From a virus (taxonomy: Duplodnaviria > Caudoviricetes): a stretch of DNA of 42,287 bases. The translations under genes were made by a program, and so were the position numbers. Under the pieces are notes generated by a model. That model saw only the letters and a list, made by a program, of their open reading frames with translations. It was not told the DNA's origin and did not search any database. Below are positions 1 through 42,287 of the stretch, in pieces. Position 1 is the stretch's first letter. Each line of letters starts with the position of its first letter. The stretch covers positions 1 to 42,287 of the IMG/VR virus record IMGVR_UViG_3300025084_000071; one strand, 5' to 3'.

Positions 1-1
1 C

Positions 2-268
2 CCAGATCGCTCGACAATACGCCATCGAGTCAGCGTAATACTGACCGTTTGCCTCTACCGCTGGGCCGTACACTTCCTTCAAAGAGGAAGAGACTTGGGC
101 TCCAGGAGCGTCGTAGGTTGTTGAGGTTGTGTCCAACCGATAGGCAGGCACGAATAACGGCGATTCGGTTAATCCATAGCCAAAGGTACAGCTGGTGTAC
201 CTGATCTTCATAAAGTCCCAAAGCTCTTCGGGAATTTCGTTGACGCTGTATGTGAAGGAGCTAGACAT
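2..268 (-). CDS. Probable tail/structural protein, 5' part only (runs off the window start)
   Basis: Not in the ORF track. ATG at 268 opens a frame that stays open to the window edge: MSSSFTYSVNEIPEELWDFMKIRYTSCTFGYGLTESPLFVPAYR...EVYGPAVEANGQYYADSMAYCRAIW. It lies downstream of the tail genes on the same strand. Confidence 0.7.
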   Translation of the reverse strand, partial: MSSSFTYSVNEIPEELWDFMKIRYTSCTFGYGLTESPLFVPAYRLDTTSTTYDAPGAQVSSSLKEVYGPAVEANGQYYADSMAYCRAIW

Positions 269-309
269 TTTTCGATCAGGCTGTGGGTTTTATTAACGGT
301 TAAATATGG

Positions 310-1290
310 TTAGCCACTATAAGATCCGTAAGGATTGCCAAGAGGCGAGCCCGGAGCGTTACCACACGAACTAGAATTCCCAGGGCCAGCTGGGTTGCCT
401 GTATTCACGTCACCGATGTTGCCAAGAGGTGGGTTCCCGTTGCCGTCGTTTTCGTTACTTGGGTTGTTAGGGTCGTTACTTCCAGGAGGAGAGCCAGGAT
501 CACCAGGATCGCTACCACCACCGCCTCCACCTCCGCCACCGCCTCCGCCAGGGAAAGGTTGTCTCGCAAAAATCGACGCAGGGTACTTCAAGAAGTAGTA
601 AGACTCTGTCGTAACAGTATCGACCTTACCCCTGTCATCTCCAGGAATTCCATCAGAAGGAACTTGATAGGAAAGTTTGATCTGATCAGGAATAGCTCCT
701 GTTCCAGCTAGCGGGGAAACGGCAACAGCAGTAACGCCCAAAATGGACACCCATTCGCCAGGAGCTACTGAGTCTTGTCCGTCTCCGTCATAGAAAACTC
801 CTGTCTGAAGAGTTCCTGTGTTGTCCTGATAAACGTATTGACCAATAGAGGCAAATGCAGCGGAACAGTTGGCAAAAGTGGTCTGAGCGATATCAAGCTG
901 AACCGGAACTATAGCGGTCAATTCGTCAATCTCTTCCGTCAATGCCATGAGAGTCAACTTGCATCCAATCTCAACTGCAAGCGTCTCCGACTCTGCGTCA
1001 TAGGTAGTGGAGATTATGTACAGGTAGCCGCGAGGATGACGGTAGACACTACCACTGGGGCTAGTCATGTCAAGAAGTACTATGGCACCTCTTTTAAAAA
1101 TGTTTCTGTCATAGTCCTCAATTGGCGGACCTCCAACGCGTCTGCCAAGAACTAGCTGGCCACTTGTCTTAATGCAGCCATTGTTGTACGCGCTATCGTC
1201 AGAGACCTCCCAACTGACAAGTGATGAACTATAATCTATGCCTTTAATAGTAAGACTTCTAATCCTTGTACCAGTTGCTAAGTAAGACAC
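310..1290 (-). CDS. Minor tail / hub-type protein with a Gly-Pro-Asn low-complexity C-terminus
   Basis: 326 aa, three genes downstream of the tape measure gene. Beta-rich N-terminus, then a poly-Gly run and a PGSPPGSNDPNNP tract. Confidence 0.6.
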   Translation of the reverse strand: MSYLATGTRIRSLTIKGIDYSSSLVSWEVSDDSAYNNGCIKTSGQLVLGRRVGGPPIEDYDRNIFKRGAIVLLDMTSPSGSVYRHPRGYLYIISTTYDAESETLAVEIGCKLTLMALTEEIDELTAIVPVQLDIAQTTFANCSAAFASIGQYVYQDNTGTLQTGVFYDGDGQDSVAPGEWVSILGVTAVAVSPLAGTGAIPDQIKLSYQVPSDGIPGDDRGKVDTVTTESYYFLKYPASIFARQPFPGGGGGGGGGGGGSDPGDPGSPPGSNDPNNPSNENDGNGNPPLGNIGDVNTGNPAGPGNSSSCGNAPGSPLGNPYGSYSG

Positions 1291-1292
1291 TA

Positions 1293-1691
1293 TTAAACCT
1301 CCTCTAAACCGAAAGAAACCAGAGTTGACTTAGGGCTAAGCCTCACGAAAGAAGGAGGAGTGACAAAGATAGCATTAGTAGAAATTGAAGGCCCCCAGGT
1401 TTGGTCCGTTACACCACAAGCAGCAGGTAAGCCCAAAGACCTGTCGTGATCCCATGACTGAAACAAAAGGTCTACCTGATAAGCGTCAGGTGCATCCAGG
1501 ATAGAAGAAATGACCCACTGATACTTCTGCCTAAAGGCTGGGCCAGTCAACACCGCAGCACCGTTAGCTGACAATGACAGGGACGATGATGATTGATAAC
1601 TTCTTGGCATTTCATTGGAGCCAAAATTATCTAACACTACACTAATAACGGACCCCACCGAAGGCGTAAAAGATACTCCGATCTGTGACAT
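1293..1691 (-). CDS. Putative distal-tail / minor tail protein
   Basis: 132 aa, Ser/Val-rich, located between the tape measure and minor tail genes, with the conserved promoter-like motif upstream. Confidence 0.5.
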   Translation of the reverse strand: MSQIGVSFTPSVGSVISVVLDNFGSNEMPRSYQSSSSLSLSANGAAVLTGPAFRQKYQWVISSILDAPDAYQVDLLFQSWDHDRSLGLPAACGVTDQTWGPSISTNAIFVTPPSFVRLSPKSTLVSFGLEEV

Positions 1692-1719
1692 CCTGGTGAC
1701 TCTAACTGGGCTAGGTTGC

Positions 1720-2088
1720 CTAAGAGATGATCCCAGCTAACTTCTTGTACTTGGTAACAGTTTCTTCGCTATATCCTGTTACATAGATGTGCCTGTTTCC
1801 CTTGATAGCGGTCACAAAGTCTTCTGATTTGTTGGCCAGTAACGTAAAGGCATTGTCATAAATCTCCATAAGTGACTGCATCACGTCCTCTGGCACTTCT
1901 GCTCTCATCGCTAAAAAGACAGCCCTGTAAAGATAAGCAAAGGCAATCTCCAAATCCTTTTTACTAAGCTCGTCCAACGGAACATCTGGGATCTTTGGGC
2001 CATCCATGCTTTTTGAATCCAGCCAAAGAAGCTCAGCGGTTGCCTTGGGATCACCGAAAAAGAACATGCTTAACCCATACCTGATCAA
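1720..2088 (-). CDS. Hypothetical protein
   Basis: 122-aa ORF overlapping the tape measure stop codon. The true start may be the internal Met (MFFFGDP). Confidence 0.65.
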   Translation of the reverse strand: MIRYGLSMFFFGDPKATAELLWLDSKSMDGPKIPDVPLDELSKKDLEIAFAYLYRAVFLAMRAEVPEDVMQSLMEIYDNAFTLLANKSEDFVTAIKGNRHIYVTGYSEETVTKYKKLAGIIS

Positions 2089-4901
2089 TTGTACCGAAGG
2101 CGCTTTAATTTCGCAAGTTCAACCATCACATGAGAAGCCGTTTTGTTTGTATTTGCTGATTGAATTGTCACGTTGTTTGTGACCGTGTCTCCACCAAGAG
2201 CACCGACGAGAGCTTTTACCATTCTGCCCATGTTAGTACCGCCACGAGCAGCACTCAAGGACGCAGCACCAGTTTTGTTAATATTGACTCCACCATTAGG
2301 AATATCCAGTTTTCTGGTCAGGTGAGCTGGAATAACCGTTCCATCGCTAGGAGCAGTCCACTTGCCCCCTCTGTCGTTAATCATACTGAGCTTGCCACTG
2401 GCGGACAGGAAAGCTTCCTTGCCAAGCTCATTGACCCATGAAGTAGTACCTGCCGCGATAGGACCACCAGCAAAGTTTGTCGTTAAAGGTGTACCAGGAG
2501 TACCAGGAGTACCAGAAGTACCAGAAGTACCATTACTCCCAGAAGACCTGGCTGCGTTAGCATTTCTGATTGCCCTTGCCAATCTATTTGCCTGCGTTGT
2601 AGCTGTAGCCAGATCTCCAGTTAGTTTTACTACTGTGGTTTGTGTAGCCCTCACAGCACCGGCAGTAGCGTCTATCTGCCTGGTCAATCCTTTGGCAGTT
2701 TTAATGCTATTGTCAATCTCTTTTGTGAATGCCTCCTGCTCAACTTGACTTTCCTTAAGTCTCGTTTTCTGGTTTCTGGCTTCTTCCTTTGACTTAGTGA
2801 TAATGTCACCAAATTTCCTGTCAATTTCTCCTAGTTTGATCTTCCGTTCCGTCTCGAGATCCAGCAAGCTTTTGGTTTCTTTCTTTTCGGCCTCTTTCTT
2901 TTGTACCATCAATGCCTGGATTTTTTCGTTTGCCTGCATCCTTTCGAGTCGTGCCTTAAGGCTAAGTTCTTCTTCTCTATCGAGCCCACCAGCTTCTAAT
3001 TTGGCTGCAATTTGTTGTTTTTGTAGCTCATAAAGAGCTTTTTCGGCAGGAGTTTTATCTCTTAAGTGCCCGATTTCTTCCGCGTATTTTTCGCGAATTT
3101 TAGAAAGAGTTTCGTCAATATGCTGCTTCTCTGTTTCGTACTTTTCGTTTACCGCTTGTTTAGCGGCTTCCATGCCTATCTTGGCTTGTTCTATTTTATC
3201 TTTTTCATCTTGAATTAATTGTTTAATATTTGCTTGCTCCTCTTTAAACATTTCAATACGTTTTTGCTTTTGAGCCTCTAACTTTTCGACAACTACGCCT
3301 AATTCTTCGGTTATTCTCTTAACTTCCGCCTGTTGTTCCTTATATTCTTCAACTGCTTTACTCTGGCCAATCTTGTTTGCGTACTCCTGAGCCTTCTCCG
3401 AAAGCTCACCAGTAGCCTCGCCTGCATTGGCGATCTCGGCCTGTAATTCCAATGTCTCGTTCTTGGACTCGTTCATCTTACTACCGAGAACTGCGACTGC
3501 CACCCCCGCGGCTGCGACACCGGCAGCAATAGCAACCCAATTGCCGGTAAGACCTGCGAAGAAAGCCTGCGCGATATTCAATGTAGCCTGTGCAGCAGCC
3601 CAGCCTTTGACGGCAAGGACGATAGCACTAATCCCGGCTGCAATCGCGCCCCAATTAAGCACCACCATGACGGCGGCAAAAGCAGTAAGGCCTACAACAA
3701 GAGCTGAGACAGCTAATAACAAAGAATCCATGTTCGTTGCGATCAGATTTACGCCGTCAGCAAAAAGTTTCATACTACCAGAGACAATGCCGCCAAAACT
3801 CTGGTCGATCAAGTTGAAACTTTCGATAAATTCTTTGGATAAATTTTGCATCGCAGCCTCGATAGCAGCGAAACGACCAGTAAAGGTCTCCTGCATTCTT
3901 TGGCCAATTTCAAAAAAAGCTGTTCCTTTCCGCGTCATTAGCTCAAGCGCAGCGGACACCTCAGTGCCAGTAATTTGCCCCTCTCTCGCCATCTCTTTTA
4001 ATTCGCCAACGTTTTTGCCAGTAGCGACAGAAAGTTGCTCCCATATAGGAATACCTTGAATGGCAAACTGAGTCAAGTCACGAGTATATGCTCGACCTTG
4101 GGCTACAATCTGACCCATATTTCTAGCTAGTAGATTTATATCCCCACCAGTAGCTGCTGAGACAAGAGCAAGTTGCTTAGTTGTCTTAACAGCATCTTTG
4201 GTCGTCATCCCGAAGGCCATCATGATCTTGCCAGCGCTTGCAACCTGTTCAAGGTTCAAAGGACTATTGGCCGCGATATTAAGGAACTGAGAAAAAGCTT
4301 TTTCAGCGCCTTCAGAACTTCCTACAAATGCTTCTAACTGAAGGCTCAGTGTCTCCATCCTGAATGCCGTCTGCACCATTTCGCCGATTTTTGCCATTAA
4401 CTGGATTACGCCTGTCGTGGCCAAATTCGCCGCTGTCTGCATTCCAATAAATTTAGCGCCGATAGCCTCAAGCCCACCGCCGCTGGTCTTCATTTTCCCC
4501 AGCTCTGTACTAACCTGTTTTATCCTGCCCGTAAGCTTCTGCCATTCTGCTGTAAGCTGCCTGGTCCCAGTTTTAAATTTTTGAGTATCTCCTAAAAGAG
4601 TTTTTAAGACGGCTTGCTGTTTTTTGAGCTGATTAGGTGTTTTACCTAATTCTCCGTTGACAGCCTTGTAGGCGGTAGCCAGTCTACTTGATTCTTGCTT
4701 AAGATTCTGGACTTCTTTTGCTACAAGCTTTCCGTTTTTAAATTCTACCTTGATTTCTGTCTGCAGTGTCTGATTGAATGCCGTGTTTAATTTTGACTTT
4801 GCTTGAGCGGCTCCCTTGTCAAAAATCTCAAAAAAATCATTAATAGCCGATACGGCCTTGCTCTGATCTACCTGAAGATTAAAAGTAAGATTTTCAGCCA
4901 C
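2085..4901 (-). CDS. Tail tape measure protein
   Basis: 938 aa. Tape-measure core (NSPLNLEQV..AGKIMMAFG..RNMGQI.AQGRA...DL.QFA..GIPIWEQL), an Ala-rich hydrophobic segment, a long coiled coil and a C-terminal FAGGP...WVNELGKE motif. GTG start. Confidence 0.92.
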   Translation of the reverse strand: MAENLTFNLQVDQSKAVSAINDFFEIFDKGAAQAKSKLNTAFNQTLQTEIKVEFKNGKLVAKEVQNLKQESSRLATAYKAVNGELGKTPNQLKKQQAVLKTLLGDTQKFKTGTRQLTAEWQKLTGRIKQVSTELGKMKTSGGGLEAIGAKFIGMQTAANLATTGVIQLMAKIGEMVQTAFRMETLSLQLEAFVGSSEGAEKAFSQFLNIAANSPLNLEQVASAGKIMMAFGMTTKDAVKTTKQLALVSAATGGDINLLARNMGQIVAQGRAYTRDLTQFAIQGIPIWEQLSVATGKNVGELKEMAREGQITGTEVSAALELMTRKGTAFFEIGQRMQETFTGRFAAIEAAMQNLSKEFIESFNLIDQSFGGIVSGSMKLFADGVNLIATNMDSLLLAVSALVVGLTAFAAVMVVLNWGAIAAGISAIVLAVKGWAAAQATLNIAQAFFAGLTGNWVAIAAGVAAAGVAVAVLGSKMNESKNETLELQAEIANAGEATGELSEKAQEYANKIGQSKAVEEYKEQQAEVKRITEELGVVVEKLEAQKQKRIEMFKEEQANIKQLIQDEKDKIEQAKIGMEAAKQAVNEKYETEKQHIDETLSKIREKYAEEIGHLRDKTPAEKALYELQKQQIAAKLEAGGLDREEELSLKARLERMQANEKIQALMVQKKEAEKKETKSLLDLETERKIKLGEIDRKFGDIITKSKEEARNQKTRLKESQVEQEAFTKEIDNSIKTAKGLTRQIDATAGAVRATQTTVVKLTGDLATATTQANRLARAIRNANAARSSGSNGTSGTSGTPGTPGTPLTTNFAGGPIAAGTTSWVNELGKEAFLSASGKLSMINDRGGKWTAPSDGTVIPAHLTRKLDIPNGGVNINKTGAASLSAARGGTNMGRMVKALVGALGGDTVTNNVTIQSANTNKTASHVMVELAKLKRLRYN
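2491..2531. repeat. 9-bp in-frame tandem repeat (GTACCAGGA x2, GTACCAGAA x2, plus a partial copy) encoding GTSGTSGTPGTPGT in the tape measure protein
   Basis: Read directly from the sequence. Confidence 0.85.
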
Positions 4902-4930
4902 GCCAGAACCAAAGCTGGACTAGGCTTCCC

Positions 4931-4955
4931 AATAAAAAGACCCCTTTCGGGGTCG
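4931..4955 (-). terminator. Intrinsic terminator after the tail tube gene
   Basis: Minus strand GACCCC-GAAA-GGGGTC followed by TTTTTATT. Confidence 0.8.
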
Positions 4956-4979
4956 CTTGCTATTCTTGCTTTATAGCTA

Positions 4980-5573
4980 TTAAACGATAGGATCAAGGTC
5001 AAGACGGTATGCGCCATATCCAGTGATCGAGCACTCCCAGGAAACGATAGACGAAACGTCGTTGCTTTCTGTATAACCCATCAAGGTTCCGTAACCATAT
5101 ACTGACTCAACAGAGCCGGTCGGGCCTACGCGCACCAGTTTGACACGCAAGCTGTCTCCCACTGTATTGGCTTCAGTCAATCTAAGCACTTGATAGCCAG
5201 TATCTTTAAAGTCAGCAACTCCTGCCATCGAAATAGTGAAGCTCTTAGTCGTAGCTACGGCCTGGTTGAAACCTTTTGTAGTGTCGTCATAGGTATAAAC
5301 ATCTTCAGAGCCAGTATCGGTCTCAAGAGATGCCGACGTCAACCCGGCCAGGCGAACGGGATCGTCAGTGCCGTCCATCGCGAAGACAGTGCCACCAACA
5401 GTGAAAACACCAGCAGCGTAACTTACAGCACCCGTAGCGAGTGAAGTGGAGTCAATAAACCCACCGGTTGGGCTATCGGCTGAGGTAACGCCAGTAAATG
5501 CTACATCAACGGATGAAGACGCAAGGGGGACGATGAAAAAGTCGTACCCAAAGGCCGCAGAGAAATTTGCCAT
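4980..5573 (-). CDS. Major tail tube protein
   Basis: About 197 aa from MANFSAAFGY. Beta-rich with tube-like motifs (LETDTGSEDVYTYDD; GYTESNDVSSIVSWECSITGYG). Sits directly upstream of the tape measure gene and is followed by a terminator. Confidence 0.8.
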   Translation of the reverse strand: MANFSAAFGYDFFIVPLASSSVDVAFTGVTSADSPTGGFIDSTSLATGAVSYAAGVFTVGGTVFAMDGTDDPVRLAGLTSASLETDTGSEDVYTYDDTTKGFNQAVATTKSFTISMAGVADFKDTGYQVLRLTEANTVGDSLRVKLVRVGPTGSVESVYGYGTLMGYTESNDVSSIVSWECSITGYGAYRLDLDPIV

Positions 5574-5649
5574 TTGAGAAACGGGCTGAACCCGCATGAA
5601 GGTATCTCGGACCTTCTCGGCCCGTTATATTATCTTTCCAATATTTTGA

Positions 5650-6087
5650 TTATACAGAAAGAACAGGCATATTCGATTTGATAAATACTTTGATCTGAAC
5701 AAGAGACCCCAAGCCGTCTGGAGTAGCTACTGTCTGCACGGCCTCAGAGCCTCCGAACCGCCTCAAGATATGATTGGCGGCTAATTGCATATCAGCGCCA
5801 GTGGAAGGCTTCCAGGCCACTAAGAAGACGCTCCACGTAGTCACAATATCAGTGGAGCCAGTCATGTAAGACTGAAGCCTGCTGTTTCCAGCGTCTTGAA
5901 TAACACATTCCACGCCTTCAACATTACGAATAGACGGGATATCTTCACCAGCACTTACAACTGACAAGGCTGTGATCGGGCCACCACCATTTTTAAAATT
6001 ATATGTACCTAAAAAACCAGTAAAAACATTATCAGCAGCTAAGACATCGTAAATGACCTGAGCTGTTGTAGGAAATTGCTGGGTCAT
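5650..6087 (-). CDS. Putative tail terminator / tail completion protein
   Basis: 145 aa immediately upstream of the tail tube gene; size and position are typical. Confidence 0.55.
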   Translation of the reverse strand: MTQQFPTTAQVIYDVLAADNVFTGFLGTYNFKNGGGPITALSVVSAGEDIPSIRNVEGVECVIQDAGNSRLQSYMTGSTDIVTTWSVFLVAWKPSTGADMQLAANHILRRFGGSEAVQTVATPDGLGSLVQIKVFIKSNMPVLSV

Positions 6088-6156
6088 AAGTCTTGGCGCG
6101 TCGTTTTTAGTATGCCGCTACGGTATTCTTACTATAGACAAACCACTGGAGGCCCT

Positions 6157-6213
6157 ATGCAGCCTAAGTTCAAAGAGATTCCTCTCAGTGATGTTGTCCG
6201 AAATATAATCTGA
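6157..6213 (+). CDS. 18-aa leader ORF (MQPKFKEIPLSDVVRNII) coupled to the HNH gene
   Basis: GGAGG at 6148-6152 precedes ATG 6157; its TGA overlaps the HNH ATG (TGATG). Confidence 0.45.
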   Translation: MQPKFKEIPLSDVVRNII

Positions 6214-6656
6214 TGCATCGAGATTACGCTCCCGTTTACGAACGAATTTCAGATTATTTATTCAACATGTCTGCTTTAACGAGAAAAGAAGCCCGTCACC
6301 AATGGCGCGAGGCTATTAAAGAATGCTGGGACAACCGTTGTGCATACTGCGGTAAGCCTCCTATTGATGACGACAGCCTTACCATGGATCACGTCAAGCC
6401 TCGCAGCGCAGGTGGCGAAGACCGGACCAGTAATTGCATCCCAGCTTGCATGGAATGCAATCAAGCCAAGTCAAGCTTAGAATGGATGGCATGGTATCGT
6501 ATGCAACCCTTTTACTCTATTGAAAGCGAGTGGAGGATAAGGCAATGGCTGTCTCGTGATTTAGCCAGGTTTAGCCATTACGACGAAAGCGATTCTCGCA
6601 TAGTAGATGAATATGCTAACAAAATCATGGGCTGTTGGCCTACAGGTAAAGAATGA
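6213..6656 (+). CDS. HNH endonuclease
   Basis: CAYCG...TMDHVKPRSAGG...NCIPACMECNQAK, a classic zinc-binding HNH motif. Confidence 0.92.
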   Translation: MHRDYAPVYERISDYLFNMSALTRKEARHQWREAIKECWDNRCAYCGKPPIDDDSLTMDHVKPRSAGGEDRTSNCIPACMECNQAKSSLEWMAWYRMQPFYSIESEWRIRQWLSRDLARFSHYDESDSRIVDEYANKIMGCWPTGKE

Positions 6657-7260
6657 CGTCCTCTTCTGCCACTACTTTAGTATGTATGGGAGGTACTCTT
6701 AGTGGGACAATGTTTCCCTTTCCGTCGCTAAAGTTTCTTGTTTGGTCACCAGCCGATTCCCTTGCGATTAGCAAGCCCTGGTAGCCAAGGTCAGTCTTGA
6801 CTGGATGAAGCAGTAGAGCGTCTTCTGATACGAATCCAGGGATTCCTGGAACATAAGCAGGGTCAGCCATCGCTAATAGTTCTTTAAAACAGAACAAAGC
6901 CCAAGAAGGAAATGTTCCATTGTTAACCATACAAAGGGCTGCAGAGCCATAATGACTTGAGGGCTTATCCCCAGAAATTGCTGGCTTGAAAAAAGAAAAG
7001 TCTTCTAGCTTGTAGGGCTCCACTTTTTTCTTAACATCCCGCTGTTGATTGGCCAGTAGCGCTGTCTGCTGGGCTATTGGTAGCTCATATTGATATAGAC
7101 TTTCTTGTTGCATCTTGACTCCAATCTTCACGGCATTTAGCACATAACCATAGGATAGGTCTCCATAACGCTCTACTGAGAATTCTGGATCACCAGGAAA
7201 GAGCCGCTTGAGCTGCCAGTAGAACGCCTCAAACGGAATAATTCGCTCTCCTGGACTTAC
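6640..7260 (-). CDS. Tail assembly chaperone T-type frame (C-terminal part of a -1 frameshift G-T fusion)
   Basis: The frame of ORF 6640..7143 stays open upstream to 7260 (VSPGERIIPFEAFYWQLKRLFPGDPEF...) and meets the end of the 7257..7778 ORF in the -1 frame. Confidence 0.65.
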   Translation of the reverse strand, partial: VSPGERIIPFEAFYWQLKRLFPGDPEFSVERYGDLSYGYVLNAVKIGVKMQQESLYQYELPIAQQTALLANQQRDVKKKVEPYKLEDFSFFKPAISGDKPSSHYGSAALCMVNNGTFPSWALFCFKELLAMADPAYVPGIPGFVSEDALLLHPVKTDLGYQGLLIARESAGDQTRNFSDGKGNIVPLRVPPIHTKVVAEEDVILYL

Positions 7261-7778
7261 TTTTCCGTCGAAGAGTTTTCTTCTTGAATTTTCTCAAAAG
7301 CTTCTACAGATTTAGCATCCTCTTCAGTAAAAAGCTCGTATAAAGCATCTACGACATCAGGATGAAGCCCCAGCGTATCTTCGATCGTCCAGTCCTGTGA
7401 GATACGAAAATAAAGAAGGCAGCTGGCTGCTACAATTTTACGTCGCTGCTCAAACGTAGACATCACAGTAACTATATCATCGATGTCTGCTTCATAACCA
7501 GCTAAGCAATCAGCGGCAAAATCACCAGCTCCAAGGGCGGAAATAACTTCTTGAGGTTGAGTGCCTTTCTCCTTTGCAATACGACCCGCAAGTCGATTTA
7601 GCCGACCAATAGTCTCATCAGATGCAGAAGCTTGCTGGATAAAGGTTTTTTCAGCAACAGTCAAGTACCCTTTGCGTTCAATTTCAAATTGGCCCGATTC
7701 TTCCGACCCAATAGTCTCAAGGATTGGTTTTCTGCGAGGAGCAACTACAAAAGGCAACTTTACTTTCTTTTTAGTCAT
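7257..7778 (-). CDS. Tail assembly chaperone G-like protein
   Basis: 173 aa, acidic and helical, ending in G GAA AAG TAA (a slippery site just before the stop). Confidence 0.65.
   Translation of the reverse strand: MTKKKVKLPFVVAPRRKPILETIGSEESGQFEIERKGYLTVAEKTFIQQASASDETIGRLNRLAGRIAKEKGTQPQEVISALGAGDFAADCLAGYEADIDDIVTVMSTFEQRRKIVAASCLLYFRISQDWTIEDTLGLHPDVVDALYELFTEEDAKSVEAFEKIQEENSSTEK
7260..7266 (-). promoter_or_regulatory. Putative -1 ribosomal frameshift site G_GAA_AAG
   Basis: The heptamer directly precedes the stop codon and resembles the lambda G/T site G_GGA_AAG; the -1 frame is open for about 200 codons. Confidence 0.65.
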
Positions 7779-7816
7779 TCGTCTAAGTATGATGAAGTAT
7801 AGTACCTATCACCCTG

Positions 7817-8335
7817 TTAAATCTCGCTCCATGCGTCCCTAATGGCTCGCCCATAAATCTCTTTAAGTGGAAGCTTTTCCATGCCATAGGTGCCATAAAG
7901 AACAGCTTCTACCCAAGGTCTTGCTGGTACTAAAACTGAAGCCGCGTTTTTGTTCCCGTAAGGCTGTATGATTCCGCCAAAATGGACGAATTTAGCGTAA
8001 GGAGCTGTGTAATTGATTGAAAAAACTGTATTGCCTGGATATTGAGCGTATTTAACTTGTTTTGATGATTTCAACTGCCCCGTATCCACGATATTCCTAG
8101 GCGTACTGACGGTGCTGCCATTTTTTCGCAAAGTAGTCCTATCCCATCCCCAGACACTGGCATCCATAGCCTTGTCAAGGCCTGTGTCAAGCTCTCTACC
8201 CACCATTCTCGCTCCCTCCCTCATGCCTTTAAGCAAAGCAAGGTCAGTTCTTGCTCGAAGTAATGGATTTTTCCAACTTACATTTACCTTAGGTGGAGAA
8301 AGAGAAAGAGTTGACTTGAAATTAAAATCAGACAT
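7817..8335 (-). CDS. HK97 gp10-like neck / tail-completion protein
   Basis: PRNIVDTGQLKSS...YTAPYAKFVHFGG...PARPWV motifs typical of the HK97-gp10 family. Confidence 0.75.
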   Translation of the reverse strand: MSDFNFKSTLSLSPPKVNVSWKNPLLRARTDLALLKGMREGARMVGRELDTGLDKAMDASVWGWDRTTLRKNGSTVSTPRNIVDTGQLKSSKQVKYAQYPGNTVFSINYTAPYAKFVHFGGIIQPYGNKNAASVLVPARPWVEAVLYGTYGMEKLPLKEIYGRAIRDAWSEI

Positions 8336-8845
8336 TTAGTTTTGCACTTCCCCTCCTGTTATTTGAATCTGAACTCCACCAATCTCATTGTAAATAATTT
8401 CATCAATACCTTGGCCACCAAAAACTCCGCTGGATCGCTGGATCTTGGCGGCAGGCATTATGGGGTCTTGGCCGAAACGAAAAGAGCATTCAGTACCTGT
8501 AGATAACCATGTAAATTGTGTAGTGACCTCTGCCCAGGCTAATCCAGCCTCGCTAGATGTCTCCAAGTCCCAATCTCCAGGCACTTGTACATATTCAAGA
8601 GCATATCCACGATAATAGAACTGATCACCACTCGCTCCTGGCAACATCTCTCCATTTAGCTGCGATTCCAGTGCAATCTGCTTGCTTCCTGAAGAAACCC
8701 CATTGTATTGAGCCCTTTTAATAAAAAGCTTGACTAGATAGGCATTTGCCGTAGATGTTACCCATCTTCCATTCACTTGAGTCACTGTGCCCTCATCAGG
8801 AACCAGCAGTCTCCCGTTCTGATACGCCAACAATGGAGATGCCAT
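8336..8845 (-). CDS. Putative head-closure / head-tail joining protein
   Basis: 169 aa, directly upstream of the gp10-like gene; the call is positional. Confidence 0.45.
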   Translation of the reverse strand: MASPLLAYQNGRLLVPDEGTVTQVNGRWVTSTANAYLVKLFIKRAQYNGVSSGSKQIALESQLNGEMLPGASGDQFYYRGYALEYVQVPGDWDLETSSEAGLAWAEVTTQFTWLSTGTECSFRFGQDPIMPAAKIQRSSGVFGGQGIDEIIYNEIGGVQIQITGGEVQN

Positions 8846-8892
8846 GCGCCTTTACCTAAATCAAGCTAGGCTTCCAGCTCTAACAGAGCTTA

Positions 8893-9099
8893 TTACCAAC
8901 TCGGACTTTCGTCCTCGTTTGGTTTAAAAAATATAGATTCAAGAGACATTGCAAATAAGCATTTCTGCAGTCTTTGGAGTGTGATCTGTTCTTCTGGTGG
9001 CCTAGCTGGTGAGCCTGGCCATAGCCTTATAGCTTCATTTACTGAATAATAAAGTGCATTTAGCTCTTCATCATCAATAGTCAGATCAAATTCGGACAT
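8893..9099 (-). CDS. Small hypothetical protein (WPGSPARPPEEQ motif)
   Basis: 68 aa; ATG overlaps the upstream stop (TAATG). Confidence 0.7.
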   Translation of the reverse strand: MSEFDLTIDDEELNALYYSVNEAIRLWPGSPARPPEEQITLQRLQKCLFAMSLESIFFKPNEDESPSW

Positions 9100-9275
9100 T
9101 ATTTTCTACATTTAGAGCAAGATTCAATTTCACCTTGTAAATGCATGGCATAAGCCGCATTCATCTTAGTAAAACTGCTACATCCTGTACACCAAACGTC
9201 AACGACCTCCAACTTGTCAACCGCTCTCATAAGCGCCCCCATTGGTCCTTCATTCATTTCGGGATGAATGGCCAT
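9099..9275 (-). CDS. 58-aa CxxC...CxxC zinc-ribbon-like protein
   Basis: Below the ORF-track cutoff: MAIHPEMNEG...VWCTGCSS...ESCSKCRK, coupled to the next gene. Confidence 0.6.
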   Translation of the reverse strand: MAIHPEMNEGPMGALMRAVDKLEVVDVWCTGCSSFTKMNAAYAMHLQGEIESCSKCRK

Positions 9276-9315
9276 AAGACTTAAGAACGATTGAATACAG
9301 GATACCAGAGGGCCA

Positions 9316-9720
9316 TCAAGATCGTACTAATGGGGTAGTCATCATATCATCACCCAAATAAGGGGCAAGACAAGTGCAAAAAGCAAAAATATTGCGTAAT
9401 TCCATCCTTACACGCTGTTTTTCTGATTGAGGACCCGTTACACCATTGTTAGATACCTGCCATTTTAAAACATCAGCCTCAACTAAAGTCTTGCCTTCGG
9501 TATTTGAAAGATTCTGCGCACTTTGAGCTGTATCAGCCGCTTCCCAATCCACCAGTAACGCCAGAACATCCTCCTGAGCGTTGATAGATATCAATTGCAG
9601 GCTATTCATACAAGTAATCACACAATCCTGTGTGTATTCACTAAAAGGAACAGACAATGCCCTGACTACCCTATATTCATCCCCAGTTGACCAAAGCCCA
9701 CTCGTGTCTAGAATAGTCAT
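9316..9720 (-). CDS. Putative head-tail adaptor protein
   Basis: Likely start MTILDTSG at 9720, 23 nt after the promoter-like motif. The LVEADVLKW motif and position at the head of the neck cluster support the call. Confidence 0.55.
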   Translation of the reverse strand: MTILDTSGLWSTGDEYRVVRALSVPFSEYTQDCVITCMNSLQLISINAQEDVLALLVDWEAADTAQSAQNLSNTEGKTLVEADVLKWQVSNNGVTGPQSEKQRVRMELRNIFAFCTCLAPYLGDDMMTTPLVRS

Positions 9721-9781
9721 TCGGCACACTATGCAATCGGAACTAGGGTTCCAGCCGTATAATAAGACAGGCAATAGATCC

Positions 9782-9976
9782 TTGAACTCCGAAAACGTTT
9801 TGATCCTCTCCTTAGCACTCCTACTGGCTGTAAGATGCCGCCAAAAAGATGCTGTCCTTCAATTATTAGGACAAATCTACCACAGAATGGAAGAAGACCA
9901 AGCTAAAAATACAATGAATCGCTTGATATATTTACTTGAACCGCAAGAACGTGACTGGATGAAAAACTTAGCCTAA
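9782..9976 (+). CDS. Hypothetical protein
   Basis: Non-overlapping 3' part of ORF 9581..9976 (TTG start, MNSENVLILSL...RDWMKNLA). Confidence 0.5.
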   Translation: MNSENVLILSLALLLAVRCRQKDAVLQLLGQIYHRMEEDQAKNTMNRLIYLLEPQERDWMKNLA

Positions 9977-10591
9977 AACCTGTTTCGGAAAATTTGTAAA
10001 ATTTTTTATAACACATCCGTAAATCTTTTAATCTCCTGCTGTTTTGATACACAGGCAAAATACAACCAGACGCTAATCAACTAATGCCAATCTTTGCTCC
10101 CGGACCCTACAAAAAACCACAAAGACGCAACCCACCACTAGTTGATGGCTCTAACCTTAATCACAATCAAACATTATCAACCCCCGCTGATCAAAATACT
10201 AACAATAATACCCCGAAAGTATCGTGAAAAATTCTGACGACTGCTTTATTGCTCTCATGTTATCTCACGCTAATAAAACCCTCAAGTTCCTTCGTGATAT
10301 ATCCCCAACCTATAGACCCTCCCCCTCACTACTCTCTGATAAAGAAGACTTTACTAACCAAATTATGCACCATCGTCAACATCAAAATGAATACTAGAAT
10401 TTGTAAAAATTTTTGCGGGGGGTCTGCCTGACCCTGGCTGACTCTGAATCGGGGGTGGGGGTATAAATACCTACCCAGCCCAGGATGTAAAGAAATGTCA
10501 AAGGTTCAGCCAATAAAACTAGAAACCAAATCGATTCGATCGATCAGTTGCTATTGTTGATGAGGAACCACACCTAACCAACTAAACTCAA

Positions 10592-10756
10592 ATGTCTCGC
10601 CGCTCTTGCTCTGTCCTTAATCTGCTATCACTAGCTGAGATAAAAGAAATTATTAAATTAAATATAAATAATGATTACGACATAGACGGCCAGAGCGATG
10701 ATGACGTCATGGCGTTGGCTCACCAAATGATTGAAGATGATGAGGCCGACTGTTAA
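10592..10756 (+). CDS. 54-aa acidic protein, first gene of the plus-strand cluster
   Basis: MSRRSCSVLNLLSLAEIKEIIKLNINNDYDIDGQSDDDVMALAHQMIEDDEADC, preceded by an A/C-rich leader. Confidence 0.6.
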   Translation: MSRRSCSVLNLLSLAEIKEIIKLNINNDYDIDGQSDDDVMALAHQMIEDDEADC

Positions 10757-10800
10757 GAGATGTTAAAGGATACAGGCCACCATCACGGTCAGCCTGTAGA

Positions 10801-10995
10801 TTGAGCAAGACCACCAAACAACGGATTATTCCAATGCTTCCACTGATCGAATCTCGCCATTCTTGGGCCACAAAAAACGCTCAATTCTGGGCCAAAGATG
10901 CTGCGTTCTGGACACGTTACGATCGCCGATCGAATGCCAGCAGAGGTCAACAGCGGCACGCTGACTATCTGCACGAGATCATGAATCACCGCTGA
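10801..10995 (+). CDS. Hypothetical protein (start probably the internal Met, MLPLIES)
   Basis: ORF co-oriented with its neighbours in the plus-strand cluster. Confidence 0.5.
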   Translation: MSKTTKQRIIPMLPLIESRHSWATKNAQFWAKDAAFWTRYDRRSNASRGQQRHADYLHEIMNHR

Positions 10996-11036
10996 ACCTG
11001 TAAAATTAATTCAACCAACCTAAAGGATTTAATCCA

Positions 11037-11633
11037 ATGTCTTATCAGAACCAGCTCAACATCAAAGCGGTCTATGACCTGGCCACAATCAAGGAGAGAG
11101 AAGATGGCCGTCTATGGTACCCACAAGCCCTTCAGATCGCCCGTGGTCTAGCTGCTCGCTATCGTGTCTCTTTAGAATGCACAGCTGGCGTCCTAGCTGC
11201 CCTGAGCCCTAGGAACAAGTGGAACCGCAACTGCGTCGATGCCGAGGCTTTAATCAGTACCTTCAAGGCTGACCCTGAATCTGCCGCCGATCTCAAGGTC
11301 TGCACGTTTGGCGCCAATAAAGCGAAAGCGTTGAGAATCTTAACAGAAAACCCAATCAAATCTGAGAGAGTCCTGGAAATCTTGAGCGGTCCAAAGCTTA
11401 AGGAATTCTACAGCTGCATCATGGGCATGCCTGATATCTGCATCGATGGGCACGCTTTCTCTCTGTGGGATGGCGGACGGATCACCCTGGCCAAGATCCC
11501 ATCGATAGGCGTCAAACTCCGGCGTCAGATCAAAGCAGATTATGAATCAGTCGCAACAGATCTCAACATCCCAGGATCTGAACTGCAGGCGATCACTTGG
11601 GTGGCATGGCGTCGTATCCATGGCGTTGGTTGA
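11037..11633 (+). CDS. Conserved phage protein (DUF7178-like; possible helix-hairpin-helix DNA-glycosylase-like fold)
   Basis: GRLWY...VLAALSPRNKW..N...KAL.IL...LSGPK..EFY...IDGHA...ELQAITWVAWRR pattern recognised from phage proteins; function is inferred. Confidence 0.6.
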   Translation: MSYQNQLNIKAVYDLATIKEREDGRLWYPQALQIARGLAARYRVSLECTAGVLAALSPRNKWNRNCVDAEALISTFKADPESAADLKVCTFGANKAKALRILTENPIKSERVLEILSGPKLKEFYSCIMGMPDICIDGHAFSLWDGGRITLAKIPSIGVKLRRQIKADYESVATDLNIPGSELQAITWVAWRRIHGVG

Positions 11634-11636
11634 TCA

Positions 11637-11873
11637 GTGCTAGAACTGATTCTCGCCGTCGTTATTTTCACGATCAGCAGCCGAAGGGCATCAGGACCAG
11701 CACCAGTCAAACCGCTCTATAAGCATCCATCCCACAGGCCTCGCCAATACGAAATCGTATCACGGGCCACATGGGACAAGCATGATCGACCGTACTTAGG
11801 CCCAAAACGGAAACGTACCGCTGAGCTCTACCGATCACGATTCGTATCCAAAAAGGTTCGCCGATTGTTTTAG
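11637..11873 (+). CDS. Hypothetical basic protein with a hydrophobic N-terminus
   Basis: 78-aa ORF starting 3 nt after the previous stop. Confidence 0.45.
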   Translation: MLELILAVVIFTISSRRASGPAPVKPLYKHPSHRPRQYEIVSRATWDKHDRPYLGPKRKRTAELYRSRFVSKKVRRLF

Positions 11874-11956
11874 AACTTAATATAAAGTTTTATGATCATT
11901 CCGGTTTAATCGCCGGATCTTTTCTAGATTAGGTTCAGCGAGAAAACACTCGCTAA

Positions 11957-12283
11957 ATGTTATTAACTCAACCCCACAAAACAATGAAAATCTTCTTTCA
12001 AATCTGCTCACTGATTCACACTTTCGATCTTGCCACTATTTTGAAATCTATCGCGTTTCCTTTCGTGTTACTTTATGTCCTGTATTTTGAGATCATTGAT
12101 TCACTTTCAAGTTCAATCACTAAATTAGATATAGTAGAATTACCTAAACCTCAGATAGCACCACTACAAGATCTTTATAATCAACTCGAAACCTTAACTG
12201 TTAAGAATCTCCGCAATATTACGGGCATTAAAAAGAGGCTAACTAAACCAGCACTAATTGAGGCTTACTTGATCACCTACTAA
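11957..12283 (+). CDS. Membrane protein with a C-terminal Rho-N/SAP-like helix pair
   Basis: Hydrophobic segment followed by LETLTVKNLRNITGIKKRLTKPALIEAY; followed by a terminator. Confidence 0.55.
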   Translation: MLLTQPHKTMKIFFQICSLIHTFDLATILKSIAFPFVLLYVLYFEIIDSLSSSITKLDIVELPKPQIAPLQDLYNQLETLTVKNLRNITGIKKRLTKPALIEAYLITY

Positions 12284-12301
12284 ATAACATATAGTAGAAA
12301 T

Positions 12302-12332
12302 GCCTAGCTGTTAATCAGCTGGGCTTTTTTTT
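12302..12332 (+). terminator. Intrinsic terminator closing the plus-strand cluster
   Basis: GCCTAGCTG-TTAAT-CAGCTGGGC followed by T8. Confidence 0.85.
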
Positions 12333-12344
12333 GCGCTATTTGAC

Positions 12345-12439
12345 TAGTACATTTGTTCTGAGTATTTATACCTAAAGTAGTACATACATACTACAGTACA
12401 TTTGTACTAAGCATTTCTACCCATAGTACATGTGTACTA
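12345..12439. promoter_or_regulatory. Array of cyanobacterial LexA (SOS) boxes
   Basis: AGTACATTTGTTCT (12346), AGTACATACATACT (12379, degenerate), AGTACATTTGTACT (12395) and TAGTACATGTGTACTA (12424). Three match the cyanobacterial LexA consensus RGTAC-N3-DGTWCB. Confidence 0.75.
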
Positions 12440-12878
12440 CCGCAAATGCGGAGTGAACACCGTTCACTATCATATCTGCATTTTTTAAGCTTTTTTTGCA
12501 CCTGCCCCCAACCTGTAACGACTCTTCACACACCCCCGCACCCGCACTTTGTTACCTTTCTTATTGTTACTTTTTGTTACAAAACCTTGACATTTGGTTA
12601 GGGCGAAGCCCATCCCCCCGACCACAACCACTACGATCTCACCCCTCCTTAAATGCCCTACAAAGCGCCTCTACTTATATATAGGGTACAACCCACCACA
12701 AACATCCTTTATCAATGACACAGCCCCTTACAGACGCCTCTGAGGAGGTCCTACAAATATATGGCCAACAGAGCAACATCAATAGTCCTTTATCAACCTC
12801 TTATTCTCACCCACCTTCCTACGAGTTATCACTGATGGCTTTTACACAATACTATATGTCTTCATATGTGTCTTTATA

Positions 12879-13006
12879 AGTCTTTATATATAAGTGTAGT
12901 TGGACACCTTGTCCTTTTTAGTTGGACACCATGTCTTTCTTAGTTGGACACCATGTCCTTTTGGTTCGCTGATTTGTCCTTTTTAAGGTTCGCGAATTTG
13001 TCCAAC
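12879..13006. repeat. Iteron-like array A: five 20-24-bp direct repeats after an AT-rich leader
   Basis: AGTTGGACACC(T/A)TGTC(C/T)TT.. x3, then GGTTCGCTGATTTGTCCTTTTT and GGTTCGCGAATTTGTCC. Confidence 0.85.
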
Positions 13007-13076
13007 TATCTGGGTAGAAGGACAATAAAAAAAAGAATAAAAATAAAAAAAAAGTTTTTCTCTGTACTTTAAAATA

Positions 13077-13583
13077 TTAAAGCCATGAAGGGGCATCAGT
13101 ACCTTTAGCCCATACAAAGCTTTTGGGCTTTTCTGCAACCTTGGCCCGGATACAGTTTTTATATGACTCAACAGGATCTGTGGTCTTGCACTCGTCAGGC
13201 ATAGCCAAAGCAGGCGTTGTCATATGGCCACCGTTAATAGGTAAGGTCTGACGGATCGACCAATCAGAAAGGGTATCAATCTGACCTTCGGCGAAATGTC
13301 GCTTGCCATATCGCTTGGTGTATTCCTCGCAGAGCGCTTTACCCCAAGCCAGTGTCCAGTGAAAATTAGAACGGCATTCGCCTGCCCACAAAGTGCAGGG
13401 ATGGTTGGAATAGCCGCCTTGATGAACGGTACCAGCTTTAGTTAGGACGCCATGATCAACGCCCCAACGGTTACAGGCAGAGACGAGCATCTGTACAGCC
13501 TCAACGGGCATCTTGACGATGTGCTTGTCAGGTAGTTCGCGAGCAGCTACGTCGGGAACGACGTTGGTGTAGAAGATGTTCAT
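13077..13583 (-). CDS. Pyrimidine-dimer DNA glycosylase / endonuclease V-like family protein
   Basis: MNIFY...A..LPDKHIVKMPVEAVQML...NHPCTLWA...LCEEYTKRYGKRH...ALAMPD signature. Confidence 0.8.
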   Translation of the reverse strand: MNIFYTNVVPDVAARELPDKHIVKMPVEAVQMLVSACNRWGVDHGVLTKAGTVHQGGYSNHPCTLWAGECRSNFHWTLAWGKALCEEYTKRYGKRHFAEGQIDTLSDWSIRQTLPINGGHMTTPALAMPDECKTTDPVESYKNCIRAKVAEKPKSFVWAKGTDAPSWL

Positions 13584-13605
13584 GGATGACGGTATAGACC
13601 TGAGC

Positions 13606-13637
13606 TATTCATAGCCTTGCTCAGGCCACCGTGTCAA
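13606..13637 (-). promoter_or_regulatory. Sigma70-type promoter for the glycosylase-like gene
   Basis: Minus strand TTGACA-N18-TATGAAT; the -35 box is perfect and the -10 box is imperfect. Confidence 0.5.
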
Positions 13638-13784
13638 CTAAAGGCCCAGCTGGCTTAATATACCTTGACCTGTTAAGGCTTCGGTAGCTACGCCAATAAC
13701 AAAACCAAGCATTGCTAAGCGTCCATTCAGAAGCTCGGCAGCTTTATGAAAGCCGGATGCAGGATCATTCTCGTAATTAGACAT
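13638..13784 (-). CDS. hli: High-light-inducible protein (HLIP), 48 aa
   Basis: Missed by the ORF track: MSNYENDPASGFHKAAELLNGRLAMLGFVIGVATEALTGQGILSQLGL, with the AExxNGRxAMxG and TGQ motifs. Confidence 0.95.
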   Translation of the reverse strand: MSNYENDPASGFHKAAELLNGRLAMLGFVIGVATEALTGQGILSQLGL

Positions 13785-13808
13785 AAATGAAAGAAAAGGC
13801 AGTAAAGT

Positions 13809-14066
13809 CTACCTATGCCCAAAGACCACTAAGGCTTCACAGGACAAAAGATCGCCATCAGCGTATCTAACAAGGTAAACTCCTGGCCGGTCCTGATCAA
13901 TGGCTCCAAATTCAAGGGATGCATCGGCTATGTTGATAGCGAAGTAACCTTCTAGTCGTTCCTCGTCAAAGAAAGGATCCTGAGAATTTTCCCAAGACAA
14001 TGACCAATTGCCAATGCCAATGATGCCACCATCTGAATCGATATCGAAGTTCATTCTGTTTCCCAT
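13809..14066 (-). CDS. Hypothetical acidic protein
   Basis: ORF coupled to the upstream gene. Confidence 0.6.
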   Translation of the reverse strand: MGNRMNFDIDSDGGIIGIGNWSLSWENSQDPFFDEERLEGYFAINIADASLEFGAIDQDRPGVYLVRYADGDLLSCEALVVFGHR

Positions 14067-14329
14067 AAGATAGGCTTAATGATGCCGTAACCGTTTCTAA
14101 TAGAAATGATACTGAAACTAGTCAGATCACCATCCATTGCTTTTTGATTAAGTCGATCATAGTACGTGTCGAAAACGTCTGCTTTCTTGTAAGCTCTTAC
14201 AGCATCCAAGAAGAAGTCATTGTTCTCCTCGTATTCAATCAGATGAACATCTGTAGGCAGATCCTTGCTAAGATCTAGGATTTCCTGCTCTGTGGTTTTC
14301 TCGAAAAGTGTGATCACATCTTCTTTCAT
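14051..14329 (-). CDS. Hypothetical phage protein (LPTDVHL...DAVRAYK..DVFD.YYD)
   Basis: 92-aa ORF in the co-oriented cluster. Confidence 0.7.
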   Translation of the reverse strand: MKEDVITLFEKTTEQEILDLSKDLPTDVHLIEYEENNDFFLDAVRAYKKADVFDTYYDRLNQKAMDGDLTSFSIISIRNGYGIIKPILWETE

Positions 14330-14498
14330 CTGGCCTAACCCTCTTTAGATACGCGAAAAATACGGTTTGGATGAAGCATTAGTTCCTTTACCTCTGCCAT
14401 TGCAACAGTCATGGCATGTGTAGAAGAGTGAGCTCTTACTACTATTTCATGATGTCGGTCTTCAAAGTCTCGATAAGAGACGGTGAAGAACTCATACT

Positions 14499-14714
14499 TT
14501 ACTGTTTCCATTTTGTAAGGTTATGCAGGAATAGGCCAGCCACAAAACCAGCAACATAGAAAAAGACAACGACGCTAGCGATTTGGTCGCAAATGAATCG
14601 AAGGCCGATGCCAATTTCTTCTGTCTTAGCTTTGTAAAAAAATAGGATTCCCTGCTTTATATCAATAAGCAGATAGGCAATTGATAGGATTAAGTTTTCG
14701 ATGAAGTACTCCAT
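14499..14714 (-). CDS. Hypothetical membrane protein
   Basis: Two hydrophobic segments; abuts the lyase stop codon. Confidence 0.55.
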   Translation of the reverse strand: MEYFIENLILSIAYLLIDIKQGILFFYKAKTEEIGIGLRFICDQIASVVVFFYVAGFVAGLFLHNLTKWKQ

Positions 14715-15164
14715 TTACAACCTAAACTCTACATACTGACCCACTAATCGAACCGCTCCTGTCAAGGTGTCAACACCAATCGTCTGTCTGAGGCGCACAG
14801 TGTCCTCAACAAGGAAGCGAATTTCTTCCCTAACTTTCATGCCATCATACTCTGTGCGGAGCACAATGCAATCGCTGTCAATCACTTCCACTGCGCTGGA
14901 ATGGTTCTCCTCTCCAAAGTAGTCTCTAGACCTGCCGAGCACATTGCCGTTCAGCTCTACTTCCATTGTCCCGGAAGTGTTTCCAGTCCACTCAATAACA
15001 AACTGATTGCTCCTCTCTCCTGCCTCGACCGTAAATTTTGTGGTCATATTGACAGGGACCATTTTCGGATTGAAGAGATATCGACGCTGGCTAGTCCATG
15101 CCCCAATGCTTCGCCGGAACCATTGAAGAGCTGATGAGTTAGTCGTCATTTGTTTTGATTCCAT
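14715..15164 (-). CDS. CpcS/CpeS-family phycobiliprotein lyase-like protein
   Basis: WFRRSIGAWTSQRRY N-terminal motif and LRTEYDG...REEIRFL....RLRQT C-terminal motif resemble S/U/V-type lyase beta-barrels. Confidence 0.7.
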   Translation of the reverse strand: MESKQMTTNSSALQWFRRSIGAWTSQRRYLFNPKMVPVNMTTKFTVEAGERSNQFVIEWTGNTSGTMEVELNGNVLGRSRDYFGEENHSSAVEVIDSDCIVLRTEYDGMKVREEIRFLVEDTVRLRQTIGVDTLTGAVRLVGQYVEFRL

Positions 15165-15337
15165 AGCAATGATGCATGGCCCAGTCTACCATTGGATTTT
15201 TCGTAAATAATTAATTCACGATGAATATCATCGCAAAGGGATGGTTTAATTTTGATTTTAGGCATTGAATTTCCCGAGTAAACAATAACAATTGCCGTTA
15301 AAACGCAAGAACCTATCGTGATAGAGGATAAACTCAA
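15146..15337 (-). CDS. Hypothetical protein with an N-terminal hydrophobic helix
   Basis: 63-aa ORF overlapping both neighbours. Confidence 0.4.
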   Translation of the reverse strand: MSLSSITIGSCVLTAIVIVYSGNSMPKIKIKPSLCDDIHRELIIYEKSNGRLGHASLLWNQNK

Positions 15338-15636
15338 AAGTCTAGAATTTTGTTTAGTTGTTCTATGTTTTTCACTCGCTTGGCCGCGTGATCATAAGCT
15401 TTCGGGAAAATCTTTACTATTAATTGACATACATATAGAGTCTGAGCCGCCATCGTTAGTGTCGAATTTTCGTTTTCAGTAGGTGGTTCAATTACCTTGC
15501 CGTGAACGAGAGCAGCCACGACCTCTTGAATTGCGATTGCGTATTCACTAGGATCCATCTCTTTGATCATTGTCGTTGACATCTCGTCGGCCCATTCGAC
15601 AAGAGAATCAGGGGACGAGAACTTGCGCTTAGTCAT
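15334..15636 (-). CDS. Hypothetical protein
   Basis: 100-aa ORF with an ATG start. Confidence 0.65.
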   Translation of the reverse strand: MTKRKFSSPDSLVEWADEMSTTMIKEMDPSEYAIAIQEVVAALVHGKVIEPPTENENSTLTMAAQTLYVCQLIVKIFPKAYDHAAKRVKNIEQLNKILDF

Positions 15637-15657
15637 GGTTTTGAAATAAAAAAGTTT

Positions 15658-15930
15658 TCAGTTGAACTTGGTGATCTCACCATTGACTTTGATTTGCAAC
15701 ACCCTCTCAGCACGGAAGGATCGCCACTGGTTGAGGTTGATATCCATTACTCGAAAAACATTTTCGTCTTTGCATTTTGTTCCAGTTCCTTTTATCTCGC
15801 CAACATGCTTTGGATTAAAGGTCAGCTGGCGTTCAGAGCCATCGTTTTTAGCGAAAGTTACCGAAACGAGTTGAGATCCTGCTCTTTCGACAGTCATGCG
15901 TATGAATTGTGCAAGAGTGGGTTGAGCCAT
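15658..15930 (-). CDS. Small SH3/WYL-like beta-barrel protein
   Basis: VSVTFAKNDGSERQL...VMDINLNQWRSFRAERV motif; has its own sigma70 promoter. Confidence 0.65.
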   Translation of the reverse strand: MAQPTLAQFIRMTVERAGSQLVSVTFAKNDGSERQLTFNPKHVGEIKGTGTKCKDENVFRVMDINLNQWRSFRAERVLQIKVNGEITKFN

Positions 15931-15954
15931 GGTTAGTGCCTTTGGTATGCATTA

Positions 15955-15983
15955 ATTATGCAGCCAAACAGGACTTAAGTCAA
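15955..15983 (-). promoter_or_regulatory. Sigma70-type promoter
   Basis: Minus strand TTGACT-N17-CATAAT, 25 nt upstream of ATG 15930. Confidence 0.65.
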
Positions 15984-16177
15984 GCTTGTTTACGATTCTT
16001 CACAGATTCTTTGTTGTAGCAGCGGCGAATATGCCGCACATTCCGAATGGCTTCTATTAAAGCGCCTTCAAGCCTTGTCACTTGAGGTTCTGGAGCGCCC
16101 TCGGACTGCATTCTGTTGATAGCGCGACCGAGGTAAGTGGTCCAGCTTTCCTGATCTTCACTCATAGTCAGCCTCAT
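15980..16177 (-). CDS. Hypothetical protein
   Basis: 65-aa ORF in the co-oriented cluster. Confidence 0.5.
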   Translation of the reverse strand: MRLTMSEDQESWTTYLGRAINRMQSEGAPEPQVTRLEGALIEAIRNVRHIRRCYNKESVKNRKQA

Positions 16178-16448
16178 TTGTCAAGACAGCCATGACAGGT
16201 GTGTAGCTTTCGGCAAAACTTTGGAGTTGACGCATAGCATCTTGAGAGCTTTCTGCAAAAAGGTTGGTAGACTTCTTGGTTTCTTCTTTTGTCAAGTAAG
16301 TAACCTCGTATATCCTGTTCAAAAGTCTTCCTCTATGGTGATTTGATAGATCATACCACTTACTATACCAGTAGCGAGAGCGGCTAACCCTAAAGCGACT
16401 CCAGTGATAAAAGCTTCTAGCAAAAATTAATCCTCGATGTAGGCGCAA
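16158..16448 (-). CDS. Hypothetical protein (start uncertain)
   Basis: ORF fills the gap between co-oriented genes. Confidence 0.4.
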   Translation of the reverse strand: MRLHRGLIFARSFYHWSRFRVSRSRYWYSKWYDLSNHHRGRLLNRIYEVTYLTKEETKKSTNLFAESSQDAMRQLQSFAESYTPVMAVLTNEADYE

Positions 16449-16675
16449 TAAATGTCAACAGGGAGGCATTCAAGCAGTTCGGCAACGTAATCGATCCCTC
16501 TCATGTCATAAGCCCCGAAGTCAGCCTCAATAGTTGCTTTGATATAATCATTTAATCCATAAGGCATCACTGCATATCCAGCCTCGTCAGTCCAAAGGTT
16601 TTCATTCTTTTCAAGCCCAGCCTGTACTCGACGATTGTGAGCCGCTTCGATAGTCAACTTACAGAAGATAGGCAT
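16427..16675 (-). CDS. Hypothetical acidic protein
   Basis: 82-aa ORF with an ATG start. Confidence 0.6.
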   Translation of the reverse strand: MPIFCKLTIEAAHNRRVQAGLEKNENLWTDEAGYAVMPYGLNDYIKATIEADFGAYDMRGIDYVAELLECLPVDIYCAYIED

Positions 16676-16711
16676 AGTACTGTCTGATTGTTCCGTCTAT
16701 TCTATCATTGC

Positions 16712-16786
16712 TCATGGATTAAGCAGCCATCCAGGGGTTAGTACAGCGAGGCAAACCAAGGAAATAATCAAAAAGGAAAGAGTCAT
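16712..16786 (-). CDS. Possible 24-aa hydrophobic peptide (MTLSFLIISLVCLAVLTPGWLLNP)
   Basis: Short single-TM ORF in an otherwise empty intergenic gap. Confidence 0.3.
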   Translation of the reverse strand: MTLSFLIISLVCLAVLTPGWLLNP

Positions 16787-16860
16787 CTTAAGTTAGCGAC
16801 TCTTCAGTCTGCCACGGTTATTGCTATAAAAGCTACTCTTTTTAGCTTATGTTATGGAAG

Positions 16861-16884
16861 CAATAAAAAAGCCCCGAAGGGCTT
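16861..16884 (-). terminator. Intrinsic terminator after the DUF4278-like gene
   Basis: Minus strand AAGCCC-TTCG-GGGCTTTTTT (UUCG tetraloop). Confidence 0.85.
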
Positions 16885-16888
16885 TGTG

Positions 16889-17062
16889 TTACTTAGTGTA
16901 GCTAACTCCTCTATAAACGCATTTGGGGTTACTTAGAATAGTAGGAGCGAGATGGGCCGACGTATAGTCAATGCCAGTTTTGGTTTTAGTCATAACCATT
17001 TTTGCTCGGGCAAGTCGAGCTTCCTTTTCCTGGCTTTTGCGAAGGATATTCAGGATGTTCAT
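16889..17062 (-). CDS. DUF4278-type small basic protein (downstream peptide), 57 aa
   Basis: MNILNILRKSQEKEARL...CVYRGVSYTK. The YRGVxY motif is typical of cyanobacterial and cyanophage DUF4278 peptides. Confidence 0.75.
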   Translation of the reverse strand: MNILNILRKSQEKEARLARAKMVMTKTKTGIDYTSAHLAPTILSNPKCVYRGVSYTK

Positions 17063-17080
17063 GTTGATTGGAACACAGTG

Positions 17081-17140
17081 TCTGGCTTCCCGTTGCTGAA
17101 ACCAGATCGATCTGCGATGCAGTCTTGCTGCATCCAACGT
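17081..17140 (-). ncRNA. Glutamine-II (Downstream-peptide) riboswitch-like leader
   Basis: 5'-ACGUUG-GAUGCAG(CAAGA)CUGCAUC-GCA-GAUCGA-UCUGGUUUC(AG CAACG G)GAAGCCAGA: two stems plus a CGUUG/CAACG pseudoknot, directly upstream of a DUF4278-type ORF. Confidence 0.8.
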
Positions 17141-17172
17141 ACTTTAGTCTACCTCTTGTAGTAATTATTGAT

Positions 17173-17628
17173 TCATAGCATTAGCAGCTCTCCCTTCTTT
17201 CTCACGATGATTCGATCGGGGATACCGTCCTGAAAAGGACTGGTATTGGACCCTGAACCGATTAGACACTCTTCTTCTGTTAGGAATACCCTGACTCCTT
17301 TAGGGATAACCCCCAGTCCTCCTGCCGCGTCAAGAAGTCCATTCAATCGTTCTCTAGTAGTGCGAGTTGGTCGTCCGGTAGAATCGAAGAATCCTCCATT
17401 CCTTACGGTAATACATTCTTCATCTAGTTCAAAGATAGAAGCTTGGAATAAAAAGACTTGAAAAGTAAACTTCCCAGTCCTCTTGTCTTTGTGGATAGAT
17501 ACAGTGGTGTTTCCTTCTTCTTTCGTAAAAACCTCAGGGTCACTACTTTTGATGAACTTGATAAGGTTGTTGACTGCAAACTGAGTCAATGGTCGATTCG
17601 AGCGTGGACGTGTCATTGTTTTAATCAT
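17173..17628 (-). CDS. Hypothetical phage protein (GRPTRTTRERLNGLL motif)
   Basis: 151-aa ORF; the TxTTxERLNxLL motif is common in phage hypothetical proteins. Confidence 0.7.
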   Translation of the reverse strand: MIKTMTRPRSNRPLTQFAVNNLIKFIKSSDPEVFTKEEGNTTVSIHKDKRTGKFTFQVFLFQASIFELDEECITVRNGGFFDSTGRPTRTTRERLNGLLDAAGGLGVIPKGVRVFLTEEECLIGSGSNTSPFQDGIPDRIIVRKKGELLML

Positions 17629-17817
17629 CTAATTGATTTGATTGGAGTTGTGGAAGTCTTCTAGCAACTCTTCTTGATTGCGTTCGTCTAACAGCATACA
17701 AGAGAACTCGTCCCTCAAGAATTTTAGCTCTTGGTAAACACTCTCTTCCATCTTTAGATGTTCAATGTGATGAGCCAAGACTCGGCATGCGTTTTCCATC
17801 TTCCTCATTCTGTTCAT
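17629..17817 (-). CDS. Hypothetical protein
   Basis: 3' part of ORF 17629..17889 from MNRMRKMEN; abuts the next start codon. Confidence 0.45.
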   Translation of the reverse strand: MNRMRKMENACRVLAHHIEHLKMEESVYQELKFLRDEFSCMLLDERNQEELLEDFHNSNQIN

Positions 17818-17924
17818 TGGTTTTGTCCTGTCTGATTTGGTTGAGAAGTTCCTGATATCCAGGTGGTATGAGGTCTGGCCTCTTGTCAAAGATAATAGAC
17901 CAATTGGTTCCGCGCAAGGGCGAT

Positions 17925-18269
17925 TCAGATTTCTTCATAGTTAGGCGGCTCTTGACTTGGCTTGTACCGCCAATACCACCAGTCTTTCTCCTCGCGAGTA
18001 AGGCGGAAATCATACATCACCAGGACTTGCTCCCAGGAGCTTCCCCAAAGGTCAAAAGCCTTTACAGAATATGCATGACATCGGGATGCTGCCATGTCGG
18101 GAACAAGCCTGCGTCCTTGCCGGTTCCATGACGGCTGCTTGCCTTTCCACTGAAGGGAGCAAGATGGCCAAGGCAGCTCGTTTCTGTCATACAGGATGCA
18201 AGCAGGGCCTTGCACTTCGTAGACAAAACTTCCTCCGGGAGATCTGATTCTTTTATTCGTGTTCAGCAT
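17925..18269 (-). CDS. Hypothetical Trp-rich cyanophage protein
   Basis: From MLNTNKRIRSPGG; LPWPSCSLQWKGKQPSWNR motif. Confidence 0.65.
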   Translation of the reverse strand: MLNTNKRIRSPGGSFVYEVQGPACILYDRNELPWPSCSLQWKGKQPSWNRQGRRLVPDMAASRCHAYSVKAFDLWGSSWEQVLVMYDFRLTREEKDWWYWRYKPSQEPPNYEEI

Positions 18270-18285
18270 TGTGACTAAGCTGTGA

Positions 18286-18531
18286 TTATGTGTCGTAAGT
18301 GTAGTCCGACAAGTAGACGACTTTTGTCCCATTGACCAAGATGCAAGCATCTTCTATCGCATCTTCAAATTCTTTAACAAACATGTACACCTCCTCAATG
18401 CTAAGAGAATTTATTTCCATGACAAGATTTTCTCCTTCGGAAAATTCCGAGGCTCGATCGCTGAAGAACTTGAAACGCGCTACAACACTGTCAGCTTCTG
18501 CGATCATTTTGTTAATCGTCAAGATATACAA
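18286..18531 (-). CDS. Hypothetical acidic protein
   Basis: 81-aa ORF downstream of the portal gene. Confidence 0.55.
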   Translation of the reverse strand: MYILTINKMIAEADSVVARFKFFSDRASEFSEGENLVMEINSLSIEEVYMFVKEFEDAIEDACILVNGTKVVYLSDYTYDT

Positions 18532-18586
18532 TCATACCATAGGAAGACCTGGCTAAGATCTTCCGTAAGTTTTTATACTTAAAGGA

Positions 18587-20101
18587 TCACAGGGTGTTCT
18601 CAATAACTTCGGCCTCTTCCTCTGCGTCTTGCTTAACTACGGGCTCAATATCAGGACTGATAGCGGGCTCCTCTTCGCTTATGCGCTGGATTTCATCAGA
18701 CACTAGCAAGTCAGGGTCGATGACTCCACCTCGCTGCAGCTCATCAAGGACCGTAACCCTAGACATCAAGCCATTGTTGTAAAGATTGACCAACTGAGCG
18801 ATCTCAGATGCCTCTATAGGCTTGCTGATCAAAGAATCATTGATAGCCAAGCCCGATTCTGCTGTAATTGATGATTGCTCCCCTGCATACCATGCCCATA
18901 GACGCATGACGACCCCAAACATCGCGCTTTTGTTGCGGACCAGGGCGGCAACACTAGATGTCACCTGAGAAGCCCTAAGGGACGCCTCGGTCGCAGTCTT
19001 AACATTCGCCCCGTAAAGGAAATTGAGAGAACTTCGATCCATCAACTCCTCTACATGCTTAATTTCTGACTGGTGACGCTCCAGAGACCGACCTGTAGGT
19101 TCCGCAAAAGTAAAGTCGCCGCCCTCAGCACTTAGGTCCACAGCAGTGTTAGGCCCCAAAACCAATGGAGCAGGTTTTCCGTCAGGACCTACTGGAGCAC
19201 CTTTACGAACAGGAACGGGCATTGCGCATTTGTGGAGCAGTTCGGCCAGGTCAGAGCGCATCTGGAAGTGCTGAATGCTTAGCTCGGCTAAGCCATCCAT
19301 TGGTAAATCTCCTTGAGCGAATCGATTAGTAGTGGCTCCATACCATACAACGGGAATGATAGGCAAGCTGGTTTCTACTTCGTCAATCTTTTGGTTTGAC
19401 CAGCGGTTTACGTCCGTCTTAACCATCCTGTATGTCTCAACTAGGCCAGGCGTCAGAACGTAATAAATAGGCTCAACCTTACATCCGAATTCTCCTTCGG
19501 GGTCAGGAGCGCTTCTTAGCTGTCTGACCGTAACACGATTTACTAATTCAATGCCTCGGTCGTAGCTTACATTCCAGTTGATAACATCTGCACGCTTTAT
19601 GCTCAGAAGATAAGGATGACGGCCATCATTCATTTGATCGAAAAAATTACCAGCTGCATTATCTGGCATCATGTCAACCATAATGTAACCACCCCCATCA
19701 CGCAGTACCATTTCGTCAACCATTGTCAGGAAGCTCTGCATGCTTGAGCCTTGCAGATCAACGTCGTCATCGTTGGATTCCATGCTTGGAGGAGCATCTA
19801 TAACCTGAAAACGGCTCAGCAGTCCTGCATAGGACCGGATTGAGTCCCTGTAGATAGGCGTATAGGTAGAGCGATCAAGGCGCGATATATAGGCAGGGTT
19901 AGGCTCTGCTGGTTCACGATGGAGATATTTTTCTTTGGCTTTCCCTAAGCCATCAGAGTTAAATAGAGTCCAGCAATCATGCGCCTGCTCTAGTTGCGGA
20001 AGCAGTCTAGTTAGCTCCGGGCGATGGTAACTGACTAAAGATGGATCATTGATTGGATGCTGGATTCCGTAAGACATAGCAATCGCTGCAATGGTAGGCA
20101 T
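18587..20101 (-). CDS. Phage portal protein (DUF4055-type)
   Basis: About 500 aa: KYLHREPAE..AY..RL.R...VDLQG...INW...IPVVWYG...LAELSIQHFQ.RSDL..LLH.CAMPVPV...KTATEA...SR.T.L.ELQRGGV. Start probably at 20101 or 20077. Confidence 0.85.
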   Translation of the reverse strand: MPTIAAIAMSYGIQHPINDPSLVSYHRPELTRLLPQLEQAHDCWTLFNSDGLGKAKEKYLHREPAEPNPAYISRLDRSTYTPIYRDSIRSYAGLLSRFQVIDAPPSMESNDDDVDLQGSSMQSFLTMVDEMVLRDGGGYIMVDMMPDNAAGNFFDQMNDGRHPYLLSIKRADVINWNVSYDRGIELVNRVTVRQLRSAPDPEGEFGCKVEPIYYVLTPGLVETYRMVKTDVNRWSNQKIDEVETSLPIIPVVWYGATTNRFAQGDLPMDGLAELSIQHFQMRSDLAELLHKCAMPVPVRKGAPVGPDGKPAPLVLGPNTAVDLSAEGGDFTFAEPTGRSLERHQSEIKHVEELMDRSSLNFLYGANVKTATEASLRASQVTSSVAALVRNKSAMFGVVMRLWAWYAGEQSSITAESGLAINDSLISKPIEASEIAQLVNLYNNGLMSRVTVLDELQRGGVIDPDLLVSDEIQRISEEEPAISPDIEPVVKQDAEEEAEVIENTL

Positions 20102-20184
20102 CGCGCCTAATATAAAAGAAAATAAGTTAAGCGTCTCGCTTCCCTTCAAATAGGATGCCTGAACCCTTAGTTCTGGTAACGACA

Positions 20185-20208
20185 CAATAAAAAAGCCCCG
20201 AAGGGCTT
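20185..20208 (-). terminator. Intrinsic terminator after dcd
   Basis: Identical to 16861-16884 (AAGCCC-TTCG-GGGCTTTTTTATTG). Confidence 0.85.
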
Positions 20209-20211
20209 AAA

Positions 20212-20712
20212 TCAACCTTTGCTCTCTTGAGCCCCTGAGTCGTTTTGATATCTGCCTGTCAAGGCATAAGGCTTTACAGGAGAACTGTCAAGCTTTGAGA
20301 ACCGTAATTGCCCGATACGCATGCCAGCTGCAAGAGGAATCTCCTTAAATCGTCTAAGGTTAGACAGCTCAAGCGTAACTCTACCGTGGAAGCCCGGATC
20401 AATGTACCCTGCCAATGCGTGTTCGTAACCTTCCCTACCGCGTGAAGATTTAAGTTGGAATACGGATTCCATTGACACGGGGACTCGTACCCATTCAGCT
20501 GTTGAGGCGAGAACAAAACAGCCAGGTGGCATCCAAAACGTTTGTCTAGAGATGTCAAATTCAGTGAAGTCTCCATGATCATTTTCAATTTTAACAATTG
20601 GACCGAGTGTGACATCAATTGAGGCTGGATTGATCATATCAGGATCAAAAGGCTCTACTAACCCGTTTTGGCGGCAGTACATTCTGATCTGATAGTCGAC
20701 AATAGTAGCCAT
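20212..20712 (-). CDS. dcd: dCTP deaminase
   Basis: NPASIDVTLG, KSSRGREG, AGYIDPGFHG..TLEL.N, GMRIGQL, GRYQ motifs. Confidence 0.93.
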   Translation of the reverse strand: MATIVDYQIRMYCRQNGLVEPFDPDMINPASIDVTLGPIVKIENDHGDFTEFDISRQTFWMPPGCFVLASTAEWVRVPVSMESVFQLKSSRGREGYEHALAGYIDPGFHGRVTLELSNLRRFKEIPLAAGMRIGQLRFSKLDSSPVKPYALTGRYQNDSGAQESKG

Positions 20713-20723
20713 AACGTTGATTT

Positions 20724-20924
20724 TTAATTCAGGTGATACTTCTTACGAAGCCTAAGGAACGCAGCCCAAGCATCTTCTACTGGGGCTGTATCGATTCCTC
20801 TTTTACGGTACTTTATTTGTTGCTGATACCAGATGAATTGTTGCCGAAAGTTACCAAGGGCTTGCTCCAAATCTTTGTGATCTGGATAAGTTACCTCATT
20901 TACGTGAGCACTGTTCCAACTCAC
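20724..20924 (-). CDS. Hypothetical protein
   Basis: 66 aa, GTGA overlap with the nrdJ stop codon. Confidence 0.6.
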   Translation of the reverse strand: MSWNSAHVNEVTYPDHKDLEQALGNFRQQFIWYQQQIKYRKRGIDTAPVEDAWAAFLRLRKKYHLN

Positions 20925-23221
20925 AGGCCGTTCCTCTCATCCGCTTCAGCCTTCGCAATACAAGCAGCGTTTGTACAGCCAGCAACTGATTCGATTGACC
21001 AATCCTTGGAGTCGTATGTGTTTAAAATCTCCAGGAAGTCTTGATCAGATTCTACGGCTTGCTGGATGGCGGAGAGTCTTCGGTAGGTGTCTCTATCAAT
21101 AGGCTCGAAGGGTAAACGAGGGAAAGTCCCACCACTGACATCAAAGCGAGCAAGAAGCGCGACAGAAATGTAGCTTTTGTCGTTCTTTGTGTCATTGTAA
21201 ATCAATTTAGAAAGGGTTTCGATTTCATCCTCTCGCAGCTCAATAGTTGCGGAAGTGTTGTGGTCAGTATAGTAATTTTGGACTTGCATATAGAGGCCGT
21301 ACTGAGATTCCACAGGCAGGTCGGCTAAATCGAAATCATCACAGCCGGGGATATTAGCCCAGCTAACCTCTGTTGGAATTTCAACCAACACTTCCTGAAC
21401 CCTAAGGTCAGAAATATCATCGAGCAAGTTCCCAGACTCGTCACGAGCGGATTGCGCAGGAATTACACTAAACCCTTTCTCCAAAAGAGTTGGGACCAGT
21501 GGATCTTTCACACCAAGAGTGATGCGACGAATGAAACGTTGGGATTTTGGGGGATGCCATCCAGAGGAAGCACCTGTCAGAAGACTTTTGGTTCCTGCGG
21601 GTTGAACGGTCGTGATTCGATTGGGCTTCCTGATGCCATGCTTTTCACAGTAGTCCTCAACGCCTCTCCTTGCTGCTCTTCTCCACCTCTGAAGAAATTC
21701 AATCTCGAGAGCTTCATACATAGCGCATGATCGAGTCCCCTTTCTTCCTCCCATCATCCACTCTAGCCAACCGAAGCCGCCAGCATGCACCATGAAATCA
21801 AAAAAGCCAGTGAAAGAAACGCCAACGATTGGATCGATCGACCGAGAGTATCTGTATCTCTCCTCCGCAAACTCGTGCTGGAGTAAGGCTGCAACTTGTA
21901 ATCCTGCAGCGTAGAACGCTTTTTCCTGGGCCTCATTGTCTAACGAATCAATGGTATTAAGATGAACTTCCGCAAGGTTACAGTGAAAATCACGCCCAAT
22001 GATCTCGCCGCAAGGATTAAGACCGTAGCGATCCATTCGATGATTCAACTCACGCTCTGTGAGCTGAAGGCCATCCATCTCGGCATAAGTCCTAATAACT
22101 CCTTTTGCATAATTGCGATGGCCACCAGTATCAGAATATGCTTTCAGGAAAGTCTTTTTACGATCAGCGTTCCGTAAAATGTCGACGTTAGCCCTGGCAA
22201 CCGCCTCAGGCGCGTACTGAATAGCCCCTTCTCCTGACTCAAACTGCATACGAACAGCAGCTTCAACCTCCTGATATGAAGGCTTATGGTGATAGCAACG
22301 AGTGTGATTAGCCATCCGAAGAGCCTCTTTCTTAGGATCTACGCGCCAATTCCCCTCTTCGTCTTGGGCGTAAAGGCCAAGTTTGGCAATCGCAGCTTCA
22401 TTGTCCGTCTCAGAAAACTGACGCATACCAGCACTGCGTCGGATATTCCCAGCGACGATGCAAGTAGCAGCTTCGTCGATCAATAAACAAGCTTCAACAC
22501 TTGTGAGTTGACGGCCAACAGCACCGTTGAGGATGTCTATTACCCTTCCGAACAATGATGGCAGTTTAACGGGATTGGCTGTTCCACCAAAGCCCCTGAG
22601 CTTCTGGCCGCTAGGACGGATCTGGGACAGGTCGACATAAACATTACAGTCTGTATCCCTTAAGACGCTGGTGGCCTGGTGCAAGAGGGCCATGTACGCA
22701 TCCTTCCATCCTTTTCGTGAATCACCTACACGAATATGGATGGAATTATCATCCCAAATACACTTGGTATGAGAAAGGCCAGCTACCTGACCGACCTTAC
22801 TAACAGATTTGAGGCGAAGGGTGCGAGTAACAGGGGGGAGCTTGCTAATAACGTGCTCTTCCAGTACGGCACCGGTCCCAGAGCCTTGCATCGCAAGGTC
22901 AACAAGCAGTCCAAACGCGGCCAAGTCCTCAATATGAGTCGAAGTACAGTTGTAGTAACCGCTGAAGTTTTCTTGTTTCTTGCTCCAATCTGTGCCTGCA
23001 ACCCAAAACGCTCGCCCAGAAGGGAAAGAATGTTGTGCCAAAGCTTGCTCTCTTACTAATGAATACTCTTCTTGAGAATATTTTCCGATTTCGGCAAGAT
23101 CATTAACTGTTCGGAGCATCGCCTCTTGGAAATTCTCGCGAGTCCCATCTTCTTTTCGGCGACTGTAAGTTCTGTAAAAAACGGTTTCAGCGGAAGGGGC
23201 AGTGGGTCGAAATTCTGACAT
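20921..23221 (-). CDS. nrdJ: Class II (adenosylcobalamin-dependent, monomeric type) ribonucleotide reductase
   Basis: FYRTYSR, PSGR, YNC, MQGSGTG, VAGNIRRSA, GLNPCGEI...CNLAEVH, TTVQPAGTKS and a C-terminal Cys pair (GCTNAAC). Confidence 0.95.
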   Translation of the reverse strand: MSEFRPTAPSAETVFYRTYSRRKEDGTRENFQEAMLRTVNDLAEIGKYSQEEYSLVREQALAQHSFPSGRAFWVAGTDWSKKQENFSGYYNCTSTHIEDLAAFGLLVDLAMQGSGTGAVLEEHVISKLPPVTRTLRLKSVSKVGQVAGLSHTKCIWDDNSIHIRVGDSRKGWKDAYMALLHQATSVLRDTDCNVYVDLSQIRPSGQKLRGFGGTANPVKLPSLFGRVIDILNGAVGRQLTSVEACLLIDEAATCIVAGNIRRSAGMRQFSETDNEAAIAKLGLYAQDEEGNWRVDPKKEALRMANHTRCYHHKPSYQEVEAAVRMQFESGEGAIQYAPEAVARANVDILRNADRKKTFLKAYSDTGGHRNYAKGVIRTYAEMDGLQLTERELNHRMDRYGLNPCGEIIGRDFHCNLAEVHLNTIDSLDNEAQEKAFYAAGLQVAALLQHEFAEERYRYSRSIDPIVGVSFTGFFDFMVHAGGFGWLEWMMGGRKGTRSCAMYEALEIEFLQRWRRAARRGVEDYCEKHGIRKPNRITTVQPAGTKSLLTGASSGWHPPKSQRFIRRITLGVKDPLVPTLLEKGFSVIPAQSARDESGNLLDDISDLRVQEVLVEIPTEVSWANIPGCDDFDLADLPVESQYGLYMQVQNYYTDHNTSATIELREDEIETLSKLIYNDTKNDKSYISVALLARFDVSGGTFPRLPFEPIDRDTYRRLSAIQQAVESDQDFLEILNTYDSKDWSIESVAGCTNAACIAKAEADERNGL

Positions 23222-23265
23222 AAACTAATTGCACGCAGGGGTAGTGTACCTGAAAATTGTACCAC

Positions 23266-23286
23266 AAAAAAGGGCCTAAGCGGCCC
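23266..23286 (-). terminator. Intrinsic terminator upstream of the nrdJ promoter
   Basis: Minus strand GGGCC-GCTTA-GGCCC followed by T6. Confidence 0.7.
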
Positions 23287-23420
23287 CTCTTACCTGTATT
23301 CGTGATTTGAGATTTCGGCTTCCTCTGTTGACAAATGATGCTGTAAATGTGCGTATTCGATACCTGTGCAAAGAAGAAGCAGAAAAAGGATCGACATGTT
23401 GACCATATTCAACATGGCGC

Positions 23421-23576
23421 TTACTTGCTTTTGAAGCTCTTAGCTAAGTTAGCTAAGTATTCTTCCTGCTGGCTTCCTAATGGCGAAGAATCGGTTTCGA
23501 TATACAGATCATCAGTTAATTCAAGATAATCGCATGGTTTGCAGGTGCAATTGCGGCAGCGGTGTTCCTTGGTCAT
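23421..23576 (-). CDS. 51-aa protein with an N-terminal Cys cluster (CRNCTCKPC)
   Basis: Below the ORF-track cutoff; co-oriented with its neighbours. Confidence 0.45.
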   Translation of the reverse strand: MTKEHRCRNCTCKPCDYLELTDDLYIETDSSPLGSQQEEYLANLAKSFKSK

Positions 23577-23617
23577 GATTCAGAAGATGATTAATGGTTT
23601 CAATACAAAAAACGAAT

Positions 23618-23749
23618 TCATTTACCTTGCCCTTTGTATGGTTTCTGACTTTTGACATCAAAGCTTCCGCTTTTGCGATTTCCATTGCCAATGGAAGTTT
23701 TCTTTTTAGGTCCAGGCTTGTGGTTAGACGTATTGGAGTAAAGTGCCAC
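23618..23749 (-). CDS. Small basic protein ending K.YKGQGK
   Basis: 43 aa from GTG; the KKT.IG.G...KxYxGQG pattern is common in marine phages. Confidence 0.6.
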   Translation of the reverse strand: MALYSNTSNHKPGPKKKTSIGNGNRKSGSFDVKSQKPYKGQGK

Positions 23750-23777
23750 GAGATGAAGGTGATTGTTTTCTAGTATA

Positions 23778-24038
23778 TCAGTCGAGAGGCTCTCTGTCCC
23801 AGATGTCAACAAATCGAAACGGGCCAGGCTCTGGGAAGTTCGACTCTCGACACAGCGCCTTTAGTGAATGGTACATTCTCCAAGCCATGTATTTCATTTT
23901 GTAATTGACATAATAAATCTGAATCTTCATGGATGCAGATCTTAGAGCATTAGCTGTTTCTTCCGGCCAAAGGGCAAAAGAACAGACAAAAAGGACTAAA
24001 AGGAGATAGGATCCATACATTGGTTGATACCGAGACAA
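23778..24038 (-). CDS. Hypothetical protein with a hydrophobic N-terminus
   Basis: 86-aa ORF. Confidence 0.55.
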   Translation of the reverse strand: MSRYQPMYGSYLLLVLFVCSFALWPEETANALRSASMKIQIYYVNYKMKYMAWRMYHSLKALCRESNFPEPGPFRFVDIWDREPLD

Positions 24039-24060
24039 GTCGAAATAAATAGGTACTATC

Positions 24061-24708
24061 TCATATCACAGAATGCCAATTCTTCCTGATCGCCTGTAGA
24101 GTGCCTCTGAGCTCTGCTCTCGTTATAGAGGCACGATTGCCTGCAATGTTGTCGTAATAGCCGCGTCCATTCCGATACTCGACGGAAGCCCACTCTCTGG
24201 CCATTTCGTCCATTGCCCAGTTCAAAGAGTTATGTTCTCCCTTAAGATACTGCCCAATAGCTGGACGTTTATACAAGATCAAGGATGCCATCAGTTTGTC
24301 TTGGATTTCTGGTGTTAGTTTGTCGAAAACACTAACACTTGAGTACTTAACCGCAAATAGAAAAGTTGATGGGATTAGCTGATACCTTCCCACAGCATGT
24401 AACCAACTTTTTTGGTAGGAAATAACCTGTCCAACAGTGTAATCTTCAAAAGATAAACCCGTCAGAGTTTGTATTCCACCAGGAGTGTCTCCAGCATATC
24501 CTCTGTTGACGGAGTTGTAGTCACCTTCCCCTCTAGCGACAAGGTCAGCAAGAGGACTTAGCTTTACGTGAACAGGTAGGTAGGCAGGGTTGAGGCAAAA
24601 GGCAGAAGTCTCCCCCTCTTTTTTGATTTCTTTTGCAGGCGAAGCCAATGATCCTCTAATAGGCATGGCGAGCAAAAAGACCGAAGTCAGAATCAGAAGT
24701 GAATTCAT
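24061..24708 (-). CDS. Lysozyme-like muramidase / transglycosylase with an N-terminal signal-like segment
   Basis: GEGDYNSVN...AVGRYQLIPSTF...QDKL...AREWAS motifs of lambda-lysozyme-like enzymes. Confidence 0.8.
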   Translation of the reverse strand: MNSLLILTSVFLLAMPIRGSLASPAKEIKKEGETSAFCLNPAYLPVHVKLSPLADLVARGEGDYNSVNRGYAGDTPGGIQTLTGLSFEDYTVGQVISYQKSWLHAVGRYQLIPSTFLFAVKYSSVSVFDKLTPEIQDKLMASLILYKRPAIGQYLKGEHNSLNWAMDEMAREWASVEYRNGRGYYDNIAGNRASITRAELRGTLQAIRKNWHSVI

Positions 24709-24713
24709 TAATG

Positions 24714-24920
24714 TTAAAGATTACGGCAATAAGCGATCAATTCGGTGTAGCCACCTACAGGTTCGCCATCTATTTCGATATATGGAACAGTTGGATGAGC
24801 CTCAACTTTTCCGCATATCTCTGTGTAGTTTACCTCTAACAGTGAAAACAACTGCTTGGCTTTGTCACACCACTTGCAATTTGGCAAAGTGTAGATGTAG
24901 ACGTTCTTCATAAAAATCAA
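24714..24920 (-). CDS. Glutaredoxin
   Basis: IYT..NCKWCDKAK...TVPYI.IDGE.VGGYTEL. Confidence 0.9.
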   Translation of the reverse strand: MIFMKNVYIYTLPNCKWCDKAKQLFSLLEVNYTEICGKVEAHPTVPYIEIDGEPVGGYTELIAYCRNL

Positions 24921-26194
24921 ACGATAACGCGAATAATTGTTTCAGGTTTTGTCATTGCTTCGTGCGCAGTATCCGCACTTCGAGCTCCGTGGTTGTTTAG
25001 TTCTTCAATGATATCATAGCCTTCAACGTGCGCAACCTCTTGAAGATCACATTTTACCCCATCAAGTCCGTTAACAGTTACGATGTGAATGTTCTGAGCT
25101 GCTTTCGAAGCAAAATTCAAGGCCTTTTCCGAGTAGGAATTAGACCCAACAAGACTAGCATTTCTAGAAACATAGTCAGAGACAATAGTGCTATGGATGT
25201 GACCACAAAGGACATGAGTGATGTTGATTCCTTTGGACGCATATTTGCCGATCATAGCCTGAACTGCTTTTTGATCGGTGGCATTGAGCTGATGCCCATG
25301 AATCCCTAAGAATACTTGATTATGAATGCGAAAGACTACCTCGTTAGCTTCAAAATCATGGAAACGCATACCCTTGTCTTTGGTCGCCTCAAAAAGCGCT
25401 TGCAACATACTATAGATAGTAAAGTCATAACTATCAGTAGCTACTACATCAACCCAACCGAGATTATCCTTGACACGAGACTCGTTGCCGGTAACCCCAA
25501 AACAATCAACAAAAAAATCTGACCTAAGATCCAGCAAGAACTGTTTGTACAAATGAACTGCTAACAGCGTAGCTCTAGCTCTGTTAGTACTCATGGCCAG
25601 TAACTCATCCAGTCGTCGATCACTATTCATAAGGTCGCCTCCAAAGAAAACCACTACTCTTTGCGATTTATGAGCTTTACCTTGAAGCTTGATCTTTTCA
25701 GCTAATAATTTAAGGCGTTTGGCTGCTACCTCGAAATCAAACCTGTTGGTGGGGAGATTTACAAGCTCGTTAAAGTGGTTATCAGAAAGGTGCGCGACTA
25801 CCACGGATGCAGATGGATCAAAAATAGAGCTGAATTTTGGAGATTCAGATAATTTTTCTCCGTGTTTTTGAAGTTCTTCAAGAATTGCTTCACTATAAGA
25901 AGAGACTGCATTTTCTAAACGAGCATGATCTCTAAATGATTTACTTTGAATTCGATGCTTATCAGACAGTTGTTGATTTTGCTTAGCCAGTCGAACTGTT
26001 TCCGCAATCATCTCAAGATCAGGCTCTACCATTGTCAACTCGGTTTTAATGTAAGACCTGAGCTGATTCGGCTTTGCTAAGTATGGATACTTAGAATGAA
26101 GAGCGTTTGCTGCGCCTAGATAGGACCCATGTTCTTCGTAAAACGCTAAAACTTCTTCCTTTAAATGGCTAATCGGAGTCAGACTCATCGTCAC
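24917..26194 (-). CDS. Calcineurin-like metallophosphoesterase with a helical N-terminal domain
   Basis: SDNH, GGDLM, GNE, IHGH and CGHIH motifs. Confidence 0.8.
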   Translation of the reverse strand: MTMSLTPISHLKEEVLAFYEEHGSYLGAANALHSKYPYLAKPNQLRSYIKTELTMVEPDLEMIAETVRLAKQNQQLSDKHRIQSKSFRDHARLENAVSSYSEAILEELQKHGEKLSESPKFSSIFDPSASVVVAHLSDNHFNELVNLPTNRFDFEVAAKRLKLLAEKIKLQGKAHKSQRVVVFFGGDLMNSDRRLDELLAMSTNRARATLLAVHLYKQFLLDLRSDFFVDCFGVTGNESRVKDNLGWVDVVATDSYDFTIYSMLQALFEATKDKGMRFHDFEANEVVFRIHNQVFLGIHGHQLNATDQKAVQAMIGKYASKGINITHVLCGHIHSTIVSDYVSRNASLVGSNSYSEKALNFASKAAQNIHIVTVNGLDGVKCDLQEVAHVEGYDIIEELNNHGARSADTAHEAMTKPETIIRVIV

Positions 26195-27761
26195 AGTGGG
26201 GATCGATTTCTCTACCCATTATATCTGACAAGTGTGCAAGCACCCCTGGGCTGTCATCGACTAAGACGTTTGGCCTTATCAAAGTTCTCAGTTGCTGCAT
26301 ATAGTGCGGCTCCGCTACGGCTACAACAGCCATAGCGCTATGCGGGGTAAGATCTATCTCAGAGCACTCTTGAAGCTCTTTCAAGCGCTGCCAGAGCCAT
26401 CTCATGGCCGGGTTGGTAATCTTCTCGACCAGAGGGGCCAAGGATTCTCTTTGCTCCTGACGATGAACAAAGATCCTCAGCAGCCTACGCTCAGCTGCCA
26501 GTCTTATATCGTAGGGTTCTCTCGGAGACCAAGACTTTACCTCGTGATGAAACTCTGCGCTACCCCACTGCCTGCTAATTTTTTCCGCTTCCTTGTCACT
26601 GGTAGATAAAGTCCTGGCTGCCTTGTCAATATAGTGAGTTCTTAAGGCCCTTGACTGCAGTCCGTTTATAAGCGTGCGAAGACGTTTCTCGACTTCCGTT
26701 ATCATCGAAGCATCGTCTTTATTTAGATCAGCCGCCCAGGCATCGATAACCCAGTCCAACCAAGAGGGAGCACTTGCTATGAAGCTATACAAATTTTCTC
26801 CAGACCTTATTAAGTCGTCGGGATCTTTTTTGTGCGGAAGGATTGCGACACTGATATTAATCTCACCAGCCTGAGCCATGGGGCCGCCAACGGAGATGAA
26901 CTGCTCAGCGGCTTTTGCACCTCCGGCATCACCATCGAAACACAAGACAAAATTCTTGACGCTGCGCGAAAGCCTTTTCAGTACAGTAATGTCTGGGGCT
27001 CCGGTTCCTTGTATGGCTACTACATTCTTTATGTCGGCCTGCCACATACTCACTACGTCCAAATGTCCTTCCACAAAAACAAGACAGCCAGCCTCCCTAG
27101 CGAACTCAAGGCCACGCTGCTCGTTGAAGACTAATTGCTTTTTGTGAAAGATATCACTATCTGCGCTGTTTTTGTATTTTGCGATCTGTTCTTCCTTTGT
27201 TTTGCGACCCGTCCAACCAACTAATCGACCTTTGTAATCGTAAATAGGAATCGTGATTCGACCGGCAAATTCCCCTTTGGGGGCATAGCCAATCTGGAAC
27301 TCAGCAGAAGACTCTTTGGTCAGCCCTCGATCAAGCCATATCTGGCGAACGCGATCAGCTCTCGGGTCTTTCCAGTTATTCCGATACTGCTCTTGAACAT
27401 TCTTGGCTTGCTCTAATCCTTTAGCAAAAAGCACCTTCCTGGCTCTAGCTTGTTCAGAGTCTTCGTCATCAGTCTCAAAAGGAATATTGTGAATACCCGC
27501 TACCAATTCGGCAGCGTCTCTCATGTTCATTCCTTTGCGCTTTTGCACATAGTCAATGACATCTCCACCTTCTCTACACACATGACAAAAGCAAAATCCT
27601 TTTTGATCGCTGATCGTCAGAGATGGATTCGTATCTTCATGCCAAAGGCATTGTGTTATGAATTCGTTGCCAACACGCTTAACCTTTCCTCCAAGACTCT
27701 CGACAACAGTAGACAGGGGAGCTGCCTTGATCGATTGAAGGGTTCGTGTAGTGATTGCCAT
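26169..27761 (-). CDS. dnaG: DnaG-type DNA primase
   Basis: CHC2 zinc finger (CLWHEDTNPS...CHVC), KYKNS, TOPRIM (VEGHLDV...CFDGDAGG...KDPDD). Confidence 0.95.
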   Translation of the reverse strand: MAITTRTLQSIKAAPLSTVVESLGGKVKRVGNEFITQCLWHEDTNPSLTISDQKGFCFCHVCREGGDVIDYVQKRKGMNMRDAAELVAGIHNIPFETDDEDSEQARARKVLFAKGLEQAKNVQEQYRNNWKDPRADRVRQIWLDRGLTKESSAEFQIGYAPKGEFAGRITIPIYDYKGRLVGWTGRKTKEEQIAKYKNSADSDIFHKKQLVFNEQRGLEFAREAGCLVFVEGHLDVVSMWQADIKNVVAIQGTGAPDITVLKRLSRSVKNFVLCFDGDAGGAKAAEQFISVGGPMAQAGEINISVAILPHKKDPDDLIRSGENLYSFIASAPSWLDWVIDAWAADLNKDDASMITEVEKRLRTLINGLQSRALRTHYIDKAARTLSTSDKEAEKISRQWGSAEFHHEVKSWSPREPYDIRLAAERRLLRIFVHRQEQRESLAPLVEKITNPAMRWLWQRLKELQECSEIDLTPHSAMAVVAVAEPHYMQQLRTLIRPNVLVDDSPGVLAHLSDIMGREIDPHCDDESDSD

Positions 27762-27773
27762 GCAGTGATTATA

Positions 27774-28505
27774 TCAGAATAAAGAACCTTGAGACCTGTT
27801 AGGGCCGATGCTCTCATAACCTTCTATTAGGTCAATGTCAGTCTCGCTCCAGTTAGTAGTTCTGCAACCAGCTGCGGCTAAAAGTTCATCAACGGCTTTC
27901 GTCGGGAGTCGAGAGCCTGTTCCGCTAAGATAAATTTCAAGCTGCTGTAACACTTCTACATGACTGTCCAAGGTATTAAGAGCACTCTTTGCTAGGTCAA
28001 GGTACATAGCACCAAAGTCGATCTCACTAGCTTCCAAGGCCTCTGTTGGCTTAGACTGTTCCTTAAGCTCAAGAGGAGGACCAGAGCAAACTTTACGGAT
28101 TTCCTGCCACTCTTGGCGATCTATCTCAAGCTCTTCTGCTATTTCGATATCACTCGCACCTCTATACAGCAATTTGCGCCCTTTGACCCAGCGCTCTCTC
28201 ATCTTGTGTGACAACCTCAAAGCATAGGTTCGATCACGGACCCAATGCAAAAGCTCTCCTCTGATCGTGGGGGTTGCAAGACTTGAAAACTTCATACTCT
28301 TACCAGTAACAGGATGAGGTCTCTCTGGGTCGTATCTATAAGCAGCCTTGCACAATCCTTCAAAAGCCACAGATTCGAGAGTATGGTAGTCAATACCTGT
28401 TGTCCTTTGAATTCTCCAGGCTTCTCTTCTGGCTAAGTTTAGATTATCTGACGCAAGCTTTTGTTGCTCTTTGTTCATTCTGAACTTAGCGGGACGCCGA
28501 GCCAT
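27774..28505 (-). CDS. RNA polymerase sigma factor, SigF/SigB-like (group 3)
   Basis: Region 2 NLNLARREA...EGLCKAAYRYDP...FSSLATPTIRGELLHWVRD; region 3 SDIEIAEELEI; region 4 is poorly conserved. Confidence 0.85.
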   Translation of the reverse strand: MARRPAKFRMNKEQQKLASDNLNLARREAWRIQRTTGIDYHTLESVAFEGLCKAAYRYDPERPHPVTGKSMKFSSLATPTIRGELLHWVRDRTYALRLSHKMRERWVKGRKLLYRGASDIEIAEELEIDRQEWQEIRKVCSGPPLELKEQSKPTEALEASEIDFGAMYLDLAKSALNTLDSHVEVLQQLEIYLSGTGSRLPTKAVDELLAAAGCRTTNWSETDIDLIEGYESIGPNRSQGSLF

Positions 28506-28528
28506 ACAATTATCGCTTTACAGCCAAC

Positions 28529-30049
28529 TTACCATGCTCGGTATTGGGACACGTTTGGTAATACTTTATCACCCCTTCCCCAGGTAACAGTTGTCATTTG
28601 AGGCACGGACCTTTGAGCGCAATAGTTTATAGCCATTGTCAAAGCATCCACCATGTCGTCGTTTTTTGAAGCTGGAAACAAAGAAAACTCGTTGATAAAA
28701 GCATCAAGCCATGGAGCACTTGCCGGAATGTAGACATTTCCTGCCTCTACCAGGGGCACAATTCCAGCGGCTCTAGCCTCTTTACTTTTCTCAGGCCTAA
28801 AGCCAATCAGGCCAGGAACTTTCTTCTGCATCATCTGAAACACTGCGTATCCAGAAGCTGCAAGCTCAATCACGCAACCTGATAATGCGTGCTTGCCGTA
28901 AAGCCTTCCGATCATGGCCATAGTGCCAACAACATCAAGTTTTTCTCTAACTAAATCCAACAAATAGAAAGAGTTTCCGGCCTGGCCTACGACAACTCCG
29001 ACTACATAATCGCTTTTTTTTGCATTGGTAAAAGTACAGTCAACAGACAAGATGATTCTCTGAAACTCAGGCAAAATTGCGTCCCAGCCGTAATATTTCC
29101 ACCAATCTGGAGCAAACATGTTACCACCTTCTGGAGCTGGCCTTTGCTGATACAGAGAAGCAAAGTCTCTTGACCCGATAGCCTCTCTAATTCTTGCAAG
29201 AGCGTCAGAATCATATCTCTGAGGGCAAAGGGGCTCATCTATTTCTGTCCGCCAATCAGATATCACTGGACAGTGGTCTGGCAATTTAGGTCGATCATCA
29301 GGATCTTCGTAAAGGGCTGGTAAATCAACAATTGTCCAATTTTCTCTACCCTTTTCAGAGACATTCTTTTCGTTTTCCATTAACTGTCCGATCATGTCAT
29401 TTTCAGACCATCTAGTTTGAATGATTACGATGGCCCCTACGTGAGGCTCTAGACGGGTATAAAGGGTTGAAGTGTACCAGTCATTAAGTTTGTCCATGAT
29501 CCTGTCAGATTCTGCGTCTTCGCGGTTCTTGACTGGATCGTCGACAATAAGGAGGTGCCCAGAACGGCCAGTGATTGCGCCTCCAACACCAGCGGCCCAT
29601 AGACCACCCCCTTCTTCTGTTCCCCATGCATTAACAGCTTTGCTGCTTTCGTTCAGAAGTCCACCGCCTTCCTTGAAGAAGTCTCGCGCCTTCCTAGAAA
29701 ATCCTTCCGCCAGCTCTGCGGAGTAAGAACTGATACCCACATAACGGTCGGGATGAGCAAGAAGGTAAGCAGCAGGAAGCAACTGCGATGCAAGGAGGCT
29801 TTTTCCATGTCGCGGCGGGACTTGAAGTATAAGTCGATTGCATTTTCCGTCAATGACTTGCTGGAGTTGCTCAATTGCTGTGGCATGAAATTTGTAGAAT
29901 TTGTACTGAGGGAATACCTTGCGGATGAATTTCCACAAGACTACTTCCCGGCCAGGGCCTTTTTCAGCTTTTTTATGCTTAATCTCTTTTACGAGACCTT
30001 GCCCTGATGCCGCCCTTTCGAGAAAGTCGTTGCCTTTTTTAGTTGCCAT
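28529..30049 (-). CDS. terL: Terminase large subunit
   Basis: Walker A VPPRHGKS, ITGRSGHLLIVDDP, IQTRW, LYQQRP, and nuclease motifs SVD...SDY...DDMVDA. Confidence 0.96.
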   Translation of the reverse strand: MATKKGNDFLERAASGQGLVKEIKHKKAEKGPGREVVLWKFIRKVFPQYKFYKFHATAIEQLQQVIDGKCNRLILQVPPRHGKSLLASQLLPAAYLLAHPDRYVGISSYSAELAEGFSRKARDFFKEGGGLLNESSKAVNAWGTEEGGGLWAAGVGGAITGRSGHLLIVDDPVKNREDAESDRIMDKLNDWYTSTLYTRLEPHVGAIVIIQTRWSENDMIGQLMENEKNVSEKGRENWTIVDLPALYEDPDDRPKLPDHCPVISDWRTEIDEPLCPQRYDSDALARIREAIGSRDFASLYQQRPAPEGGNMFAPDWWKYYGWDAILPEFQRIILSVDCTFTNAKKSDYVVGVVVGQAGNSFYLLDLVREKLDVVGTMAMIGRLYGKHALSGCVIELAASGYAVFQMMQKKVPGLIGFRPEKSKEARAAGIVPLVEAGNVYIPASAPWLDAFINEFSLFPASKNDDMVDALTMAINYCAQRSVPQMTTVTWGRGDKVLPNVSQYRAW

Positions 30050-30663
30050 TATTCGTCGAGAGGGATTTCGTAAACATCCGCCTCTTCTATAGTAGCAGCT
30101 TCTTCTAGTTCTTGATCGACAACTTGCATTAATTCACTGACCCCTAGAGAGGTTGCCCAAGCCTGTCTGCCAGCATCTGAAATGTTCGATGCTGCTCTCA
30201 TCAGACCTGAGACGAGACCCATTGGAATGTCTTCGTCATTTTCTTCTGCTTTTTGAATACGTTTTTGAATTATATTCATCAAGTCAGAGCTGACATCCAT
30301 CATCATCCTGGCCTGGTCCTCGTTGGACTGGCGAAAATCTTGAATGTTTTGGCGATGACGCTTGCGTTCTGCGGCGTTTACCTCTTTAAAAGTAATCGCC
30401 ATTTGCTGTCTATCATAAGCTGCACAACGTTTTGACCAGCAGTAAATGTCGTACCATTTAGCCACCGTAGCGGCGCTATTTCCACAGGCTTCAGCTGTTA
30501 ACGAAAGAGCTCTATTGCTGCCAGAATTTAGATAAAATTGAAACGCTCTATAAGCTTTTTCATCCTCATGTCTTCCGGCTTCACGAACCCTGTAGCCTCT
30601 TTGATAGTTCCAGACAGGACCAGGGTTGACCGTAGCCTTTACCTCCTTCCACTCTTTAGTCAT
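30049..30663 (-). CDS. terS: Terminase small subunit (HTH)
   Basis: E..KAYRAFQFYL..G..R.L...A.......V.KW.....W..R..AYD; stop codon overlaps the terL start. Confidence 0.8.
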   Translation of the reverse strand: MTKEWKEVKATVNPGPVWNYQRGYRVREAGRHEDEKAYRAFQFYLNSGSNRALSLTAEACGNSAATVAKWYDIYCWSKRCAAYDRQQMAITFKEVNAAERKRHRQNIQDFRQSNEDQARMMMDVSSDLMNIIQKRIQKAEENDEDIPMGLVSGLMRAASNISDAGRQAWATSLGVSELMQVVDQELEEAATIEEADVYEIPLDE

Positions 30664-30700
30664 AGTGTGACATCTCGTCGTCGTAGTATGCCAAGATCAT

Positions 30701-30806
30701 AAAAAAAGAGGGTTTCTCACGCCCTCTTTTATGCATAACCGTCTCTTCGAGATTCTTGTTTTAAAGTGAAAGGAGTGCGACAACTCCTTAGAGCAGGATG
30801 CTCTTA
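30701..30806 (-). ncRNA. Candidate small RNA between thyX and terS
   Basis: Extended -10 TGTGGTATGCT upstream, three hairpins, no ORF, ending in the terminator GAGGG-N9-CCCTC-T7. Confidence 0.45.
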
Positions 30807-30829
30807 AGTCAAGCATACCACACAATTGG

Positions 30830-31486
30830 TCAAGGCTCTGAAAAAGCCGCTTCATGAACGAATGGAAGGTTTTCTTTCAGAATGTCTTTTACTGAATCCG
30901 CAATCATTCGATGTTCGAGTTGGGTTTCCACTCCACAACGAACTTTACAGAAATGGACAAAAGATCGAATAGTGCCACTCATAAAAAGTTTTGTGGGAGT
31001 CCCTAAGGGCAAGATAGATCTGGCACACTCTTTTGCCACACCTTGTCTTAATAAATACTCATAGTAATCAAAACTGTTATGATACAGCCCTCTTATTTGC
31101 TTGTACATAAGATCAACCATCTCAGGATCCAAATCATCATGACTGGCCTGTCTGTTCTTGGAGTCTTGCCGTCGAAGATGGGGTAGTCCAATTGATTTAA
31201 GCAGGTCTACATTGCTGTATCGTTGGCTAAACTCCTGAAAACTGAAACTGCGGTGCCTGATAATTTGGGCCGAAATTGCTCTAGTTGTCTGGATCTCGAC
31301 CTGCATACTCGCCATTTCCAATGGTGACCAATGCTCATGGGTTAGCAAGTATTTGATAAGCTTGGGAGCCGTAGCCATATTGTTCTGATTGGCTGGATTG
31401 GAAACCCTGGCCATTTTGACAATTTGCTGCTCCGCTTCCGGAGTGATGCTTACTAATGTGGCGGTGTGTTGTTCACGATTCATCAA
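30830..31486 (-). CDS. thyX: FAD-dependent thymidylate synthase
   Basis: HWSPLE, QIIRHRSFSFQEFSQRY, AKECARSILP, Q.EHR. Confidence 0.96.
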   Translation of the reverse strand: MMNREQHTATLVSITPEAEQQIVKMARVSNPANQNNMATAPKLIKYLLTHEHWSPLEMASMQVEIQTTRAISAQIIRHRSFSFQEFSQRYSNVDLLKSIGLPHLRRQDSKNRQASHDDLDPEMVDLMYKQIRGLYHNSFDYYEYLLRQGVAKECARSILPLGTPTKLFMSGTIRSFVHFCKVRCGVETQLEHRMIADSVKDILKENLPFVHEAAFSEP

Positions 31487-32322
31487 AATACATCCTCAAT
31501 TGGCTCTTCAACTATATCATAAAATTTATACCATGACGGATAAGAAAGGCTGTGTACCTTGGGATCGCGACTTGGCCATTCAGATAAACTTGAACAGGTC
31601 TTGTAAAGCCTTAGAGCTGCCTCGCATTTCGCGAGACCTTCTTCCATCATGTCCTCATCAACCTCGAACAAGTCAACCGTGTAAGGATCCCTCCTCTCGA
31701 CGCAAGTAAACATAAACTTAAATGGCTTTCCGTAGGCAACACTAGCTGCTTTCGCGTAAAAAGCCGCTTGGAAGTCATAACCGAGTCCTATAACTTTTTT
31801 AGTGAACAGATCTACCTCCACACTGTCTGTTGTTTTAAGGTCCAGGATTAATCCTTCATCTAAAAGTACACTGTCAAGACGAGCCTTGCACTTAACTCCT
31901 TCCCATTCCCAATACACGGAAACTTCATTTCGCTTAATGTACTCAGCCCCAGTGTTTTGATAGTAGGACAACCGAGACAAAGACTTAGCCATTCCCTGGA
32001 CACTGTTCCAAGGATCATCCTTCCCTCCTACGGTCAAGACTCTTTTCCTGCCAACAGTTTCTTTCCAGGCTTTGCCTTCCTTAGTCGTTAATTTTATTTC
32101 TGCAGGTTTCATCACGTACTGAGCCTTGAAAGCCTCCTCGCCGTCCAATAACAGGCAATGAACAGCTGTTCCCATCTCCATCGCTGGAGTAGGTATCAGC
32201 CTATTCTTTTTAGCCGCTTGGTAGTGAGCAGGGCTGTCCAGGATCTTTTTCAATGATGACTGGTTAACCCCCTCTTCGCGTCTGTAATCAAATTCGCTCT
32301 GGTTGTAGCAGATTTCCGCCAA
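31483..32322 (-). CDS. RecE / exonuclease VIII-like PD-(D/E)xK nuclease
   Basis: S.LK.I..SPAHY...GTAVH..LL...EVSVYW...CKARLD...DLKTT...YDFQAAFY. Confidence 0.88.
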   Translation of the reverse strand: MAEICYNQSEFDYRREEGVNQSSLKKILDSPAHYQAAKKNRLIPTPAMEMGTAVHCLLLDGEEAFKAQYVMKPAEIKLTTKEGKAWKETVGRKRVLTVGGKDDPWNSVQGMAKSLSRLSYYQNTGAEYIKRNEVSVYWEWEGVKCKARLDSVLLDEGLILDLKTTDSVEVDLFTKKVIGLGYDFQAAFYAKAASVAYGKPFKFMFTCVERRDPYTVDLFEVDEDMMEEGLAKCEAALRLYKTCSSLSEWPSRDPKVHSLSYPSWYKFYDIVEEPIEDVF

Positions 32323-32344
32323 AATAAGTCTGCAAGTCTCTTCA

Positions 32345-32701
32345 TTATATCCGATAGACCTTTATGATCCATAGCGATTCAGCTTTAGGCGCTTTGGTCC
32401 ATACGACTTCAAGCTGAGGTATTATACTCACCCTGTCGTCTTTCCAGACTACTCCGCTGACGCTATCAAACAAAGCTCCAATAATATTGTCTCCATCTGC
32501 ACGGCCTTCACCATAGATCTCAATCTCGACCCTTAGAGGCCCTTCTAGGACGTCTCCAAGGTACTGTTCTTTTATTTGGCGCAGCATTTCTTTCTGCTTT
32601 TTCTTGTAGTCAGCAGGCATAAAAGTGCCCCTGCTCGTAACCCTTGGACGGGCCTTTGAGAACAGAGGCATATTGACTTTTAGTTCAGTAATTAGTTCCA
32701 C
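32345..32701 (-). CDS. rusA: RusA-family Holliday junction resolvase
   Basis: SKARPR...ADGDNI...LFD...VWKDD. Confidence 0.85.
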   Translation of the reverse strand: MELITELKVNMPLFSKARPRVTSRGTFMPADYKKKQKEMLRQIKEQYLGDVLEGPLRVEIEIYGEGRADGDNIIGALFDSVSGVVWKDDRVSIIPQLEVVWTKAPKAESLWIIKVYRI

Positions 32702-32746
32702 AATACACCAGACGAGACAATAGTCAGCGTCAGTATGCCAGGGCTG

Positions 32747-33163
32747 TCATGTCTCAATAGGCCCAAGAGTGGGATCCCAGAGCTCATCGCGATCAAAACC
32801 TTTCGGATCCGCGTCTCTTACGCCATATTCGTTAAGCAGATTATCATCAATCAAGTCGTCATCGAAGGAGTCCAAAATGTCTTGATAGTTAACAGAAAAA
32901 AGACCTTGAGCTCTTCTAGCTAAACCAGAAAGGCTTTCTTCTATTTTTTGTTGGTGTTCTAATTTAGAAATCTCTCTATTTATATACCATTGGGCTTTGT
33001 ATAGGTCTTCCAAAGCATCATTAGATTTTCTTCCGGCTCTGCTGATATATTTTAAAGAGTTACCTAATCCGAAACTCAGCTCCCAATCTTCGATAACGTC
33101 GATTGGTTCAAACATGCGACCCTCGGCGTAGTGGGATGGGCGATTGATTGGATCGTGGGTCAC
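32747..33163 (-). CDS. DUF3310-family protein
   Basis: DPINRPSHY...IDVI...F.LGNSLKYISRAG.K...EDL.KA.WYI. Confidence 0.85.
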   Translation of the reverse strand: MTHDPINRPSHYAEGRMFEPIDVIEDWELSFGLGNSLKYISRAGRKSNDALEDLYKAQWYINREISKLEHQQKIEESLSGLARRAQGLFSVNYQDILDSFDDDLIDDNLLNEYGVRDADPKGFDRDELWDPTLGPIET

Positions 33164-33453
33164 TTGTCAGATTCCTCTCGAATGTTTCTATTATCCCGTA
33201 TGCAAACTGATTTGTTTTTACGGGGAAGGAAGACTGTAACTCCCTCCTTTGACCAAGATACCACTTGTCCTTTTTCCCATCCAGTCCCGACATAAGCCTT
33301 AATATTTGTTCCTTTTCTGAATGAACGCATTGGCAGAGGATCCTGAGACATCCACTCAACATGCTTGAGAGCAGAAGGCTTCATCTTCATAGAACCATCT
33401 TTAAGAATTCTCATCTTGCCCTCTCTTCCTTCTTGCCGACGTAAAATCCTCAC
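33160..33453 (-). CDS. Hypothetical SH3-like protein (start probably internal)
   Basis: FRKGT.IKAYVG.GWEKG.VVSW...VTV beta pattern. Confidence 0.6.
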   Translation of the reverse strand: MRILRRQEGREGKMRILKDGSMKMKPSALKHVEWMSQDPLPMRSFRKGTNIKAYVGTGWEKGQVVSWSKEGVTVFLPRKNKSVCIRDNRNIREESDK

Positions 33454-33673
33454 TAGAAAAGATCATTGCCCGATCAGAGTGATTGCGCCAAATCTTCTCC
33501 GCCTGATTCCAGTTCATTGGTTTGGTCTTGACCATGTCTGGCCAAAGAAGAACAACAAATTCGCCAGTTTTATCGTTAGGTCCTTCTTCTCTTTGTTCTT
33601 TGAGCCACTGTTCATACTCGCGATCCTGGCGTTTCCGCTTAGACCTTCGACTTTTTTCATGCTTTGCCATCAA
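33401..33673 (-). CDS. Hypothetical basic protein
   Basis: 90-aa ORF coupled to its neighbours. Confidence 0.6.
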   Translation of the reverse strand: MMAKHEKSRRSKRKRQDREYEQWLKEQREEGPNDKTGEFVVLLWPDMVKTKPMNWNQAEKIWRNHSDRAMIFSSEDFTSARRKRGQDENS

Positions 33674-34104
33674 GATTCCCTCGCCATGTCTAGCAGAAAA
33701 TGCTTTGGCAGTTCAGCGTTAAGACTAGATACGGCGGCTATGACGACAGGAACGTTGCGCTTGTTTTCACCTACAGAGAGGACCCATAAATCTTCTGTCA
33801 TATTGTAACGACAGAGGCCCGTAGCAAGCATTTCTCCTAGCACTTCTTCTGCACATACTTCCGCCCAGGAGCGAGTCTCCCCCGCCTCTGCTTCCTCCCA
33901 ATTGGCTATCTTTAAGTCCTCCTGGCTACATAAAACAGAAGCCATAGCAACTATTTCGGAAGGCCTTGTACCTGTCCTATAGAGCAAAGCAGCCCATACC
34001 AACGGACGTATGACAGCTACGGTAAGTCTTGGCGTTTCATCAATCAAAAGGCCAGTTCCAGACGAGCAGTCTTCGGCTTCTTTTGGGTTTAAATTAAAAG
34101 CCAT
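33670..34104 (-). CDS. Hypothetical protein (possible winged helix)
   Basis: From MAFNLNP at 34104, directly after a terminator. Confidence 0.6.
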   Translation of the reverse strand: MAFNLNPKEAEDCSSGTGLLIDETPRLTVAVIRPLVWAALLYRTGTRPSEIVAMASVLCSQEDLKIANWEEAEAGETRSWAEVCAEEVLGEMLATGLCRYNMTEDLWVLSVGENKRNVPVVIAAVSSLNAELPKHFLLDMARES

Positions 34105-34128
34105 AAAAAAAAGGGGCTCTTGGCCCCT
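34105..34128 (-). terminator. Intrinsic terminator after ssb
   Basis: Minus strand GGGGC-CAAGA-GCCCC followed by T8. Confidence 0.8.
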
Positions 34129-34148
34129 CATTGTATCAGGAAGTCGAA

Positions 34149-34493
34149 TCAGAAAGGAGGTTCCTCTTCTGTCTTTTGTTCTTTGTAAGGTTGATTGACT
34201 CGGGCATCCTTTACGTCTAAATAGGTTTTGTCTTTATAAACTCGCTGAACCAGTTGTCCCGTAACAGATACAAAATCACCACGTTCTAATCGATCGGGGA
34301 GGAGTTCAGCTTGCTTCCCTCCTACTTGAATACGATAAAATTGTGAAGGTTTGTCGTCTCCTTTGAAATAGAAATACTCGGTGTCCATGACAGAAAACTC
34401 AGCAACAGTATAAGTCTCGCCAAGTGTTTTTGTTGTCACAGCAGGTTCGCCTTCTTTGCAGACAATTCGTCCGGAAATGTTAACTTGTGCCAT
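34149..34493 (-). CDS. ssb: Single-stranded DNA-binding protein
   Basis: OB-fold pattern (V.ISGRI...L.RGD.V.V.GQL....Y) and an acidic EEEPPF tail. Confidence 0.9.
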   Translation of the reverse strand: MAQVNISGRIVCKEGEPAVTTKTLGETYTVAEFSVMDTEYFYFKGDDKPSQFYRIQVGGKQAELLPDRLERGDFVSVTGQLVQRVYKDKTYLDVKDARVNQPYKEQKTEEEPPF

Positions 34494-34523
34494 CGGTGGG
34501 ATCCCTGATTCAATGCTTTGACA

Positions 34524-35303
34524 TTATACCAGATCTTGACATCTTTCAATGGCTTCACGGTAAAGCTTGCCTGCCTTGTCTATTGGAATACCGGCATCTA
34601 AAGCAGCCGCGCTCATGACACCTCGTTCTGAATAGGAAATCATAAGCTTTTGCACTTTTGGATCGATACCAGCTCTGTCCATGATCCTCTTGCATTTTTC
34701 TGAATCACACTCAATCAAATCAGTCCTTTTAGAGACATCAGGGGCTGGAATAAAGTCACCCAAACAAGTATAAGGATCTCTAGGGCTTACTGGACGATCT
34801 AAAGACAAGAAGGCAGCTGAGGCGACTTCAGCAGCAAGGATTCTAGTTTTGCACTTAGGAGCTCCTGGCTTGCCACTGGGTTGACCATCATGGTTTCTTC
34901 GGTAGTAGATCTCCATCATTATCCTTTCAGGGATATAGATCCGTGCCTCATTTTGGACCAAATGACGGCTTAACCGTTGGCGTATCCAGGGTACTGCGCA
35001 TGTAGAGAATCTGGTCCCTCTAGTTGTGTCGTAACGTTCGGCTGCAACATGAAGACCAAAGTAGCCAGCCTGTAGTAAGTCGACACTCAATTCTGTCCCC
35101 CAGACGAACAAACGCTTGTCAGAACAAGATTTAGCAGTCTTGTAAAGAAGTAAAAGGTTTCCTTCGCATATGCGATTTAAAATTTTTGTATATTTCCTTG
35201 AGCCGCGTTTTTCTTTAGCTAATTGCAAGCAAAGCTCAAATGTCAATTCACTGCTAATCGCTTTCTTACCTGCCGAGTTAAGCCAAATAGTGACTGAATC
35301 CAT
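34524..35303 (-). CDS. RNA polymerase sigma factor, RpoD/group 2-like (divergent)
   Basis: DSVTIWLN.AGK (region 1.2), GNLLL, DLLQAGYFGL..AAERYD.TRGTRFST.AVPWIRQ, I.IP, SLD.PV. Confidence 0.88.
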   Translation of the reverse strand: MDSVTIWLNSAGKKAISSELTFELCLQLAKEKRGSRKYTKILNRICEGNLLLLYKTAKSCSDKRLFVWGTELSVDLLQAGYFGLHVAAERYDTTRGTRFSTCAVPWIRQRLSRHLVQNEARIYIPERIMMEIYYRRNHDGQPSGKPGAPKCKTRILAAEVASAAFLSLDRPVSPRDPYTCLGDFIPAPDVSKRTDLIECDSEKCKRIMDRAGIDPKVQKLMISYSERGVMSAAALDAGIPIDKAGKLYREAIERCQDLV

Positions 35304-35343
35304 GGATCTTGATCAACTTTATGATTTACGTGTACCTTCGCAC

Positions 35344-35367
35344 AAAAAAAGGGACTTGTCAAGTCCC
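35344..35367 (-). terminator. Intrinsic terminator after the SSAP gene
   Basis: Minus strand GGGACT-TGACA-AGTCCC followed by T7. Confidence 0.75.
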
Positions 35368-35425
35368 TTGAATTACTATTCCTTTGAAAAAGTAAGCCAA
35401 CGAACTGACTGCCTCCTCAAGATGA

Positions 35426-36088
35426 CTACCAGCCTGCTCTGGTGTCTTTCTGTTCGGAAGCTCCATACTTCTTGTTGAGCTCTTCTGATGTTTGAAGGGT
35501 AAGACTCTTAAGTCCTTTATTGAAGTCGTTACCGAGTTTACCTTTGACGATCCCAACAAGGGCGTCGATTGCAGTTGTGTTGACTCCTTTTTCCAGAGCT
35601 TGCTCTCGAAACATCTCTTCATTTACCTCCTTGGTCACTGTTTTCGCTACATCAGGAGCAGACTCTGTCGATTGAGTATAGCCGTTCTCCATAGGCATTT
35701 TTGCCCATAGCTCATACGCAAGCCCAAAGTGCATTGCAGCCGCCATGCAGAAGCCTCTTCTTTGAGTATCCGTTATGTCGCGAGCTTGAATCTTGTCGCA
35801 AGGAATTGATTTGTTCCTATTGTCCATGACAGCTTGAGGCAATGCAGGAGTTAGCTGTTGTGTCTCCATGTTTAAGAAACGAATGAGCACATAGCCCCCG
35901 ATAGGAGCTTTGTGGAGAAGACCTCCCTCTGCATTTGGGACATAATCTACAAGCCACCCTGGAGCGTGCTCGCGCATAAGGTTCATGGTCCTAGACCAGT
36001 TGATATATGGAGCCTTGAACCTGTCAGTGCCAATTGTTTCGACAAGGTCTCTCGTTGCGACTCCTGCAAGATTTGGAAGCTCAGCCAT
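35426..36088 (-). CDS. Single-strand annealing protein (Sak3/DUF1071-like)
   Basis: YINWS...AVMDNRNK.I......RDI....RR...A.A.HFGL...LW; genomic context with RecE-like nuclease and SSB. Confidence 0.7.
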   Translation of the reverse strand: MAELPNLAGVATRDLVETIGTDRFKAPYINWSRTMNLMREHAPGWLVDYVPNAEGGLLHKAPIGGYVLIRFLNMETQQLTPALPQAVMDNRNKSIPCDKIQARDITDTQRRGFCMAAAMHFGLAYELWAKMPMENGYTQSTESAPDVAKTVTKEVNEEMFREQALEKGVNTTAIDALVGIVKGKLGNDFNKGLKSLTLQTSEELNKKYGASEQKDTRAGW

Positions 36089-36118
36089 CGTGATTCTGTG
36101 AGTCTTGGGTTGATCTTA

Positions 36119-36430
36119 TCAGGCTATCACACTTCTCGCTTCCTGTTCTTTTTGAGCCATCGCTAAAGCACGTTTTCGCCAGCGATGCTTCTGAGCCTTC
36201 TGGGCATTGTACTCCCTTATATTCTCTTCGCGGTACAAAGTCGCAAAAGCGTTCAAGTGCCAGCGTTGCCACATACCCGTGCCTGACAGTAACGACCACA
36301 GGTAGGGCTCTCTACTCCTGTCGTGCATGATCACTCGTCCGATGGCTCTTCCACCCTCTTCGTAGGGCACTTTCGCTTGAATTCTCCAGTCTTTTGGTCT
36401 CTTCATTGAAAAACCAATACCAGTATTCAT
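36119..36430 (-). CDS. Hypothetical protein (C-terminal part of ORF 36119..36670)
   Basis: A plausible start at MNTGIGF or MKRPKDW avoids overlap with the repeat array and the divergent gene. Confidence 0.5.
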   Translation of the reverse strand: MNTGIGFSMKRPKDWRIQAKVPYEEGGRAIGRVIMHDRSREPYLWSLLSGTGMWQRWHLNAFATLYREENIREYNAQKAQKHRWRKRALAMAQKEQEARSVIA

Positions 36431-36450
36431 TGTTCCGAAGGAACAACAAA

Positions 36451-36533
36451 AGTCTTTACATATAAGCGTGGTTCGCGAGTTTGTCCTTTTTCTAGTTCGC
36501 GAGTTTGTCCTTTTGGTTCGCGAATTTGTCCTT
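36451..36533. repeat. Iteron-like array B: three 19-24-bp direct repeats after an AT-rich leader, upstream of the initiator gene (candidate origin)
   Basis: RGTTCGCGARTTTGTCCTT x3 at 36470, 36494 and 36515. Confidence 0.85.
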
Positions 36534-36568
36534 CCTGTGATAGCCTGAATCGACCCCGAACCCCCAGA

Positions 36569-37465
36569 ATGCTGATCACCATGGAAGAGCCCCGATCCAG
36601 GTTCACCAAGGCTCCGAATGAATTGCTTTATTGCAGGCTGAGTCCGGCCCTGATTCTTACCTGGCTGCAACTTGCAAGCTTATGCAGAGATGGAGAGTCC
36701 AGACTTCTCACGCGACGACTGGCTGGTGCCGCAGAGGCTCTTGGCGTCGAATACAGCAAGCTTGCTAAGAACGTGCAAAGATTGAAAAGGTCCGGGGCAA
36801 TACGGCAAAATGGCCTAAGCCTGGAACTGGTCGTGCCAAGCAAGGAAGGAATAGATAAAGCAGAAAAACTATCGATAGCAGACGAGATCCAAGAAGAGCA
36901 AAAGCGCAAACCCAGTGGCCTTAGCCAAAAGGAATCGATGGCTCAAATAAAGGAAGCCTGGAATGAAAACAAACCAGAAGGTTATTTTAAAATTGATGGA
37001 ACTTTTCCGCTGCCCTTGTTTATAGCTATAGAAACTCAAGCCAAAAGGTTAAATATAGAAAGACCTGACTATCCAGATTTCGTTTCCGAAGTCCTGATGG
37101 CGGCAGGTGCTGATTCTTGGTGGTCTGCAAAAAACTTCAAAGCTAGTAACTTATTTGGCTGGTCGGCTGAATTAGATGATAAAAAGTTCAAAAATATTGA
37201 AAAACTTTACAAATCACCAAACAAACTCAAAAAACAACACAATTATCTTGATGAAATCTTTTGGATCAAGTGGTACGATGGATACAAAGATATCAGCAAA
37301 GTCGAATTCAAGCTTGCTGAGGATTACTGGGAGGCTCTCGATAGAGTAGAAGAAGAGCAAGATGATGCAACCGCGTATGTCTGGCATAAAGAAGGGACAG
37401 TAGTCCCTCACCACTGGACAGGTCGCAACGATCAAACCACCCGCAAGTTCCGCTATCTACCATGA
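36569..37465 (+). CDS. Putative replication initiator (N-terminal winged HTH)
   Basis: FTKAPNELL...LSP....W..L...AEALGV.......VQRLKRSGAI is O/DnaD-like; flanked by iterons and a coupled DnaB gene. Confidence 0.7.
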   Translation: MLITMEEPRSRFTKAPNELLYCRLSPALILTWLQLASLCRDGESRLLTRRLAGAAEALGVEYSKLAKNVQRLKRSGAIRQNGLSLELVVPSKEGIDKAEKLSIADEIQEEQKRKPSGLSQKESMAQIKEAWNENKPEGYFKIDGTFPLPLFIAIETQAKRLNIERPDYPDFVSEVLMAAGADSWWSAKNFKASNLFGWSAELDDKKFKNIEKLYKSPNKLKKQHNYLDEIFWIKWYDGYKDISKVEFKLAEDYWEALDRVEEEQDDATAYVWHKEGTVVPHHWTGRNDQTTRKFRYLP

Positions 37466-39150
37466 GCCTTCCTGTCTACGTTCAAAAAGCTGTTGACCTG
37501 GGCCTCCTGACTGTTGAGGGAGGAAAAGTAGTTGACTGTGCAAAAGATGAAGTCGAGACCATTCTTGGTACGGCGCGTATTATCGAAAAAGTTCAGCCGA
37601 CAACTACAGCTGAAATAGACAATACTACTGATCAAGAGGCAATAGTCCTTTGTCGTGTCCTAAACGCTCCGTCTGGTCTTGCAAGAGAACTGTGGTCGAC
37701 CTTGCGAGTCGCTTTCGGAGTATCTCACGACCAGGCCGTTCCCTTAACACTCTGGTCAACTCCTGAATTTAAAGCAATTGGCAATGAAATTGATCGAACC
37801 TATCTAGGCGAAAGAACGGTCAAACTCATTAGCAGAGAGGCTCTGATTAATGGACACGAATCACTAGAGCCAGGTACTAGGTTTGTTTCCATTATTGATT
37901 TTAATCAAGCCATTGGCTACCTGACAGCGCCTGAGGCAATGTCTGCTTACGGGAATGAAGAATCAGAGTGGGCTGTTGCGCTGGACTTACTTCGCCAGGC
38001 TCGGGTAAAAGCTATTTATCATGAGATGGTGCAAGCTATTTCTCAAGTACAGAAGGCTGATACCAAGCTAGAAAAGGCCATTGAGTTTCAACAAAGCCAG
38101 TTAATGGAATGCCTTGGCATGCTGCGTGGATCTGTAGGCCAACAAGGGAATGCAAAAACCTCAACAGACATCCTTTATGGAGTCAATGGAAAGCCAGGAA
38201 TGATTGACAAAATTTTGAACGCTAAAGAGCAAGTCAAGCCAGTCAGCACAAGCATTCACGCGATGGACCTAGATATGGAAGGAGGTGTTTACCCTCCTGG
38301 AGGAGATTTCTGCGGCGGTCGCTTATTTGCTCTAGCAGCTCGCACTGGTGTAGGTAAAACAATCCTAGGCGCTCAAGCAGCCGTAGGGCTCGCGGCAGGG
38401 GGCTTGAAAGTTGGATTTATCTCTGCTGAATTAGACGAGGACGAGATCTGGATTCGTATATGGTCTTGTGCTACTCGCAAATTCAACCCAAACACTTCCT
38501 GGGCTAGTGTTGGCGATATAAAGCAACCTGAGTCTCATAAGAAAGAAAAGATTGCTCAATATATTCAAAATGCTTGCGGACAATTGCAAGAGAAAGGGGG
38601 AGAGATCTTAGTGGAGGCCCCTTGGGGAGCAGACGTAGATGCAGTTATTAACAACCTTCGCTCAATGAAAGCAAAAAACCCAGAGATGCGAGCAGCTGTA
38701 GTCGACCATTTTCATTGCTTGGCTCGTCACCGCAACGCTCCTTCCGGAGAAGCTTCGATGCTAGAAGAAAGGGCTTACAGGTTGATGACAGCAGCTAAGG
38801 AGCTTGGTATTGATTTAATTGTATTGGCTCAAATGAATCGGGTGGGCATGAATGAAGAGCGCCTACAAGGTGGTAAGCGCCCAGCTCCTAGCATGGATCA
38901 AATTCGAGGGACAGACGCCCTTTCTCACGTCTCTCACGCTGTTTGGATCGTTCGCAAAAGGGCTGTTGGCGATGACGACGCAACGGCTAGTAGGGACTTA
39001 GAATTTTGGCACGCCAAGACTCGTGGTCGGCAGGCTGTATGGAAAGATGGCTCGATGAGAGGAGTTGCTAATTTTGTCGACTGCTCAAATCTTGTTATGG
39101 ACTATCCCTTTAGTTCAGTACAGCGCGATGATACCTATAGTAAAGTTTAA
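37462..39150 (+). CDS. dnaB: DnaB-family replicative helicase
   Basis: AARTGVGKT, FISAEL, VVDHFH, VLAQMNR, IRGTDAL, AKTRG. Confidence 0.93.
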   Translation: MSLPVYVQKAVDLGLLTVEGGKVVDCAKDEVETILGTARIIEKVQPTTTAEIDNTTDQEAIVLCRVLNAPSGLARELWSTLRVAFGVSHDQAVPLTLWSTPEFKAIGNEIDRTYLGERTVKLISREALINGHESLEPGTRFVSIIDFNQAIGYLTAPEAMSAYGNEESEWAVALDLLRQARVKAIYHEMVQAISQVQKADTKLEKAIEFQQSQLMECLGMLRGSVGQQGNAKTSTDILYGVNGKPGMIDKILNAKEQVKPVSTSIHAMDLDMEGGVYPPGGDFCGGRLFALAARTGVGKTILGAQAAVGLAAGGLKVGFISAELDEDEIWIRIWSCATRKFNPNTSWASVGDIKQPESHKKEKIAQYIQNACGQLQEKGGEILVEAPWGADVDAVINNLRSMKAKNPEMRAAVVDHFHCLARHRNAPSGEASMLEERAYRLMTAAKELGIDLIVLAQMNRVGMNEERLQGGKRPAPSMDQIRGTDALSHVSHAVWIVRKRAVGDDDATASRDLEFWHAKTRGRQAVWKDGSMRGVANFVDCSNLVMDYPFSSVQRDDTYSKV

Positions 39151-39166
39151 GGTAAACTGTAAATGA

Positions 39167-39625
39167 ATGAATAGATTCATGAGAAACTTATTTTTTGGTA
39201 TCGTTGCAAGGATAACTTATTCATTAATTAGAATCGTAGATGTCTTGTTTGGCTTGCCAGCTACTTTCCTCCAATTCCTTACCGACTCAACTCGAACCAC
39301 CATTGCAGTTGCCGGTGTTTCGCTTATGACGGCAATTGATCCAGCACAGTCAAAAGCGATGGAGTCAGAGGCAAGTACCCAGCCAGGAGAACTCGAAAGC
39401 CAAGGGATGGAACTAAAACTTCTTCAAGCTGCCTACAGAGTCAGAGACAATGCTGTAGAAATTGGAGACTGGACTGACGATCACACAGAGGCTATCGAGG
39501 CTATTGGAACCGCTCTCTTGCTAGAAATGGGATGGGAAGAGGAATTTGTCCATAGTCATCTCAAATCAGTCGTTGAGACCATCGATGGCCTGGAATACGA
39601 TATTATTGACAGCGAAGAAGAGTAA
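39167..39625 (+). CDS. Hypothetical protein with a hydrophobic N-terminus and acidic C-terminus
   Basis: 152-aa ORF after dnaB. Confidence 0.7.
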   Translation: MNRFMRNLFFGIVARITYSLIRIVDVLFGLPATFLQFLTDSTRTTIAVAGVSLMTAIDPAQSKAMESEASTQPGELESQGMELKLLQAAYRVRDNAVEIGDWTDDHTEAIEAIGTALLLEMGWEEEFVHSHLKSVVETIDGLEYDIIDSEEE

Positions 39626-39701
39626 GTATGGTACAATGAGCAAGGGTCAGATCAGGGTCCTGTGGGTAGGTTTAGCGGTCTTTAGCCGGATCGCTTTTTA
39701 T

Positions 39702-39965
39702 TTACACATCTCCGCGAGCAATCGCCTCTCTTAGTCCTTTTTGCCTGAGAAACACCCCTATACTACTTCCTCCCTCGAAAAATGGACGAACGTATAGTTT
39801 AACTTCTCCAGTAATTGGATCTACGTGTTGAGTAGGCGGAAGGGCTGCTCCGGTAGAAAAAAGAGCACCATTGATCCACATATAGCCAGGAAGCCAACTT
39901 AAGAATACCTGGCACTTATTGGGATCTAAATCCATTGATACATTTGAAATAGCGTAGTTTACCAA
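39702..39965 (-). CDS. Hypothetical protein
   Basis: 87-aa ORF downstream of the endolysin. Confidence 0.55.
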   Translation of the reverse strand: MVNYAISNVSMDLDPNKCQVFLSWLPGYMWINGALFSTGAALPPTQHVDPITGEVKLYVRPFFEGGSSIGVFLRQKGLREAIARGDV

Positions 39966-39974
39966 GACTTGTCG

Positions 39975-41132
39975 TCATTGCTTGAAAATCATTCCCCAAC
40001 CTGATCCGGGACCTTCGACTTCCCATCTTTTGCTTAAATTATTCTTACTATAGCGTTGGAATTTGCCATCGTTGGGACCAGCCAAAGGATAGCCGCCACT
40101 GATGAGCGAAAGCTCGCCAAATGGATCATGGACGTTAAAATGCGTGTCGTCATAGCCAATGGCGCAAATCCAATGGCCTCCTCCTGCTGGGTGATCCACT
40201 GTTCCCTTGTGCAAAATCCCGATAGGAACAGGAATTCCCATGTCCAGCTGATCCTCAAGGTCTCGCGTCGTTAAGTCAGTTTTGAAAACTACATTAAAAC
40301 CCAGGGATTCGGCTGCCGCTACCTGTGCTGAGGAAGATACACTGTCACCAAACTTGAAAACTTCATTTAAATACCAATCGTCATCTCCTTCGATGGCCTC
40401 CGGATCAAGAAAATCCATAGCCATTGCCATGCTGCTGGAGAAGCACATTCTTTCACCATGGCCGGTCTTGCTGTCTCTTTGGTAGAAGTACGGAACGTCA
40501 AGAGGAATCGACAGAAGGCCAGGCTTCCTCAGAGGCTCCTGTGATGACCTATAAGCGTCCTTAAACGACTTTAGGGCTGCAGGGTCAAGAGAACCTTCCA
40601 GGCTCCTCCAGGCGTCCTTCTGATGGGGTAGCTCTTTATAGTATTTTGCTGCTTCCTCAAGAAAGTAGTCGTATTTCACGTCAAGACCGGAACAGGCCAA
40701 CGTAGCTTCAGCTTGACGCCTTTTGATTAATCCAGCCATAGGGCCACTGCCCCCGTAAACCCACCTAGGAAGCTCTTCCTGAAATACTAGGCATTTATTC
40801 TCTCCAGCATTTAACCTGCGCCGCAAAGTAGAATCACTCAGTGATCCTGGCCCTACGTTGTAAGTAAAGCTAGCGAGAGCGTCAAACTCATTTTGATTCA
40901 GCTCAACTTCGATCAAATCAGCGACAGCATTCTCGAACTTCCTTAGGTCAGATTCTAGAAAAGCTTCAGCGATCTCAAGAGTAATGGATCCGATCCCTGG
41001 TTTTACCTCGGGACCGGTGTGACCATAGCCAATTGTATAAGGGTCTCCGCCAGTTCCTGGATCTGGGTAGACTTCTAAACTCAGCCCTTCATATTTTTTA
41101 ATAAGGGCAAGTCCGCGCTCAGAAGTGTGCAT
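39975..41132 (-). CDS. Endolysin: GH24 lysozyme fused to a C39-like peptidase
   Basis: LIKKYEG....YPD.....YTIGYGHT...FDAL.SF.YNVG...GL..RR..E, then VPYFYQRD...MCFSSS.AM...GHW....GYD.....HDPFG. Confidence 0.92.
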   Translation of the reverse strand: MHTSERGLALIKKYEGLSLEVYPDPGTGGDPYTIGYGHTGPEVKPGIGSITLEIAEAFLESDLRKFENAVADLIEVELNQNEFDALASFTYNVGPGSLSDSTLRRRLNAGENKCLVFQEELPRWVYGGSGPMAGLIKRRQAEATLACSGLDVKYDYFLEEAAKYYKELPHQKDAWRSLEGSLDPAALKSFKDAYRSSQEPLRKPGLLSIPLDVPYFYQRDSKTGHGERMCFSSSMAMAMDFLDPEAIEGDDDWYLNEVFKFGDSVSSSAQVAAAESLGFNVVFKTDLTTRDLEDQLDMGIPVPIGILHKGTVDHPAGGGHWICAIGYDDTHFNVHDPFGELSLISGGYPLAGPNDGKFQRYSKNNLSKRWEVEGPGSGWGMIFKQ

Positions 41133-41173
41133 TGCGATTTGCTAATATTAGGCTATAGTGCCTAACCCATTAA

Positions 41174-41485
41174 TCACCAAGGAACACCAGAGGCTTGAGT
41201 GGGAGCGGCTTGCTCGTCAAGCTGCTTCTGAAGTGCTGCTTCAATGTTAGAAACATTGTCTTCATTCTCTTCGTTGAGCTTTTCTTTGACCCAACCAACT
41301 ACTTCCTCTTCCGTTAGTTTAGCAAACGGCACAAGCTTCTCAGGACGTTCAAGTCCAATCGAACCATAAGCGCCCGCACTGTAAGTTTCATCAGTAGCGT
41401 TCACAGTGTAATGAGCAGTAAAGACAAAGCCGTCAGCTGTCTCACGGTCGAGTGAAGAAATATTCCAATTAATAGTAGTAGCCAT
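41174..41485 (-). CDS. Tail-fibre-associated small protein
   Basis: W.I..LDRE..DG.V..AHY...YGS.G....PF..LTEE.V.GWV...P..ASGVPW pattern, found next to fibre genes in marine phages. Confidence 0.7.
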   Translation of the reverse strand: MATTINWNISSLDRETADGFVFTAHYTVNATDETYSAGAYGSIGLERPEKLVPFAKLTEEEVVGWVKEKLNEENEDNVSNIEAALQKQLDEQAAPTQASGVPW

Positions 41486-41584
41486 GTTTCTTGTTTTAAA
41501 TAGTGACTGTGTGTCGTGGCTGACATGTCAAAAGATCATGGCAGCATCGGTTGCGCAAATAGTATGCCAATCACCTGATTACTC

Positions 41585-41608
41585 AAAAGCCCCGTTGTGA
41601 CACGGGGC
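41585..41608 (-). terminator. Intrinsic terminator after the tail fibre gene
   Basis: Minus strand GCCCCGT-GTCACA-ACGGGGC-TTTT. Confidence 0.75.
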
Positions 41609-41617
41609 GGGTTGCCG

Positions 41618-42286
41618 CTAGGCGATACCAGCATCAGATAGACGCTGTTCTAGGGTTTCAATCTTTGCAATTGCTTCTTGTAATGCTGCAGTAAGCAGAG
41701 GGACAAGTTTGGATTGGTCGATACCTTGCATGACAGCATTGCCATCATCATCAACTTCATCTTTAACGCCAGTGACGCACTCAGGGACGATGACCTGTGC
41801 TTCGTGTGCGATGAAGCCGTCAACTGTTGTTGTATCGTCAGCGATAAAGTTAAAACGCCTTGGTGATAATTGTTTAACGCGAGTAATACCGTCAGCAATA
41901 TCAACAACGTTTTCTTTTAACCGGTAATCAGAAGAAGTATTGAAAGCGGTAGAGGCAACACCAATAATAATATTACCAACCTCAGTTCCATCATTTCGTT
42001 GCATTGAAACCATTTTGCCCTGAAAACCAGACAAGCCACGGCCGTGCCGAAAAATCATGGCGGTGGTGTTGGTGCTACTGGTGTGATGGAACTTAGCAAC
42101 AGCCGTTCCGTGCTCTACATGTAAACCATGAGTTGGCGACGATGTACCTATCCCAACTCGGCCCGAGCTGTCGATTCGCATCCGCTCGCTGCCGTTGTTA
42201 TCAAAAACAAGAGCATTGTTATCTTCCCTTTGATAAATTCTGGCTGCTGGTGTTCCAGTTGTACTATTGCGTCGAAAATTTATTAC
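41618..42286 (-). CDS. Tail fibre protein, C-terminal part with an intramolecular chaperone (peptidase S74) domain
   Basis: Frame open to the window end; ERMRIDSSGRVGIGT repeat motif, SSDYRLKEN...GFIAHE.Q...PE.V.G...DQSKLVPLL..ALQE. Confidence 0.93.
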   Translation of the reverse strand, partial: VINFRRNSTTGTPAARIYQREDNNALVFDNNGSERMRIDSSGRVGIGTSSPTHGLHVEHGTAVAKFHHTSSTNTTAMIFRHGRGLSGFQGKMVSMQRNDGTEVGNIIIGVASTAFNTSSDYRLKENVVDIADGITRVKQLSPRRFNFIADDTTTVDGFIAHEAQVIVPECVTGVKDEVDDDGNAVMQGIDQSKLVPLLTAALQEAIAKIETLEQRLSDAGIA

Positions 42287-42287
42287 A

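Follow-up and report, generated by a model that had tools for sequence, protein, structure and literature searches.

What would a cyanophage gain from a tight row of sites resembling those of the host repressor LexA, placed behind a terminator where no gene begins? We pursued this question in a window of 42,287 nt (the whole stretch of viral DNA analysed), which is a linear fragment, about 60% complete, of an S-CBS2/S-CRES3-like cyanosiphovirus with a gene order as in S-CRES3. PHROG annotation yielded a tape measure protein, a portal, a terminase and two sigma factors, as befits a tailed phage, as well as ribonucleotide reductase, thymidylate synthase, primase and DnaB. The window sigma factor shares 68-73% identity with that of the Synechococcus siphoviruses S-CRES1/2/3 and S-CBS2. 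Almost all genes lie on the minus strand; the boxes stand behind a plus-strand island of small ORFs (Table 1).

The island and the boxes at its end

The DUF7178 protein encoded in the island is 63% identical to gp36 of the T7-like phage S-CBP42. The gp36 gene is one of the small left-end genes that precede the RNA polymerase gene of this phage, which suggests that the island consists of early genes. DUF7178 is common to these siphoviruses and to T7-like cyanophages near early regions (with matches in 161 viral and 497 metagenome stretches); its S-CRES3 homologue is annotated, as deposited, as an N-glycosylase/DNA lyase. For the last island ORF, an Atlas score of 0.87 to a Rho N-terminal-like domain is a weak lead only. 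After the DUF7178 gene (11634-11738), two alleles coexist in runs X1 and X2 (103 nt versus 112 other nt), and a 43-nt duplication connects 12104-12146 with 12264-12306. Left of the island, the C-terminus of a plus-strand ORF (9581-9976) looks conserved, by eye, just before the left landmark in L052, L074, L121 and L310. In the window, the ORF is followed by a partial copy of the A/T landmark at ~9980-10010, with ~400 extra nt before the full landmark.

The boxes were compared with the cyanobacterial LexA consensus (AGTACWNWTGTACT; host boxes are tabulated in Li, Xu and Su 2010, PMC3091678). A scan reproduced the 4 LexA-like palindromes that an earlier note on this DNA had described, 3 of them consensus and 1 degenerate, packed into 93 bp. 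Boxes 1, 3 and 4 are the only strict matches (RGTAC-N3-DGTWCB) in the whole window; counted by strand, there are 5 matches compared to a mean of 0.31 and a maximum of 2 in 100 shuffles, and none of 300 Markov shuffles contained 2 or more strict sites within 100 nt. On its minus strand, box 4 is letter-for-letter the predicted recA box of Prochlorococcus MED4 (PMC3091678, Table 1). A search of the window, at its 60% completeness, for the LexA family TIGR00498 gave no match. The S24 peptidase family PF00717 was detected in 0/5 records (G039, G042, G021, G002 and S-CRES3), and PF01726 likewise in 0/5 records, the latter search being weak for cyanobacterial LexA, as its control missed Synechococcus elongatus. 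As these searches of the window and of relatives turned up neither a LexA nor an S24 repressor gene, host LexA is the likely binder of the boxes, which agrees with the identity that the note had given them. Marine Synechococcus has a DNA-damage-inducible recA/lexA/umuC response to mitomycin C, according to the accessible text of PMC3744912.

The second motif that was said to alternate with the LexA boxes (motif B) is present at the 3 places originally named, 10460, 12361 and 12410, and 2 further copies had been overlooked, one at 12293, overlapping the 5' arm of the terminator, and one at 12133, inside an ORF. The order of the array is A-B-A'-A-B-A (A, LexA-like; B, motif B), so that alternation holds nearly but not strictly. 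The definition of motif B was derived post hoc from the window. When counted in 78 protein-selected loci, it gave 39 sites in 209 kb of island-side DNA compared to 8 in 551 kb of tail-side DNA, with controls at 5 and 3. In 170 strand-contexts of related loci, T stood at the first flanking position in 122 and a purine at the second in 151, both positions lying outside the search pattern; motif B is thus a real element, a 16-bp palindrome. A TTGAC-like hexamer follows the B 12-mer after 2 nt in 11/170 contexts, which is the commonest offset, and several of these contexts, seen in S-CRES3 and in the T7-like G001, have a -10 element at 16-18 nt. This placement would be an activator-like position at early-type promoters, and it points to a factor used there by siphoviruses and T7-like phages alike. 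In L310, L317, L318, L322, L334 and L346, the B palindrome itself forms the terminator stem. The accessible part of a preprint on MED4 regulons (10.64898/2026.04.15.718746) names no motif like B, and neither NtcA-like nor NrdR-like patterns showed enrichment around the island.

The strong terminator before the array was found as described (stem 12302-12324), and so were the 2 palindromes that trail the boxes. Conservation, however, is limited to the right arm of the second; the CCGCA palindrome (12440-12451) was dropped as a conserved element, as the aligned relatives do not keep it. That no gene begins near the array also holds: neither PHROG nor Pfam matched any of 3 short ORFs to its right (12446, 12496 and 12715), and the DNA in which they lie shows many indels in an alignment of 5 relatives. 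A promoter scan called no promoter within the array, and no Rfam family matched it. A structured RNA was considered on account of a fold z of -4.7 and rejected, as z was -0.25 when the palindromes were kept whole and permuted. Using blastn, only short chance matches of the array to cultured phages were obtained, and with relative L027 as the query, the best cultured-phage match was S-CRES3 (E 2).

Table 1. Features of the window (positions counted from its first letter) and related features in two cultured phages.
Feature	Position	Strand	Remarks
Left landmark: A/T run, G run, second G-rich motif	10396..10461	+	Conserved in relatives; predicted left end of repeat ~10420
Motif B at left landmark	10458..10473	.	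12-mer at 10460; relatives hold B or LexA boxes there
HLR1/RpaB-like direct repeat upstream of first island ORF	10486..10505	-	By eye, consensus from PMC6525291
Island of small ORFs, likely early genes	10592..12283	+	ORF layout; S-CRES3 counterpart carries B-box promoters
DUF7178 gene	11037..11633	+	Pfam PF23802, E 2.8e-43
Last island ORF, 108 aa	11957..12283	+	Conserved in L012, L047
Motif B on 5' arm of terminator	12291..12306	.	12-mer at 12293
Intrinsic terminator, 9-bp stem and U8 tail	12302..12332	+	Ends the island; conserved in relatives
LexA-like box 1	12346..12359	.	Consensus; starts 13 nt past U-tract
Motif B, 16-mer of TRRGTA-N4-TACYYA type	12359..12374	.	12-mer at 12361
LexA-like box 2, degenerate	12379..12392	.	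2 mismatches; same variant in L010
LexA-like box 3	12395..12408	.	Consensus
Motif B	12408..12423	.	12-mer at 12410
LexA-like box 4	12425..12438	.	14-mer; perfect 16-mer begins at 12424
Short palindrome	12440..12451	.	Not conserved in relatives
Hairpin ending in 11-mer motif C (12462-12472)	12452..12474	.	Closes the array; motif C invariant in relatives
HLR1/RpaB-like direct repeat	12567..12584	+	By eye, consensus from PMC6525291
Right landmark: GC hairpin and C run	12601..12660	+	Invariant alignment columns; predicted right end of repeat ~12620-12660
Candidate replication origin: AT-rich stretch, three 22-nt direct repeats (12897-12962), A tracts	12855..13060	.	Function predicted
Two-armed motif C in S-CRES1	L003:32280-32320, 32840-32885		Also in L071, L107, L354, L356
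S-CBP42 box cluster	L207:470-565 = KC310805.1 ~32778-32863		T7-like phage, integrase encoded

Position and contents of the array in other phages

In relatives, the region opens on the left with a G-rich landmark, where LexA or B boxes are frequent. It is followed by the island, a terminator, a box array and motif C, and then by a GC hairpin with a C run, an AT-rich stretch and lineage-specific direct repeats. While this position is kept, the contents are swapped: LexA, B, DnaA-like boxes and boxes that we take to be Fur-like occur in varying mix. The DnaA-like boxes, labelled by the consensus quoted in 10.1101/866236, are found in relatives L059, L074, L087, L314 and L331 and in S-CBP42. A comparison across related cyanosiphoviruses, which had been proposed as a check, revealed exact box cores with changing linkers and a LexA-to-LexA spacing of 16 to 58 nt, with tandem expansions in L012 and L019.

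LexA boxes are concentrated on the island side. In 78 loci fetched by a neck protein, this side had 42 in 209 kb and the tail side 4 in 551 kb, while the reversed-pattern control gave 2 and 14, respectively. At least 2 LexA-like boxes lie no more than 250 nt away in 22 of 28 distinct motif-C contexts, a set partly selected by the motif itself, and 2 strict boxes within 120 nt were present in 6/14 protein-selected loci having at least 4.2 kb upstream. S-CRES1 keeps the G-run and motif-C landmarks and has no strict LexA box; therefore, the array appears to be accessory. In the islands of relatives devoid of LexA boxes, motif C recurs several times as a pair of inverted arms ~16 nt apart, at which many contigs break; this unit could be a phage protein site, a processing site or a recombination cassette.

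The distance between the terminator and the first box is nearly fixed. Among 160 terminator-like elements of the first locus sets, 14 were accompanied, within 100 nt, by a LexA-like or Fur-like box; the gaps from U-tract to box were 6, 11, 11, 12, 12, 12, 13 (five times), 15, 26 and 31 nt, i.e., 11-15 nt in 11/14 cases, including the lambda-like L029/L042 (12 nt). A stricter hairpin rule left a box in 9/97, with 5 gaps at 11-13 nt. A second set of 160 further loci, retrieved by the DUF7178 protein only, added 68 new terminators, 21 of them with a box; here, the gap was 13-16 nt in 12/21 and exactly 13 in 7, whereas the remaining gaps were 4, 25, 28, 29, 42, 68, 82, 82 and 99 nt, those of 28 and 29 nt having a DnaA-like pair in between. 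Where the gap is near-fixed, the box nearest the terminator is either LexA-like or Fur-like. The gap was thus outside the band in 3/14 and 9/21, most terminators have no box at all, and common descent links the cases, L299 among the 12 being a near copy of the window phage.

Similar arrays recur in at least 4 unrelated lineages. An IMG/VR scan for tandem boxes retrieved 37 loci, and the terminase of the window was matched in 2 of these 37 records, many of which are fragmentary. The 6 records viewed in full, whose hosts are presumed from the motifs, include a T7-like podovirus, lambda-like siphoviruses and a third siphovirus type (G002), and the terminases of array-bearing phages are unrelated (PHROG 38, 15 and 2). 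In the T7-like G001, the array lies just past the terminase gene, downstream of tandem B/TTGAC promoters, whereas the lambda-like G023, with its terminase genes at the start, has 2 boxes within 135 nt of the record end, near the predicted cos. In the complete genomes G039, G013, G019 and G002, every strict box belongs to a single cluster per genome (3, 6, 3 and 3 boxes). Two of them, the lambda-like G013 and G019, encode integrases; their arrays (L178:8200-8700 and L179:2290-2570) stand beside tandem repeats of ~23-26 nt, and G013 has Fur-like boxes as well as its 6 strict LexA boxes in repeated units. A tyrosine integrase (PF00589) was found in none of G039, G042, G021, G002 and S-CRES3.

At least one strict match occurs in 6 of 14 cultured cyanophages, and clusters occur in 2, S-CRES3 and S-CBP42. 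In S-CRES3, all 5 strict boxes are placed at one or the other edge of the island; S-CBP42 has 2 strict boxes, 1 degenerate LexA-like box and a DnaA-like box directly ahead of its RNA polymerase gene; a likeness of its left junction to that of G001 was noted by reading the sequences. Strict boxes are absent from S-CRES1 and P-SS2, and S-CBS2 has only 2 scattered matches in coding regions. The array is thus directly testable in culture, with S-CRES3 and S-CBP42 carrying boxes and S-CRES1 lacking them.

A probable terminal repeat and a candidate origin

Extending the earlier note, a long terminal repeat is probable here, with the array at its inner edge. The island and the array together probably form a direct repeat of ~2.2 kb, from ~10420 to ~12620-12660, whose ends we infer from the two landmarks. 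The junction of the 237-bp repeat of Syn5 is similar to the left landmark, and so, to a lesser degree, is that of the 206-bp repeat of P-SSP7, which has been mapped experimentally (PMC3350473). A 2,436-nt contig of a relative (L360) begins at the equivalent of ~10420 and ends 47 nt beyond the right hairpin, and in run X5, one contig starts at 10449; against the repeat, most other contigs pass through the landmarks or stop elsewhere. The depth inside relative to outside the predicted repeat was 1.57 in X4 (1 contig versus 11), 1.35 in X5 (3 versus 6), ~2.2 in X1 and X2 by a two-level estimate and 1.0-2.0 in X3, for listed contigs only and in runs that are not independent (X4 and X5 are one sample, and X1-X3 may have yielded the window itself); depth is, moreover, no copy number, and it could be raised by related phages that have the same island. 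The window terminase belongs to a PHROG common to T7-like terminases, but blastp gave 24% over 87 aa (E 0.004), and this distant likeness lends weak support to a terminal repeat; that P-SS2-type terminases are described as a class of their own (PMC2784084) speaks against one. Neck-gene contigs ending 1-3 kb upstream were rejected as termini, as they end at repeated motif-C units or at random, and a scan for the G-run only gave 47 loci, mostly from unrelated phages, with no relative's contig starting at the G-run. If the repeat is real, the array would lie ~1.9 kb inside the left end and within the last 0.3 kb of the right end. Physical genome ends are thereby predicted for the S-CBS2-like group.

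The iteron array that was reported 440 bp away exists in the form of 22-nt repeats, although these begin at 12897, ~460 nt past the last box. In close relatives (L059, L066, L087 and L001:29700-29790), the repeats at this candidate origin have a wholly different sequence at a fixed position. GC skew gave no clear origin. A pyrimidine-dimer glycosylase gene (PF03013, 13077-13583) adjoins the candidate origin and is transcribed towards the array; as the S-CRES3 counterpart lies ~4 kb away, there is no fixed link between this gene and LexA boxes. Elsewhere in the window, a divergent 298-aa protein (36569-37465) is encoded upstream of DnaB.

Possible roles of the array

The boxes, their clustering, position and turnover and the near-fixed gap to the terminator being direct observations, the reading that we tentatively prefer is that the array acts in cis as a roadblock, which reinforces early termination and loosens when LexA is cleaved. 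Host RNA polymerase would transcribe the island from strong early-type promoters, and LexA and other proteins, bound from ~13 nt past the U-tract, would stop polymerases that escape the terminator, so that a protein barrier would protect both the candidate origin and the minus-strand genes that converge on the island. Cleavage of LexA, whether by UV, high light or infection-derived single-stranded DNA, would thin this barrier; read-through could then reach the AT-rich and repeat region ~450 nt on, linking the onset of replication to the state of the host. In roadblock studies, a bound protein meets the leading edge of an elongating RNA polymerase at about this distance from the end of the RNA, which would here lie in the U-tract. 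The near-fixed gap favours a roadblock over an antisense operator, a decoy or a T5-like entry stop, and it points to a natural case of roadblock-assisted termination. In G001 and S-CBP42, furthermore, the boxes of other lineages lie on the path of the likely early transcript. Since Fur-like and DnaA-like boxes are able to replace LexA in first place, the barrier itself may outweigh the SOS signal. Against this reading, the gap could equally reflect the closest packing that leaves termination undisturbed, which would be expected of a decoy too, and the array is dispensable, being absent or scattered in close relatives. At certain terminators, moreover, the release of RNA may be delayed by a roadblock.

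A wider version of this idea, which we consider doubtful, is that a gene-free gate of host regulators (LexA, Fur, DnaA, RpaB and the activator of motif B) evolved in several unrelated cyanophage lineages at the end of the first-entering DNA, where it would hold back transcription, origin firing or genome entry until light, UV or iron empties the boxes, and thereby time lysis to the daily cycle of the host. Cyanophage infection depends on light and host state, for which captured metabolic genes are the usual explanation; with a non-coding block of boxes for host regulators, a phage could sense or use that state without any gene. The closest precedent are the clusters of CtrA sites in terminal repeats and gaps of phiCbK-like and other alphaproteobacterial phages, discussed as "lytic deferment" (Mascolo et al. 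2022, PMC9437464). There, too, sites for a host global regulator are gathered in one region, often a terminal repeat, with turnover and independent origins, and the window group has its boxes in one intergenic region, with turnover and recurrence in unrelated lineages. However, LexA is here joined by B, Fur-like and DnaA-like boxes, while the accessible text of PMC9437464 reports no asymmetry for DnaA, SciP and GcrA; moreover, CtrA sites were shown to act at promoters, whereas the window array, known from its sequence, stands behind a terminator with no downstream gene. HLR1/RpaB sites have already been reported in cyanophage genomes (PMC6525291), and HLR1-like repeats flank the window island; the LexA and mixed multi-regulator blocks differ from these.

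Three further explanations are each unlikely in our view. The boxes may be operators repressing a leftward promoter (-10 TATGAT at 12474-12469, start ~12462), a candidate -10 at the right edge of the array, so that after release of LexA an antisense or non-coding RNA, running through the array and on into the island, would shut early genes off. TATGAT is present at motif C in 16 of 28 distinct contexts, with a good -35 in L074/L222 (TTGACA, 18-nt spacer) and L360 (TTGACT, 16-nt spacer), and the boxes would fall at about +25 to +117. Yet 12 of the 28 lack the hexamer, including array-bearing L015, L023, L059/L221, L077, L087 and L345, the invariant motif C already accounts for four of the six letters, and the window itself has no -35, no call in the promoter scan, no Rfam family and a fold excess that vanishes under block permutation.

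The original proposal, that amplifying phage DNA titrates LexA (in relatives also Fur, DnaA or RpaB) and so derepresses repair, iron or high-light genes, is likewise improbable. Its premise of no adjacent target gene stands, the number and spacing of boxes are free up to tandem expansion, several unrelated regulons are represented, and a terminal repeat would double the dose. With an S-CBS2 burst of ~60 (PMC6157547) and 27-46 predicted LexA-regulon genes (PMC3744912), late titration is numerically possible. A decoy, however, requires neither the confinement of boxes to island edges nor a near-fixed distance to the terminator, and SOS may be induced by infection anyway. In E. coli, the LexA pool is about a thousand molecules, and the 4-8 sites per incoming genome would be few against such a pool. 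The alternative offered along with the decoy, that the array couples the candidate origin to DNA damage, fits better.

The array might also serve DNA entry or the genome end, with host proteins at the inner edge of the repeat pausing, anchoring or ratcheting the entering DNA in the manner of the T5 injection stop; to this we assign little probability. As in Repeat Region 3 of T5 (10.1101/866236), early genes in a long repeat are followed by a conserved, palindrome-rich non-coding block with host-protein boxes at the inner edge of the repeat, beside neighbouring genes that turn over; DnaA boxes occur in T5 as well as in the relatives named above and S-CBP42; and because all genes beyond the array point back, transcription could presumably not pull the rest of the genome in. 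T5, however, is described with up to eight paired DnaA boxes in long inverted repeats, an 8-13-kb repeat and the A1/A2 genes, whereas the window has a predicted repeat of ~2.2 kb and a LexA-dominated, loosely spaced array, dispensable in close relatives. No T5-type pair, nor any DnaA box, is present in the window array, some relatives having single or paired DnaA-like boxes only, and no A1/A2 family is among the PHROG and Pfam hits of the island. The array is missing from S-CRES1 and S-CBS2, the boxes of lambda-like G023 lie near a predicted cos, and the DnaA model of T5 is itself hypothetical. We know of no two-step entry in cyanophages.

It is very unlikely that the boxes are a near-neutral by-product, i.e., remnants of duplicated early-promoter modules in tolerant non-coding space: while B and LexA boxes do occur in early-type promoters, a 43-nt duplication is present and many relatives have no array, the cores are exact despite changing linkers, the arrays recur across unrelated lineages and other intergenic gaps are box-free. 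Less probable still is a phage protein (terminase subunit, initiator or repressor) as the binder, for although the boxes lie near the predicted termini and the candidate origin, and motifs B and C have no host assignment, the boxes are identical with host recA/lexA boxes down to spacer preferences and are common to phages with unrelated terminases, and LexA and S24 genes were each found in 0/5 records; for motifs B and C, a phage protein may still be the binder.

A full-text literature search, which covered few subscription journals and no supplements, did not find LexA arrays or mixed multi-regulator blocks in cyanophages described; the accessible text of the S-CBP42 genome paper (PMC4646655) does not mention LexA, that of PMC5101192 contains nothing on phage LexA boxes, and no S-CRES paper was among the matches listed. 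In temperate phages such as GIL01, coliphage 186, the P22-type phages and CTX, LexA sites serve as operators of antirepressor or lytic promoters. These LexA-controlled switches (those of 186, P22-type phages and CTX being cited in PMC9437464) resemble the present case in that the host SOS repressor is borrowed as a sensor of DNA damage; they differ in that the 5 records searched showed neither a tyrosine integrase nor an S24 repressor and the array is not at a recognisable gene promoter. Host LexA boxes, as tabulated in PMC3091678, are single sites upstream of SOS genes, whereas here 4 are tiled edge-to-edge with others. Closer to the switch kind appear G013 and G019 with their integrases, as well as S-CBP42, where the boxes precede the RNA polymerase gene with an integrase nearby, which makes this cluster a convenient test of a possible SOS control of the early-to-middle switch.
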